Origin: an uncultured bacterium
GTDB lineage: Bacteria; Patescibacteriota; JACMRA01
DNA: 64,000 bases
Assembly (NCBI GenBank): GCA_963784355.1
Contig: CAWAQU010000012.1
Span: 1 to 64,000, forward strand
Direction: 5' to 3'
The translations under genes were made by a program, and so were the position numbers. The stretch's first letter is position 1, and every line of letters starts with the position of its first letter. A model generated the notes under the pieces. The model did not search any database. It had not been told where the DNA came from and saw only the letters and a list, made by a program, of their open reading frames with translations. Below are positions 1 through 64,000 of the stretch, piece by piece.

Positions 1-8997: not shown

Positions 8998-10113
8998 TTA
9001 ATTATTATAAACAAACTCGACAATTTTATCTACTCCATTTTCTAGCTCCAAATTTTCATAATTTTCTTTGATCTGCGTAATCTCATTTTCACTTGAGAGT
9101 AGTATATGAACTTTTTTGGATAGGCTTTGAATATTTGGTTCATATAATCCAATTTTTGAGTGAACTACAAAATCTTTATTGCCCAATTCCTGCTCCCACA
9201 GATAGCTATTAATCAAAATAGGCTTTTCTAGCTTAGCTGCTTCAAAGATTATACCCGGACCAGCTTTAGTCACAATCACGTCAGCCAGATTCATCAGCTC
9301 ATAAACCTCAGTCGAAAAACCATAGATATAGATACTATCTCGTTTTAAACTGCTTTTCAACTCTTCAGCTCTTCTTTTTAAATTTTCATTTTTTCCACAG
9401 ACCAAAACGATATTTCCCTCAATATTTTCCTGTGCAATGGTTTTTAAGATTGTAAACCCATGATTAAGACCCTCACCACCACCAATAATCAATATAGTTT
9501 TACCGGATCCGATTCGCATTTTCTCTCTAAACTCAGCTATTTCTTGTTTATTCATAGCCTGATCAAACTTTTTGGCAATTATAGGTCCAAACGTATGTAG
9601 TTTTTCTTCTTTCACGCCATAAGTAACTGCCAAATTTTTAGCTTCTTTGCTGTAAACAATAAATTTTTGATTTTGATTTAAAGTCCAAACAGGATGAAAG
9701 ACAAAAGGATCGGTAATTACAGTAAATACTCCAGGTTTATAATCTTCAAACTTCAAAATCGAGTTTAAAAAATGACCGAAAAAGTAGGTATTTACAATTT
9801 TGTCCGGCTTGTGCTCATTAATCAGTCTCTTAAGCTCGGGAATCATTAAAATCTGCCCAAAAAAATGAGTAATTAGTAAAATAGGCAAAAATTTATTGAG
9901 CCAATAGAAAAAAGCCCATAAGTAGTTGAATCTGTTTGTAAATATGCTATAAACAGCCTCGCTTAGACTCTTTTTAAATCCTGCATTGCCTGTACCATCA
10001 GCTAAAATGACTTCCACATCATCTCCATACTGCCTAGTAAAGCTTTCAGCCAGAGCTTTGGCGGCAAACTGGTGACCGCCTCCATATTTAGCGTAAAGTA
10101 TTAAAATTTTCAT
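8998..10113 (-). CDS. MGDG synthase/UgtP-like GT28 glycosyltransferase
   Basis: GGGH..AA, VITD..HPVW, GGGEG, VCGKN, TKAGPG, EQELGN motifs. Confidence 0.85.
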   Translation of the reverse strand: MKILILYAKYGGGHQFAAKALAESFTRQYGDDVEVILADGTGNAGFKKSLSEAVYSIFTNRFNYLWAFFYWLNKFLPILLITHFFGQILMIPELKRLINEHKPDKIVNTYFFGHFLNSILKFEDYKPGVFTVITDPFVFHPVWTLNQNQKFIVYSKEAKNLAVTYGVKEEKLHTFGPIIAKKFDQAMNKQEIAEFREKMRIGSGKTILIIGGGEGLNHGFTILKTIAQENIEGNIVLVCGKNENLKRRAEELKSSLKRDSIYIYGFSTEVYELMNLADVIVTKAGPGIIFEAAKLEKPILINSYLWEQELGNKDFVVHSKIGLYEPNIQSLSKKVHILLSSENEITQIKENYENLELENGVDKIVEFVYNN

Positions 10114-10121
10114 TAAATTAA

Positions 10122-12317
10122 TTAGCTTTCCCTAACTCTAAAGTAGTGATCCCTCTTTTTACCTATCTTACATTCCACTACTAAAAACTTACGTCCCATA
10201 AACTGAATAAAGGCTTGTTTTTTCAACAATTTCTCAGGCCATTCTACAAAAATTACACTTGAGGTGTTGATAAATTCCTCTTCAATCCATTTCAAATCCT
10301 CGTCTGTAATATTTTTCAATCTATGCAAATCCATGTGACAAACCTGCTCAAAGTTACCGGTTTTAACTGCCGGAGATGATGTCTTAAGTTGGTATTTCTG
10401 CATTAAAGCAAAGGTTGGAGATGAAGCCGCTATGGTTGTACCTAACTTTTTACAAATTTCTTGTACCAAAGTAGTTTTTCCGGCTCCCATATCTCCTCTG
10501 AGGAAGTATAGACTGCAATTTTGAGAAATTACTTGGGCAGTAATAATATCTACAGCAACTTCAAGTGCAATCTTTTTATTCATCGGTACATCAGTAATCT
10601 TGGTCTCATCTCTTCTAAAGCTACTTGGAGAGAAGGTTTGTGGGTTAAGTCCTTCTAAAAAGTCAACTAATTTGAAGCTTTCAGGATGCTGACGGATTTT
10701 ATTAAGTGCAACTTCTTCAATCTGTCTAACTCTTTCACGAGTTACATTAAATACTTCACCAATTTCTTCTAAAGTATGGGCAATTCCGGTACCGTCCAAA
10801 CCAAATCTAAGTAAAATAACCTTTTTCTCTCTTGGTTCCAAACAGTCGTCGATAATTCGGATAATATGATTTCTAAGTACACGATTAGATGCTTCATCAA
10901 CAGGTTGCGCAGTAGCTTCATCTTCAATCATTTCTACCATGTGGGTGTCGCTATCTTCAGAAAAACCTACTAAAGTATCAATAGAAACCGTATCCTGACT
11001 AATTCTCTTAAAGTAAAAAATTGTATCAATATCTACTTCTAGCTTTTCTGCCAACTCATCATCGGTCGGTTCACGGCCCAATTCATCAATTAGAGCTCTT
11101 TTCTCTCGTCTATATCTGTTTAGTTTTTCTTCTACGTGGACAGGTAAACGTACAGGGCGACTTTGATCTGCCAGTGCTCTTCTAATACTTTGCTCAATCC
11201 AGTAACTGGCATAAGTTGAAAATTTATAACCACGTCTCCAGTCAAATTTCTCTACAGCTCTCAATAGTCCGATATTTCCTTCTTGAATTAAATCTAAAAA
11301 GGCTAAATTTCGCCCCATATATTTTTTTGCTGCATGCACAACAAGTCTAAGATTAGCATTGTTCAATTCTCTTTTTGCTGCTTGATCCCCTTGTTCGATA
11401 CGCTTAGATAAGTCAACCTCTTCCTCTTTATTTAAAAGCGGGTAACGCGAAATATCACGAATGTAGTTTTGTACAGCGTCATCCTTTAATTCTTCCCCTC
11501 CCACGTCACCGGCAAGACTTCCGGACAATTTCTCAGCAAGTTCCAGTTCCTGCTTTTTCATGGCTTCCTCATCCTCTAGTACATTCCAAAGATTATCTAA
11601 AGTATTCTCATAGCTAATTGGTGCACCGCTATCTTCACACAAATCCATTATATCTTCTAAAAGCCTGACATTTCGCTCCGGAAACGGCAACATGTATAAA
11701 ATCTCATCCTCAGTTACAAAGCCTCTAGTGATACCTTGCTTGATCATTTCTACTACTTTTGCCTGGAATTCAATAGACTCAGCTTCAAAGGTAGGATACA
11801 ATGAGTTATCATTTTCTATAAATTTCTTTAAAGTTTTGCCTTGATTTTTATTGGCTCTCTGCTTTGTCACTTTCTTCATTTTGATTCTTACACCGTCCTC
11901 AGTGACTTTATAACGTCTACTACCTCTTTGTTCGATAGAATCATCATCTAGAGCTAATTGTCTATTTAAATCAGATGTAGAAATTAAGTTCAAGCCTAAA
12001 ATACCTTTTCTAGTTACAAGTTCATTAGGTTTAGCTTCTCGGGGGCCGTTAAATTCATCAAGCTCATCGGCTTTTAAACCGTCAACTTCCTCACCCTCCA
12101 CTGCTGCTACTTTGAGCAATTCTTCATCTACTACTTTTGGCTCAGCAGGTTTTGCTTTAAAAATTTTAGTAATTTTTGGGGTTTTGGCCTTAGAGGTTTT
12201 TGCCGACCCAATGGTCAGCCTTTTACGTTCAGCAGAAGACTTTTTACCTTTTTTCTCAGATGTTTCAGATTCGTTGGTATTGGCTTTGAGGGTTTCAGCG
12301 ATAGTTTTTTTAGACAT
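10122..12317 (-). CDS. rpoD: Primary sigma factor RpoD with C-terminal TsaE (YjeE) ATPase domain
   Basis: [41 protein letters not shown]; then in frame [29 protein letters not shown]. Confidence 0.9.
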
Positions 12318-12440
12318 TTGGCAAGTATAGATTAGATAAAGTTATATTATAGCAAATTTTTTGTTTTTATACAATAATACTACAAGTTTTAAGTAAAAAA
12401 GGTTACAAAAAGGCACTCTTCTCTTGACGAAGTTTTTCTT

Positions 12441-13508
12441 ATGGTATTACTTTATTTAACAGATTGTCAAACATACAATATTATGTCTGCTAAAAAACCT
12501 CATATGAACAATACAAAAGGTACAATAATTGATGCTTCAAGAAAACCGGAAACATCTGCAAAGCCTGTAGTCGAAGCCCAGCAAGCTACACCAGTTTCTA
12601 AAACCGAAACCCCACAAGGTGTTAAACCTGCAGACACTTTTAAAAATTTTCTTAAAAGGCTTAATCTGACGGTTAACCAGATTCTAGCTCTGTTAATTGG
12701 TTTATCAGCTATTGCTGCAACTTTATGGGTTGGTTTTTATTTGATCCCTCATATCACAGATCAAACTGATGAGGCTGTGGCTTTAAAGACTAAAAAAGAA
12801 AAGGAAGAGAAAGAAGCTAAGGACAAAAAAGACCTAGAGGATAAGTTGAGTTCCGAATCGTCAGCACTTAAATTAAATGAAAAAAGTGAATGGCTTTTAG
12901 ATATGAAAGTTAAGGTAGGCGATGCAGAGGCCACAGATATTAAAATTGCAATGAATAAAAACTGGGCCCCTAAAACCGTAGAGAATTTTCTCAGGCTTAG
13001 TTATAGAGGGTATTATAACGGTCTCAACTTTCACCGCATGGTAGAAGAAAAAGATTTTAGTGTTATTCAAGGAGGTGATCCTCAAGGAACAGGACAAGGG
13101 GGAGAAAGTAGTTTTGGCACAGGGGTAGGGGTACCTGACGAATTATGGGAAATTAAGCCTGTTGTAAGTTCTTCTGAAACTGAAAATCAAATTACAAATG
13201 ATCCTAAATTTAGAGAACCGAGCCTATACGCTGATTTTGACAAGACTAGAGGTACGGTAACTTATAGAAAGGGACTTATATTAATGGCAAAAACTCAGGA
13301 ACCTGACTCAGCTACCAGCCAATTCTTTATTACACTTGATAAAACAATCTTACCTGCAGAATATACTGTATTTGGAGTGATTAGTACTGAAAGCATGGGT
13401 GTACTTGATACTATCTCTAAAGATGTAGATCCTGAAACAAACCCTGAAAACCCTAATCAAACAAAACCAAGTAAAACAATCAAAATTGAAAAAGTTGAAG
13501 TAGTTTAA
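12441..13508 (+). CDS. Membrane-anchored cyclophilin-type peptidyl-prolyl isomerase (true start probably downstream, ~12483)
   Basis: APKTVENF, GYYNGLNFHR, IQGGDP.GTG.GG, SQFFIT, YTVFG; one TM helix. Confidence 0.85.
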   Translation: MVLLYLTDCQTYNIMSAKKPHMNNTKGTIIDASRKPETSAKPVVEAQQATPVSKTETPQGVKPADTFKNFLKRLNLTVNQILALLIGLSAIAATLWVGFYLIPHITDQTDEAVALKTKKEKEEKEAKDKKDLEDKLSSESSALKLNEKSEWLLDMKVKVGDAEATDIKIAMNKNWAPKTVENFLRLSYRGYYNGLNFHRMVEEKDFSVIQGGDPQGTGQGGESSFGTGVGVPDELWEIKPVVSSSETENQITNDPKFREPSLYADFDKTRGTVTYRKGLILMAKTQEPDSATSQFFITLDKTILPAEYTVFGVISTESMGVLDTISKDVDPETNPENPNQTKPSKTIKIEKVEVV

Positions 13509-13653
13509 TCAAATCAATTTTAATAAGTTGAAGCAACTAATTCAGTTTTTGGTTCCAGCCATTTTTTATTAGCTATAACTGGTATTAAATAATTTTTGTA
13601 GATTCTGATCTGAAATCTGACACATTTTCTCACAGAGAACTTAAAATCTCATT

Positions 13654-14472
13654 ATGAATATAAATCAAACAATACCAAACAAACTATTTACTACCATACT
13701 AGGTTCGTTTTTTCTAGCTCTACTAGTCTTACAAATTATAGGTTTTGCATTATTTGATATAGTAAAAGTTGACGAGCGAGAAGTAGCTGTGATTACCAGA
13801 TTTGGCCAGGTTACCGATACTAAAGGTCCAGGTTGGTATTTCAAAACACCTTGGATTGACAGCCACGCAGCCACTTATGATTCAGGCATTCAATCCACAA
13901 CTGCAGAAGCTACATCAGCCACTAAAGACCAGCAAACAGTCAAAATTAAAGTCAATGTACAGTACAAATTGGATGCTACTAAAGCCAAGGAGCTTTACCA
14001 AATGATCAAAAATCAGGCTTATTTAAACGACTCGGTTATTCCTCCTTTTATTCAAGAAGCAGTTAAATCCAGCTCAGCTAAGTACACTGCTACAGAGCTA
14101 TTGGACAAGCGAGACATTGTAAAAACAAATATTGAAGATGCACTACAATCAAGGTTAAAGGAGTATTACAGTACTGTAATTGCAGTAAACTTGGAAAATA
14201 TAGATTGGTCCGAGCAATTTGATAAAGCAATTGAAGCTAAAGTAATTGCCGAGCAAGACGCTTTAAGAAAAAAACAAGAATTGGAGCAAACCAAAATTCA
14301 ATCCGAAATCGATATCACTAAAGCAAAAGCAGATGCACAAGCAACTATCATAAGAGGTGAAGCGATTAGACAAAATCCAGAAACTTTAGAAAAAGCTAAA
14401 ATTGATAAATGGGATGGTAAATTGCCTCAAGTGCAAGGGTCAAATGATGTAATAATTGATTTGAAAAAATAA
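13654..14472 (+). CDS. SPFH/prohibitin family protein
   Basis: N-terminal TM, VITRFG, TKDQQTV, AIEAKVIAEQ, KWDGKLPQV. Confidence 0.9.
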   Translation: MNINQTIPNKLFTTILGSFFLALLVLQIIGFALFDIVKVDEREVAVITRFGQVTDTKGPGWYFKTPWIDSHAATYDSGIQSTTAEATSATKDQQTVKIKVNVQYKLDATKAKELYQMIKNQAYLNDSVIPPFIQEAVKSSSAKYTATELLDKRDIVKTNIEDALQSRLKEYYSTVIAVNLENIDWSEQFDKAIEAKVIAEQDALRKKQELEQTKIQSEIDITKAKADAQATIIRGEAIRQNPETLEKAKIDKWDGKLPQVQGSNDVIIDLKK

Positions 14473-14473
14473 T

Positions 14474-15673
14474 ATGTCCCAAAAATACGACTTTCAAACA
14501 TTAAAAAAAGCAATTTTATTTAATACTGTAGAAGTTTTGCCAACTGATGAAAAGCAATTGGATGAAGAGATAAAAGTTTTGGTTGAGGAAGCTAACAAAT
14601 CTAATAAGCCAATTAGGCACTATATAGGTTTTGAAATTAGTGGCCAAATTCATATAGGTACGGGCATGATGACAGCTCTAAAAATCAAAGCTTTGCAAGA
14701 TGCCGGAGTGGCCTGCTCCATATTCTTGGCTGACTATCATACATATCTAAACAACAAACTTGATGGGAGCTTGGAAACTATCAGAAAAGTAGCTAAAACC
14801 TATTTTGGTTCTGTAATGCTCAAGTGTTGTGAAATAGTAGGCTGCGACGTGGAAAAAGTTGAGATTGTTTACGCTGAAGAGCTCTATAAAAAACAAGTAA
14901 ATAACCAAGACATTTTGAGTTTTTATCTCAGTGTATCAAAACAACTTACTTTAAACAGAGTTATTAAATCTATTACAGTTACAGGAAAAGAAGCTGGAGA
15001 AAATGTAGAATTTGGTTTACTCATGTACCCACCTTTGCAGGTAGCGGACGCTTTTTTCATGCAAACTCATTTGGTGCACGCCGGAATTGATCAGAGAAAG
15101 TGTCATGTACTCATGAGAGAAGTGGCAGGAGGGCTTGCAGAAAATTTTGCTTTAAAAATAAATGACAAAAAAATTAAACCAATCGCTATCCACCACCACT
15201 TACTCTTAAGCTTAGGCGTGACAGCTGAAGATGCTAAAACTCGCATGGATTCAGTAGCTGCGGAGTCTTTAAAAATGTCAAAATCAAAGCCTGATTCAGC
15301 AGTTTGGGTGACAGATAGCTATGACGAAATTTTCAGAAAACTGAAAAAAGCCTACTGCCCAATTCCAGATAAATCTCAAACTTTAGAAGAAATTAAAGAA
15401 GCCCAAAATCTAAATCCTGTTTTGAACTGGTGTAAAAATTTGATTTTTGCTGCTCATAAAGAGATTAAAATTGAAAGAAAGCCTGAGTGGGGAGGGGATT
15501 TAAGCTATTCCACGTATCAAGATTTAGAAAAAGATTATTTTGCCGGAAACTTACACCCTTTAGATTTAAAAACCGGAGTAGCAAAATGTTTGGCTGATTG
15601 GTTTAGTCCAATTTGTGAATATGTGAAGCAAAATCCTGAAGGTTTAGAACTAATCATAAAATCTAGAAAGTAA
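14474..15673 (+). CDS. tyrS: Tyrosine--tRNA ligase, archaeal/eukaryotic type
   Basis: YIGFEISGQIHIG, YPPLQVAD, AGIDQRK, KMSKS, KAYCP, LHPLDLK; no S4 domain. Confidence 0.9.
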   Translation: MSQKYDFQTLKKAILFNTVEVLPTDEKQLDEEIKVLVEEANKSNKPIRHYIGFEISGQIHIGTGMMTALKIKALQDAGVACSIFLADYHTYLNNKLDGSLETIRKVAKTYFGSVMLKCCEIVGCDVEKVEIVYAEELYKKQVNNQDILSFYLSVSKQLTLNRVIKSITVTGKEAGENVEFGLLMYPPLQVADAFFMQTHLVHAGIDQRKCHVLMREVAGGLAENFALKINDKKIKPIAIHHHLLLSLGVTAEDAKTRMDSVAAESLKMSKSKPDSAVWVTDSYDEIFRKLKKAYCPIPDKSQTLEEIKEAQNLNPVLNWCKNLIFAAHKEIKIERKPEWGGDLSYSTYQDLEKDYFAGNLHPLDLKTGVAKCLADWFSPICEYVKQNPEGLELIIKSRK

Positions 15674-15867
15674 TTAGTACTCTGGTCAGTGCTACTAAAC
15701 TCTGTTAAAAAGATTTTTATATACAACCAAAGCTCAAATAAGGCTTTATTCATAGTGTTTTCTGAAGATATTTACTTCAATTTTACAGATAATTTTCATG
15801 TACTTGCATAAATTAATTTTTTGAGCTATAATACAGCCAACAACAAAAATAATAAAAACAAAACAAT

Positions 15868-16623
15868 ATGTTTGGCTTATTCAAAAAAGGTAAAAAGCAT
15901 GATAGTACAAACTTAGAAAGTACTGCAAATACCTCAAAAGAAAATAATGTACCAGTTTGGGATGAAAACTTATCTTGGACCCAAGATGACAGGAAAAAAG
16001 ATGTATACGTCAATGGATTTGACCCTGAGGGAGATGATATTGGCAAGATAGATTCAAGCAATTATTCTGGTCCTCTAATGGGAGATAGAGAGTCTTTAAA
16101 TCGTACGCCAATAACCGTCCTTGTTGAAAAATTAGAAAACTATCCTAAACTAGAAGAAATTCAAAAGAGAAAACAAGACTTTGAAGCAAATATCGCACGT
16201 CTGGAACAAGCTAAAAATGCTTTGGAAGTCATCACAAAAAATCAACAAGACATTAGCCCTTCTCTCATGTATGCATTGACCATTGTTGATTCCGATTTAA
16301 GACAGTCAGTTGTAGACCAGCAAACATATGAATCTAAATTAAAAGCTGAATTGGAAGCGGTTGAGTCATTGTTAAGTCAATTTGAAAACACTCCTGAATA
16401 CGAAAAAGTTCTGATTTTACTGGGATTTTACGGTTTTGAAAAAAATTATAAAGAACCACTATCTCACATTTTTTTAGCTAAGCCTAAACTAAAAGAAAAT
16501 ACAGCTGTGACCTATAGTGCAATTTCCACAAAAATTCAAACTCAAGAAAAAAAGAAAAGACAAATCAAAGTTATAGATGATGAAGAAAATATTAGCTTAG
16601 ATGTGGCCACCGCTTTAGCCTAA
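15868..16623 (+). CDS. Hypothetical coiled-coil protein (paralog of 51138-51776)
   Basis: 251-aa ORF; shared W..NLSW, NYSG, LVE.LE..P, NIA.L..AK, ESKL, NTPE motifs. Confidence 0.7.
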   Translation: MFGLFKKGKKHDSTNLESTANTSKENNVPVWDENLSWTQDDRKKDVYVNGFDPEGDDIGKIDSSNYSGPLMGDRESLNRTPITVLVEKLENYPKLEEIQKRKQDFEANIARLEQAKNALEVITKNQQDISPSLMYALTIVDSDLRQSVVDQQTYESKLKAELEAVESLLSQFENTPEYEKVLILLGFYGFEKNYKEPLSHIFLAKPKLKENTAVTYSAISTKIQTQEKKKRQIKVIDDEENISLDVATALA

Positions 16624-16687
16624 GCTCTTACTCATAATCATAGGTAACCAAAATTTCCAATATAAAAACACAAAAATAAAAATAAAT

Positions 16688-17245
16688 ATGTTTGACTTCT
16701 TTAGAAAAAAGAAAACCACAGTTATTGAGCCCTCAAGCCAATTAAATTCTAAACTCAATTTGAATTCTCAAGCCCCGCAAACGGCAATGGTGGAATTTAC
16801 GCCTGAACTGCAACCTGTAATACAGGAAAATTCTCAAGTCGTAGCGCTAGATTTTGTTTCTGCAAACCCTGTTCCCCAAAATTCCACGGTATCTACGTCA
16901 GTGCAAACCAAAACCGGCTCTATTTCAAATAGTGATGACAGTGAGATATTTGACTTTGTAAATGCTTTGGTAATGGCTATTTTAGGTCTTAGAATAGAAG
17001 AGTTACCTTCAGACAAAGCTCAAGAGGTTGCGCAAGAGTGTTTAAATATTTTTTCAAACTACATTATCAAATATGTAGCTACGAAATATGGCGAAAAAGA
17101 CGCTATTAGGCTCAAAGCTTCACAACAATTTTATGATGATAAGATTTTTGCTAAATTTGAAGATTTGGGTAGCAAATTTGATGATGCTTACATTTCATTT
17201 ATCGAGCTTTTAAAAAGCAGCACAGCAGTAACACAAAAAATATAA
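16688..17245 (+). CDS. Hypothetical protein
   Basis: 185-aa ORF with A-rich leader, MFDFFRKKK start. Confidence 0.65.
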   Translation: MFDFFRKKKTTVIEPSSQLNSKLNLNSQAPQTAMVEFTPELQPVIQENSQVVALDFVSANPVPQNSTVSTSVQTKTGSISNSDDSEIFDFVNALVMAILGLRIEELPSDKAQEVAQECLNIFSNYIIKYVATKYGEKDAIRLKASQQFYDDKIFAKFEDLGSKFDDAYISFIELLKSSTAVTQKI

Positions 17246-17272
17246 AAAACCAAAATAAAAATAAAAATAGAT

Positions 17273-19687
17273 ATGTCAATTTTACTTGATAGACGAGAAA
17301 ATAGAAACTTTTTAAAGGTGATGTTTGGCCCTGAGTCAATGCCTAGTAGTTCTGGTGTCAAAGTCCAACCTAAAGCGTTTGATTTGGGAAAGCAAACTAA
17401 AAATACAGTTATTGCTCATCAAGAAATAGCAGCCCGCATAAATAAAAAGAATTTGGGTGCGATGGAATTTATAAAAACAAATACTCCACCTGAACCAAAA
17501 TCTATAGATGGGGCAATGGTTCCCTTCAATAAACAAAGTAATTTAGCAAAACCTCAGACTCAAATTAATGCAGCCCTTGTAAAGCCGGAAATCAGAAGTA
17601 ATAGCAATTTGCTTGGTACCGCGAAACCAAATGGTGGGGAGGCTAAACAAAATCTTGATGAGCAAAAAGGTGGAATAGATTTATCTGTTGATCCAAATAT
17701 TAAGCAAACAGTAGAGGTTGAGGCTATAGTGAAGATTCCTGATAAGGATGTAGAGTTAGTTGATCCTTTAAAAGATGTAAGCAATCAAACCAAAATAGCA
17801 ATTCAACAAACCCAAGAAAAATTTGCTTTACCCCAGGCTACTACAGAACAGGAAAAGCTCAAAAATCAAAAAAATGTTGAAGCCGGTATTAATAACCTTG
17901 AGATTAAATCTAAAGTTGCAAAAGAAAAATGGCCTAACATAAAAAAACTAGGTGTTATTTTTGGTTCAATAATTACAAATTTGGAAACCAAAGGTACTGA
18001 ATTTGCAAAGAATATGGGCACTGGGATAGGTAACTATCTTGAAAAATTTGCCGATAAAATTAATGCAGATACTGAGAATATTAAAGATAAAACGGCACAT
18101 AATCAACCATTAATTCCTGAGATAAATAATACTGAAATCCAACAATTTAGCCAGCCATTACCAGAGTTACAGCCAGTAGCCGGATTTCTAAATCCTTCAA
18201 AAGAGCCCGAATTAAACACACCTAACACATCAAAACTTAATCCTACAATTGAACTAAGTCCAAAACTTGAAACACAGCAAAATCAAGTCCTAGATAAAGC
18301 ATTGGGAACTTTAAATAAGTTGAACGAACAATATAAAATCTTGCAAGAACAAAGATTAAATCCGCAATCTGATAAAAATTTGAGCGAGACTATTATTAAC
18401 AATGCTGAGGGTAGTAAGGTGAAAGTAGAACAACCTAAAATTGATCCTACAATTGAAAACAGAATTACTGCACTCCAAGGAAAATTAAATAACCCTATTA
18501 ATCTAGGCAACTTAACAATAGATCAATTAAAAGAGCTTTTGAAATCAAAAGAAGAACTTGAAATATTACAAAGTCAGACAAAAAATCTTGAGGTAAACAC
18601 TAAAATTCAACCCGGTTCCAAAAATAATTATAATACGGAAGCAATAACAAACCCGGAATTAAAAATACCCGGAGGCACTCCTAATGCTCCCGTAGCAGCT
18701 TTACGTGGAAAAAACGGTCAGAAGGTTTTATTGCCACTTATCATCTCCTCTGATATCAAGGTATATAACAATGCTATTAATCAGGTCCGCAAAAATGTAC
18801 CCACTCTTGCAGCGTACAATCCTACAGTGAATATTAGTGACGGTAATTATACAATATTATCTAATTTTAAACCTGATGCGTTAATAGAAATCATATATCC
18901 AAAGACAGATGTAAAAGATTTGGCAGAAAATAATGCTGAATCTAGAGAGGAAATACAAATGACATCTAATGGTTTTTTTAATACCCTAAAAAATTTAGAG
19001 GAAATAAGAAAAAACACTTTCAATACAAAACCTGAGTATAATGCAAGACTTGATAAATTTTATAAAATTTTAGCTGGGAGACCAAATGGTGTACTAAATC
19101 AACTAGTTGGTGCACCGGAGTCTGGGAATGAGGAAAAGACAGTTAGTCAGAGAATAAAATTGAAACATTCCATCTTGGCTGACAAAAATGAAGTTACTGG
19201 TAAAGCAGCAGAAATTCTAAACCCGGAAACTGTAAACAAAGTTAAAGCACAAACAGAAGAAATATTTGATAGGGATGTAAAATTAACTGAGGCTGGAGCA
19301 AACAATATCCGCTTTCAAGAAATTAAAAACCGTATAATTGCAAACAGGCACCAACAGCAATTTGCCGAGTTAGGTTATAATTTTAGTAAGGGAGTCGCTA
19401 AATTGACTGCTGAAAAAGGCTTTGATTCTAGAAATGAAGATCAAAGAAATCAAGTTGCCCTAGAGCAGTTTAGAAATATGATGCTAGATCCCGAAAACAA
19501 AACTAACCTAGTTTTAAGATCTGCTGGGAATTATATTTTTAACAAATTGACAGAAGCAAATCCTGAAAGTCCTGCAGAAGATATTTATAGAAATTTTATA
19601 CAAGGTGAATTGGTACCAGGTGATAAAGACTATGGCATTTTGGCAAAAATTATTGCTGATACAATGGAAGTAAACGTCCAAAAATAG
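17273..19687 (+). CDS. Large low-complexity (N/K/Q/E/P-rich) hypothetical protein
   Basis: 804-aa uninterrupted ORF, no recognised domain. Confidence 0.7.
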   Translation: MSILLDRRENRNFLKVMFGPESMPSSSGVKVQPKAFDLGKQTKNTVIAHQEIAARINKKNLGAMEFIKTNTPPEPKSIDGAMVPFNKQSNLAKPQTQINAALVKPEIRSNSNLLGTAKPNGGEAKQNLDEQKGGIDLSVDPNIKQTVEVEAIVKIPDKDVELVDPLKDVSNQTKIAIQQTQEKFALPQATTEQEKLKNQKNVEAGINNLEIKSKVAKEKWPNIKKLGVIFGSIITNLETKGTEFAKNMGTGIGNYLEKFADKINADTENIKDKTAHNQPLIPEINNTEIQQFSQPLPELQPVAGFLNPSKEPELNTPNTSKLNPTIELSPKLETQQNQVLDKALGTLNKLNEQYKILQEQRLNPQSDKNLSETIINNAEGSKVKVEQPKIDPTIENRITALQGKLNNPINLGNLTIDQLKELLKSKEELEILQSQTKNLEVNTKIQPGSKNNYNTEAITNPELKIPGGTPNAPVAALRGKNGQKVLLPLIISSDIKVYNNAINQVRKNVPTLAAYNPTVNISDGNYTILSNFKPDALIEIIYPKTDVKDLAENNAESREEIQMTSNGFFNTLKNLEEIRKNTFNTKPEYNARLDKFYKILAGRPNGVLNQLVGAPESGNEEKTVSQRIKLKHSILADKNEVTGKAAEILNPETVNKVKAQTEEIFDRDVKLTEAGANNIRFQEIKNRIIANRHQQQFAELGYNFSKGVAKLTAEKGFDSRNEDQRNQVALEQFRNMMLDPENKTNLVLRSAGNYIFNKLTEANPESPAEDIYRNFIQGELVPGDKDYGILAKIIADTMEVNVQK

Positions 19688-19912
19688 TTCAGTTTTTACC
19701 CAAAATTTATATCAACTAAATTACAAAATAGCAGCAATTAACAAAAAATAATTTTTTCAGAATTCTCATGAGCCCAGGTGTTTCCTGAATGAAAATCAGC
19801 TCAGATTGACAACTTTAAAAAATTTATGTCTGGTTATAGTACAGCTTTTTCTAAATCTATATTTTATTTAGGTTGAAAAAGTGAATTTAAAAACATAAAA
19901 ATTATTTATATT

Positions 19913-20197
19913 ATGATTATTTGGGAACTACTAACTTGGCTATTATTCGGTTTAATAGTTGGGTTCATTGCAAACTTGATTGATCCACACAAAGAAGAAG
20001 GAGGATTTCTTGGATACGTTATTTTAGGTATCTTAGGATCTATCGTAGGAGGTTACTTAGCACAAGTATTAGGTATCAGAGGTGGTACTGATAATGACTT
20101 CAGTTTCTCTAGTATTATTACTGCAGTTATTGGTTCATTGCTTGTACTTTTCGTATACAGAATGATCAAAGGTGGTATGAACAAAACCAACAGATAA
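19913..20197 (+). CDS. GlsB/YeaQ/YmgE (transglycosylase-associated) membrane protein
   Basis: WLLFGLIVGFIA, ILGILGSIVGG, AVIGSLLVLFVY. Confidence 0.9.
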   Translation: MIIWELLTWLLFGLIVGFIANLIDPHKEEGGFLGYVILGILGSIVGGYLAQVLGIRGGTDNDFSFSSIITAVIGSLLVLFVYRMIKGGMNKTNR

Positions 20198-20236
20198 AAA
20201 AGTTAATTTACTATAGTTAATTTACTATATTATTTG

Positions 20237-20259
20237 GGGCCCTTCGAGGGCCTTTTTTT
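20237..20259 (+). terminator. Intrinsic terminator
   Basis: GGCCC-TTCGA-GGGCC hairpin followed by T7. Confidence 0.75.
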
Positions 20260-20285
20260 GTGCTTGAATATTTTCAAAATCCATT

Positions 20286-20672
20286 TTATCTAATAATCCC
20301 CTCAAAACTGTAAGCATTTTGGATTACTTCAATTTCATCATTCTTGATACAAACTACATCTAACTGGCAAAAATAATTTTGATACTTTTTGTTCTTTAGT
20401 AAAAAATATTGATAAGTTCTGTATAAATACCTCAGTTTGGCAGCAGTAATTTGTTCTTCAGGTAAGCCAAATTGCGCATTGCTTCTGGACTTTACCTCTA
20501 CTAAATGCAATTTACCACCTTTTTCCACAATTAAATCAATTTCTCCAAGTCTGCCTTGTGTACCTTCACGGTAATATTGAAAATTTCTGGTAATCAAGCT
20601 AAAGCCTTTATTTAAGAGGTAATTTGCGGCGATTTCTTCACCTTTTCTTCCGAGCGTGTAATTGCTGGACAT
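20286..20672 (-). CDS. yraN: YraN (UPF0102) family protein
   Basis: LGRKGEEIAANYL..KG, GEIDLI, VEVKSR. Confidence 0.9.
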   Translation of the reverse strand: MSSNYTLGRKGEEIAANYLLNKGFSLITRNFQYYREGTQGRLGEIDLIVEKGGKLHLVEVKSRSNAQFGLPEEQITAAKLRYLYRTYQYFLLKNKKYQNYFCQLDVVCIKNDEIEVIQNAYSFEGIIR

Positions 20673-20833
20673 TGATAATTTTAATTAATACTTATCTAAA
20701 CTACTAAACTAATTTTTGCTTTTAGTAAGCCTGAGAATTTGTACGAATTTTTAAGTTAGAGCAAAAATATATGAAAAATAACAATTAGTCAATTCAGCTT
20801 GCAATTTTTTTTCAAATCAAATTTAATTTAACA

Positions 20834-21850
20834 GTGAAGGAGTTCAAAGATATAATTAAAAATCTTCCGCATAAGCCCGGGGTATATAGATTTTATGCTG
20901 CGGATGGAAATGTACTTTATATTGGAAAAGCGAAGAATTTAAAAAATAGGGTGTCCAGTTATTTTCAGGAGGGAAGGCCAAAAAATGAGCGCCTTTCTCT
21001 AATGATTAGTCAAATTGAACGAATTGAGTATACAGTGGTAAATTCTGAAGAAGAAAGTTTGATTTTAGAAGCTAATCTAATACACAATCTACAGCCTAAA
21101 TACAACATTTTGCTAAAAGATGACAAAAATTATGTCTATGTTAGAATTACAAACGACCCTATCCCAAGCATACTCTTAACCAGACGAAAGTATGATTCCA
21201 AAAGTAAGTATTTTGGTCCTTATACAAAGAGAAGCGGCATTTTTGAGACTTTAAGGACGCTAAGAAGTATTTTCCCTTATTGTCAGGAAAGATTCCCTCA
21301 AACTAGACCTTGTAGTTACTACAGTATCAAACAATGTGATGGTATGTGTGCGGGATATGAGAATATTGAAGATTACAAATTAAAATTAGATCAAATTGCC
21401 AAGGTATTAAGTGGAAAAACTGAAGATGTAGAAGCCTACCTCCAAAATAAAATGAAAGAAAGTGTGGAACTACAAAACTTTGAATTAGCCGGACTTTGGA
21501 GAAATAGATTGAGAATTTTAAAGGATACTGTTTCTGATCAGAAAGTTGTATTACCTCAGCCGCAAGATATTGATTTAATTACTTTAGTAGCTGAGCAAAA
21601 TGAACAAGGTTTGCAGATCGGCAGTGTGTTTGTCCACAATATAAGGGACGGCAAAATAATAAACGTAAACAATTTCTTATTATCAGGTAGTGAAGATAAT
21701 AGCACCGGTGAATCCGAAAACAATCTAGAAAATACAGCGCTGCTTATGTTTGAAAGGTTTATAAGTAGCTATAAAGTTGTTCAAAATGATCAAATACCTA
21801 GCTTAATACAAGTTTTTACTATAGAAAATGAAGACAAACAAATAGCTTAA
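20834..21850 (+). CDS. UvrC N-terminal-like (Cho-like) GIY-YIG excinuclease lacking the C-terminal nuclease/HhH part
   Basis: LPHKPGVYRF, YIGKAKNLKNRVSSYF, LEANLI..QPKYN.LLKDDK, Cys cluster, UVR helix; only 338 aa. Confidence 0.8.
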   Translation: MKEFKDIIKNLPHKPGVYRFYAADGNVLYIGKAKNLKNRVSSYFQEGRPKNERLSLMISQIERIEYTVVNSEEESLILEANLIHNLQPKYNILLKDDKNYVYVRITNDPIPSILLTRRKYDSKSKYFGPYTKRSGIFETLRTLRSIFPYCQERFPQTRPCSYYSIKQCDGMCAGYENIEDYKLKLDQIAKVLSGKTEDVEAYLQNKMKESVELQNFELAGLWRNRLRILKDTVSDQKVVLPQPQDIDLITLVAEQNEQGLQIGSVFVHNIRDGKIINVNNFLLSGSEDNSTGESENNLENTALLMFERFISSYKVVQNDQIPSLIQVFTIENEDKQIA

Positions 21851-22003
21851 TTTCTTAAAAAGCCAAATAGAAATACTGATTTATAATCAAATATCAAAAT
21901 AATTTAATACCTAATCTCAAACACACATTTTCAAGTTTATTGCACAAAATTACCCCCATTATGGGGGCTTAGAATTTACTTATATTTTCTCAGTACTTGT
22001 GCT

Positions 22004-22384
22004 TTATTTATCTCCACCAGGTGCACTAGCTGCTTGAAGCATAGACATTAAATCACCTAAGCTACCGGTTTCCTGCATCTTTTTGACAACTTCACCTTGC
22101 ACTTTAGAGATTGCATCATCTACAGCTTCAATAATTGATTTGGCAAGCATAGTGTCAGGTTTACTTGCTGAAATAAAGTTTTCGTATACAAACTTAATCA
22201 GAGCAGGATCAATATTGATATCAATAATTTTTTGTTCTCCTGTTATTGTAACGGTTACTCTACCATTTTTACTTGTACCGGTTACCCGTATTTCAGAAAG
22301 CAACTTTTGAAGTCTGGCTTGTTGTTGGCGTACTTGATTGGCATTATTCATCAAGTTACCGGCGTTTTTTAGGTTATTAAGCAT
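22004..22384 (-). CDS. YbaB/EbfC nucleoid-associated protein
   Basis: GTSKNGRVTVTITGEQKIIDINIDP, AVDDA. Confidence 0.85.
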   Translation of the reverse strand: MLNNLKNAGNLMNNANQVRQQQARLQKLLSEIRVTGTSKNGRVTVTITGEQKIIDINIDPALIKFVYENFISASKPDTMLAKSIIEAVDDAISKVQGEVVKKMQETGSLGDLMSMLQAASAPGGDK

Positions 22385-22696
22385 AAAATTTATTCCCTTA
22401 ATTAAAGCCCTAAAGCTAAAATTTTGTCAAGAAGATCTAATTATTAGTAATCAGAATACTTCATTGCTTGCAACGAGGTTAAAAACTGTAAGCTTTTGTT
22501 TCCAAAGTCTGCTTTGGTACCCTGATTAAGCTCATTTTTGTGTTCTGTGATAATGCGAGGAAAATAGTTATTGCTCCGTAAGTAACAGGTGTATCCAGTT
22601 CTGTTTGAGATTAAAATATCGATCTGCACTAAACAAGTTTAACCTTGACAAAAACACAAGAATATAATAATCCTTCAGGGTAGAACTAAAAGTTAT

Positions 22697-22772
22697 CGCG
22701 GGATAGAGTAATTGGCAGCTCACCTGGCTCATAACCAGGAGGTTCCAGGTTCAAGTCCTGGTCCCGCCACCA
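22697..22772 (+). tRNA. tRNA-Met(CAT), initiator type
   Basis: Cloverleaf, CAT anticodon, C1:C72 mismatch, encoded CCA. Confidence 0.9.
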
Positions 22773-22785
22773 AAAAATAATTAGT

Positions 22786-22863
22786 GGGATTGTAGCTCAG
22801 TTGGTTTAGAGCGCTGCCCTGTCACGGCAGAGGTCGCGGGTTCGAGTCCCGTCAGTCCCGCCA
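22786..22863 (+). tRNA. tRNA-Asp(GTC)
   Basis: Cloverleaf, CTGTCAC loop, GGTTCGAGTCC, GCCA end. Confidence 0.95.
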
Positions 22864-22988
22864 CAAAAACAAAATTATACACAGTAAACATATAAAATAA
22901 GATGCCCCATTGGGGTAATTTTTGTTGACTAATTTTATCCTGAGCTTGATTTTTTTGTATTTTTACTATACTTTAAAATCAGAATGAA

Positions 22989-23144
22989 ATGACACAACGA
23001 TATTTAAAAATACTTGCTTCTCATAAACAAGAAGGGTATCAAAATTTAGATAAAGCAAGCAACAATGACTCAGGTATAGGATTTATACTATTAATACTAA
23101 TCATTATTTTTGTCACAGGAGTAATTTTAATTAGAAAAAAATGA
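22989..23144 (+). CDS. 51-aa tail-anchored microprotein (NDSG-TM-RKK), not in ORF track
   Basis: MTQRYLK...NNDSGIGFILLILIIIFVTGVILIRKK; ATGA overlap with its paralog. Confidence 0.65.
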   Translation: MTQRYLKILASHKQEGYQNLDKASNNDSGIGFILLILIIIFVTGVILIRKK

Positions 23145-23293
23145 AACATTTTAATGCAACTGTAGTTACACCAAGGGTTGAGGGAGATAAGAAAATTGCA
23201 GAGGCTGGTAGAAATGATTCAGGCTCTTTCTTTGTATTTATCATTTTACTAGTTATTATTGCAATAGGCGTATTTTTAGTCAGAAAAAAATAA
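23141..23293 (+). CDS. 50-aa tail-anchored microprotein (NDSG-TM-RKK), not in ORF track
   Basis: MKHFNAT...RNDSGSFFVFIILLVIIAIGVFLVRKK. Confidence 0.65.
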   Translation: MKHFNATVVTPRVEGDKKIAEAGRNDSGSFFVFIILLVIIAIGVFLVRKK

Positions 23294-23320
23294 CAATTAA
23301 TAAACTGACCTAATTACTAG

Positions 23321-24040
23321 CTATATATTTGAATTGCTAGTATCTAAATTTTTTAAGCTTGGGTATCGTTTTATTAACAGCTTAAAAAGTCTCGTTATTT
23401 CAGGCAAATTATCAATAATTACTTCAGGTTTTGTAAACATTTTTACTTGGCTAGTATTATTACTTGAGTTGAGATCAGAATAAGTACTGTATTTTCTATA
23501 ACCTAAGTGTTGTAAATTTTTAGCCATAGTAATATTTGTATAGTTCCCAATAAATTCAGCACTAAGCAAATCAATTTTATTACAATTATGAAGATCGATT
23601 ATTTTAAGATGGCTGAGTAATAAATAAAATAAGACTTTGTGTTTTTCAGTGTAAGGTACAATGTTGCTTTCAGAAATATCGTAAAATGGACCCTTTTTAT
23701 ATAAAAATAAATTATCCATGCTAATCCCTGAGCGAGTCAAGTAGTCAATATTTTTAGTTTTGGGTAAAAAATCAAATTCCCAGATCTTACTTTCAAGGTC
23801 AGCTAATTCCATATACAGAGGCGCCTCTACTAAAGACATAAAAAAATAATTTCCAATTTTAACTTTATCTGGATTTTCAGATTTATTAAATACAACTTTT
23901 GGAGTCACAACAAAATCTGTTATACTAGGGCTAGGTTCAAAATGCTTATTTTTTAATAAATTTTCTGTTTTACCGGAAATCATAAATTGTACTAAAATAT
24001 TATTTCCTTTAAAGATAGCACAAGAATGAGATATTGACAA
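23321..24040 (-). CDS. Hypothetical protein
   Basis: Long ORF, start uncertain, no recognised motif. Confidence 0.55.
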   Translation of the reverse strand: MSISHSCAIFKGNNILVQFMISGKTENLLKNKHFEPSPSITDFVVTPKVVFNKSENPDKVKIGNYFFMSLVEAPLYMELADLESKIWEFDFLPKTKNIDYLTRSGISMDNLFLYKKGPFYDISESNIVPYTEKHKVLFYLLLSHLKIIDLHNCNKIDLLSAEFIGNYTNITMAKNLQHLGYRKYSTYSDLNSSNNTSQVKMFTKPEVIIDNLPEITRLFKLLIKRYPSLKNLDTSNSNI

Positions 24041-24090
24041 ACTATGCTATTTAAAAGAACTATAGACTAGAAAAATCAATTTGTATCAAT

Positions 24091-25254
24091 ATGAGAGTAG
24101 CAATTGTACACGACTATTTATTTCAATATGGTGGAGCGGAAAAAGTTGTAGAAAAATGGATGGAAATGTATCCTGAAGCTGATATCTACACCTGCCTCTT
24201 TACTTCGGAAAAATTCAAATCATCCAAACTTTACAACCAAGCAAATGCGGAAAATCGTATCAAAACTACCTGGTTACAAAATATTTTTAAACATAATTTT
24301 GCTCTAAAATTCTTCAAACATTTTTTTTGGTTGTATCCAATTGTCATGTCATTTTGGAAAGTAAAAAACTACGACTTAGTACTGATCTCTTCAACATATT
24401 GTGCTAAAAATGTCAGGTACGAAAACTGCCCTAAAATCATTCACTATTGTCATTCTCCAACTAGATTTTTACATGGGCTAATAACGGAAACTGATCATAA
24501 AAGCCTAAATTTTGTCTACCGGACTTTTATACCGATCTTTACTTTTTGGCTAAAATGGATGGACCTTAAAGCTGTAGAATATTTAAATAAAAATGGTTGT
24601 AAATGGGTAGCTAATGCTAAGTTTATTCAGACGTTAATTAGAGAAGTATATCATACAGACTCTGTTGTGATTTATCCACCAATTGAAACTCAAAATTTTT
24701 GGGAAGTGGATAGGAAAATGTCGGAAATGGGCGACGAATTTTACCTCTGTCACGGTAGGATTAGTTTTCACAAGCGTATAGATTTGGCAATTGCAGCCTG
24801 CTTGAGACTTGGTAAAAAATTGAAAATTGGCGGAGCTGCAGGTTTTCAGAAAGAAATGGATGATTTAGTAAAAATAGTTACAGATTTTGAATCAAAAAAT
24901 CCTGACAAAAAAGGTTTAGTAGAATTTTTAGGTAGAACTACGGATGAACAATATTTAGATTTATTAGCTAGCTGCAAAAGCTTTTTATTTCCTGGAAAAG
25001 AGGATTCGGGCATGACACCGATTGAAGTATTAGCAGCGGGTGTTCCTGTAATCGCCTATCAAGCAGGTGGAGCCTTGGAATACATACAAGATGATCAAAA
25101 CGGCATATTTTTTCCGCATCAAGAGGTTGACAGTTTGGTTGAAGCTATCCTAAAATTTGAAAGCAAAAAAGATTGGGATCTCCAAAAAATCAAAGAAAGC
25201 AGTATTCCGTTTTCTGCAGAAAATTTTGTATCAGAATTCAATAAACTCACCTAA
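24091..25254 (+). CDS. GT4 family glycosyltransferase
   Basis: HDYLFQYGGAEKV, YCHSPTR, KRIDLAI, EDSGMTPIE..A.GVPVIA. Confidence 0.9.
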   Translation: MRVAIVHDYLFQYGGAEKVVEKWMEMYPEADIYTCLFTSEKFKSSKLYNQANAENRIKTTWLQNIFKHNFALKFFKHFFWLYPIVMSFWKVKNYDLVLISSTYCAKNVRYENCPKIIHYCHSPTRFLHGLITETDHKSLNFVYRTFIPIFTFWLKWMDLKAVEYLNKNGCKWVANAKFIQTLIREVYHTDSVVIYPPIETQNFWEVDRKMSEMGDEFYLCHGRISFHKRIDLAIAACLRLGKKLKIGGAAGFQKEMDDLVKIVTDFESKNPDKKGLVEFLGRTTDEQYLDLLASCKSFLFPGKEDSGMTPIEVLAAGVPVIAYQAGGALEYIQDDQNGIFFPHQEVDSLVEAILKFESKKDWDLQKIKESSIPFSAENFVSEFNKLT

Positions 25255-25262
25255 TAAAAAAT

Positions 25263-25718
25263 ATGACCAAGGAAAAATTAAAAACTTATCTTTTTGGTCT
25301 GCTTGCCAAAAGGGATTACAGCAAACAAGAGTTAGTAGAAAAAGCCAAACAAAAAGAATACACTCTCAATGACATACAAGAAGTTTTAAGTGAATTTGAA
25401 CAAAAAAAGTACATCGACGACCAAAGGCTAGCTGAAAATCTAGTTTTATTTTACAAAGAAAAAAAAGGTCCTGTTTGGATTAGGCAAAAGATGCAACAAA
25501 GAAAAATTGCTTCGGACATAATTACTCAAACATTGAAAAACGAGCCAAATGATTCAATTTCAGAAGACTTAAAGACCAAGTTAGAAAAAAAATACAATGT
25601 AGACAATTGGGCTAGTGTTGAACCCAAAACTCTACAAAAAATCTATGGTTATCTACAGCGATCAGGTTTTAAAAATGTATTTGGCGTGGTAAAAAAATGG
25701 AAAGAAAACCTTGACTAA
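25263..25718 (+). CDS. recX: RecX regulatory protein
   Basis: LLAKRDYS..EL..K, YIDDQR.AE, KGP.WIRQK, YLQRSGF. Confidence 0.85.
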   Translation: MTKEKLKTYLFGLLAKRDYSKQELVEKAKQKEYTLNDIQEVLSEFEQKKYIDDQRLAENLVLFYKEKKGPVWIRQKMQQRKIASDIITQTLKNEPNDSISEDLKTKLEKKYNVDNWASVEPKTLQKIYGYLQRSGFKNVFGVVKKWKENLD

Positions 25719-25766
25719 ATAAAAAAAATATGAGCTTGATTCAATGATTATTTAACATCAATTAAT

Positions 25767-27026
25767 ATGGCCATTATTTCAGAAGTAAATGCACGTTGGA
25801 TATTAGATTCCAGAGGGCTCCCTACAGTTACATGTACAATCGTTTTAGATCAGCAAGGACGCAAAGCAATCGGTAAAGCTAGTGTACCAAGCGGCGCAAG
25901 TACCGGCACACACGAAGCTCTAGAACTTAGAGACGGAAGCAATGATTTTCAAGGTAAGGGAGTACAAAAAGCTGTGGATAATATTGTAAAAGTTATTTCC
26001 AGCAGAATTTTAAATAGAGAGTTCAACGACGCAGCAGAAGTGGATCGCTTAGTTTTAGCTTTAGATGAGTCTGAAAATAAAAGTCAGTTAGGTGCAAATG
26101 CTATTTTAGCTGTTTCAATGGCAGCTCATAGAGCCTACGCTAATTTATTTAGTTTGGAATTGTGGCAATACCTAAGAAGACTTTACTTCAGTTCTTTGCC
26201 TCCAAGTAATAAATTTCCAAGATTAATGTGTAACGTGGTAAATGGAGGAGTACACGCTGATAGTGGTCTAGCAATTCAAGAATTCATGGTAGTTCCAAAT
26301 ACTGATGATATCGAAAGTGATGTAAGAGCTGCTAGCGAAATCTATCACACACTAAAAAAGAATCTAAAGTCTGCTAATCAAAGTGTAAGTTTGGGAGATG
26401 AGGGAGGTTTTGCTCCAAAATTGGAAAATACTAAAGAAGCTTTGGACTTCATCAAGACTAGCATTACTGATGCAGGATATAGCAATGTAAATTGTGATTT
26501 AGCTATGGACGCAGCAGCTAGCGAATTCTACAACAAAGAAAAGAATGTTTACGAGATTGATAAAACTGAACTTAGCCAGGCTGCTTTAACCGATTTTTAC
26601 GTAGATTTAAAAGAAAATTACAATATCATATCTCTAGAAGACGGTTTTGCGGAGGATGATATTTTAGGTTGGGAGATTTCAACTCAAAAATTGGGTACTA
26701 AAATGCATTTGATCGGTGACGATTTATTTGTAACCAACCCTAAAAGATTTGCTGAAATAGGTTTGAAAAATAATATTGCAAACGGTGTTTTAATCAAATT
26801 AAATCAAATTGGTAGCGTACTTGAAACTTGTCAGATGATTAATGACGCTAAATCTAATGATTATATCACAATTGTCAGTCATAGAAGTGGTGAAACAACT
26901 GATGATTTTATCAGTGATTTGGCTTTTGCTTCTCAAAGTGAATTTATAAAATTAGGTGCACCTGCAAGAGGTGAAAGAGTAGCTAAATACAATAGATTGT
27001 TGGAAATTAAAGATAATTTAGAATAA
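25767..27026 (+). CDS. eno: Enolase
   Basis: ILDSRG.PTV, VPSGASTG.HEALELRD, GDEGGFAP, SHRSGET, RGERVAKYN. Confidence 0.97.
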   Translation: MAIISEVNARWILDSRGLPTVTCTIVLDQQGRKAIGKASVPSGASTGTHEALELRDGSNDFQGKGVQKAVDNIVKVISSRILNREFNDAAEVDRLVLALDESENKSQLGANAILAVSMAAHRAYANLFSLELWQYLRRLYFSSLPPSNKFPRLMCNVVNGGVHADSGLAIQEFMVVPNTDDIESDVRAASEIYHTLKKNLKSANQSVSLGDEGGFAPKLENTKEALDFIKTSITDAGYSNVNCDLAMDAAASEFYNKEKNVYEIDKTELSQAALTDFYVDLKENYNIISLEDGFAEDDILGWEISTQKLGTKMHLIGDDLFVTNPKRFAEIGLKNNIANGVLIKLNQIGSVLETCQMINDAKSNDYITIVSHRSGETTDDFISDLAFASQSEFIKLGAPARGERVAKYNRLLEIKDNLE

Positions 27027-27138
27027 ATTCTACCTGAATTAAAACAGTTAGTGATTATAAGGGGCTTAGGCCCTTTTTTGTTTGTATATGTTAATTAGGT
27101 TACTTCAGTATCAGTAGACACAATAATTTTGGTCCAAA

Positions 27139-27176
27139 ATTAGCAACTTGACATAATACATTGCTAATGTTATAAT
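27139..27176 (+). promoter_or_regulatory. Consensus sigma70 promoter of hsp20 overlapped by a CIRCE-like inverted repeat
   Basis: TTGACA(27148)-17-TATAAT(27171) with TGn extension; ATTAGCAA-N14-TTGCTAAT spans the -35. Confidence 0.75.
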
Positions 27177-27181
27177 AAGAA

Positions 27182-27285
27182 TGTAGCTGGGCTTATTGGG
27201 AAAAAGATTTTGAGTTTAGATAAAAACATGTTACGGCCGAATAATTATCAAAAGCTCAATTCTTATCTTGGTAGCCCCGGTTACA
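27182..27285 (+). ncRNA. Long rod-like structured RNA in the hsp20 5' leader (thermometer or small RNA candidate)
   Basis: Arms pair by eye (TGTAGCTGGGCT/AGCCCCGGTTACA, TTGAGTTT/AAGCTCAA, GATAA/TTATC) with many G-U pairs; starts at the predicted TSS. Confidence 0.45.
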
Positions 27286-27318
27286 AATCTATTTTAACTT
27301 AATATTTTTTTTTGCACT

Positions 27319-27738
27319 ATGTCTTCTAATTTATTAACTTTAATGGACAGCTTTTTCGACGATTTTCGCCCCGTAGTAGCTTCTTCAGTTTCCAGAGCGG
27401 TTTCAACAGCACCAGCTTTAAACGTAAGAGAATATAAAGACAAATACGAAATCTCACTCACCATTCCTGGAATAGATTCCAAAAAAATTAAAATTGAGCT
27501 GGTTGATAGGCTATTAAACATAAACTATAACCATGATGATCAGGTAAAGGAAAAAACTGATGCAGGTGAGCTTATTCGTCAGGAATACAAACACTATAGC
27601 TTTACCAGAAGTGTGAGTTTGCCTAAAAATGTTGATGAATCTTCTATTGAAGCAGAATCTGAAAACGGAATTCTCAAAATTAAAATAAACAAGCTACCTG
27701 AAAGTCAACCAAAAGCTGTAGAAATTAAAATCAAGTAA
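27319..27738 (+). CDS. Hsp20/alpha-crystallin small heat-shock protein
   Basis: PALNVRE, IPGI, FTRSVSLP.NVD...IEA..ENGIL.I.INK. Confidence 0.93.
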   Translation: MSSNLLTLMDSFFDDFRPVVASSVSRAVSTAPALNVREYKDKYEISLTIPGIDSKKIKIELVDRLLNINYNHDDQVKEKTDAGELIRQEYKHYSFTRSVSLPKNVDESSIEAESENGILKIKINKLPESQPKAVEIKIK

Positions 27739-27791
27739 ACTATTGCACGATTATACAAACTTATTATAAGGCCCCACATTGGGGTTATTTT

Positions 27792-28583
27792 TTATGTTAA
27801 AAAGATTTTCGGATTTTGATTTTCACTACTTTTTGGTTTAGCTAATTTGATCCTTACAGGTAATTTTGCTTTATCATCAGGCTTATTTATCGGCTTACTC
27901 ACAGGCTTATCAGGATTAGGCTGTCTAGGTTTAAGTACTTTGGCCGGTTGTTTGTCTGTCACAACCCTTTCTGCTTTAGTTGAGTCAAGCTCAGATTCAA
28001 TAGTTGGCTGTATAACCTCCTTAACTTTTCTAGTTTGTTGCCAGACTCTACTTATACGATTCAAAAAGAAATAATTATCAGCTTCTTGATGTAATTCAAA
28101 TGAAGTAAACCCTCCAACACCTAAAATAATACTCTTCTTACCTTGATTTTCCAAAGCTTTTACTAAATATCTAAAGTCTCCATCACCGCTAATCAATATC
28201 AAAATATCATACAAATCTTTCTGCATTAAAGCATCGACGGCAAGTTCGATATCCATGTTGCCTTTGGTAAAATTATCATAAACTTTAATCGGTTTTTTGA
28301 TAACCGTGTAGCCTATATTCTCAAGCTCGTGTAAAAAATCTTCTTGTTTATGATCTTCAGGGTCAAAAGCGGTATAGTAATTTAAACCGGCTAGTGAAGA
28401 TTTGCTGCTAAACCAACTGTGCAATTGTTTATAATCAATTCTAAGTTTGGCTACTCCACCTGCAAAGTATAAGTTTGCTCCGTCTATAAATACACTGACT
28501 CTTTTATTCTCTATTAAATTGGCAAGTAATCCTGTTAAATCGTTCTTATTTTTTGGGGGTTTGAAATTTACTTTTTTTGTCAT
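27792..28583 (-). CDS. NYN domain (LabA/DUF88) protein
   Basis: VFIDGANL, KGNMDIELAVD, LISGDGDF, EADNYF. Confidence 0.9.
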   Translation of the reverse strand: MTKKVNFKPPKNKNDLTGLLANLIENKRVSVFIDGANLYFAGGVAKLRIDYKQLHSWFSSKSSLAGLNYYTAFDPEDHKQEDFLHELENIGYTVIKKPIKVYDNFTKGNMDIELAVDALMQKDLYDILILISGDGDFRYLVKALENQGKKSIILGVGGFTSFELHQEADNYFFLNRISRVWQQTRKVKEVIQPTIESELDSTKAERVVTDKQPAKVLKPRQPNPDKPVSKPINKPDDKAKLPVRIKLAKPKSSENQNPKIFLT

Positions 28584-28760
28584 ATATTTTCCTTCTAAAA
28601 TTCAACTCATCCTAAGTTAAATGATAATATGATTAAGTATAGCACAAAAATTCATTCTTTGAAAGGCAAGAAATTTTTGGACAATCTAAACGTTGTGCAG
28701 TTTCAGAAAACAGTCAAATACTATATGAAATAAAACTTAAGTAATCTTACGAAAAATTAC

Positions 28761-28789
28761 TTGACAAATCAAAACTTTTTCTGTATAGT
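28761..28789 (+). promoter_or_regulatory. 16S rRNA promoter
   Basis: TTGACA-17-TATAGT. Confidence 0.7.
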
Positions 28790-28892
28790 AACAATTAGTC
28801 TTATCTATCTCAAAAGCTAGTTAAATTAAGACTGTTTTACAGTTAGAAAATTGTGCGTAATAATAAGTAATTAAAAGTCAGGCTACTTTCTA

Positions 28893-30388
<1,496 letters not shown>

Positions 30389-30546
30389 CTAAGGAGTAGT
30401 GGGCTAAGTTTTTATAACATTAGCCTTAAGATTGATCAATAAGTTTTTAACTTACTTGTAATTTACAATATAACAAAATCCTACACATTTCATTTCTCAC
30501 ACTTAACTTATACTCTAAGTTATTTTTAAAATATTGAATGTAGGTG

Positions 30547-30596
30547 GAAGTAGCTTCGACTTTTAATTACTTATTATTGAACATAATTTTCTAACT
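30547..30596. repeat. 3' arm of ~50-bp inverted repeat (5' arm 28841-28890) forming the pre-16S processing stem
   Basis: Near-perfect complement, including AATAATAAGTAATTAAAAGTC. Confidence 0.8.
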
Positions 30597-30618
30597 AAAT
30601 TAAATCTTTATTGATTTT

Positions 30619-30645
30619 ACTCCCTCTAATGGGAGTTTTTTGTTT
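30619..30645 (+). terminator. Terminator closing the 16S transcript
   Basis: ACTCCC-TCTAAT-GGGAGT followed by a T-run. Confidence 0.7.
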
Positions 30646-30667
30646 TGTAAGCACTTTTTTATTTTAA

Positions 30668-31146
30668 TGGCTGATTTTAATCTAATAAAATTAATACCTG
30701 CAACCTTCGAAGACATGAGGTTGTTATATGATATTACACAAATATCAATGGCACCCATGAGTCAAAATATAAACAAGCAAAAATATACTGAACAGCAAAA
30801 AGAACTCCATTATAAAAAATATATAATTGAATTTACACCTGAGCTTTCTAATACTTTTTTAATAAGCTGTGACTATAAAATAGTTGGAAGACTTAGAGTA
30901 ACAAAAAACCTAGACTCAGTACATTTAGGAGGGATTCAGCTATTACCTGATTATACTGGCCAAGGTATTGGAGGATTTATTTTAGATCAGCTTATTTCTG
31001 AAGCAAGGCAAGATAATCAAAATATTACTCTTTTGGTGCATAAAGTAAACCACAAAGCGATTAAATTTTATAAAAGTAGAGGTTTTGAAATACAAAAAGA
31101 AACAGAAAAGCAATTTGAAATGATTTTAAGATTTTTTCATAAATAA
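30668..31146 (+). CDS. GNAT family acetyltransferase
   Basis: IQLLPDYTGQGIG, LLVHKVN.KAIKFYKSRGF; ATG at 30668. Confidence 0.85.
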
Positions 31147-31209
31147 AAAGGCTTTGGCTTATCTAGAAATTTTATTTTTTCAATATTATAAAAGTAACAA
31201 TAACATTAT

Positions 31210-32004
31210 TTATGAAGTCTTGTCATAAGATTTGACTTCTATGCCCTCAAAATCTTTATCAAACAAAACATACACTAAATCTTTACCTTTGTAAGATCCC
31301 TTCATCGCTTTCCAATCAGCAATTTCATGCCCAATAACTCCGTCAAAACCAAAACTGTCTAAAAATTCAGAAAAATAATACATACCAAATTTATTTAACC
31401 AAGTTATATTGGTTAACGTTTGTCCATAGTTTATGCCAATTGTTAAATTAGATACGTTATTTGAGTCGAGAACTTTTAATAAATTTCGATTAAGAGTAAT
31501 AAGTGTCTTTACTGTATTAGCTAATTCTAAATGATTTACTCCATTCGGATTTATAGTTTGAGACTTGGCTTCTAAAAAAGTAATAAAATTGGTAGTTAAT
31601 AGCTTGAGTTCATCTAATATTTGTTTGGCAGATTCTACTTGGTTTGGATTTGATGAATTCGACATTACATTTAAGATAGTGCCGCTATTTTTCTCTTGGA
31701 AATAATAAGTCAGCCTTCTTAAATCAAAAAACTTTTTACCACGAATATCAATTATAAATAGTTGTCCACCTCTTTCTTTGGCATAATCTAAACCTGAATT
31801 TTCGGTGGTTGCATAAATACCGTTACCAAATACTTGATCACCATTTGTTGTCTTTTTTTCCTTAATTTCAGGATTGAAAGCAGAGTATAGCTTGGTATTT
31901 TTTAATTCTTTAATCCTGCTAGCATGATACACTTTTCCTTCATGTGGAGCTTTTTTGGATAATTTAGAAATGGATTTAGAATTGGCGGAGTATATGCTTT
32001 CCAT
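31210..32004 (-). CDS. Hypothetical protein with ADP-ribosyltransferase-like (ART-PolyVal-like) motifs
   Basis: VYHAS, FGNGIYATT....DYA, GFDGVI, YVLFD. Confidence 0.5.
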   Translation of the reverse strand: MESIYSANSKSISKLSKKAPHEGKVYHASRIKELKNTKLYSAFNPEIKEKKTTNGDQVFGNGIYATTENSGLDYAKERGGQLFIIDIRGKKFFDLRRLTYYFQEKNSGTILNVMSNSSNPNQVESAKQILDELKLLTTNFITFLEAKSQTINPNGVNHLELANTVKTLITLNRNLLKVLDSNNVSNLTIGINYGQTLTNITWLNKFGMYYFSEFLDSFGFDGVIGHEIADWKAMKGSYKGKDLVYVLFDKDFEGIEVKSYDKTS

Positions 32005-32126
32005 AGCGTAATTATGGCATAATTTAAATATAAGGTCAAAATCAGTAGGGAATTTAGCTATTTTGTAATAATGGTGCTCGTGTATTTTTGACTTTTTGCT
32101 GGCTTTGTAGTAATAATCTAACTTAG

Positions 32127-33518
32127 ATGATCATACAAAAGATAAAAGCGACATTTTTACATAGGCCCAATTTACAAGCCATATTTATTATTACTTTGGG
32201 TACTTTGTTATCCAGATTATTAGGTGCCTTGAGAACTTTGGTAGTAGGAAAATTACCAACTATTGAAGCAGATATTTATAACCTAGCCTTTATTTTACCG
32301 GATAATATCATCTCAATTTTTGTGATTGGCAGCATTACAGTAGCTATATTACCTAATATTATTAAACTACATTCAGAAAACAATCTAAAATCCTACGAGC
32401 AGCAAAACATCTATGTTAGTTGGTGTACTTTATTCTTATCTTCTTTCATTGCTTTTTTAAGCATTATTTTGATCACATTTACACCTCAAGTTTTAGGCTT
32501 TTTGAACCCCCAGGTTTTTAATAAATTAGTAAGTAGCGGCAAAGCAGAAGAGTTGGTTAGCCTGACCAGAATACTTCTTTGTACACCGTTGATTTTTGCT
32601 GTGAAAACTGTTTTTGGGGCTTTTTTAAATTCCATTAAATCTTTTGTAATATATTCTTTTGACGGGGTAATTTCAAATTTTGGTGTATTGTTCGGGTTGA
32701 TCGTATTGTATAGTTATTTTGGCCTCAACGGGGCAGGGTATGGGGTTGTTTTGGGCTTTTTACTGTCAACATTGCTATTTATATACGATTGCTGGAAACA
32801 TGGCTTTAAATTTAATCTAGGAAGCTTTGATGGTTTAAATGTATATTTGTTAGAAACATGGCAAAATTTTTGGCCTCGACTATTTATTATCTCAAATTTT
32901 CGAGTTACTCAGACCCTAATGACTTTAACTGCGGCTTCAATTGATGGTGAAATTAGTGCCTTGGTGATTGCTTTAAATTTGGAAAGCGTGTTTGTAGGCT
33001 TATTAATTGGGGTAGGGACTGTGTTTTTGCCTGATATTACTAAATTGTACATAGACAAACAAGATAAATTGTTCTGGCAGCATTTATGGAAGTATCTGAG
33101 GGCAAGTGCGATTTTTAGTACAATAGGGGGTATATTAACTATGCTTTCTCTGCCAATATTTTTCATGATAATAAATCAGTATAAAATCTTTGGTGCAGAT
33201 AGCTTTTTTGCTCAAGAAACCAATCAACAAAGAGTTCTTTTATTTACTTTTATCACGATTTTGAGTATTATTTTCCAAAGTACTGGGGATATTTTAAATA
33301 GATTATTTGCGGCAGTAAAAAACGTAAAAACCCCTCTAATTTCCTCTATAACAGGTAACTTAACAGCCATTATAATTGCATTTTTAGGTGTTAATTTATT
33401 TAAACTTAATCCCGGTATTGCTGTAGCTATTAGTTTTAGTATCAATAATGCAGTTTATACCAGTATAATGGGCATAAAAGTCTGGCATGATTGGAAAAAG
33501 AGTAAGTTGGTAGCTTAG
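32127..33518 (+). CDS. murJ: Lipid II flippase MurJ (MviN)
   Basis: TLLSRLLGALR, ADIYNLAFILPD, many TM helices, VKTPL. Confidence 0.85.
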   Translation: MIIQKIKATFLHRPNLQAIFIITLGTLLSRLLGALRTLVVGKLPTIEADIYNLAFILPDNIISIFVIGSITVAILPNIIKLHSENNLKSYEQQNIYVSWCTLFLSSFIAFLSIILITFTPQVLGFLNPQVFNKLVSSGKAEELVSLTRILLCTPLIFAVKTVFGAFLNSIKSFVIYSFDGVISNFGVLFGLIVLYSYFGLNGAGYGVVLGFLLSTLLFIYDCWKHGFKFNLGSFDGLNVYLLETWQNFWPRLFIISNFRVTQTLMTLTAASIDGEISALVIALNLESVFVGLLIGVGTVFLPDITKLYIDKQDKLFWQHLWKYLRASAIFSTIGGILTMLSLPIFFMIINQYKIFGADSFFAQETNQQRVLLFTFITILSIIFQSTGDILNRLFAAVKNVKTPLISSITGNLTAIIIAFLGVNLFKLNPGIAVAISFSINNAVYTSIMGIKVWHDWKKSKLVA

Positions 33519-33539
33519 TTTAAATCTATATTAGTAAAA

Positions 33540-34174
33540 CTAAAACATACCTTTAGAAATAGTGAATATAGCCATAGTTACAAGCAAAAATACAATTAAA
33601 ACCAAAAACCAGGAACATATTTTCACAAATATATTGTTACTTTTGTAAATCATTTTCAGTATTTTGATTAATAGCGAAAGTAATTCTGCTAACATATGTT
33701 GTAACATTTTTGGATAGGTTAAATTAAAATATAAATTTATTTGCAAGTTCTATAGACAATTTTGGCAATGCTACTGATTACTTTTTAATATTATTAAATT
33801 TATTTAGTACTGAATTTTCCTCGCTAATGGCTTTATTTATTTTGTTACAATCAAGATCTTTACTTATCAAACAATAAATCCATAATATTATTCTAACAAT
33901 CAACAGAATAATACTTAATGCAAACGGTACAAAAGTAATGAAAGTGATTATGTTTATAAAATTAAGACTATATTACAATAATTATTTGCTATACTTTCTT
34001 CATAAAAAAGCTGATTGTACGATAAAGACTAAGAAACGGGTAATTAATTTTAGCTTCATTGCTAATACCCCATGTTGGAACTGTAATCACAAAGGGTGAT
34101 AGAATCAATGCCAGAAGTATTATTTTGGTAAATTGTTTTAGGTACATAAAAAATATTTTTAAAAACCTAAGCAT
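33540..34174 (-). other. Cluster of short, partly frameshifted hydrophobic ORFs (33989-34174, ~33778-33970, 33540-33746)
   Basis: Hydrophobic open frames on the minus strand downstream of the shared operator/promoter; starts and joins uncertain. Confidence 0.35.
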
Positions 34175-34221
34175 TTGTACTAAAATCTAAACTAGTCTCT
34201 TCTTAAATACTTATAGCTGAT

Positions 34222-34348
34222 TGTCAAGAAATATAAAAGTAGCATTTTGTAAAAAACCTATATAATATAAGGCTGATTACACATAGCGTATTTTAACTTG
34301 CTTAAATTCAAATGTCCAAAAAGTAAAAATTGCTACAAATAAGTAGCA
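34222..34348 (-). promoter_or_regulatory. Putative operator palindrome (34331-34348) plus half-site/-35 element
   Basis: TGCTAC-AAATAA-GTAGCA; minus strand CAAAATGCTAC-11nt-TTGACA, same as 4390-4417. Confidence 0.6.
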
Positions 34349-34379
34349 GTGTAAATACGATAAAAATAAATTTTAGAAC

Positions 34380-35579
34380 CTAATTATTGGCTGCCTGACA
34401 GACTGTCAGCATATGAGATAAATTACTTGATGCTAAAGAGAATATAAGCTCCATTTTACAATACTCAAAATCTTCAAAAAGTCTCTGCTTTGATAGCATT
34501 TTATGATACCAAATGGCTATTGACTCATCTCTACTTAATTCAACTTCTTTTATAACTCCAGCAACTTTAAATTTTATTTTATAATCTTTATCAGGTAAAA
34601 AATATCCAATCCTGCTAGAATCCTGATCATTATATTTTCCGTAAAAATCACAATTTCCAATATCAACGCTTAATAATTTTGGAGTTAGAAAATGTGTAAG
34701 GTTTTTATTGGCTAATCTATCAAAATCAGTTTTTCGATTATTTTTATCAATCATACTGATATTTACAAAAATATCTTCGTTATCCAAAGAATATCTAATG
34801 TTGTTGTAAACTCTGATATGATTTTCAAAATTACCAATTGTGCCACCTAGAGCGAAAACGATATTTAGTGTATCAGCTGTCTTATTTTCAAAAAGTATGT
34901 CCATCAAAGTTTGATGCTCCAAATCCCTAATATATGATTTATACTCCACAGAATTACCAAACCATTTTTTGATGTTTTGTTCAGAAATTTGTAGCATGTC
35001 TTTACTTATATCGACAGCAATGTATTTACCAAGCTTGTTATCTTTTACAAATTGATTAAGTATTTCTTGAATTGGATAAGAGTTTCCTGGACCTAAATCT
35101 ATAATATTAATTTTTTTATAATTTGCTATTCTAGTATTTAAAAAACAGACTGTTGAGTCTAATAATTCTTTTGTAGCTTTTATTACAGGGTAAGTTCCAC
35201 TTTCTAAGCTCTTCACATAAAACTCATCCCACATTTTAGCTCCTTCACCCATGTAAGTAAACTTTAGATCAATTTTCTTTTGTACCTTCAATGAGTTAAT
35301 AATTTCAATTTGCTGCTCTTTACTAAAAATCTCGTAAAATTCCGATTTTGGTTCGATTTCAGCGTAGCTTGAGCTTGGTCTGTATTTGCTTCCTTCTTCT
35401 TTGAGTTTTAGCATTTCCGCATAGTTATGCTCATTTTTCAAAACATAAACTTTTTTGTCACGCTTATCAACTTGAAGATTGTTTCTGCCTTCTTCTGCAC
35501 CATCAATCCATCTAGTAATTGTTGTCTTAGAAACATTGAAAAGCTCAGCAATTTCGGTATAAGTTCTATAATAATTCAT
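34380..35579 (-). CDS. N-terminal HTH fused to EgtD-like SAM-dependent methyltransferase, copy 2
   Basis: EIAELFNVSKTTITRW HTH; LKFTYMGEGA..W, IIDLGPGNS, AVDISKDML, ALGGTIGNF; collinear with 6983-8194. Confidence 0.8.
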   Translation of the reverse strand: MNYYRTYTEIAELFNVSKTTITRWIDGAEEGRNNLQVDKRDKKVYVLKNEHNYAEMLKLKEEGSKYRPSSSYAEIEPKSEFYEIFSKEQQIEIINSLKVQKKIDLKFTYMGEGAKMWDEFYVKSLESGTYPVIKATKELLDSTVCFLNTRIANYKKINIIDLGPGNSYPIQEILNQFVKDNKLGKYIAVDISKDMLQISEQNIKKWFGNSVEYKSYIRDLEHQTLMDILFENKTADTLNIVFALGGTIGNFENHIRVYNNIRYSLDNEDIFVNISMIDKNNRKTDFDRLANKNLTHFLTPKLLSVDIGNCDFYGKYNDQDSSRIGYFLPDKDYKIKFKVAGVIKEVELSRDESIAIWYHKMLSKQRLFEDFEYCKMELIFSLASSNLSHMLTVCQAANN

Positions 35580-35673
35580 AATTCACAAAAATGGTAGTAA
35601 GTTTTTTCTTGACAAAACCGTGAAAATCTTGTAACACATTTATACTTTAATTTTTAATACAAATTTTTGATTT

Positions 35674-35844
35674 ATGACCTTAACAAGTAAAAATTCAAAT
35701 AAGACAAAAGGAAAAACCAATACAAAACTTAAAAGTTTATTAAAAGACTTTGAATTGGCTTATAAATTATCTCCTTCTTTAACATCAAGACAAGTACAAT
35801 TGCTACAAAAAAAATTCGAACAGATTATCCAAAATAAAAAATAA
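35674..35844 (+). CDS. Conserved 56-aa microprotein (paralog of 8303-8479), not in ORF track
   Basis: MTLTSKNSNKTKGKTNTKLKSLLKDFELAYKLSPSLTSRQVQLLQKKFEQIIQNKK. Confidence 0.65.
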   Translation: MTLTSKNSNKTKGKTNTKLKSLLKDFELAYKLSPSLTSRQVQLLQKKFEQIIQNKK

Positions 35845-35940
35845 TTTAAAACAACCATAATATAGAAAATGACTTATGTCAAAAGCCAAATAACTGCTTA
35901 TGTTTATTAAAAAGTTTACCCTTAAATAATAATATATTTT

Positions 35941-36165
35941 ATGTCTTTAAGAATCTCGGTTTTAACCCGGTTTGGATCTACTGTGCGAAAATATCGTCTT
36001 AAATTAGGTTTATCACAAGAAGAATTTGCTTTTGTTGTAGGATTACACCGCACATATGTAGGTGCTATTGAGAGAGGTGAGAGAAATATTACACTAAATA
36101 AAATGGTGCAAATAGCTAACGCTCTTAAAGTAAGACCGAGTGATTTATGCCAAGAGCTGGACTAG
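35941..36165 (+). CDS. XRE-family HTH regulator (controller-protein-like)
   Basis: LSQEEFA..VGLHRTYVGAIERGERNITL..MV.IANAL. Confidence 0.9.
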   Translation: MSLRISVLTRFGSTVRKYRLKLGLSQEEFAFVVGLHRTYVGAIERGERNITLNKMVQIANALKVRPSDLCQELD

Positions 36166-36181
36166 TAACTAATTACTTTGC

Positions 36182-37813
36182 CTACTTTTTAGAATTTTTT
36201 GGCTGCTGATTAACTATCTCAACTGCAGCAAACTTTTTCCTGGACTTGTAAATGATTAGGCCTGTTCCTAGAGTACCTATAATTGAAAGCAATATTGCAA
36301 TATTACCGCTTCCTCCACTTCTAACAGTGTTTTTTACAGGGGCATCACCCGTCACTACAAATGTACTTGAAACTGGAATAATTGATGAATAGTTATTGTT
36401 ACCAAGGTTTTCTACATTGGCTTCTACTCCCGGAGAGCTACAGCTATAGGCTTTGATATTTGTTAAATCCTTAGGTAATGCGAAGAATACCTTAATTTTA
36501 TCTACTTTACTCTTTTCAAATTCGTAATTAAAACTGATACCCAATTTTTGTGTACCGCTGACTTCAGTACATGAGCCAAAATCAGAAATCAGTTTATAAT
36601 TTAGTTTAGAATTGGTTATTTCACTTAAGGCTGATATTTCAAACTTGCTCACGCCGTCCAAAGGTGTATTTATAGTTTGCATAGCACCAGAGGTAATGTT
36701 AAGTGTGCTACTACCTGAAGTGACTTTGGTAATCACCGGAGCAGTTGATTTTGGTGCTACAGTTGAAACTGTTGATTTCGGCGGTGTTGAACTAATAGTA
36801 GATTTAGGGGGAGTAGTTATTGTTCCTGACCCAGTTGAGCTACCTGTACTGCTTGCACTACTTGATCCAGTTCCAGTTGAGGTTGTACTTCCTGTTGATG
36901 TAGAACTTGTTGAACCAGTTCCTGAAGTAGATGTAGATGGTGAAGTACTACCTGATCCAGAACCTGTGCTCGAAGTATTGCTATTCGATGTTGTACTACC
37001 AGTGCTACCAGAGGAAGATGAGCCTGTTGAACCCGTTGTACTACCTGACCCAGTTGAGCTACCTGTACTGCTTGCACTACTTGATCCAGTTCCAGTTGAG
37101 GTTGTACTTCCTGTTGATGTCGTTGATGTAGAACTTGTCGAACCAGTTCCTGAAGTAGATGATGAGTCAGTTGATGCACCAATTTTCAGAACAAAAACTT
37201 GCTTTCCCGGTCTGTTTGACTCTTGATAACTTGAAGAATTAGCTGCATCCGGGTCAAAAGTAATTGTAGCTTGTTGATTTTCACTAGCACCAGATTTAAC
37301 TTTCATTTGCACTCTAATACAACCTGTATTTTTCTCTCTAAGTCTTGCAGGTGATCCGTTACCGCTTGGGGATATGGGTTGATTAGCAGTTTGAAAACCA
37401 TATGTAAAATTATTGCCTGCAATCAAATTAGGGCTGATAGGGTATACAGGACCTAGATAAGTGGAGTTACAAGTTGCTACGTCAGGCGGATTTTCATTGT
37501 CACCTCTAAGTGGGGAACCATAATAAAAATCGGCAAAACCCCCCGGAGAAAATTCAAAACCCTCTCCTGAAATATTTACTGACGCTTGAGCATTTTGTAT
37601 ATCAGTATCTGAGTTAATACTCCCATAGGAAAAGTATAGGTAAAATGGGGTAGTACGGTTTTTAGGGATAGGATAAGCACTTCTATCAACAACCGTATCA
37701 TTTTGTCTAGCTTTGGCAAAGTTTGAATACAGTGTGGCAGCAAGTACTACTCCTACAATAAATAGGATAAGAACTTGTATTATATTTTTTCTAATCGTTG
37801 TCATATTTATCAT
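36182..37813 (-). CDS. Secreted surface protein with Ser/Thr/Gly-rich stalk and C-terminal TM anchor
   Basis: Signal peptide (AKA), S/T/G repeats, TVRSGG + TM + KSRKK. Confidence 0.8.
   Translation of the reverse strand: MINMTTIRKNIIQVLILFIVGVVLAATLYSNFAKARQNDTVVDRSAYPIPKNRTTPFYLYFSYGSINSDTDIQNAQASVNISGEGFEFSPGGFADFYYGSPLRGDNENPPDVATCNSTYLGPVYPISPNLIAGNNFTYGFQTANQPISPSGNGSPARLREKNTGCIRVQMKVKSGASENQQATITFDPDAANSSSYQESNRPGKQVFVLKIGASTDSSSTSGTGSTSSTSTTSTGSTTSTGTGSSSASSTGSSTGSGSTTGSTGSSSSGSTGSTTSNSNTSSTGSGSGSTSPSTSTSGTGSTSSTSTGSTTSTGTGSSSASSTGSSTGSGTITTPPKSTISSTPPKSTVSTVAPKSTAPVITKVTSGSSTLNITSGAMQTINTPLDGVSKFEISALSEITNSKLNYKLISDFGSCTEVSGTQKLGISFNYEFEKSKVDKIKVFFALPKDLTNIKAYSCSSPGVEANVENLGNNNYSSIIPVSSTFVVTGDAPVKNTVRSGGSGNIAILLSIIGTLGTGLIIYKSRKKFAAVEIVNQQPKNSKK
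36825..37161. repeat. Intragenic direct repeat (77 bp identical: 36825-36901 and 37044-37120, continuing after a 9-bp indel)
   Basis: Direct sequence comparison. Confidence 0.85.
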
Positions 37814-37824
37814 GTAATATTAAT

Positions 37825-39312
37825 TTAAATCCCCCCAATTTCCGGTGTTCCTCCTGATGATCCTACTGCACCTACTATCAATACTAAAGTATCTACATTA
37901 TAATAAGTAGAATTATTGCTTGTGACTTCAACTTTAACTCTGTAATAGTTGATAGTTTGGTCTGCTGCAGTAAAATCAGTTTGGCATTTTCCGTCCGTCA
38001 TTGTAGCTGTAAAAGTTTTTAATAAATTTTGTTGAGTCCCGGAATTACCGTATCTATATAACTTGAAAGTACAATTTCCTGTTGTTACAGCACCACCATT
38101 GGAAGACTGTACCTGATCGTATACTAAAGTTACTTTACCATCTTTATATTTTTGAGATTGCAAATAACTTGTGTTAAACTCTAGACTTGAGTCCCAGTTT
38201 GCACTAACTCCATCTTTTCCTATAAAATATAGTCTTCCACTTTTATTTGAAGTAGGCGTAGCTTGAGTCAGATTTATTGTTCCTTTCTGTGATGAGCTAA
38301 ATGCTGTAGAATTAAAGTCTTGTTTCAGACTTAGGAATATATTGTTTGAACCGACTACGGCCTGAGTAGTGGGTATATTTTGACACTGTAAGATAGTGTT
38401 ATTAACAATCTCACATGTAGATGAATTTGTACCTTCAAAACTAGCTCCGGTGTTGGCGTACACTCCTGGAGTAATGTAGTAATTACCGTTTGCTAGATTA
38501 AAGTCACAGCTAACTGTTTGGCCTATTGTACCAGGGTTACAAATAGCTGTTTGTATGTTATCTATAGCAAGAATTGTGGTTATTGGCAAATCGATACAGT
38601 TACCTGTGTTTTCCAAAGTTATATGAGTAGAGTTTGCTACTAGTACACAAATCTTTCTAGCCAGGCTGGGTTTACTACTGATTTCTAAATTAAATGGCGA
38701 TACTCCGGAATAGTGTTGATTTTGAGGCAAGTTGTTTGGATCTTGCAGCTTGTAATTTGAATCTGTTTCGGTATAGTAAAAATGAAGGTGATTTCCTGTT
38801 GAAAGCGCACCTGTAGCAAAATTGATCACGTACGAATCAGTATTTGTAGAAATGCCTCTAATTTGAGCAAAATTTTGTGGTAAGCTAAAGTTTGTGGGTA
38901 CTTCTCCTACAACCCCTCCAACTCTTAAGCTACCTACTTGGCTGCTAGTAAGTGCACAGTTTGGTATAGTTTGGTCTGCTGTAGGAATCCAAGTAACAGC
39001 ATTACCAGTATTTTGGATAGTTCCGGTAAGTGAATTTTCACAACCGCTAGGTACAAAAATTGCTTGAGTTCCATTTGCAATATCACTACCTGTTAGGATA
39101 ATATTTGGTAAATTTTGCCCAAGTACACCTGTGACTTGCTGTGGAGAACCAAAAGTAGTATTTGCTGCTTTAGCATTCTTAGTAGTTTGGAGAAAGAGAT
39201 ATCCTGATATAAAGAGTAATATGGATATCAAGACGCCTACTATCAAGAGTTGTAACTTAATATTAGCTTCGCCATTTCTATTTTTATAATCGCTTTGCAA
39301 ACTGTATTTCAT
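37825..39312 (-). CDS. Secreted/surface protein, Asn/Thr/Cys-rich beta-type domains
   Basis: N-terminal TM/signal ending AKAA, paired Cys, no recognised catalytic motif. Confidence 0.7.
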   Translation of the reverse strand: MKYSLQSDYKNRNGEANIKLQLLIVGVLISILLFISGYLFLQTTKNAKAANTTFGSPQQVTGVLGQNLPNIILTGSDIANGTQAIFVPSGCENSLTGTIQNTGNAVTWIPTADQTIPNCALTSSQVGSLRVGGVVGEVPTNFSLPQNFAQIRGISTNTDSYVINFATGALSTGNHLHFYYTETDSNYKLQDPNNLPQNQHYSGVSPFNLEISSKPSLARKICVLVANSTHITLENTGNCIDLPITTILAIDNIQTAICNPGTIGQTVSCDFNLANGNYYITPGVYANTGASFEGTNSSTCEIVNNTILQCQNIPTTQAVVGSNNIFLSLKQDFNSTAFSSSQKGTINLTQATPTSNKSGRLYFIGKDGVSANWDSSLEFNTSYLQSQKYKDGKVTLVYDQVQSSNGGAVTTGNCTFKLYRYGNSGTQQNLLKTFTATMTDGKCQTDFTAADQTINYYRVKVEVTSNNSTYYNVDTLVLIVGAVGSSGGTPEIGGI

Positions 39313-39416
39313 ATTTGTTTTTGTTTTTCGTAGTTCTTTATAGTCTAAGTATACACTAAGTTTTGATTAAATGCAAATTTCTTTACAGAACTCAATAAAT
39401 GGGGAATTATTAGTAC

Positions 39417-41483
39417 ATGGACAGACTATTTTACCCTACTTCGGTTGCAATTATAGGTGCTTCAAATACATCCGGAAAAATCGGGAATATAATTCTGAAA
39501 AATATTATCGAAAGTGGCTATAAAGGCAAAATTTGGCCTATTAATCCAAAACATTCTGAGGTCTTAGGGTATGAATCCCACTCTTCCGTGTTTTTATTAA
39601 AAGAAATCCCTGATTTAGTAATTGTGGCTATAAAAGCTGAAGAAATCCTAGCGGTGATTGATGATCTTGGGAAATTAAAAATTAAACTAGCGGATGGCAG
39701 TCAGCTACAACAAACTTATGTGGTAGTAATCTCGGCCGGATTTTCTGAATTTGGTAAGGGTGGCTTGGAATTGGAGCAAAAGCTGATGCTTCTCTGTAAA
39801 AAGTATAGTATCGAACTTGTAGGTCCTAATTGTCTTGGTTTGATGAGCTTGGGAAAAAGTGAATATAGTTTTAATGGTACTTTTGACTTTGCGCCTAAGT
39901 TTAGAGGTAATGTAGCATTAGTATCACAATCAGGCGCTTTAATTTCCGTATTATTAGAGAATGCAGATTACTTTGGCTTTGGCTTTAGTAAAGTAATTAG
40001 TTTAGGGAATAAAGCCGGCATAAATGAGACTGAACTTTTAGAATATTTGGACAGTGATCCTGAAACAGAAGTAATTGGAATGTATTTAGAGTCCTTTAAG
40101 AATGGAAAAGAATTTTATAAACAACTAAATAGTTGCAGAAAGCCTGTAATTATTTTAAAACCGGGCAAAACCGAAGCTTCAAAAAAAGCAGCCTCTTCAC
40201 ATACGGGTGCAATTGCCGGAAATAGTAAAGTAACTTCAGCCTTTTTATCAGAAGCGGGAGCTATTGAAGTAACAAATTTGGAGGAAATGATTGATTGCCT
40301 AAATCTATTTTCAAAGTATAAAAGCGTAGACTCCGACCTTGTTTCTGTAGTCACAAATGCAGGGGGTGTGGGTGTTATGACTTTAGATGCATTAGAAAAT
40401 ACAGATTTGAAAATTACAAAACTACAAACTTTATCACAGACTAAACTTGCTGAAATATTACCCGGGGCCTCGAGCAAGATAAATCCGATTGATTTGTTGG
40501 GTGATGCCGGTGCAGGTAGATATGAAAATGTACTGGAAACGTTGTTAACTGATATACAGCCTGATTCTTTAATTGTAATTTTAACTCCCCAAGTAAATAC
40601 AGAAATTTTGGAAACAGCTAAGGTGTTGGTAGATTTTGCAGACAAATTTAAAAATACTGTGATTTTGCCTGTATTTGCAGGCCGTGAAAGGCTGGGTGAG
40701 GCGCATGATTTATTTAAACAGCACAACCTACCTTATTTTCAAACACCAGAAAGAGCGGTGAAAGCTTTGAATTATTTATATAAATATAGCCAGAGTCTTT
40801 TGCGAAAACGAACTAAATTGAAAGATATTGAACCAGTTACAATGCAATCTTTGCCCTTAGATACTTTTACCAGTAGTATTTCGGAATTTGAAAATGTAAT
40901 GAAATTAGCAAAAAAATACAGTATAAATGTCCCAAAATATATAAATCTAAAAGACTCCAAACATGAAGAAATTTTTGATTTACTTGGTAGTCCGGTTGTA
41001 CTAAAATGTGTAAATGGAGACATTCTGCACCGTACGGAAAACAATATGGTTAGAGTAGGGGTAGATAGTATAGCACAAATTCAAGATTTTGTCCAAGCTC
41101 ATCAAGGTCTCGAAATAATTGCTCAAGAAAGTGTTGAAAAAGGAATCGAGGTATTTTGTGGTATTCAAAATGATGTTGATTTTGGTCTTGTTATGGTCTT
41201 AGGTAGTGGGGGAATATATGCTGAGGCTATAGATGATTTTGCGATGGGTCCTTTACCAAAAAGCAAGGAAGAGGTCTTGAAAATACTTCAAAAAACTAAA
41301 GTATACAAAATTTTAAATGGTTTTAGGGGTAGTCAATTTGCTTTAGACGAGTTATTGAAATGTCTATTAAGTTTGGCTGAGTTAGCTCGTACTTTGCCGG
41401 TAGATTTTAAATCAATTGATATAAATCCTTGTATCGTTACAAAAAATGACTACATGATTGTAGATTTCAAAATACAGGTTTAA
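39417..41483 (+). CDS. Acetate--CoA ligase (ADP-forming) family, fused alpha/beta
   Basis: LFYP.SVAIIGAS, ISAGFSE, GPNCLG, SQSGA, SHTGAIAG, TNAGG.G, NPIDLLGDA, DINP. Confidence 0.9.
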   Translation: MDRLFYPTSVAIIGASNTSGKIGNIILKNIIESGYKGKIWPINPKHSEVLGYESHSSVFLLKEIPDLVIVAIKAEEILAVIDDLGKLKIKLADGSQLQQTYVVVISAGFSEFGKGGLELEQKLMLLCKKYSIELVGPNCLGLMSLGKSEYSFNGTFDFAPKFRGNVALVSQSGALISVLLENADYFGFGFSKVISLGNKAGINETELLEYLDSDPETEVIGMYLESFKNGKEFYKQLNSCRKPVIILKPGKTEASKKAASSHTGAIAGNSKVTSAFLSEAGAIEVTNLEEMIDCLNLFSKYKSVDSDLVSVVTNAGGVGVMTLDALENTDLKITKLQTLSQTKLAEILPGASSKINPIDLLGDAGAGRYENVLETLLTDIQPDSLIVILTPQVNTEILETAKVLVDFADKFKNTVILPVFAGRERLGEAHDLFKQHNLPYFQTPERAVKALNYLYKYSQSLLRKRTKLKDIEPVTMQSLPLDTFTSSISEFENVMKLAKKYSINVPKYINLKDSKHEEIFDLLGSPVVLKCVNGDILHRTENNMVRVGVDSIAQIQDFVQAHQGLEIIAQESVEKGIEVFCGIQNDVDFGLVMVLGSGGIYAEAIDDFAMGPLPKSKEEVLKILQKTKVYKILNGFRGSQFALDELLKCLLSLAELARTLPVDFKSIDINPCIVTKNDYMIVDFKIQV

Positions 41484-41527
41484 AACTCTAGCTAAGCTAA
41501 AGTGTTCATTTAGAGAGGTTAAAACAT

Positions 41528-42283
41528 TTAGTTTAAATATAACGCTGAGAGCAAATTTTCTGTAAATCTTGTTGAGTCATCAAATTCAGGATATCTGGAA
41601 GCTTGGTTGTATATTTTAATCAAATAGTAGCTATCTTCAGTAACTGTGGCGTAATAAACGATATCTTCTGAGTTATCTTTAGATTGAATTTTAGTTACTT
41701 TGATTTCTTTCGGTAAATTGATATCTCTAGATTTTATTTCAAATTGATCACCCAGCTTGGAAACAATTAGATTTTCGTATGCTTCCTTGTCTAATTTATT
41801 ATCGTATTCAGTTGTGGAAACTTCAAGACCACTTTGTAGGGTTTGTCCGGCTTTTGTGTTATTAGTTAAAAGACTTGTGGTGACAGCTTGTTTTTCTGGG
41901 ATAATTTCAAAACTACCGCTTTTTCTGCCAAGGGCAAAGTTACTTGGGGTGGCTTGATTGAGAACTAGGCTAAATCCTTCTGCAGATATAATATTTTGAG
42001 CTGAATTAACATCTTGAGCCCCGGCTACACTTTGATTTTTTAGGCTGGAGATTTGTTTTTCATTTTCTTTATTTTGAATTAGTGTGTATGTACCAAGGCC
42101 TACTAAACTAAGCATCAATACGAATATTATAACCCAAGATTTGTTTCCTCGTCTATAATTTGGTTGAGAAGTGTGCAAAGTTTGTTTTAAATCATTTTCT
42201 TTTTTAGAAACGTAATCTTCAAAGCTCTCTCTAGCGCTAAGAGTCTTACTGAAGTCAAAATCTGAGGAGCTGTTTTCCGACAT
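41528..42283 (-). CDS. Single-TM hypothetical protein
   Basis: 251 aa, one TM, VAGA linker. Confidence 0.7.
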   Translation of the reverse strand: MSENSSSDFDFSKTLSARESFEDYVSKKENDLKQTLHTSQPNYRRGNKSWVIIFVLMLSLVGLGTYTLIQNKENEKQISSLKNQSVAGAQDVNSAQNIISAEGFSLVLNQATPSNFALGRKSGSFEIIPEKQAVTTSLLTNNTKAGQTLQSGLEVSTTEYDNKLDKEAYENLIVSKLGDQFEIKSRDINLPKEIKVTKIQSKDNSEDIVYYATVTEDSYYLIKIYNQASRYPEFDDSTRFTENLLSALYLN

Positions 42284-42445
42284 AGTTTCAATTGGTTATA
42301 GCATTAACTTACCAGGTAATACGGTTTTTGTCAATTTGTTGAGAAGGCAGCGTTGGATGCAATTTTAGTTTTATTTTTAATAGTGTTTAGCTTACTACAG
42401 CAGTGTTTGTCATTTAACTTTTAAACTGTATTTCTACTAAATATG

Positions 42446-43468
42446 CTATAGCTCCATTTGGGCTTGAGTCAGTTTACCAACCCAGGCGATTTGCTCACCG
42501 GAAGCTATTGCCCCAATTCCGTACTTACCTATAAAAATAAGATTGTCGGGACTTACAATGTCTTCAAATAAATTATCATTAGGTCTGTATACCTCTCCAT
42601 ATTTTTGCCCTGTTTGCCATGTGTCGCCAACATCGGTTTGCCATATTAAGTATCCAGCTTTAACAGCTGTTAAATGAAAACAGTTTTTAGCAGGGAGTTT
42701 ATAATAGTTATCTTCAACATTTTGTATATTTCCCCAAATAAAATTTAGCCAATTATGTAAATATTCCAATTTTTCTTCCAATTCGATTTGCTCAATTTGC
42801 CCGTGGATACTAGCTTCCCAGGTACAGACTTTTGGAACGTCACTTTCATCCAAATTTTTCATAAATGCTATACTATGTGCTTCATCAAAAGCTCCAGCTG
42901 CATCGTCATATTCAGTTATAACATGTATTTTAGCTTGTAAGTGATTAAAAACTTGGCTTTGACCCGGAAAAGTAAAAAGATGATTTATTGTTTCAATGCC
43001 GGTGGTATGTATATCTATAACATAATCCGCTTCCGAGGACAGAAGCATTAGAGCTGAGGATAGTTTTTGCTCTATACTTAGGTTTACATTATTCAGTTGT
43101 GTTTGATAATACTCTTCTCTTTCTTTTTTCGATTTAAAATTTTCTGTTGTGTTAAAAATTCTGTTCCAGTTTGTGCCGTTCTGTTTATTCCATCTGCCAT
43201 CCATGCTATTGTAAGTGGTTTGCTGTACTCCGATCGGATTGGCACAGGGGACTATAGTTAATTTTCCCGTAAATTCAGTGTTGCCCAGTTGAAGTTTTTG
43301 CATTAGTTTGCCAAGTAAGGCTGTACCAAAAATTTCCGGTCCATGTAAATTAGCCTGCAGGTATATATTTGGACCAGGTTTTTCAGAGTCAAACACATAA
43401 CTACTTATTGATAAATAATCACCTGTGGCAAGTTGTTGGATTTTGTGATTGTTGCTAGTAAAAGTCAT
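42446..43468 (-). CDS. Succinylglutamate desuccinylase/aspartoacylase (M14) family hydrolase
   Basis: QANLHGPE, VPCANPIG, NWNR.F, VIDIH. Confidence 0.85.
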   Translation of the reverse strand: MTFTSNNHKIQQLATGDYLSISSYVFDSEKPGPNIYLQANLHGPEIFGTALLGKLMQKLQLGNTEFTGKLTIVPCANPIGVQQTTYNSMDGRWNKQNGTNWNRIFNTTENFKSKKEREEYYQTQLNNVNLSIEQKLSSALMLLSSEADYVIDIHTTGIETINHLFTFPGQSQVFNHLQAKIHVITEYDDAAGAFDEAHSIAFMKNLDESDVPKVCTWEASIHGQIEQIELEEKLEYLHNWLNFIWGNIQNVEDNYYKLPAKNCFHLTAVKAGYLIWQTDVGDTWQTGQKYGEVYRPNDNLFEDIVSPDNLIFIGKYGIGAIASGEQIAWVGKLTQAQMEL

Positions 43469-43473
43469 ACAAA

Positions 43474-44235
43474 CTAATTAATTTTTTTGGGATACACCAT
43501 TAAATGACATCCTGATTGATTTTTTATATTTGTAAAGCCCTGATCGGCTAAATGGCAATTTTTATGGTCTGTACAACCTAGACATCTACTATCACAAGAT
43601 AAATTCTGCAGCTCTTGAGTCCAGTCTTGTCTTCTAAATCCGGTATTCAATAAGGCTAGTTGGGATCTAAGACTTCTAGTTGTTGCTATAATTTCACCAT
43701 TTGGATCATTTTGTTGGATTTGCGCAATAATAGCTTTGAGAGCTTGAGTGGCAAAAGAAGTGCGAGTATTGGTAAGGTAGGAATTTATAGGGAATACCAA
43801 AGATTTGCTGGGTGTTTTTTTAGTTCGATCAACTGTAACGGCCGGATTGGTTATTACCCCTCCTACTTCGTAGACCACTTGGCCTCTTAAATTTTTGCCT
43901 AGCTCACTGTACATACATGATGACAAAAAATCTAATTGCCCATTTTCATTCCTACCTAATATAATTATCATTCTGCCTTTTTCAAGGGCATCTTTTAATT
44001 CATTAGTAGTTTTAGGTAAAATATAATTTCCCAGCTCATAGGATTGTTGAATCACATCAGAAATTTGGCCTAAAACAGGATAAACTTCATTCCACTGAGG
44101 ATTTTTTTGTAGATAACTCCAACCGTTAATAACATTGTTTTCAGGTTGAGGTTGAAAATTAAGTTTCCTTCGGACTTGCGGCAAAGGTGATATATTTCTT
44201 GGCTTAAATTGTTGCTCCAACATATTTTTTTTCAT
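43474..44235 (-). CDS. Hypothetical protein, possibly GNAT-like, with C-terminal Cys cluster
   Basis: ILPKTTNEL, VYEVGGVITNP, LL.TGF, CDSRCLGC...C. Confidence 0.5.
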   Translation of the reverse strand: MKKNMLEQQFKPRNISPLPQVRRKLNFQPQPENNVINGWSYLQKNPQWNEVYPVLGQISDVIQQSYELGNYILPKTTNELKDALEKGRMIIILGRNENGQLDFLSSCMYSELGKNLRGQVVYEVGGVITNPAVTVDRTKKTPSKSLVFPINSYLTNTRTSFATQALKAIIAQIQQNDPNGEIIATTRSLRSQLALLNTGFRRQDWTQELQNLSCDSRCLGCTDHKNCHLADQGFTNIKNQSGCHLMVYPKKIN

Positions 44236-44346
44236 TAAATTTATATAATCTCTAATTCTACATATTTCCTTTAAGTTAGCAAAATTCCCTGTCTTCTAGA
44301 CAAAAATGAGTAAATTGTGTATGAAATGTTACAAATCGTAAATATT

Positions 44347-44989
44347 ATGCTTTCAGTTAGTGACGCGGTGCGTCAAATTTTAAAAAACCAACCTTTTGTG
44401 GAAGATCTTTGCAAAAAGGAATTTTAAATCTATCTCAATATGCTATTCAAATTCAAAAGCAGGTAGAAGATATTACTTTTAAGCCTGTCACTCAAGGGTC
44501 CATTGTCACGGCACTTTCTAGAATTCAGGGAGAAATACACACTAAATTTGATATTGATTTTAAAGTAAATGATTTGTCACTCAAATTCCCTTTATCTGAG
44601 GTAGTTTTTCCGATACATCCGTCAGCTACTTTTAAAACAGGAGAGGTATATAAAAATTTTAGTAAATTCCAAAATCACTTTTTAAATATCATAGCAGGAA
44701 ATACAGAGATTACGGTATTTGTAAACAGTAGGTATGAGCAGGATCTAATTAAATTATTTGGGCCGCTGGAGCCTATTAAAATCATGAAGACTTTGCCGGA
44801 GTAAGTTTGAAATTCTCCGAGGAATATTTTGAAGTGCGAGGTATTACTTATGAGGTTCTAAAATCCCTAGTTTGGGAGGGGATTAATTTGACCGAAATCA
44901 TATCTACTTACACTGAAATCACACTTATAATCGGACGTAAAGATGCTAATAGGGCTTTTGAGGTACTGTCAGAGAAGTTTTTGGTTTAG
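44347..44989 (+). pseudogene. ACT-domain regulator-like protein broken by two single-base frameshifts
   Basis: ATG 44347 MLSVSDAVRQIL; GILNLSQYA..SIVTALSR; GINLTEIISTYTEITLII; frame breaks at ~44407 and ~44790. Confidence 0.6.
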
Positions 44990-45907
44990 TTTTAAATCTA
45001 ATTTTACTCTGAATCAATCTTTTGCACAAATTTCACTAGGCTTTTTACGCTTTGCCCAGTGGCACCACTGACACCCAAATTATTTTTGCTTTCATTGTAG
45101 GCTGAGCCGGCTATATCCATATGAGCCCATTTGAAACATTTTGGATTCTCAATTTTAATCTCAGGGTTTCTAAATAGGCTTTGGTCCACGAAATGGCTTA
45201 AAAATAAGCCCGCAGTTACATGACCTGAACTTATTGGTGACTTGGAAGTATTAACCAGATCACTGTTACTGCCTTGTACATACTCTCTCAACATTTCCGG
45301 CATATGCACTAAAATTGTAGGTTCATTTTCCTCTACAAAAGTATCATGCAATTTTTGGCAGAGTTCTGTATCATTGCCCATTAAGGCTGTAAAGTAAGCG
45401 GATAAAGCCATAATACAAGCACCTGTCAATGTAGCGGCGTCAATAATATAGTCAGGATTTAATAAAGTAGCATAAGTTAAAGCGTCGGCCAGAGTCAATC
45501 TGCCTTCTGCATCAGTATTGTAAACTTCGATAGTTTGACCCGAATAAGAGGTAATAATATCATCAGCTTTATAACTGCTCTCGCTTATCATGTTTTCGGC
45601 AAAAGCTGAGATCCAGTGCACCTGAGTATTTTTTAACCCTAGTTCACTCAAAATTTTAATTACGCCAAACATGGTGGCAGAACCAGCCATATCAGTTTTC
45701 ATGGTCCTCATATGCCCGGCAACTTTAATATCTAAGCCTCCCGAATCGTAAGTTAGCCCTTTACCAATCAAACAAATTGTATGTTTAATTTCTCCTTCAG
45801 GTTTCAAAGTTACATGTACAAGCGTTGGTTTAAAACGGCTAGCTCTACCTACAAAAGTAATTCCTTTCATCCCCATCTTTTCCAGTTCATCATACTGGAT
45901 CTGTTTA

Positions 45908-46772
45908 GAACCTGTTTGAATACTTTCTAAAATTAATCTGTAATAAGTCAGTATGGCTTATCCATCTGATTTAACTCAAGCAGAGTACGAGGAAATAAAA
46001 CACTATCTACCTGATAAAAAATGTACTAAACCTCTAAAATGGACAAAACATCAAATTATCAATGGAATGATGTATGTCTTGGTTTCCGGGTGTCAGTGGA
46101 GGATGCTCCCTAAAGATATGCCGCCTTGGGAAACAGTATATTACTATTTTAATACATGGAAGAAAGCAGGAGTAATAGACCTGATTTTAAAAAAATCTGG
46201 TAAAAAAGTATCGTCTATTGCTGGGAAAAGAACCTTTACCGACAAAGGGTATTATTGATTCCCAGAGTGTTAAAAATACTGATTGTGCATGTAAAAAGCA
46301 GAAAGGTTATGACGGAGGTAAGAAAGTAGGAGGAATCAAAAGACATTTAGTAACTGATACTAATGGTCTGCCTTTGGACATTGTCATTACTCCTGCTAAT
46401 GAAAGTGAACGAGATGTTTGTTTTCAAATTCTGTTAAACCAAGAAGAGCTGCTTGTCAGACTTGAGGAAATATATGCAGACAGCGGTTACAAAGGAGAAA
46501 GGTTTGAATTTGAAATATATCAGGATACGGGAGTGATAATTACTGTAGTTCCAAGAAGACAGAATACTAAGACAAGTTTTGCTGTAGTACCAAAAAGATG
46601 GGTTGTGGAAAGATCCTTTTCCTGGCTGGATAAATGCCATAGGTTATGGAAAAATACTGAGAGGATGATAAATACAAGTAAAGCAATGATTCAACTATGT
46701 TTCGTTAGATTATTGGCAAGGAGACTTGGAAATTGGGGAGTTTAGTGATGGGTAGAGATTTCAAACAGGTTC
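45908..46772 (+). mobile_element. IS5-family insertion sequence (865 bp), 3-bp TTA target duplication
   Basis: Terminal inverted repeats GAACCTGTTTGAA / TTCAAACAGGTTC; TTA at 45905-45907 and 46773-46775. Confidence 0.92.
45953..46745 (+). CDS. IS5-family transposase in two ORFs joined by a +1 shift at an A7 run (46189-46195)
   Basis: YPSDLT, GCQWRMLPKD.PPW.TVYYYF..W; IIDSQSVK, GYDGGKK..G.KRH, ADSGY, RWVVERSFSWL. Confidence 0.9.
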
Positions 46773-47500
46773 TTAATTGCTATATTATTTTTTGTAGCCA
46801 ACTCTTTTTTGATAATTTCCGGCATGGTTTGGGGATTTATATTTTCCGGCGTGTCGTTTACAAGCTCTCTAGTTAGATTTAAACCTTCATTGAAAATCAA
46901 AATTTTTTTCTTTAGTTCAGAGTCCAAAAAAGTGGCAATTTCTTGGTCAAAGCTTATTTCAAGGTCGGACTTATTAGTGTCCTCTTTTAAAAATTTATCA
47001 AATTTATAGCTGGCTTGTAAAAATCCTAAGACAAAATCTTCAAAAAATTTATTTGTATCAATATTTTCTAGTGGTGGTTGATTTTTAATATTTATACTTT
47101 TTTCTTTGAAATCGCCCAATTTTTTATATAGAGTAGCTCCTAGTTGTATTGGATTTATTTTGAAAAAGGGATCAAAATTGGTAGTTGTAGACTTTAATTC
47201 AGTACCAATATAAATTTCTTTTGACTCCGGTAAAATGCAGACTTGTTTATATTTTGCTGCAAAACTCAAACTTTCCAGTAAAATTTTCTTGGAACTTTGA
47301 TCTAATGTGCTTTTATTTAGAAAATAAACTTGAAATGATTTGGGCTGAGATAAGAAATTGATTACTGGCATAGATTTGAATATTTAAATGCGAAAAAAAC
47401 CAAGCTTTGTCAAAGTAATTTGATTTTACAGATGTTTAATATCTAAATTTTTATATGGTGATATGTTGACAATGGCAATATTCTGAGTCATGATTAGAGT

Positions 47501-48964
47501 ATGCAGAAATTTTTGAATTTCTTAAAAAAGCTACTAGGGAAAAAAGTGACAAAAAGAGTAAGACCACTTGGACATGGTATAAAAAGTTGGCTATCAGCAG
47601 CGTATTTTGGCTTTCCGGGAAAAAAAATAACTTTAATCGGTATAACCGGAACAAAAGGTAAAACTACAACCACGATTTTGACAGGGAGATTAATGAATTT
47701 GGCCGGAGTTAAAACGGGCTATATCTCCACAGGTACAATAAATACATCAGGAGAGATATCTAAGGAATTTTTGAATCCCTATAAAATGACGACTTTGGAC
47801 GGATTTGTTTTGCAGAAATATCTAAGTGAGATCGTAAAAAACGGTTGCAATTATGCGGTACTTGAAATGTCTAGTCTCGGGCTTGAGCAAAATAGACATT
47901 GGGGTATGGGTAAGTTTGATGTAACCATGCTTACCAATCTGTACCCCGAACATCTAGAAGCACATGGGGGAATAGAAAATTACAAAAATGCTAAGGGAAT
48001 TCTCTTCCAAAATTTAAAAGAAGGCGGCTTGTTTATTGGAAATTACGAAAAAAAACAAGATGAACTTTCAGAATTTATGTGGAATAAGGTACCTGAAAAT
48101 ATTAGGTCTTATTGCAAGAAAATAGAAATAGTACCGGAAAAAAGTTTTAAAATCATTGATGAGGAAAATACTCTCTACAAGACATTAATTTACAACGACA
48201 AAAAATATTTCACTGATTTTATTGCCGGTTTTGATTTGCAAAATCTTTTTTTTGCTATACAAACTGTAGAATCATTTAAGCCCCAATTTTCAAGTGAATT
48301 ACAAAATATTTTATCTAAACTACGAAGCCAAATCCCCGGAAGGATGGAGTTTGTAGTGAAGGACGGACAAATTGTTTTTAACAAATCTTTGGTATTGGCT
48401 TCAGGTTCACAGTCCCCAATTTCAATTTTGGTTGATTATGCTCATGAGCCTGAAAGTTTGCAAAAACTTATGGAGACTTTACTTGAGTGGAAAACTAAGA
48501 AATACTTTGATAAAATTATACATATATTATCCTCCGATGGTGCTGGTAGAGATGACTGGAAAAAACCAGTTATGGGTTCTATAAGCTATAGATATGCCGA
48601 TTTTTCTATAATTACCACAGATAATTATGATATGGAGGATAAGCCACAGGAAATTTTAGATTTGCTTACTAAGGATCTTCCAGTTGAAAAGATGGTAACC
48701 AAAGATTTGTTGCTCGAAAACTTAAGTAGCAAAAAATTTTTAAAACAGACTAATCGAAAAAAAGCTTTTGAAATGGGATTAACCTTAGCCAAGATAATTT
48801 TTGGTACCAAAGATACACCAGAAACTTTATCCGATGAAAAAAAACGCATTTTAATTGTATCTACTGGCGTCGGTTCCGAACAAGGACTTACCCAGCCGGA
48901 GGGAAAATTGGAATGGGATGAGAGAGATGTTTGGATTGAGGAATACAACAAATTTGCGGCTTAA
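47501..48964 (+). CDS. murE: Mur ligase, MurE-like
   Basis: IGITGTKGKTTT, LEMSS.GL.Q.R, TNL.PEHLE.HG, PGRME, VDYAHEP. Confidence 0.85.
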   Translation: MQKFLNFLKKLLGKKVTKRVRPLGHGIKSWLSAAYFGFPGKKITLIGITGTKGKTTTTILTGRLMNLAGVKTGYISTGTINTSGEISKEFLNPYKMTTLDGFVLQKYLSEIVKNGCNYAVLEMSSLGLEQNRHWGMGKFDVTMLTNLYPEHLEAHGGIENYKNAKGILFQNLKEGGLFIGNYEKKQDELSEFMWNKVPENIRSYCKKIEIVPEKSFKIIDEENTLYKTLIYNDKKYFTDFIAGFDLQNLFFAIQTVESFKPQFSSELQNILSKLRSQIPGRMEFVVKDGQIVFNKSLVLASGSQSPISILVDYAHEPESLQKLMETLLEWKTKKYFDKIIHILSSDGAGRDDWKKPVMGSISYRYADFSIITTDNYDMEDKPQEILDLLTKDLPVEKMVTKDLLLENLSSKKFLKQTNRKKAFEMGLTLAKIIFGTKDTPETLSDEKKRILIVSTGVGSEQGLTQPEGKLEWDERDVWIEEYNKFAA

Positions 48965-49080
48965 TTAGTATAATGGCTTAGATCTTAGCTTTACAATTTT
49001 TGAATTTTCTTTTATGATTCCCTCGAAGTAAACTTAAGCACTAACTAAGACAAAATAGATAAATTAAGTTAATAGTAAAT

Positions 49081-49156
49081 GCCAGCATAGCTCAGTTGGT
49101 AGAGCGAGTCACTCGTAACGACTAGGCCGCAGGTTCGATCCCTGTTGCTGGCTCCA
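49081..49156 (+). tRNA. tRNA-Thr(CGT)
   Basis: GCCAGCA/TGCTGGC acceptor stem, CTCGTAA loop, GGTTCGATCC, CCA. Confidence 0.9.
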
Positions 49157-49358
49157 GCGGAGACTATTATTGACAGGTTATTTTTTTTGAATTTCCCTAC
49201 CGAGATAAAAACTGAACAATACAAAGGAACTCAAAATCGAATTAAATCAAACTTTTTACTATTATTTATATTATCCCCATTTCACTTAATGGAGCTTATT
49301 TTTATATATCTTAATTTTTAAAAGGGGTTTTATTCCCCTATCTTTCTACATATTTATT

Positions 49359-51068
49359 ATGCCAACGACAATATTATATATACTAACTGTTATTTTTGCT
49401 ATATCTTCAGCAGGGCTGGGTTACTATGCTTATGTATTACAAAACAAGCCTAAAAGTAGGGGTGAATTTACTCAAGAGGATCTTGATAAGCTAGTTGAAT
49501 ATAAAAGTAAAAAAATTAAAGAGGAAAAACAATTACAACTCGAAGAATTTAAAGCTGAAATCAAGAAAAATTACACTGATAAAGAAGCTGGATTAAATGA
49601 TGAGATGGAAGCAAGAAATAAAATCTTGTTGGAAAAAATGAAATTAGAAGCTCAAGTACAAATTCAAGAAGAGGAAAAACAGATGAGACAAAGAATACTT
49701 GATTTGCAGGAAAATATTGATAGAAAAGAAAACACACTCAATGCAAAGCTTGAAAAACTTGATGCAGACAAAGAAAAAATGGAGGTTTTAAAGGATGAGC
49801 TTAGAAAAATTAAAGAAGACCTATTGCAAAAAAGAGCTGAGGTAGAGGAAAAGGAAAACAATTTGCAAGTTAAGATGGACCAAAAATTGGAAGAAATTTC
49901 GAGGTTGACACTGGAAGAAGCAAAGAAAAAGATTTTGGAGAGAAGTAAGGAAGAAATGGGTCAGGAACTGCTAGTCTGGCAGCAAAAATTTGTTGATAAA
50001 TATGAGGAAGACGCTAATATACAGGCTAGAGAAATTGTGGCTTTAGCAGTGCAGAGATGTTCGAGTGAAGTATCCAATGAGCTGACAATCACTACTGTCA
50101 AACTTGAGGATGAAGCTGATAAAGGTAAAATTATCGGAAAAGCCGGTAGAAATATCCAGTGGCTAGAGAAGACCTTAGGCGTAGAATTAGTAATTGATGA
50201 AACTCCAGGAGTAGTAACTTTGTCAGGATTTAGTTCAGTCAGAAGACATATTGCTAAAAGAACTTTAGAGATGCTTTTGAAAGATGGGCGTATTCACCCT
50301 GCTAGTATTGAAGATTTTTATGAGAAAGCCAAAGCTGAAATTGCGCAAGAAATTGCCGATGCAGGACAATGGGCTGTAAATGAGCTGGGTATTTATGATT
50401 TTCCGGCAAAATTAGTTAGAATCATTGGAAGGCTTAAATTTAGAACTAGTTATGGTCAAAACATGCTTAAACATAGTGTGGAAATGGCTAAGCTTGCAGG
50501 ATTATTGGCAAGGGACATGAACGAAAGGTTTAACAATAAAGAAAACCCGGTAGATGTAGATATTTGTATTAAAGGAGCATTTTTGCATGATGTGGGCAAA
50601 GCGGTCGATGAAGAGACTATGCCAAAGGGGAACCATATAAACCTAGGTGAGAAAATTTGTGATATGTTTGGCTTGGATTGGAGAATTAAAAAATGTGTAT
50701 CTAGTCATCACGATGAAAGTTATTATGATCCGGAGCATGGCTTTTGTATAGAAGCGGCTTTGGTTGATGCTTGTGATAATATTTCAGGAGGTAGACCAGG
50801 CGCTAGAAAAGAAACGGCAGAGGCTTATTTCCAACGTATGGAAGCTATGGAAAAAATCGCTGAGACCACTCCAGGTGTAAACAAATCTTGGATTATGAGG
50901 GGTAGTAGAGAATTGTGGGTTTTCTTTGATACACAAAAAATCAGTCCAGCACAAATGCATGACACTACTAGGAAAATTGCCAATGAAATACAAGCAGGAG
51001 TACGTTATCCGGGGGAGATTAAAGTGGTTGGACTGTGGGAAGATAAGGTAGTTGAATATGCTGTTTAA
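49359..51068 (+). CDS. rny: Ribonuclease Y
   Basis: N-terminal TM, coiled coil, KH (KGKIIGKAGRNI), DGRIHPA.IE, RTSYGQN.L.HS, LHDVGK. Confidence 0.95.
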   Translation: MPTTILYILTVIFAISSAGLGYYAYVLQNKPKSRGEFTQEDLDKLVEYKSKKIKEEKQLQLEEFKAEIKKNYTDKEAGLNDEMEARNKILLEKMKLEAQVQIQEEEKQMRQRILDLQENIDRKENTLNAKLEKLDADKEKMEVLKDELRKIKEDLLQKRAEVEEKENNLQVKMDQKLEEISRLTLEEAKKKILERSKEEMGQELLVWQQKFVDKYEEDANIQAREIVALAVQRCSSEVSNELTITTVKLEDEADKGKIIGKAGRNIQWLEKTLGVELVIDETPGVVTLSGFSSVRRHIAKRTLEMLLKDGRIHPASIEDFYEKAKAEIAQEIADAGQWAVNELGIYDFPAKLVRIIGRLKFRTSYGQNMLKHSVEMAKLAGLLARDMNERFNNKENPVDVDICIKGAFLHDVGKAVDEETMPKGNHINLGEKICDMFGLDWRIKKCVSSHHDESYYDPEHGFCIEAALVDACDNISGGRPGARKETAEAYFQRMEAMEKIAETTPGVNKSWIMRGSRELWVFFDTQKISPAQMHDTTRKIANEIQAGVRYPGEIKVVGLWEDKVVEYAV

Positions 51069-51137
51069 GTTGAGTATTTGCTTAAACCAATTTTTTGTGC
51101 TATAGAATAAGTCATAACAATTAATGTTTACAAAGTT

Positions 51138-51776
51138 ATGAACTTTTTTAACGGTACAAATGCAAAGAAAACATCTAACACAGGCAATTCTGTAATTGAC
51201 GTAACTACTAGTCAAACAATCGGAAGTGACGCAGACTGGAAAAAAAATAATTTGAGTTGGGCTGAATCATCCAATGGAACTCAGACAGATAGTAAGAAAA
51301 TTATAGTTGAAGAGGATTATTTTGATTCCGAATCAGTACCTCAAGTTAAAGATTTGATAAATCCTAACCAAGAAAGAAGCATTGCCTCAATTTTTGGAGG
51401 GAATTATAGTGGCTCTAACCAAAAAACTGTTATAGTTGCTTTAGTTGAAGCATTGGAAATATTTCCTACCCCTGTTGAAATTGCAAGACAGAGAGATATT
51501 CACGAACAAAATATTGCCAAACTCCAAAAGGCAAAAACAGTTTTATCTGCGGTTAGTACAATTGATCAAAATGTAAATACTGATGCTGTAAAAGCGTATA
51601 CTGCTACAGAAGCTGCTTTAAATGAAGCAATCAACATCAGAGATGAATTTGAATCTAAGCTAAGATCGCAAAGCCAATCAATTAAGCAACTTATTGCAAA
51701 TTGTGGAAATACACCTGAAAACGAAGCTAGAGCACAAGCAATTGTAGGTTTGTACGAGTTTAATGAAGTTACCTAG
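51138..51776 (+). CDS. Hypothetical coiled-coil protein (paralog of 15868-16623)
   Basis: Shared motifs with 15868-16623. Confidence 0.7.
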   Translation: MNFFNGTNAKKTSNTGNSVIDVTTSQTIGSDADWKKNNLSWAESSNGTQTDSKKIIVEEDYFDSESVPQVKDLINPNQERSIASIFGGNYSGSNQKTVIVALVEALEIFPTPVEIARQRDIHEQNIAKLQKAKTVLSAVSTIDQNVNTDAVKAYTATEAALNEAINIRDEFESKLRSQSQSIKQLIANCGNTPENEARAQAIVGLYEFNEVT

Positions 51777-51821
51777 TTTTGCTAAACAAATTCTTAAAGT
51801 AACGTTTTTAACAACAAAGAG

Positions 51822-51844
51822 TCCCGGTTATTACCGGGGTTTTT
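51822..51844. terminator. Intrinsic terminator between convergent genes
   Basis: CCCGGT-TATT-ACCGGG hairpin followed by a T-run. Confidence 0.65.
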
Positions 51845-51859
51845 AGGTGTGGAATTTAT

Positions 51860-52243
51860 TTATCTATTCCCTGTAGAAATTTTTCCGGGTTTTCTTACGT
51901 CAATTATGGGTAGTCTTAATAAGCTAAATAAAAATAATCCTGTAAAAGTAATATGAATTAGCAAGATAATAAATGAACTATTTTCTTTTTCCACTATGAG
52001 ATTTAGCATTTTAGCCAAAGTTGTAGTTATGTGTAGGCAAAAAAATACTGTAATTGCCAGTCTGTGGACGACTATATTGTCTTTACCTGCAGCTAGGAGG
52101 CTGAAGATACCCAAGCTAAGAACAGGTGCCCACAAACTGTAATCCTTTAGGAATAAAAATGTAAATATAGCAATAGCGATTTCGAAAACTCCGTTAACTA
52201 CTAATAAAGTTTTAGTAAATACGTTATTTGTTGAATTTAGCAT
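51860..52243 (-). CDS. Small 4-TM membrane protein
   Basis: Hydrophobic ORF at the end of the flavinylation operon. Confidence 0.6.
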   Translation of the reverse strand: MLNSTNNVFTKTLLVVNGVFEIAIAIFTFLFLKDYSLWAPVLSLGIFSLLAAGKDNIVVHRLAITVFFCLHITTTLAKMLNLIVEKENSSFIILLIHITFTGLFLFSLLRLPIIDVRKPGKISTGNR

Positions 52244-52850
52244 ATGCCAGAGAAGATATTTGTAATGCCCCGAAAATTAATAAAAGTACGGCTGTGAGAG
52301 AAATTTCACGTAATGCAACATGAAGGAAAATAGTCCAAATAATTATATAGACAAGCATATGAAGTCTGCCCCACCACTTTTTTAGTTTTCTTTTTGCCCA
52401 GGTATTTGAAGTTAGAAACAGAGGAAAGGATAGATATAATGATGCAACTCCAAGTAATTCAAATAGTCTAAGGGTGGTAGGCAAAGTACCTAAAGCCAAG
52501 ATAGGTAAAATAAAGACAAGTAAATAATGTCCTACTGCCAATAAAAACATTAAAATTCCCAATTGAGCTCTGGAATACATTAATAAGCTTTGTACTTTGT
52601 TTAAAATACCGGAAGCTTTAAATCTTCTAAGTACACCTGGAGTACCGGCTAATATAAAAGTAAATGCAGCTAGGTTACCTAAAAGCTTACCAAATTCATA
52701 CTCATCTTTCAAAATAAAAGGAATGAAAATGATCAAAGCAACGCTTAAATAAATCAAAATTTTAACGAAAGATTTGAAATTATCTTTATTCCAAAAGTCA
52801 GGCATATGTAAGCTTATTATTATAGCTAATGTTAAGTTAAATCTGAACAC
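52224..52850 (-). CDS. Ferric reductase-like (MsrQ/YedZ-like) transmembrane protein
   Basis: RAQLGI..F....HY, LFLTSN....RKL..WW.RLH.LVY.....FLH. Confidence 0.85.
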   Translation of the reverse strand: MFRFNLTLAIIISLHMPDFWNKDNFKSFVKILIYLSVALIIFIPFILKDEYEFGKLLGNLAAFTFILAGTPGVLRRFKASGILNKVQSLLMYSRAQLGILMFLLAVGHYLLVFILPILALGTLPTTLRLFELLGVASLYLSFPLFLTSNTWAKRKLKKWWGRLHMLVYIIIWTIFLHVALREISLTAVLLLIFGALQISSLAYAKFNK

Positions 52851-52864
52851 TTACTCGATTTATG

Positions 52865-53833
52865 TCAACTGATTAACTCGCCCGGATAATTATCAGATTT
52901 TCTATAACTGCCATCTGAGTAAACTATTAAATACTCAGTCTGTAATGTTGCAGCAATTTCCACATATTGAGTTTCGGGGCAAATAAATAAGCAGGTTGAA
53001 GCTACATCTGCTTGGAGTGTGCTACTAGCATAGGTAAAGACAGCAGCTATTTGATCTATTACTCTACTTTGGTCTAATGGATTGATGAGATGATGATTTT
53101 GTCCAAACTTTCTACGATTACTACTAGAACAAGCCACCGCAGAATTTGCCAGTTCTACACTTCCGATAACTTCCTCAAAATTAAAAGGATTCTCTAACCA
53201 GATTTTCTCTTTTTCCAGTCCAAGTCCGGTGGTAAAAATATCTCCACCACCATTTATAGTATAAAATTTATGACCCTTCTCTATTAAAAATTTACTTAAT
53301 TTATCTACTAACCAACCTTTACCCAGCCCACCTAAATCCAATTTTACTTCATTAGATATTCGAATTTCATTGCATGTTAAATTTAATAAATTTTCGTCGA
53401 GATATTGTGACAAAACTAAATCATCAGGTTTCTTAATAAATAAAGTGCTATTTTCTGGTTTGAACTCTCTAGTTTTTCTTAAATTTTGATCATATTTCTC
53501 ATCATACCCTATGTTTTCCATCAAGTGGCCAATGAAAATGTCAAAGTAACCTCTGGTAAGTTGTTTTATTTGTTGACCATAAATAATCATTTCAACCAGC
53601 TCTATAGGAAAAGAGCCCAGTATTTTTGCTTGGTTTAATCTACCAACTAAACTGTTTGTATTGAATCTAGAATACAACTCTTCAAAATTGAAGATCATGC
53701 GAGAAAGCTCAGATTTTAGTCCACTCCATGCTTTTGGAGTAATAGAGTCGTAGAGGTAGACATGCCAAATGGTTCCTAGGGCCTCTAGCTTAAGTACATG
53801 AGCATTATGACTTGGCTTGTGTCTTGATATCAT
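52865..53833 (-). CDS. apbE: FAD:protein FMN transferase ApbE
   Basis: ALGT, YSRF..NS, T.GYFD, LDLGGLGKGWLVD, NGGGDI, HHLINP, ADVAST. Confidence 0.9.
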   Translation of the reverse strand: MISRHKPSHNAHVLKLEALGTIWHVYLYDSITPKAWSGLKSELSRMIFNFEELYSRFNTNSLVGRLNQAKILGSFPIELVEMIIYGQQIKQLTRGYFDIFIGHLMENIGYDEKYDQNLRKTREFKPENSTLFIKKPDDLVLSQYLDENLLNLTCNEIRISNEVKLDLGGLGKGWLVDKLSKFLIEKGHKFYTINGGGDIFTTGLGLEKEKIWLENPFNFEEVIGSVELANSAVACSSSNRRKFGQNHHLINPLDQSRVIDQIAAVFTYASSTLQADVASTCLFICPETQYVEIAATLQTEYLIVYSDGSYRKSDNYPGELIS

Positions 53834-54347
53834 TTAATGCTGCATTGAATCCTTTGGGTGTGAGAGAGGAGCCATTTAATTTACCAATTTTAACCTCATC
53901 AAGCTTTGTACCTTTAACCTGATTTACAATGTCTTTTCTAAATTTATTTTGGTAAGTAAGTGAGACAGACTCTTCAGCCTTAGGAAAAACTTCTACATTT
54001 TGTACAATGTCATTCTCTAAAACAAGTTTTAAACCAATTTCTTCTGTGCCGGCCGGAGAAGTATAGCTTCCCATTGCGTCGTAAGTGCCATTTTTATAAC
54101 TCAGAGGCTCGGGATTGTTTTTACTAGTGTTTGGATCAATATTTGCTGAACTTGTTGTACTTGCAATAGTAGATGACTGAATTGTGCTTTGTTGTTGGCT
54201 TGTTTCACTTTTAGTTTGGGTTGAATTAGAATTTGAAGGTTTGGCGGAGTTCAAATTAGAATTTAATCCAGTAGCAACTATAAATGCTGCAATCAAGACA
54301 AATAATCCAAGGCTCAAAGAAACAAGTACAGATTTTTTGGGAGACAT
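53805..54347 (-). CDS. Membrane-anchored FMN-binding (flavinylation substrate) protein
   Basis: YKNGTY...GSY.SPAG.E, GSSLT.KGFNAAL..IK.QA. Confidence 0.8.
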   Translation of the reverse strand: MSPKKSVLVSLSLGLFVLIAAFIVATGLNSNLNSAKPSNSNSTQTKSETSQQQSTIQSSTIASTTSSANIDPNTSKNNPEPLSYKNGTYDAMGSYTSPAGTEEIGLKLVLENDIVQNVEVFPKAEESVSLTYQNKFRKDIVNQVKGTKLDEVKIGKLNGSSLTPKGFNAALNDIKTQAKS

Positions 54348-54368
54348 AAATATATTTTAATAATAAAA

Positions 54369-55457
54369 TTAAGCTTTTATCCATTGATTTTCACCAATAT
54401 TTTGAGCCAAGCCGGATAGTTCAAGTAGACTTAAAATTACTGAAAGTTCATTTGTACTAAAACCTAACTCTCTACTAATATCTTCAATGTTTTGCGGGAT
54501 TAAGTTCAACTTTTGATATACCCTTTCTTCGTCCTTATTGTCAAATACCGGATCCGCTTCGGTATTTATTGTATAGCTATAGGTACTTAAACCAAGTAAT
54601 TGCAGTATATCTTGATATTCAGAAATTATATTAGCACCGTTTTTAATCAACTCCAAGTTGCCGAAATAACTATCTTCCAAAATTGAAGCTGGGGTAGTAG
54701 CTACAGTTTTTCCTAGATCTCTGGCTAGTCCTGACGTGATTAAAGTGCCGGATTTCAAACTGGCTTGCACAATCCAAGTGATTTCACTGAGAGCTGCCAA
54801 AATCCTGTTTCTTCTTGGAAAATTATACACTGTGGCTTTTGTCTGTGGTGGATATTCACTTAATACCAACCCTCCATTTTGGACTATTTGTTTTTTCAAA
54901 GTTAGATTTTGTACAGGGTAAAACACATCATCATTAATCCCGGAACCAATTACTGCGATAGTGGGAGCTTTATTATCTAGCGCAATTTTATGTGACAAAC
55001 CATCTATACCGAGTGCTAAGCCGGAAACTACACCTATCCCAGCCTGACAAGCTGGTTTCAATATCTGGTTCATAACAATCTCAGAATACTTACTATATTT
55101 TCTGGAGCCTACTACTGTGATCATTTCCTGACTTTTTACCAAATCCAAATTACCTTGATAATATAAAACTATTGGTAAATCATCTAAAATATTCAATTTT
55201 TTGGGAAAGGTGTTATCTAAAAAAGTAACAATTTGCATGTCATAATTTTCCAGTTCACTCTGAAATTTAGCTACTTCCAGATGATAGTTTTGATTGCCGG
55301 GCCACCTCTCAAGCCATTTAGGAGAGCCTAATTTTGCAAAATTGTCTTCAACTGCAAAACCCAAATTTTCGTACTGATTAAAAATTTCATTTACTTTGAC
55401 TTTATTTAGATTTACTTTTGTGCAAAGCCAAGCCAATAGCAAAGATTCGGAAAACAT
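54369..55457 (-). CDS. dprA: DNA processing protein DprA
   Basis: VVGSRK.S.Y, VVSGLALGID, SEYP, NFPRRNRI, SGTLIT. Confidence 0.93.
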   Translation of the reverse strand: MFSESLLLAWLCTKVNLNKVKVNEIFNQYENLGFAVEDNFAKLGSPKWLERWPGNQNYHLEVAKFQSELENYDMQIVTFLDNTFPKKLNILDDLPIVLYYQGNLDLVKSQEMITVVGSRKYSKYSEIVMNQILKPACQAGIGVVSGLALGIDGLSHKIALDNKAPTIAVIGSGINDDVFYPVQNLTLKKQIVQNGGLVLSEYPPQTKATVYNFPRRNRILAALSEITWIVQASLKSGTLITSGLARDLGKTVATTPASILEDSYFGNLELIKNGANIISEYQDILQLLGLSTYSYTINTEADPVFDNKDEERVYQKLNLIPQNIEDISRELGFSTNELSVILSLLELSGLAQNIGENQWIKA

Positions 55458-55563
55458 GAGATTAAAATCTCTGAAACAGCTATTTTAGTCAAGGTTTCGG
55501 ATACCATAAACATTTCACAAGAAGAAAATAGACAAAATTCAATAGAAATATAAAAGTTTTTAC

Positions 55564-56376
55564 ATGCTTAAAACTATGGGCAATTTTGAGGAAATCAGGC
55601 TTTTAGCTAATATTTTAGGTATTGATGTAAAAGATGTTTTTGTTAGGCAAACTAAAATTACTAAAAAACAACAAAATGAGTTTGAAAAGAAAAAAGCAAA
55701 ATTGAAAGAGGGCTATCCTTTGGATTATTTACTTAAAAGTACAAAAATTGATGAACTAAACTTAACACTAAACCCGAATGTATTGATACCAAGACCTGAA
55801 ACTGAAGAATGGCTGAAATGGTTTGAAGTAAATTTTACACAAAAAACAGACACCAAAGAAATAATTTTATTAGATATCGGAACCGGGAGTGGTTTGATAG
55901 GGCTTAGTTTAGCAAAATATTTTAAAACTGTGGTACTTACAGATTTTTCTTTAAAAGCACTTAACGTAGCCAAAGAAAATGCTGCTGCTAATAAAATTGA
56001 AAATACGGTTTTCTTGAAATCAAATTTACTATCAAGCAAAAAATTAAAGCCGATTTTTTCTCAAACCTGGATTTTACTCGCTAATCTACCTTATTTACCG
56101 GAAAATACAAGATCCCTAGCCAAGCAAAACAAAGTAAATTATGAACCGGAAATGGCTTTATATTCAGGTAAAGAGGGACTAGATTTGTTTGAAATACTCA
56201 TTGAACAGCTACAAATAATCAATACAGAATACGACAATTTACCTATATTTGCAGGGTTTGAACTTGACCCGGGTAATATCCTAAAAGCTGAGAAAACACT
56301 CCAAAAAATTTATTTAAACACGGAGATAGTGAAAGATTTGAATGGTTTGCCCAGATTTTTGACTGGTAAAATTTGA
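55564..56376 (+). CDS. prmC: Release-factor glutamine methyltransferase PrmC/HemK
   Basis: PLDY, VLIPRPETE, DIGTGSG, ANLPY, EP.MALYSG.EGL. Confidence 0.9.
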   Translation: MLKTMGNFEEIRLLANILGIDVKDVFVRQTKITKKQQNEFEKKKAKLKEGYPLDYLLKSTKIDELNLTLNPNVLIPRPETEEWLKWFEVNFTQKTDTKEIILLDIGTGSGLIGLSLAKYFKTVVLTDFSLKALNVAKENAAANKIENTVFLKSNLLSSKKLKPIFSQTWILLANLPYLPENTRSLAKQNKVNYEPEMALYSGKEGLDLFEILIEQLQIINTEYDNLPIFAGFELDPGNILKAEKTLQKIYLNTEIVKDLNGLPRFLTGKI

Positions 56377-56432
56377 CAATATGTGCTAAAATGAATTGAA
56401 GAGTAGGTAATAATCTAAGCTTTACAAGCTAT

Positions 56433-56951
56433 ATGACTCAAGAAGTACAAGAAAGCATAACTAATTTTTTACATTTACTAATAGATCCATTAACTTCAGA
56501 ATTTGAGGTAAAGATTGAGCGGGAAGGGGATCAGTGGAGGGTAAGCTTATTAGTTTCTAATCCTGAAAATGTAATTGGAGAAGAAGGGGAGATATTGCGT
56601 TCAATCCAGCATATTTTAAGAGTTTTAGTTCACAGAAAAAATATAGAAGACCGTAGTCATTTTTTGTTAGATATCAATAACTATCGTAGAGAAAGAGAAG
56701 CCGCGGTTAGTAGTAAAATACCTGAAATAGCTCAAAATGAAGTACTAACTCAAGGAAATACAGTTATCTTAGTTGGTTTATCAGGTTATGAAAGATTGCA
56801 AGTGCACCGCATTTTGGCTGATATTAAAGGCTTAAATACTAGTAGTGTAGGTCCTGAAGATAATCGAAAATTGTTGATTATGCCGACTTCTGAGACTGGC
56901 TCAACTAGTATGGATAAAGCAAAGATTATTAACATCAATCAAATTAAATAA
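56433..56951 (+). CDS. Jag/KhpB-like KH-R3H RNA-binding protein
   Basis: IGEEGEILRSIQH, DINNYR.ERE, YERLQVH, S.G..DNR. Confidence 0.85.
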   Translation: MTQEVQESITNFLHLLIDPLTSEFEVKIEREGDQWRVSLLVSNPENVIGEEGEILRSIQHILRVLVHRKNIEDRSHFLLDINNYRREREAAVSSKIPEIAQNEVLTQGNTVILVGLSGYERLQVHRILADIKGLNTSSVGPEDNRKLLIMPTSETGSTSMDKAKIININQIK

Positions 56952-56961
56952 ATTATACATT

Positions 56962-57369
56962 ATGCAGTCAGCTTCCTTTATTGATAAATTAGCTTGGGTT
57001 TATTTGCAAGACAGGAAAATTTTGATTACAAGGTCCAAGGGTAAGGATACTTATTATATTCCCGGTGGCAAGAGAGAAAATGGGGAAACTGATTTGCAAG
57101 CCCTAACAAGAGAAGTAAAGGAAGAGTTAAATGTTGAGTTAGTTCAGGATACTATTAAATTTATGGGCGTTTTTGAAGCCCAGGCTCATGGTAAACCTGA
57201 AGGAACGATCGTCAGAATGACTTGTTATACAGGTGATTATCTTGGTCAACTTTTTGCTAGTTCGGAAATTGAGGAAATTGCTTGGTTCAAAACAGCTGAT
57301 AAAGAAAAAACCTCTCTAGTGGATCACCTTATCTTTGATTTTTTGCATACCAAGGATTTGATTGACTAA
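56962..57369 (+). CDS. NUDIX hydrolase
   Basis: PGGKRENGETDLQALTREVKEEL. Confidence 0.92.
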   Translation: MQSASFIDKLAWVYLQDRKILITRSKGKDTYYIPGGKRENGETDLQALTREVKEELNVELVQDTIKFMGVFEAQAHGKPEGTIVRMTCYTGDYLGQLFASSEIEEIAWFKTADKEKTSLVDHLIFDFLHTKDLID

Positions 57370-57488
57370 TTAAAATACTCACCACATCTTTTAAATTTGC
57401 ATCATAATAATTGCATTTTCTACTAAGCTGATTTTTTGAGTGAAATAAAAGAATTGACAAATCAGACTAAACCGAAAATCATGCGTAT

Positions 57489-58121
57489 ATGAATCTTGAA
57501 CATATACTTACTAGTATTGGCTATGTAGGCATATTTGCTATTATTTTTGCAGAAAGCGGTCTTTTGATAGGGTTTTTTCTTCCGGGGGATAGCTTGCTTT
57601 TTACAGCAGGGTTTTTGGCATCTAGAGGATTTTTCAATATCCAAATTTTATTGGTAATAATTTTTTTGGCTGCTTGTTTAGGTGATTCAGTAGGGTATGG
57701 TTTTGGTAGAAGAGTGGGTAGAAAATTGTTTAATAAAACCGATTCAGTTTTTTTTCATAAAGAAAATCTTTTAAAAGCAGAAGAATTCTATGAAAAACAT
57801 GGTAAATTAACTATAATTCTGGCTAGATTTTTGCCGGTAGTGCGTACATTTGCTCCAATTGTGGCTGGTATGGGAAAAATGGAATATAGAGTATTTCTAG
57901 CTTACAATTTGGTTGGTGGACTTGTTTGGGGCGTAGGTTTGACAGCTTTGGGGTATTTTTTGGGCAGCAAGATATCTGATATTGATAAGTATTTGTTACC
58001 TATTGTCTTATTTATATTGTTTATTTCAATCGCTCCAAGTGCTTATCATTTACTAAAAGACGAGAATAATCGCCGTCAGATTTTGAACTATTTTAAACAA
58101 TTATTTAAAAATAAAAACTAG
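57489..58121 (+). CDS. DedA family membrane protein
   Basis: FAESGLLIGFFLPGDSLLF.AG, ARFLPVVRTFAPIVAG. Confidence 0.93.
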   Translation: MNLEHILTSIGYVGIFAIIFAESGLLIGFFLPGDSLLFTAGFLASRGFFNIQILLVIIFLAACLGDSVGYGFGRRVGRKLFNKTDSVFFHKENLLKAEEFYEKHGKLTIILARFLPVVRTFAPIVAGMGKMEYRVFLAYNLVGGLVWGVGLTALGYFLGSKISDIDKYLLPIVLFILFISIAPSAYHLLKDENNRRQILNYFKQLFKNKN

Positions 58122-58173
58122 TACAAAATTTAGTAGTTTCAATTTTCTACAAACAAAAACTTAATAAAAATAT

Positions 58174-58896
58174 ATGGATGGCAGAGATAAAGTAGTTTTA
58201 CCACAAAAATTTAGATTTTTTAAAACAGTTCAAGTACTTGAGATAAAAACAGTCATAGGATTACTGCTCACTCTGTTTTGGTCTTTTTTGTTTTATAGAC
58301 TTACTAGGGAAGTATGGGAAAAAGAAACACTAAGTTTTGATGTTTCAGTTTCAGAGTATGTTTACAAGTTAAGAACATCTGAGCTAGATGTTTTTTTGAA
58401 ATTCATAACTAATTTTGGGGGGATTTATCTTGTATTTTTTACCATAGCTATCGTGTCAGCCTTGGCAATAAAAAAGCAATATTTAAAGGCTGTGTGGTTT
58501 AGTTTACCTATCGAAATTTCCTTCATAATTAATTTAATTTTAAAACAGGTAGTAGGTAGAAGTAGACCCACAATATCTCAAATAATAACTGAGACGGATT
58601 TTAGCTTTCCCTCAGGGCATAGTTCGGCTTCAGTAATATTTTATTCCATGCTAGTGGCCTTGATATTTAAATTAACAAAGAATCTAACAATCAGAATTTT
58701 ATCAACTTTCTTTTTCGCTATTTTAGTTTTATTAATCTTGTTCAGCAGACTGTATTTAGGTGTGCACTATCTTACCGATATTATTGGAGGTGCAGTGCAA
58801 AGTCTAATTGTAATTTTATTATTTTGGAACATAAGTAGATTTCACAAAAAAAAGCCTTTTGATAGTCCGATTAATAATACTGGAGGCAAAGCCTAA
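58174..58896 (+). CDS. PAP2 family phosphatase (undecaprenyl-PP phosphatase-like)
   Basis: K...GRSRP, SFPSGH, SRLYLGVHY.TD. Confidence 0.9.
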   Translation: MDGRDKVVLPQKFRFFKTVQVLEIKTVIGLLLTLFWSFLFYRLTREVWEKETLSFDVSVSEYVYKLRTSELDVFLKFITNFGGIYLVFFTIAIVSALAIKKQYLKAVWFSLPIEISFIINLILKQVVGRSRPTISQIITETDFSFPSGHSSASVIFYSMLVALIFKLTKNLTIRILSTFFFAILVLLILFSRLYLGVHYLTDIIGGAVQSLIVILLFWNISRFHKKKPFDSPINNTGGKA

Positions 58897-58947
58897 ACTG
58901 ATCAACAATCTAACTTTAATTTGATATTCTCAACTTTATGAGAGCAC

Positions 58948-58971
58948 TTGACAAAATGCAACTTAGTTGCA
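58948..58971 (+). promoter_or_regulatory. -35 box plus 7-1-7 palindrome (putative Zur box)
   Basis: TTGACA 58948; TGCAACT-T-AGTTGCA 58957-58971 directly upstream of zur-znu. Confidence 0.7.
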
Positions 58972-58981
58972 ATAAAAAAGT

Positions 58982-59386
58982 ATGATTTTTGAAGAGTTGT
59001 TGGCTTTTTTAAAAGCTAAAAATTACAGATCAAGCAAAACTAGAGAGGTTATATTGGCCTATTTAATCAATACAAAGTCACCTGTATCAGTAAGTGAGCT
59101 GTTGGAAATTTTTCAGAACAAGCCAAATAAAACTACTGTGTATAGAGAAATTAATATTTTAATTAGTAACAATATATTGAAGGAATTGGATTTTGGTGAA
59201 GGTAAAAAAAGATACGAACTTAAAGATCACCATCACCATTTAGTTTGTAAAATATGTAAAAAAATTGAATGCATAGCTGTAGAACCAAACTTAAGAGACT
59301 TTCAAAACAATCTAGAAAAGTTAACAAATTTTAAAATAGAAGAGCATTTACTGGAATTTTTTGGATACTGCCAGCTTTGCAGATAA
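58982..59386 (+). CDS. zur: Fur-family regulator, probably Zur
   Basis: TTVYR, HHHHLVC.IC, FFGYC..C; heads the Zn ABC operon. Confidence 0.8.
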   Translation: MIFEELLAFLKAKNYRSSKTREVILAYLINTKSPVSVSELLEIFQNKPNKTTVYREINILISNNILKELDFGEGKKRYELKDHHHHLVCKICKKIECIAVEPNLRDFQNNLEKLTNFKIEEHLLEFFGYCQLCR

Positions 59387-59415
59387 TATCAATCTGTTAA
59401 ATTTAGCTTCCCATT

Positions 59416-60390
59416 ATGTTTAAATCAAAATCCAGCCAAGTAATTTTAGCTAATATTGTTTTCATTGTATTTTTAGCAGCGGCTCTTGGCTTTGTCTATC
59501 AAACTTTTAATTCAAAACAGGAAGTTAACTCAAGCAAAAATACAGTTATTGTAACCTCTTATCCGATATATGAATTTACTAAAACAATTGCAGGGGATAA
59601 ATTACAAGTAAGCAGTCTACTTAGTCCGGGTATTGAGCCTCATGAATTTGAGCCGACAGCAAATCAGGTCCAATCTATTTATGACTCAAAATTATTAATA
59701 TTAAACGGAGCGGGTTTTGAATCATGGCTGGAGGAATTGGGTCCGGAGTTGGAGCAAAAAGGTGTGCAAAAACTAAATTTATCTGAGCATATCGATTTAT
59801 TACATTCCGCAGAATCTGTAGATGAGGATGGTCATAATCATAATATCAAAGACGTCGACCATACAGCAGATCCACATTTTTGGCTCGACCCTAGTCTTGT
59901 AGTCAAGCAAATTGACCTAATTTCAGATAAGTTAAGTGAAATATCTCCTGAAAGCAAAATTGAATTTACAGAAAATGGAGAAAAATTTAAGCGTGAATTG
60001 TTGGATTTAGATAAACAATATTCGGAAAATCTAAAAAACTGCAAACAGAAAACAATTATCACAAGTCATAAGGCATTTAATTATTTGGCAAAAAGATATG
60101 ACTTTCAAATAAAATCTATAACCAATTTTTCACCTGAAGTGGAGCCTTCTACTGCTCAACTGAAAGAACTAGCTGATAACGTAAAAGCTAGGGGAATAAA
60201 ATATATTTTTTTTGAATCTTTAGTAAGTCCAGAAATGGCCAATACTTTGGCTTTAGAGACCGGGGCTCAAACACTAGCACTAAATCCTATTGAAAACTTA
60301 ACTCAAGAGGAATTGAAAAATAGTAAAAATTATATGAATTTGATGAAGGATAATCTAAAAAACCTTAAAATTGCAATGGAGTGTGAATAA
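59416..60390 (+). CDS. znuA: Zn/Mn ABC transporter substrate-binding protein
   Basis: EPHEFEP, His-rich loop, DPHFWLDP, SHKAFNY, EPS. Confidence 0.9.
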   Translation: MFKSKSSQVILANIVFIVFLAAALGFVYQTFNSKQEVNSSKNTVIVTSYPIYEFTKTIAGDKLQVSSLLSPGIEPHEFEPTANQVQSIYDSKLLILNGAGFESWLEELGPELEQKGVQKLNLSEHIDLLHSAESVDEDGHNHNIKDVDHTADPHFWLDPSLVVKQIDLISDKLSEISPESKIEFTENGEKFKRELLDLDKQYSENLKNCKQKTIITSHKAFNYLAKRYDFQIKSITNFSPEVEPSTAQLKELADNVKARGIKYIFFESLVSPEMANTLALETGAQTLALNPIENLTQEELKNSKNYMNLMKDNLKNLKIAMECE

Positions 60391-61123
60391 TATGAAAATA
60401 CTTGAAGTAAAACATCTGGATTTTAAATATAATAATCAATTTGTATTAAAAGATGTAAATTTTGAACTTACTGAGGGTGAATACGTAGGAATTCTGGGTC
60501 CAAACGGTGGAGGAAAAAGTACTCTCTTAAAGTTGATTCTAGGGATTTTACCATTACAAAAAGGATTTATAAAAATCCCCGGTGCAAAACTTGGTAACCA
60601 CTCTTTCATCGGGTATGTGCCACAAAAAAGTAGTTGTATTGGCTATGACTTTCCCAGTAAAGTCCACGAATTACTCGACAATAGTCTTGAACCGGGAAAT
60701 AGTTTTATGTTTGACCGCCAAAAACAGGATGCAAAAATACAACAAATCTTGGATGAATTAAAAATAGATCACCTAAAAGATAAATTGCTTGGCGAACTGT
60801 CCGGTGGTGAAAGACAAAAAGTTTTTATTGCTAAAAGTTTAATCAGTAGTCCAAAAATCTTGATTTTAGATGAGCCGACTGCTGCTGTAGATATTGAGTC
60901 CGAAAGTGTATTTTATAACCTGATTAAAAGCCTAAAAAATAAATACAATCTCACAATTATTTTAGTATCTCATGACATAGCTGCAGTATCCAAGGAGGTA
61001 GATAAAGTATTTTTTTTAAATAAAACTATAGAATGTTTTCATTCGGGACAGGAGTTTTTACAGGAAGAGAATTTGGATAGACTTTATGGAAATTTTAGAC
61101 AATTAATTAACCATCATCACTAG
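60371..61123 (+). CDS. znuC: Zn/Mn ABC transporter ATPase
   Basis: GPNGGGKST, GYVPQK, LSGGE, LILDEPT, VSHD. Confidence 0.9.
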   Translation: MQWSVNNMKILEVKHLDFKYNNQFVLKDVNFELTEGEYVGILGPNGGGKSTLLKLILGILPLQKGFIKIPGAKLGNHSFIGYVPQKSSCIGYDFPSKVHELLDNSLEPGNSFMFDRQKQDAKIQQILDELKIDHLKDKLLGELSGGERQKVFIAKSLISSPKILILDEPTAAVDIESESVFYNLIKSLKNKYNLTIILVSHDIAAVSKEVDKVFFLNKTIECFHSGQEFLQEENLDRLYGNFRQLINHHH

Positions 61124-61126
61124 AAT

Positions 61127-61933
61127 ATGTTTGAAATTTTAGGTTACGAATTTTTTCAGAGAGCCTTAATTGGAGGTACTTTAGTGGCTATTGTAGCACC
61201 TATCATAGGGCTTTTTTTGGTTGTAAGGCGATTGCCGGCTTTGGCTGATACCTTGTCGCATGTTTCTTTACTTGGAATTTCCATTGCTAGTCTATTTAGA
61301 TTTAGTGAGGTTTATGTTGCCAGTTTGGCTTCAGTAACAGCGGGAATTGGAATAGAGTATCTTAGAAGTAATAAAAAGATCTATGGAGAATCAGTTCTAG
61401 TTCTATTTTTATCCGGAAGCTTGGGAATCAGCGCAGTTTTGCTTAGCTTATCAAAAAATGCAGGGGCAAATTTAAACAGGGTGCTATTTGGCAGTATAAA
61501 TTCAATCACTTGGAATGAATTATATTTATCATTTATTGTAGCTTTGATTACAATTTCAGCTTTTGCAATTTTTAGAAAAAAGTTTTATTTAATAGCACTG
61601 GATGAGGAGCTGGCAATTAGTCAAGGATTGAAAGTTAAACAACTTAATTATCTATTGGTGATATTGTCAGCCCTAGTAGTTTCGGTATCTATTCAAATTA
61701 CCGGAGTACTGCTTACAGGGGCGATTATGATTTTACCCGTACTTACCGCGTTGCAGTATAGATTAAGCTTTAAATCAACTCTGATATATGGTATTGTTTT
61801 TGCTTTGCTATCTATTTGGTTGGGTTTATTTCTGTCTTATTTCTTAGATTTATCTACCGGAGGAGTAATTGTAATAGTAAATTTGCTATTTTTTATTGTA
61901 GCTCTGATTACAAAAAATCTTCTTAAAAATTGA
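61127..61933 (+). CDS. znuB: Zn/Mn ABC transporter permease
   Basis: FFQRAL, LADTLSH, LFGSI, DEELA. Confidence 0.9.
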   Translation: MFEILGYEFFQRALIGGTLVAIVAPIIGLFLVVRRLPALADTLSHVSLLGISIASLFRFSEVYVASLASVTAGIGIEYLRSNKKIYGESVLVLFLSGSLGISAVLLSLSKNAGANLNRVLFGSINSITWNELYLSFIVALITISAFAIFRKKFYLIALDEELAISQGLKVKQLNYLLVILSALVVSVSIQITGVLLTGAIMILPVLTALQYRLSFKSTLIYGIVFALLSIWLGLFLSYFLDLSTGGVIVIVNLLFFIVALITKNLLKN

Positions 61934-61986
61934 TGTCTGTAGCTCAGCTTATTGACTATTTCAAAAAAATTAAAACAAGTTAAATT

Positions 61987-62892
61987 ATGCCGGAATTACC
62001 TGAAGTTGAAAGTTTAAGGCGGAGTTTGGTCCCGTTTATTGTAGGTCAAAAAATTTTAGAAATCGACGTAAAATTACCTAAGCTCATCTCGGCAAAAGGT
62101 ACAACAAGACAAATTTCAGAGGAAAAAACGTCGTCTTTTATAGACGGATTAACAAATCAAAGAATTATAGATATAGATAGAAGGGCTAAAAACCTGATCT
62201 TTAAATTAGAAAATAAATCTATCTTGCTTGTTCACTTAAAAATGACCGGACAATTGGTCTACAAACCTAACATAGAAGATAAAACGAAGCTTATTTGGGG
62301 TGGTCATCCAATTAAGGATAGCGAGCAAAATTTACCACACAAACACACATATCTTACTTTTAAACTAGAGCAAGGCACTTTGTATTATAATGACGTCAGG
62401 CAATTCGGGTATTTACTTTTTTATCCAAATCAAGCAGAATTTAAGCAGGAAAATCACTTTAAGGATTTAGGTGTAGAGCCGTTTGATGAAGAGTTTACAT
62501 TTGAGTATTTTTTGCAGCATTTGTCTAAGAAAAGTGGACAACTAAAAAAAGTTTTTTTGGATCAGACTGTAGTGGTAGGGTTAGGTAATATTTATGTAGA
62601 TGAAGTATGTTTTGCGGCCGGAGTCATTCCTACAAGAATGGTAAAATCACTTGCAAAGGGCGAAATTAGAAAGCTTTATAATGCAATAAAATACATACTA
62701 CCAAAAGCGGTTGAGCTTGGTGGATCTTCTGTGGCTAATTATCTTCTTGCTGATGGTAGTAGAGGTAATTATGCCAATGAGCATAAAGTCTACAATAGGG
62801 GAGGGAAACCTTGTTTGGTGTGTGGTACGTTATTAGAAAAAGTCCAGTCTAGTGGTCGAACTACGGTATATTGCAAAGTGTGCCAGAAGTAA
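61987..62892 (+). CDS. mutM: Formamidopyrimidine-DNA glycosylase
   Basis: MPELPEVE, HLKMTG, GLGNIY.DE, C-terminal Zn finger. Confidence 0.96.
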   Translation: MPELPEVESLRRSLVPFIVGQKILEIDVKLPKLISAKGTTRQISEEKTSSFIDGLTNQRIIDIDRRAKNLIFKLENKSILLVHLKMTGQLVYKPNIEDKTKLIWGGHPIKDSEQNLPHKHTYLTFKLEQGTLYYNDVRQFGYLLFYPNQAEFKQENHFKDLGVEPFDEEFTFEYFLQHLSKKSGQLKKVFLDQTVVVGLGNIYVDEVCFAAGVIPTRMVKSLAKGEIRKLYNAIKYILPKAVELGGSSVANYLLADGSRGNYANEHKVYNRGGKPCLVCGTLLEKVQSSGRTTVYCKVCQK

Positions 62893-62909
62893 AATGTATG
62901 GCTTATTAT

Positions 62910-62971
62910 ATTATAGGAATTAATATTCAGGATATTAAGTATTATAGGAATTAATATTCAGGATATTAAGT
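62910..62971. repeat. Perfect 31-bp tandem duplication
   Basis: ATTATAGGAATTAATATTCAGGATATTAAGT x2. Confidence 0.9.
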
Positions 62972-62994
62972 TTTATTAAATTCGGATCGGTAGT

Positions 62995-63993
62995 TTAAAT
63001 CTTATACTCATCAATCAGATACATTTTTCCGGACTCTAGCGTGGTTAATCTATCCAAAGCTTTAGTTGTAGTTTGAGGCAGACCCAGCATGTTACCAAGA
63101 GTATTTTTTCCTCCTAAAATGCTATCAACAAAATTTGGTTCGGTTTTAATTTCAACTAGGCTATAATCACTGCCTAAATTCGCATTTGAGGCTGCCTTAT
63201 CTGCAGCTTTGCCAATATCTCCAAGTTCATCAATTAATCCCAAATTTTTAGCTTCATCATTAGGGTAGGTAAATCCTGTAGCAAAAGTTTTTACTTTATC
63301 CTTTGGAACTTTTCTGGCGGCCGAAACAATATTTAAAAATCTATCATAGCTCTTATCTACTTGAGCTTGAATATGGGCTACTTCATCAGGCGTCATGTCT
63401 CTAAAAGGGTTACCGATATCTTTATTTTGAGCTGATTTTATCACAGTTTGGCTGTAACCGATTTTTTCTGCAGTACCTTTAAAATTTGGGATTGAAATAT
63501 ATACTCCAATACTTCCGGTTTCGCCATAATTAGAACCAATTACATAGTTTTCAGTATTTTTATAACTAGCCCACAACCCTCCACTAGCAACCAATTGATC
63601 AAAATAAAACACAGCTTGTTTTTGGTTCTTATTTCTCAAAAGATCTGCAATCAAATCACCTAAAATCTCACTGGCATATTCCTCACCTCCGGGGGTATTA
63701 AATCTAAAAACTACATTCTTAATATTATTATCTTTCTTAATTTCTTCAAAATCTTTAGCAACTATATCAGTGTAAATCCCTAGATTGCGGCTGCTGTCAG
63801 GCAATCCTTTTCCTCCGGTAGTTATCATTCCCTGCAAGTCATAGACTAAGACGGTTTTATCGCTAGGTCCATTTTTAATATAGCTTGTTTGAAAACTTTT
63901 AGTATCCTCAGACTTTTTATTATTAAGTCCTGCCAAACCGAATATCAGGCCTATAACCAGTAAAATTGTAGCAATAGTCCAGATTAAACTCAT
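62995..63993 (-). CDS. sppA: Signal peptide peptidase SppA (S49)
   Basis: NTPGG, ASGG.W, TGSIGV, KD.GNPFR, GLIDELG. Confidence 0.88.
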   Translation of the reverse strand: MSLIWTIATILLVIGLIFGLAGLNNKKSEDTKSFQTSYIKNGPSDKTVLVYDLQGMITTGGKGLPDSSRNLGIYTDIVAKDFEEIKKDNNIKNVVFRFNTPGGEEYASEILGDLIADLLRNKNQKQAVFYFDQLVASGGLWASYKNTENYVIGSNYGETGSIGVYISIPNFKGTAEKIGYSQTVIKSAQNKDIGNPFRDMTPDEVAHIQAQVDKSYDRFLNIVSAARKVPKDKVKTFATGFTYPNDEAKNLGLIDELGDIGKAADKAASNANLGSDYSLVEIKTEPNFVDSILGGKNTLGNMLGLPQTTTKALDRLTTLESGKMYLIDEYKI

Positions 63994-64000
63994 TATAAAA

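Follow-up and report, generated by a model that had tools for sequence, protein, structure and literature searches.

Does the housekeeping sigma factor of a bacterium share one polypeptide with an enzyme of tRNA modification? The question is raised by a gene in the analysed stretch of DNA (the window; 64,000 nucleotides from an uncultured bacterium), which the first-pass annotation read as the primary sigma factor RpoD fused in frame to TsaE, the ATPase of the t6A pathway. Primary sigma factors rank with the most conserved proteins of bacteria and, to our knowledge and in the literature searched, none has been reported that carries an enzyme behind region 4. The fusion of RpoD with TsaE had been held to be undescribed, and this is borne out as far as the literature was searched, where no description of one was found. 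The ATP-driven ‘reset’ of TsaD by TsaE and the strict need for TsaB are, in turn, central to current models of the bacterial t6A pathway. Here we report that in one small class of Patescibacteria type a conserved fusion joins the machinery of transcription to that of tRNA t6A in a single protein.

An uninterrupted frame encodes a primary sigma factor and TsaE

The fusion gene occupies positions 10122..12317 of the window and consists of 731 codons, beginning with ATG, and a TAA stop; like all features given below, it lies on the minus strand. Its frame is uninterrupted in the list of open reading frames. Six Pfam domains, all above the curated cut-offs, follow one another in the translation: sigma-70 regions 1.1, 1.2, 2, 3 and 4, and then a complete TsaE. 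The 731-aa open frame and these six domains bear out the in-frame fusion, and the four motifs quoted in the first-pass annotation are all found in the translation.

Some homologues of the fusion are labelled Gracilibacteria or Absconditabacteria at NCBI. TGA is read as Gly in these lineages. A code with TGA as sense was rejected for the window genome: the gene ends on TAA, in-frame TGA and TAG are absent, and reading TGA as sense raises the number of frames of at least 300 aa from 435 to 466, which is no particular gain (TAG, 452; TAA, 513). Under table 11 the window shows dense, normal coding, and the earlier worry about indels in this assembly did not materialise here. An extended -10-like element, TGCTATAAT, is seen in the sequence at 12346..12354, 28 nt upstream of the ATG, and represents a possible promoter only; the frequency of this pattern upstream of the gene is no higher than chance. 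A consensus promoter scan of the gene region did not exceed its shuffles, nor did terminator-like sites.

The protein starts with a basic extension (residues 1-180; 11778..12317) that belongs to no Pfam family and is conserved in the class, with many invariant columns in an alignment of 43 fusions. The alignment includes 43 of the 45 database homologues, P0017 (623 aa) and P0020 (633 aa) being excluded as N-terminally short. AF2 predicts residues 1-110 to be disordered and places a small module of a helix and three strands at about 112-150, with pLDDT of 62-71. Region 1.1 (residues 185-258; 11544..11765) is recognised by Sigma70_r1_1 with 24.7 bits against a cut-off of 22.5. It is followed by regions 1.2 and 2 (residues 280-387; 11157..11480; Pfam r1_2 at 280-313 and r2 at 320-387), region 3 (residues 397-474; 10896..11129; Pfam r3) and region 4 (residues 491-543; 10689..10847; Pfam r4), the last with Foldseek matches to structures of sigma-A region 4. 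Column identity averages 0.84 over residues 185-543. RpoD models are the best-scoring NCBIfam families for the fusion, though all stay below the equivalog cut-offs (NF004208, 361.3 against 555; NF006666, 345.1 against 572; TIGR02393, 284.7 against 354).

In a profile search of the window assembly (G000), the single match to region 1.2 is the fusion, and the other matches to regions 2 or 4 lie in frames of only 174-249 aa. The fusion is the housekeeping sigma of the genome and the only primary (group 1) sigma found in the assembly, which is 81% complete, so that a second copy is possible judging from G000 alone. Judged by the conservation of its domains, the sigma part probably serves the RNA polymerase holoenzyme in the manner of an ordinary RpoD, and would bind core RNA polymerase and the -10/-35 promoter elements.

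The linker begins at the native end of RpoD

The first-pass annotation placed a linker of about 45 aa between the sigma part and TsaE. Its lack of a stop codon holds, and its length does not. Residues 544-556 (10650..10688) form the native C-terminal tail helix of RpoD, which aligns with the last residues of the unfused RpoD of three other families (G026, G028 and G030), and only the following ~22 residues (about 557-579; 10581..10649) are an added, flexible linker. The unfused proteins end exactly at this tail, just before the linker, in keeping with the earlier statement that RpoD normally ends after region 4. The helix spans residues 547-557 in the structure models, and mean column identity over 544-562 is 0.81. 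An interpretation of residues 547-557 as an extra, new conserved helix was rejected, the alignment with unfused RpoD identifying them as the ordinary tail. Over linker residues 563-578 mean column identity is only 0.47. The pLDDT falls below 50 over most of the linker (residues 558-574 in the two-domain model and 562-575 in the full-length model), and the TsaE fold begins near residue 580 in both AF2 models. The linker is thus predicted to be disordered, and it begins at the exact native C-terminus of RpoD.

A linker that is disordered and variable would be accessible to proteases, and in the AF2 model the TsaE domain adopts its fold without involvement of sigma region 4. Both observations would suit a gene that yields two proteins in practice, through cleavage of the linker or an internal start of TsaE, with the fusion acting only as a device for co-expression. 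We regard this as highly improbable. No conserved Met, Val or Leu start precedes the TsaE domain in 25 aligned genomes, so no separate TsaE product is expected; promoter-like sites within the gene number 12, against 11.3 in the shuffles; and the data give no indication of a cleavage site.

The fusion is shared by a whole class and confined to it in the phylum sample

The class of the window is identical with its order and comprises 27 genomes from 2 families and 19 genera, all of them metagenome bins of 64-93% completeness. The junction of sigma region 4 with TsaE lies in one frame in all 27 genomes. TsaE is contained within a frame of 714-812 aa in 25 of them; the exceptions are G018, with a frameshift upstream, inside sigma region 2, and an intact junction, and G041, where the contig is only 2013 nt long and the frame, running off its end, begins with the end of sigma region 4.2. 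A 252-aa query covering sigma region 4, linker and TsaE is matched end to end and in one frame by each of the 25 class genomes sampled (all but G011 and G041) and by none of the 376 other genomes of the phylum sample. TsaE as such is found in 385 of the 401 genomes of this sample, which includes the unpublished G173, presumably also one of the 376 non-class genomes. All 45 database homologues combine Sigma70 r1.2, r2, r3 and r4 with TsaE. A protein-cluster lookup with the homologue P0043 returned its own cluster only, whose 55 members carry Sigma70 and TsaE in 100% of cases. The intact junction throughout the class excludes that related genomes encode two separate proteins, and no separate tsaE was found in the window's assembly: the one TsaE above the cut-off in G000 is the fusion itself. 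A scan of the genome contigs with the whole fusion protein found only an unrelated sigma.

The origin of the assembly from a metagenome-type bin, its completeness and the frameshift within the sigma part of G018 might speak for an assembly or sequencing error that joined two genes, or for a gene in decay. This is effectively refuted: the junction recurs in all 27 class genomes, each assembled independently, and in all 45 protein clusters, which come from several sources; both halves are under purifying selection; and an independent small contig of a public run is 100% identical to the window over 10449-10636 and covers most of the linker. Neither a stop nor an indel, which the first-pass annotation had considered for the linker, is seen where there is cover, positions 10637-10688 having none. 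A fifth of the sampled words occur in a single DNA run, which is recorded as a soil metagenome and may be the source sample; four small contigs of this run cover only 10301-10636, 11155-11305 and 11369-11519. No RNA sequencing run containing the gene is listed among public runs. In the TsaE part, dN amounts to 0.05-0.37, with dS saturated or about 1.7 (for example, dN/dS of 0.099/1.698 and 0.368/1.731); because dS is saturated in most pairs, the ratios come from two pairs only. Both halves of the fusion are under purifying selection. The fusion is confirmed as real and not an artefact of assembly.

A tree built from 25 fused and 12 other TsaE domains, 37 in all, places the fused ones on one side of a branch with support of 100/99, and the fusion would have arisen once, in the ancestor of this small class. 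TsaE is normally a separate protein, as the first-pass annotation had it, with frames of 133-223 aa in most of the best 150 matches. What that annotation did not foresee, and what alters the picture, is that TsaE is also a frequent C-terminal fusion partner in the phylum, mostly with TsaC. Among 120 listed long TsaE proteins, 81 are fusions to TsaC (67) or to domains of the TsaD/TsaB family (14), and none has a sigma domain as partner. The RpoD of another genome, G027, bears a different C-terminal add-on. Read-through of neighbouring genes was rejected as the origin: in other families, 12 of 12 tsaE loci have no sigma gene within 1.5 kb, which makes trivial read-through a less than obvious source of the fusion, with the reservation that the test is weak, the flanks being short.

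Conserved and altered motifs of the TsaE domain

The TsaE ATPase domain (residues 580-731; 10125..10580) is modelled with pLDDT of about 90. It matches PF02367 at residues 599-698 and at profile positions 19-106 of 128, with 80.3 bits on the protein against a cut-off of 26.6, and 84.1 bits in the genome search. The top five Foldseek matches in the PDB (1htw_A, 6n9a_E, 6nak_D, 5np9 and 1fl9_A) are all TsaE/YjeE/YdiB chains, with 154-162 aligned columns on chains of 152-165 residues, E-values from 1.6e-6 to 1.1e-4 and target-normalised TM of 0.59-0.63; phmmer against the PDB also matches the domain to TsaE. Pfam, the AF2 fold and Foldseek agree with the earlier reading of a complete TsaE-like domain after the linker.

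In the 43 fusions, the Walker A loop G608-T615 (GDMGAGKT; 10473..10496) has G608, M610, G611, G613, K614 and T615 invariant, and the same holds for H661, D663 and the pair E692-W693 (10239..10244), which by the roles given in PMC6009658 are the Mg-binding Glu and the Trp contacting the gamma-phosphate. In the SPTF motif (residues 633-636; 10410..10421), set in the sequence SSPTFAL, S633 and P634 are invariant and T635 and F636 at least 90% conserved; conservation of at least 90% is also seen for the WIEEEL segment of helix alpha-3. Such elements are described for Thermotoga maritima as binding Mg-ATP, reaching the active site of TsaD, into which the SPTF peptide of TsaE dips, and docking on the helical bundle (PMC6009658). 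With its ATPase and TsaD-contact motifs conserved, the domain is predicted to be a catalytically competent P-loop ATPase.

The domain also departs from its relatives. The switch-II motif HxDxYR appears as HMDLHR (residues 661-666; 10320..10337), aligned to HFDLYR of HI0065 and with His for the usual Tyr. This His, H665, is invariant in the alignment of 43 fusions; in the alignment of 25 genomes 21 rows have His at this position, 3 have Gln and 1 has Asp, and 11 of 11 stand-alone patescibacterial TsaE have Tyr there. An insertion of about 10 residues follows the SPTF hairpin. Pfam TsaE scores of the fused domains are 64-91 bits, against 99-143 for stand-alone relatives, and in the tree of 37 domains the fused ones sit on a long stem branch of 2.25 changes per column. 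The long branch and the lower scores would also fit a change of function.

A probable t6A pathway without recognisable TsaB

A check for tsaB and tsaD had been proposed by the first-pass annotation. TsaD is present in G000, where both metal-binding His, the Asp and the Lys stacking on switch II of TsaE are invariant in an alignment of 38 of 120 listed TsaD matches. Co-variation of this Lys, K222, with the Tyr-to-His change in TsaE was considered and set aside, since an invariant Lys makes the comparison uninformative. The genome also holds two genes of the Sua5/YrdC family. Neither TIGR03725 nor a profile of 8 short patescibacterial TsaB revealed a TsaB among the 27 genomes of the class. A 159-aa frame of G009 with a weak TIGR03725 match was rejected as TsaB, being an N-terminal piece of TsaD, and the other weak matches in the class all fall within TsaD-size frames of 367-434 aa. 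A TsaB-size match is present in 12 of 15 genomes of other families and absent in G026, G028 and G030, which are 97-100% complete. TsaB is thus not detectable in the whole class, which the first-pass annotation did not anticipate and which changes the picture: TsaB is reported to be needed for TsaE binding, and TsaE to bind neither TsaD nor TsaB homodimers (PMC6009658, PMC9654439). Two of the three other genomes without detectable TsaB, G028 and G030, have TsaC-TsaE fusions; in G028 the fusion is a 353-aa protein adjoining tsaD.

We consider it fairly probable that the gene is bifunctional and of single origin in the ancestor of the class, and that it joins the sole primary sigma, through the linker, to a TsaE that still serves TsaD in a TsaB-less t6A pathway. 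The tethered domain would bind the t6A transferase TsaD in an ATP-dependent manner, and its ATP hydrolysis would reset TsaD after each threonylcarbamoyl transfer to A37 of ANN-decoding tRNAs. The pathway would consist of Sua5, TsaD and TsaE, TsaB being dispensed with or replaced by an unrecognisable substitute. The occurrence elsewhere in the phylum of TsaE within the t6A pathway without TsaB (G026, G028 and G030) argues for such a role. The failure to find TsaB in the class, the replacement of the switch-II Tyr by His, Gln or Asp, the long stem branch and the low Pfam scores argue against it.

These latter features could instead mark a domain that has left the t6A pathway to become a protein kinase of the UbK type, an autokinase or a generic ATP switch that acts on sigma, RNA polymerase or other targets, with TsaD acting alone like the mitochondrial Qri7. 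The TsaE/YdiB family has been reported as a ‘ubiquitous bacterial kinase’ (PMC6733980), one report describes a transcription-related substrate (PMC13241743), and two Mycoplasma species are reported in PMC4615747 to have TsaD without TsaB or TsaE. We find such a change of function unlikely. SPTF and the acidic helix alpha-3, which contact TsaD and the bundle in the solved complex, belong to its best conserved segments; elsewhere in the phylum, genomes in which TsaB is likewise missing fuse TsaE to TsaC beside tsaD, and thus keep it within t6A; and the pneumococcal study reports that the cell needs ATP hydrolysis, not autophosphorylation (PMC6733980).

Possible coupling of transcription and t6A

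At a minimum, the fusion sets a ratio of one TsaE per sigma, and it places any TsaD-binding activity beside sigma region 4, close to where the RNA leaves the polymerase. A functional coupling would build on the explanation of a TsaE that still serves TsaD and does not exclude it. TsaE might recruit TsaD, and with it the t6A step, to the holoenzyme, or the ATP- and TsaD-bound state might modulate sigma availability or promoter use and so tie the initiation of transcription to energy status or to the state of tRNA modification; we treat this as a possibility open to considerable doubt. The data are compatible with either reading offered by the first-pass annotation, genome compaction or a physical link. 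The partner lies outside the t6A pathway, as opposed to the 81 of 120 listed TsaE fusions within it. The fusion is kept in every genome of a class of 19 genera, on the sole primary sigma. The linker begins exactly at the tail of sigma region 4, which in solved holoenzymes, among the Foldseek matches, lies on the beta-flap, and the 12 sigma-free tsaE loci of other families make simple read-through a less obvious origin. On the other side stand the variability and predicted disorder of the linker, the commonness of fusions in reduced genomes, the add-on of the G027 RpoD and the joining of TsaE to many unrelated domains. The pTM of the AF2 models is low, 0.60 for the piece with two domains and 0.30 for the whole protein, and so the models predict no docking of TsaE on sigma. 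Equally tentative is the more specific proposal of a functional tether, through which the sigma-borne TsaE would bring TsaD to the holoenzyme, or TsaD would titrate sigma, a new TsaD-TsaE recognition taking the place of TsaB-dependent docking.

A whole class that keeps a sigma-tied TsaE without recognisable TsaB offers a natural test of TsaE acting on TsaD alone. Were the tether functional, the initiation of transcription would be physically coupled to the capacity for decoding ANN codons. In eukaryotes and archaea, the counterpart of the complex was initially described as associated with chromatin and transcription (EKC, named in PMC4615747), and a hard-wired bacterial link between sigma and TsaE, if true, would provide a tractable model for this old, unexplained association. 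Automatic annotation labels the fusion proteins either ‘primary sigma factor’ or ‘TsaE’, so pathway reconstructions miss one function or the other.

Comparison with known systems

With TsaE/YjeE/YdiB (PF02367; 1htw, 5np9, 6n9a, 6nak/6s84), the ATPase subunit of bacterial TsaBDE, the fusion shares the fold over the whole length of the solved chains, the motifs Walker A GxxGxGKT, SPT(F/Y), HxDxxR and EW, and the presence of TsaD and Sua5 in the genome. Stand-alone TsaE is a protein of about 150 aa, whereas here it is the C-terminal domain of a primary sigma factor, and it differs from canonical TsaE by the His in switch II, the insertion of about 10 residues, the long branch and a class in which no TsaB is found. 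With RpoD/SigA, the group 1 sigma-70 factors, it shares the order of regions 1.1, 1.2, 2, 3 and 4 and the C-terminal tail of unfused relatives, to which it adds the conserved N-terminal extension of 180 aa and the C-terminal TsaE, and it scores below the equivalog cut-offs. The TsaC-TsaE proteins (Sua5_yciO_yrdC plus TsaE) of other Patescibacteria occur in the same phylum and likewise have TsaE at the C-terminus; their partner is an enzyme of the same pathway, whereas here it is a transcription initiation factor.

ECF (group 4) sigma factors can carry fused C-terminal regulatory domains directly after region 4. Those with such extensions are alternative sigmas, and the extensions regulate their own activity; in the present case the sigma is the housekeeping one, and the added domain is an enzyme of another pathway with no predicted contact with the sigma body.

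The archaeal Kae1-Bud32 proteins (MJ1130, and HVO_1895 of H. volcanii), as reported in PMC4615747 and PMC9654439, also fuse the ATPase or kinase accessory subunit of t6A synthesis. There the partner is the catalytic Kae1, and the accessory subunit, Bud32, is not related to TsaE; here the partner is sigma. The minimal t6A systems of Qri7 type, with a TsaD-family homodimer (M. haemofelis and M. suis according to PMC4615747), resemble the proposed pathway in that neither needs TsaB. Those systems also do without TsaE, whereas in the class described here TsaE is retained and, to judge by its substitution pattern, under selection.

A primary sigma factor that continues into TsaE

The gene at 10122-12317 (-) is a single open frame of 731 codons that begins with ATG, ends with TAA and contains no in-frame TGA or TAG. 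Pfam assigns six domains to its product above the curated cut-offs: Sigma70 region 1.1 at residues 185-258, region 1.2 at 280-313, region 2 at 320-387, region 3 at 397-474, region 4 at 491-543, and TsaE at 599-698. This confirms the in-frame gene proposed in the first-pass annotation, all four of whose TsaE motifs are present. The top-scoring NCBIfam families are RpoD models, yet all of them score below the strict equivalog cut-offs. Ahead of region 1.1, residues 1-180 (11778-12317 (-)) form a Lys/Arg-rich extension that is conserved in the class, with many invariant residues, and has no Pfam match; in the structural model it is mostly disordered, with a small helix and three-strand module at about 112-150.

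The assembly comprises 1.14 Mb in 13 contigs (the window is the first 64 kb of C12), with an estimated completeness of 81% and a GC content of about 33%; genomes of the phylum are small, 0.4-2.1 Mb. Homologues of the fusion carry the source labels Gracilibacteria, Absconditabacteria-like or Patescibacteria, and despite such labels the genome reads as table 11. A glycosyltransferase-like gene, judged from its translation (8998-10113 (-)), starts 8 nt past the fusion stop and is probably co-transcribed with the fusion. The divergent neighbour (12441-13508 (+)) carries, as read from its translation, a putative cyclophilin-type domain together with a membrane segment and an extended N-terminal stretch; such a gene also adjoins the fusion in G018, another genome of the class. 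The window further contains a 16S rRNA gene (28893-30388 (+)) matching the bacterial model end to end (1496 nt against 1533 model positions) and three tRNA genes (22697-22769, 22786-22860 and 49081-49153 (+)); no 23S rRNA gene was found in the 64 kb.

Conservation of the fusion across the class

In the taxonomy used, the class equals an order of 27 species-level genomes in two families and 19 genera, all incomplete bins except the single-contig G018, which carries a frameshift. Twenty-five of the 27 have TsaE inside an uninterrupted frame of 714-812 aa. The G018 frameshift falls inside sigma region 2 and yields overlapping frames of 385 and 373 aa (L027:1591-2748 and 2633-3754 (+)), leaving the stretch from region 4 through the linker to TsaE unbroken; it may reflect either faulty sequencing in the assembly or genuine damage to an essential gene. 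In G041 the contig is only 2013 nt long, and the frame, which runs off its end, opens at the very end of region 4.2, followed by the RpoD tail.

The first-pass annotation had asked that an artefactual fusion be excluded and that the architecture be sought in relatives. We find that the junction recurs throughout. A 252-aa query spanning region 4, linker and TsaE aligned end to end and in a single frame in 25/25 sampled class genomes (46-80% identity); among the 376 non-class genomes of the sample (401 genomes of the phylum, presumably including the unpublished G173) its sole match was to sigma region 4 only, in G039. All 45 proteins matching the linker-TsaE part in a large protein collection (402-1280 aa) combine Sigma70 regions 1.2, 2, 3 and 4 with TsaE, and the identical sigma and TsaE architecture is found in an ESM Atlas cluster with 55 members. 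A public DNA run yielded a small contig identical to 10449-10636, a stretch that takes in the greater part of the linker and the beginning of TsaE; this is weak support because the run may be the source sample. The fusion is not an artefact, and its production by error is very hard to credit. In the TsaE tree, a branch with support 100/99 separates 25 fused domains, which sit on a long stem branch, from 12 TsaE of other families; the placement fits a single origin of the fusion.

The junction and the linker

Unfused RpoD of G026, G028 and G030, from other families of the phylum, ends in a short tail that aligns to fusion residues 544-556, so the AF2 helix at 547-557 is the ordinary RpoD end. 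In effect, a linker of some 22 residues (557-579) has taken the place of the RpoD stop codon. Conservation is lowest here, at a mean column identity of 0.47 (563-578) against 0.84 in the sigma core and 0.69 in TsaE, and the linker is predicted to be disordered, with pLDDT <50 at residues 558-574 in the 252-residue piece (positions 79-95 of the alignment A2) and at 562-575 in the full-length model. With pTM at 0.60 for the piece and 0.30 for the full-length fusion, no fixed packing of TsaE on sigma is predicted. No conserved start codon precedes the TsaE domain in the aligned class genomes, hence TsaE is not expected to be made separately; processing of the fusion into two proteins is quite improbable. 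RpoD of G027 (L054, a 493-aa frame) has a different C-terminal add-on of about 55 residues beyond the RpoD tail, with two Cys pairs (CPEC ... CDRC), that looks like a zinc ribbon.

Sigma and TsaE are necessarily made 1:1 from the fusion, which also keeps TsaE closely tethered to sigma region 4. Functional coupling, in which the tether recruits TsaD to the holoenzyme or the TsaD/ATP state gates sigma, would draw on a fusion partner lying outside the t6A pathway and on a fusion kept without exception, in 19 genera, on the only primary sigma. It is nonetheless unlikely, given a disordered, variable linker, no predicted docking, and TsaE and RpoD C-termini that are generally fusion-prone in the phylum, as with the Cys-rich extension in G027.

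State of the sigma and TsaE halves

The fusion is the sole match to region 1.2 in its genome, the other sigma-like frames being 174-249 aa long, and a search for a separate tsaE found none above cut-off in this 81%-complete assembly. The cell thus appears to obtain its housekeeping sigma and its TsaE from one and the same gene.

By sequence and predicted fold, this TsaE domain seems functional. It is modelled with pLDDT >90, and its nearest PDB structures, HI0065, T. maritima TsaE and B. subtilis YdiB, align over nearly the whole length. An alignment of 43 fusion proteins shows no variation in the Walker A residues, S633-P634 of SPTF, H661, D663, E692 or W693, and conservation of 90% or more in the acidic WIEEEL helix. 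According to PMC6009658, on the T. maritima TsaBDE structure, Thr42, Glu108 and Trp109 bind Mg-ATP, SPT(F/Y)T dips into the TsaD active site, and helix alpha-3 docks on the helical bundle at the TsaB-TsaD interface. Across the domain dN is far below a saturated dS (e.g. dN/dS 0.099/1.698 and 0.368/1.731).

The fused domains also depart from canonical TsaE. At the switch-II position, where all 11 stand-alone patescibacterial TsaE compared have Tyr, the window has His, and 4 of 25 aligned fusion rows have Gln or Asp; about ten residues are inserted past the SPTF hairpin; and Pfam scores are 64-91 bits against 99-143 for stand-alone relatives. A switch to a UbK-like kinase or another ATP-switch role is improbable.

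A t6A pathway lacking recognisable TsaB

A check for tsaB and tsaD, also proposed in the first pass, succeeded for the latter only. The genome has two Sua5/YrdC-family genes and one TsaD of 402 aa (L018:1465-2673 (-), contig C9), whose two metal-binding His, Asp and TsaE-contacting Lys are invariant in 38 relatives. This TsaD has an insertion of some 35-40 residues directly after the first N-terminal helix, the dimer-bundle helix in solved TsaBD; the length of relatives ranges from 365 to 544 aa. Adjoining it are tandem paralogous small proteins of 146 and 160 aa (L018:299-739 and 856-1338 (-)), whose signal-peptide-like N-termini are identical, as are their hydrophobic C-terminal halves.

TsaB (YeaZ) was undetected with two profiles in this genome and the 26 others of the class, despite TsaD, TsaE and Sua5. 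TIGR03725 gave only weak matches in the class, all to TsaD-size frames or a TsaD fragment (G009). A profile built from eight short TsaB of other families in the phylum found nothing above TsaD itself among all ORFs of the genome (best E 0.51); across the class it picked up TsaD-size frames alone, in 5/27 genomes, the remaining 22 giving no match. The same models recovered a TsaB-size gene in 12/15 genomes of other families, the exceptions being G026, G028 and G030 (97-100% complete); the phylum therefore includes further genomes, outside this class, with TsaE but no detectable TsaB. In the t6A literature covered (PMC9654439, PMC4615747, PMC6009658), TsaE is sometimes lost, two Mycoplasma species have lost TsaB as well as TsaE, the TsaB-TsaD heterodimer is the only binding partner of TsaE, and a TsaE-positive, TsaB-negative state is not described.

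Comparison with other TsaE fusions

TsaE has been joined to other proteins in the phylum. G028 encodes a 353-aa fusion of TsaC (Sua5_yciO_yrdC) and TsaE (L017:1459-2517 (-); P0196 and following), directly followed by tsaD. Among the matches listed, the best 120 long proteins carrying patescibacterial-type TsaE have as partner the TsaC family in 67, the TsaD/TsaB family in 14, an HD domain in 13 and any sigma domain in none; HAD, ComEC and other domains also occur.

Taken together, the conservation of the TsaD-contact elements, the selection acting on the fused domain and the TsaC-TsaE fusion found in relatives without TsaB make one reading the most likely, and we consider it reasonably probable: the fused TsaE would still engage TsaD and then reset it as an ATPase, in a t6A pathway proceeding without recognisable TsaB, and the sigma part would serve as an ordinary housekeeping sigma. 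Functional coupling is compatible with this reading.

The first-pass annotation knew of no described RpoD-TsaE fusion, and we likewise found no paper describing a sigma-TsaE (YjeE) fusion in the full text of about 8.1 million PMC papers and 0.36 million preprints; the word TsaE is absent from a 2026 preprint on sigma-factor domain architectures. Annotation pipelines already name these proteins 'RNA polymerase primary sigma factor' or 'TsaE', so the sequences are public. The architecture and its TsaB-less context appear undescribed; the novelty is not a new kind of system but a new domain architecture joining two well-known families.
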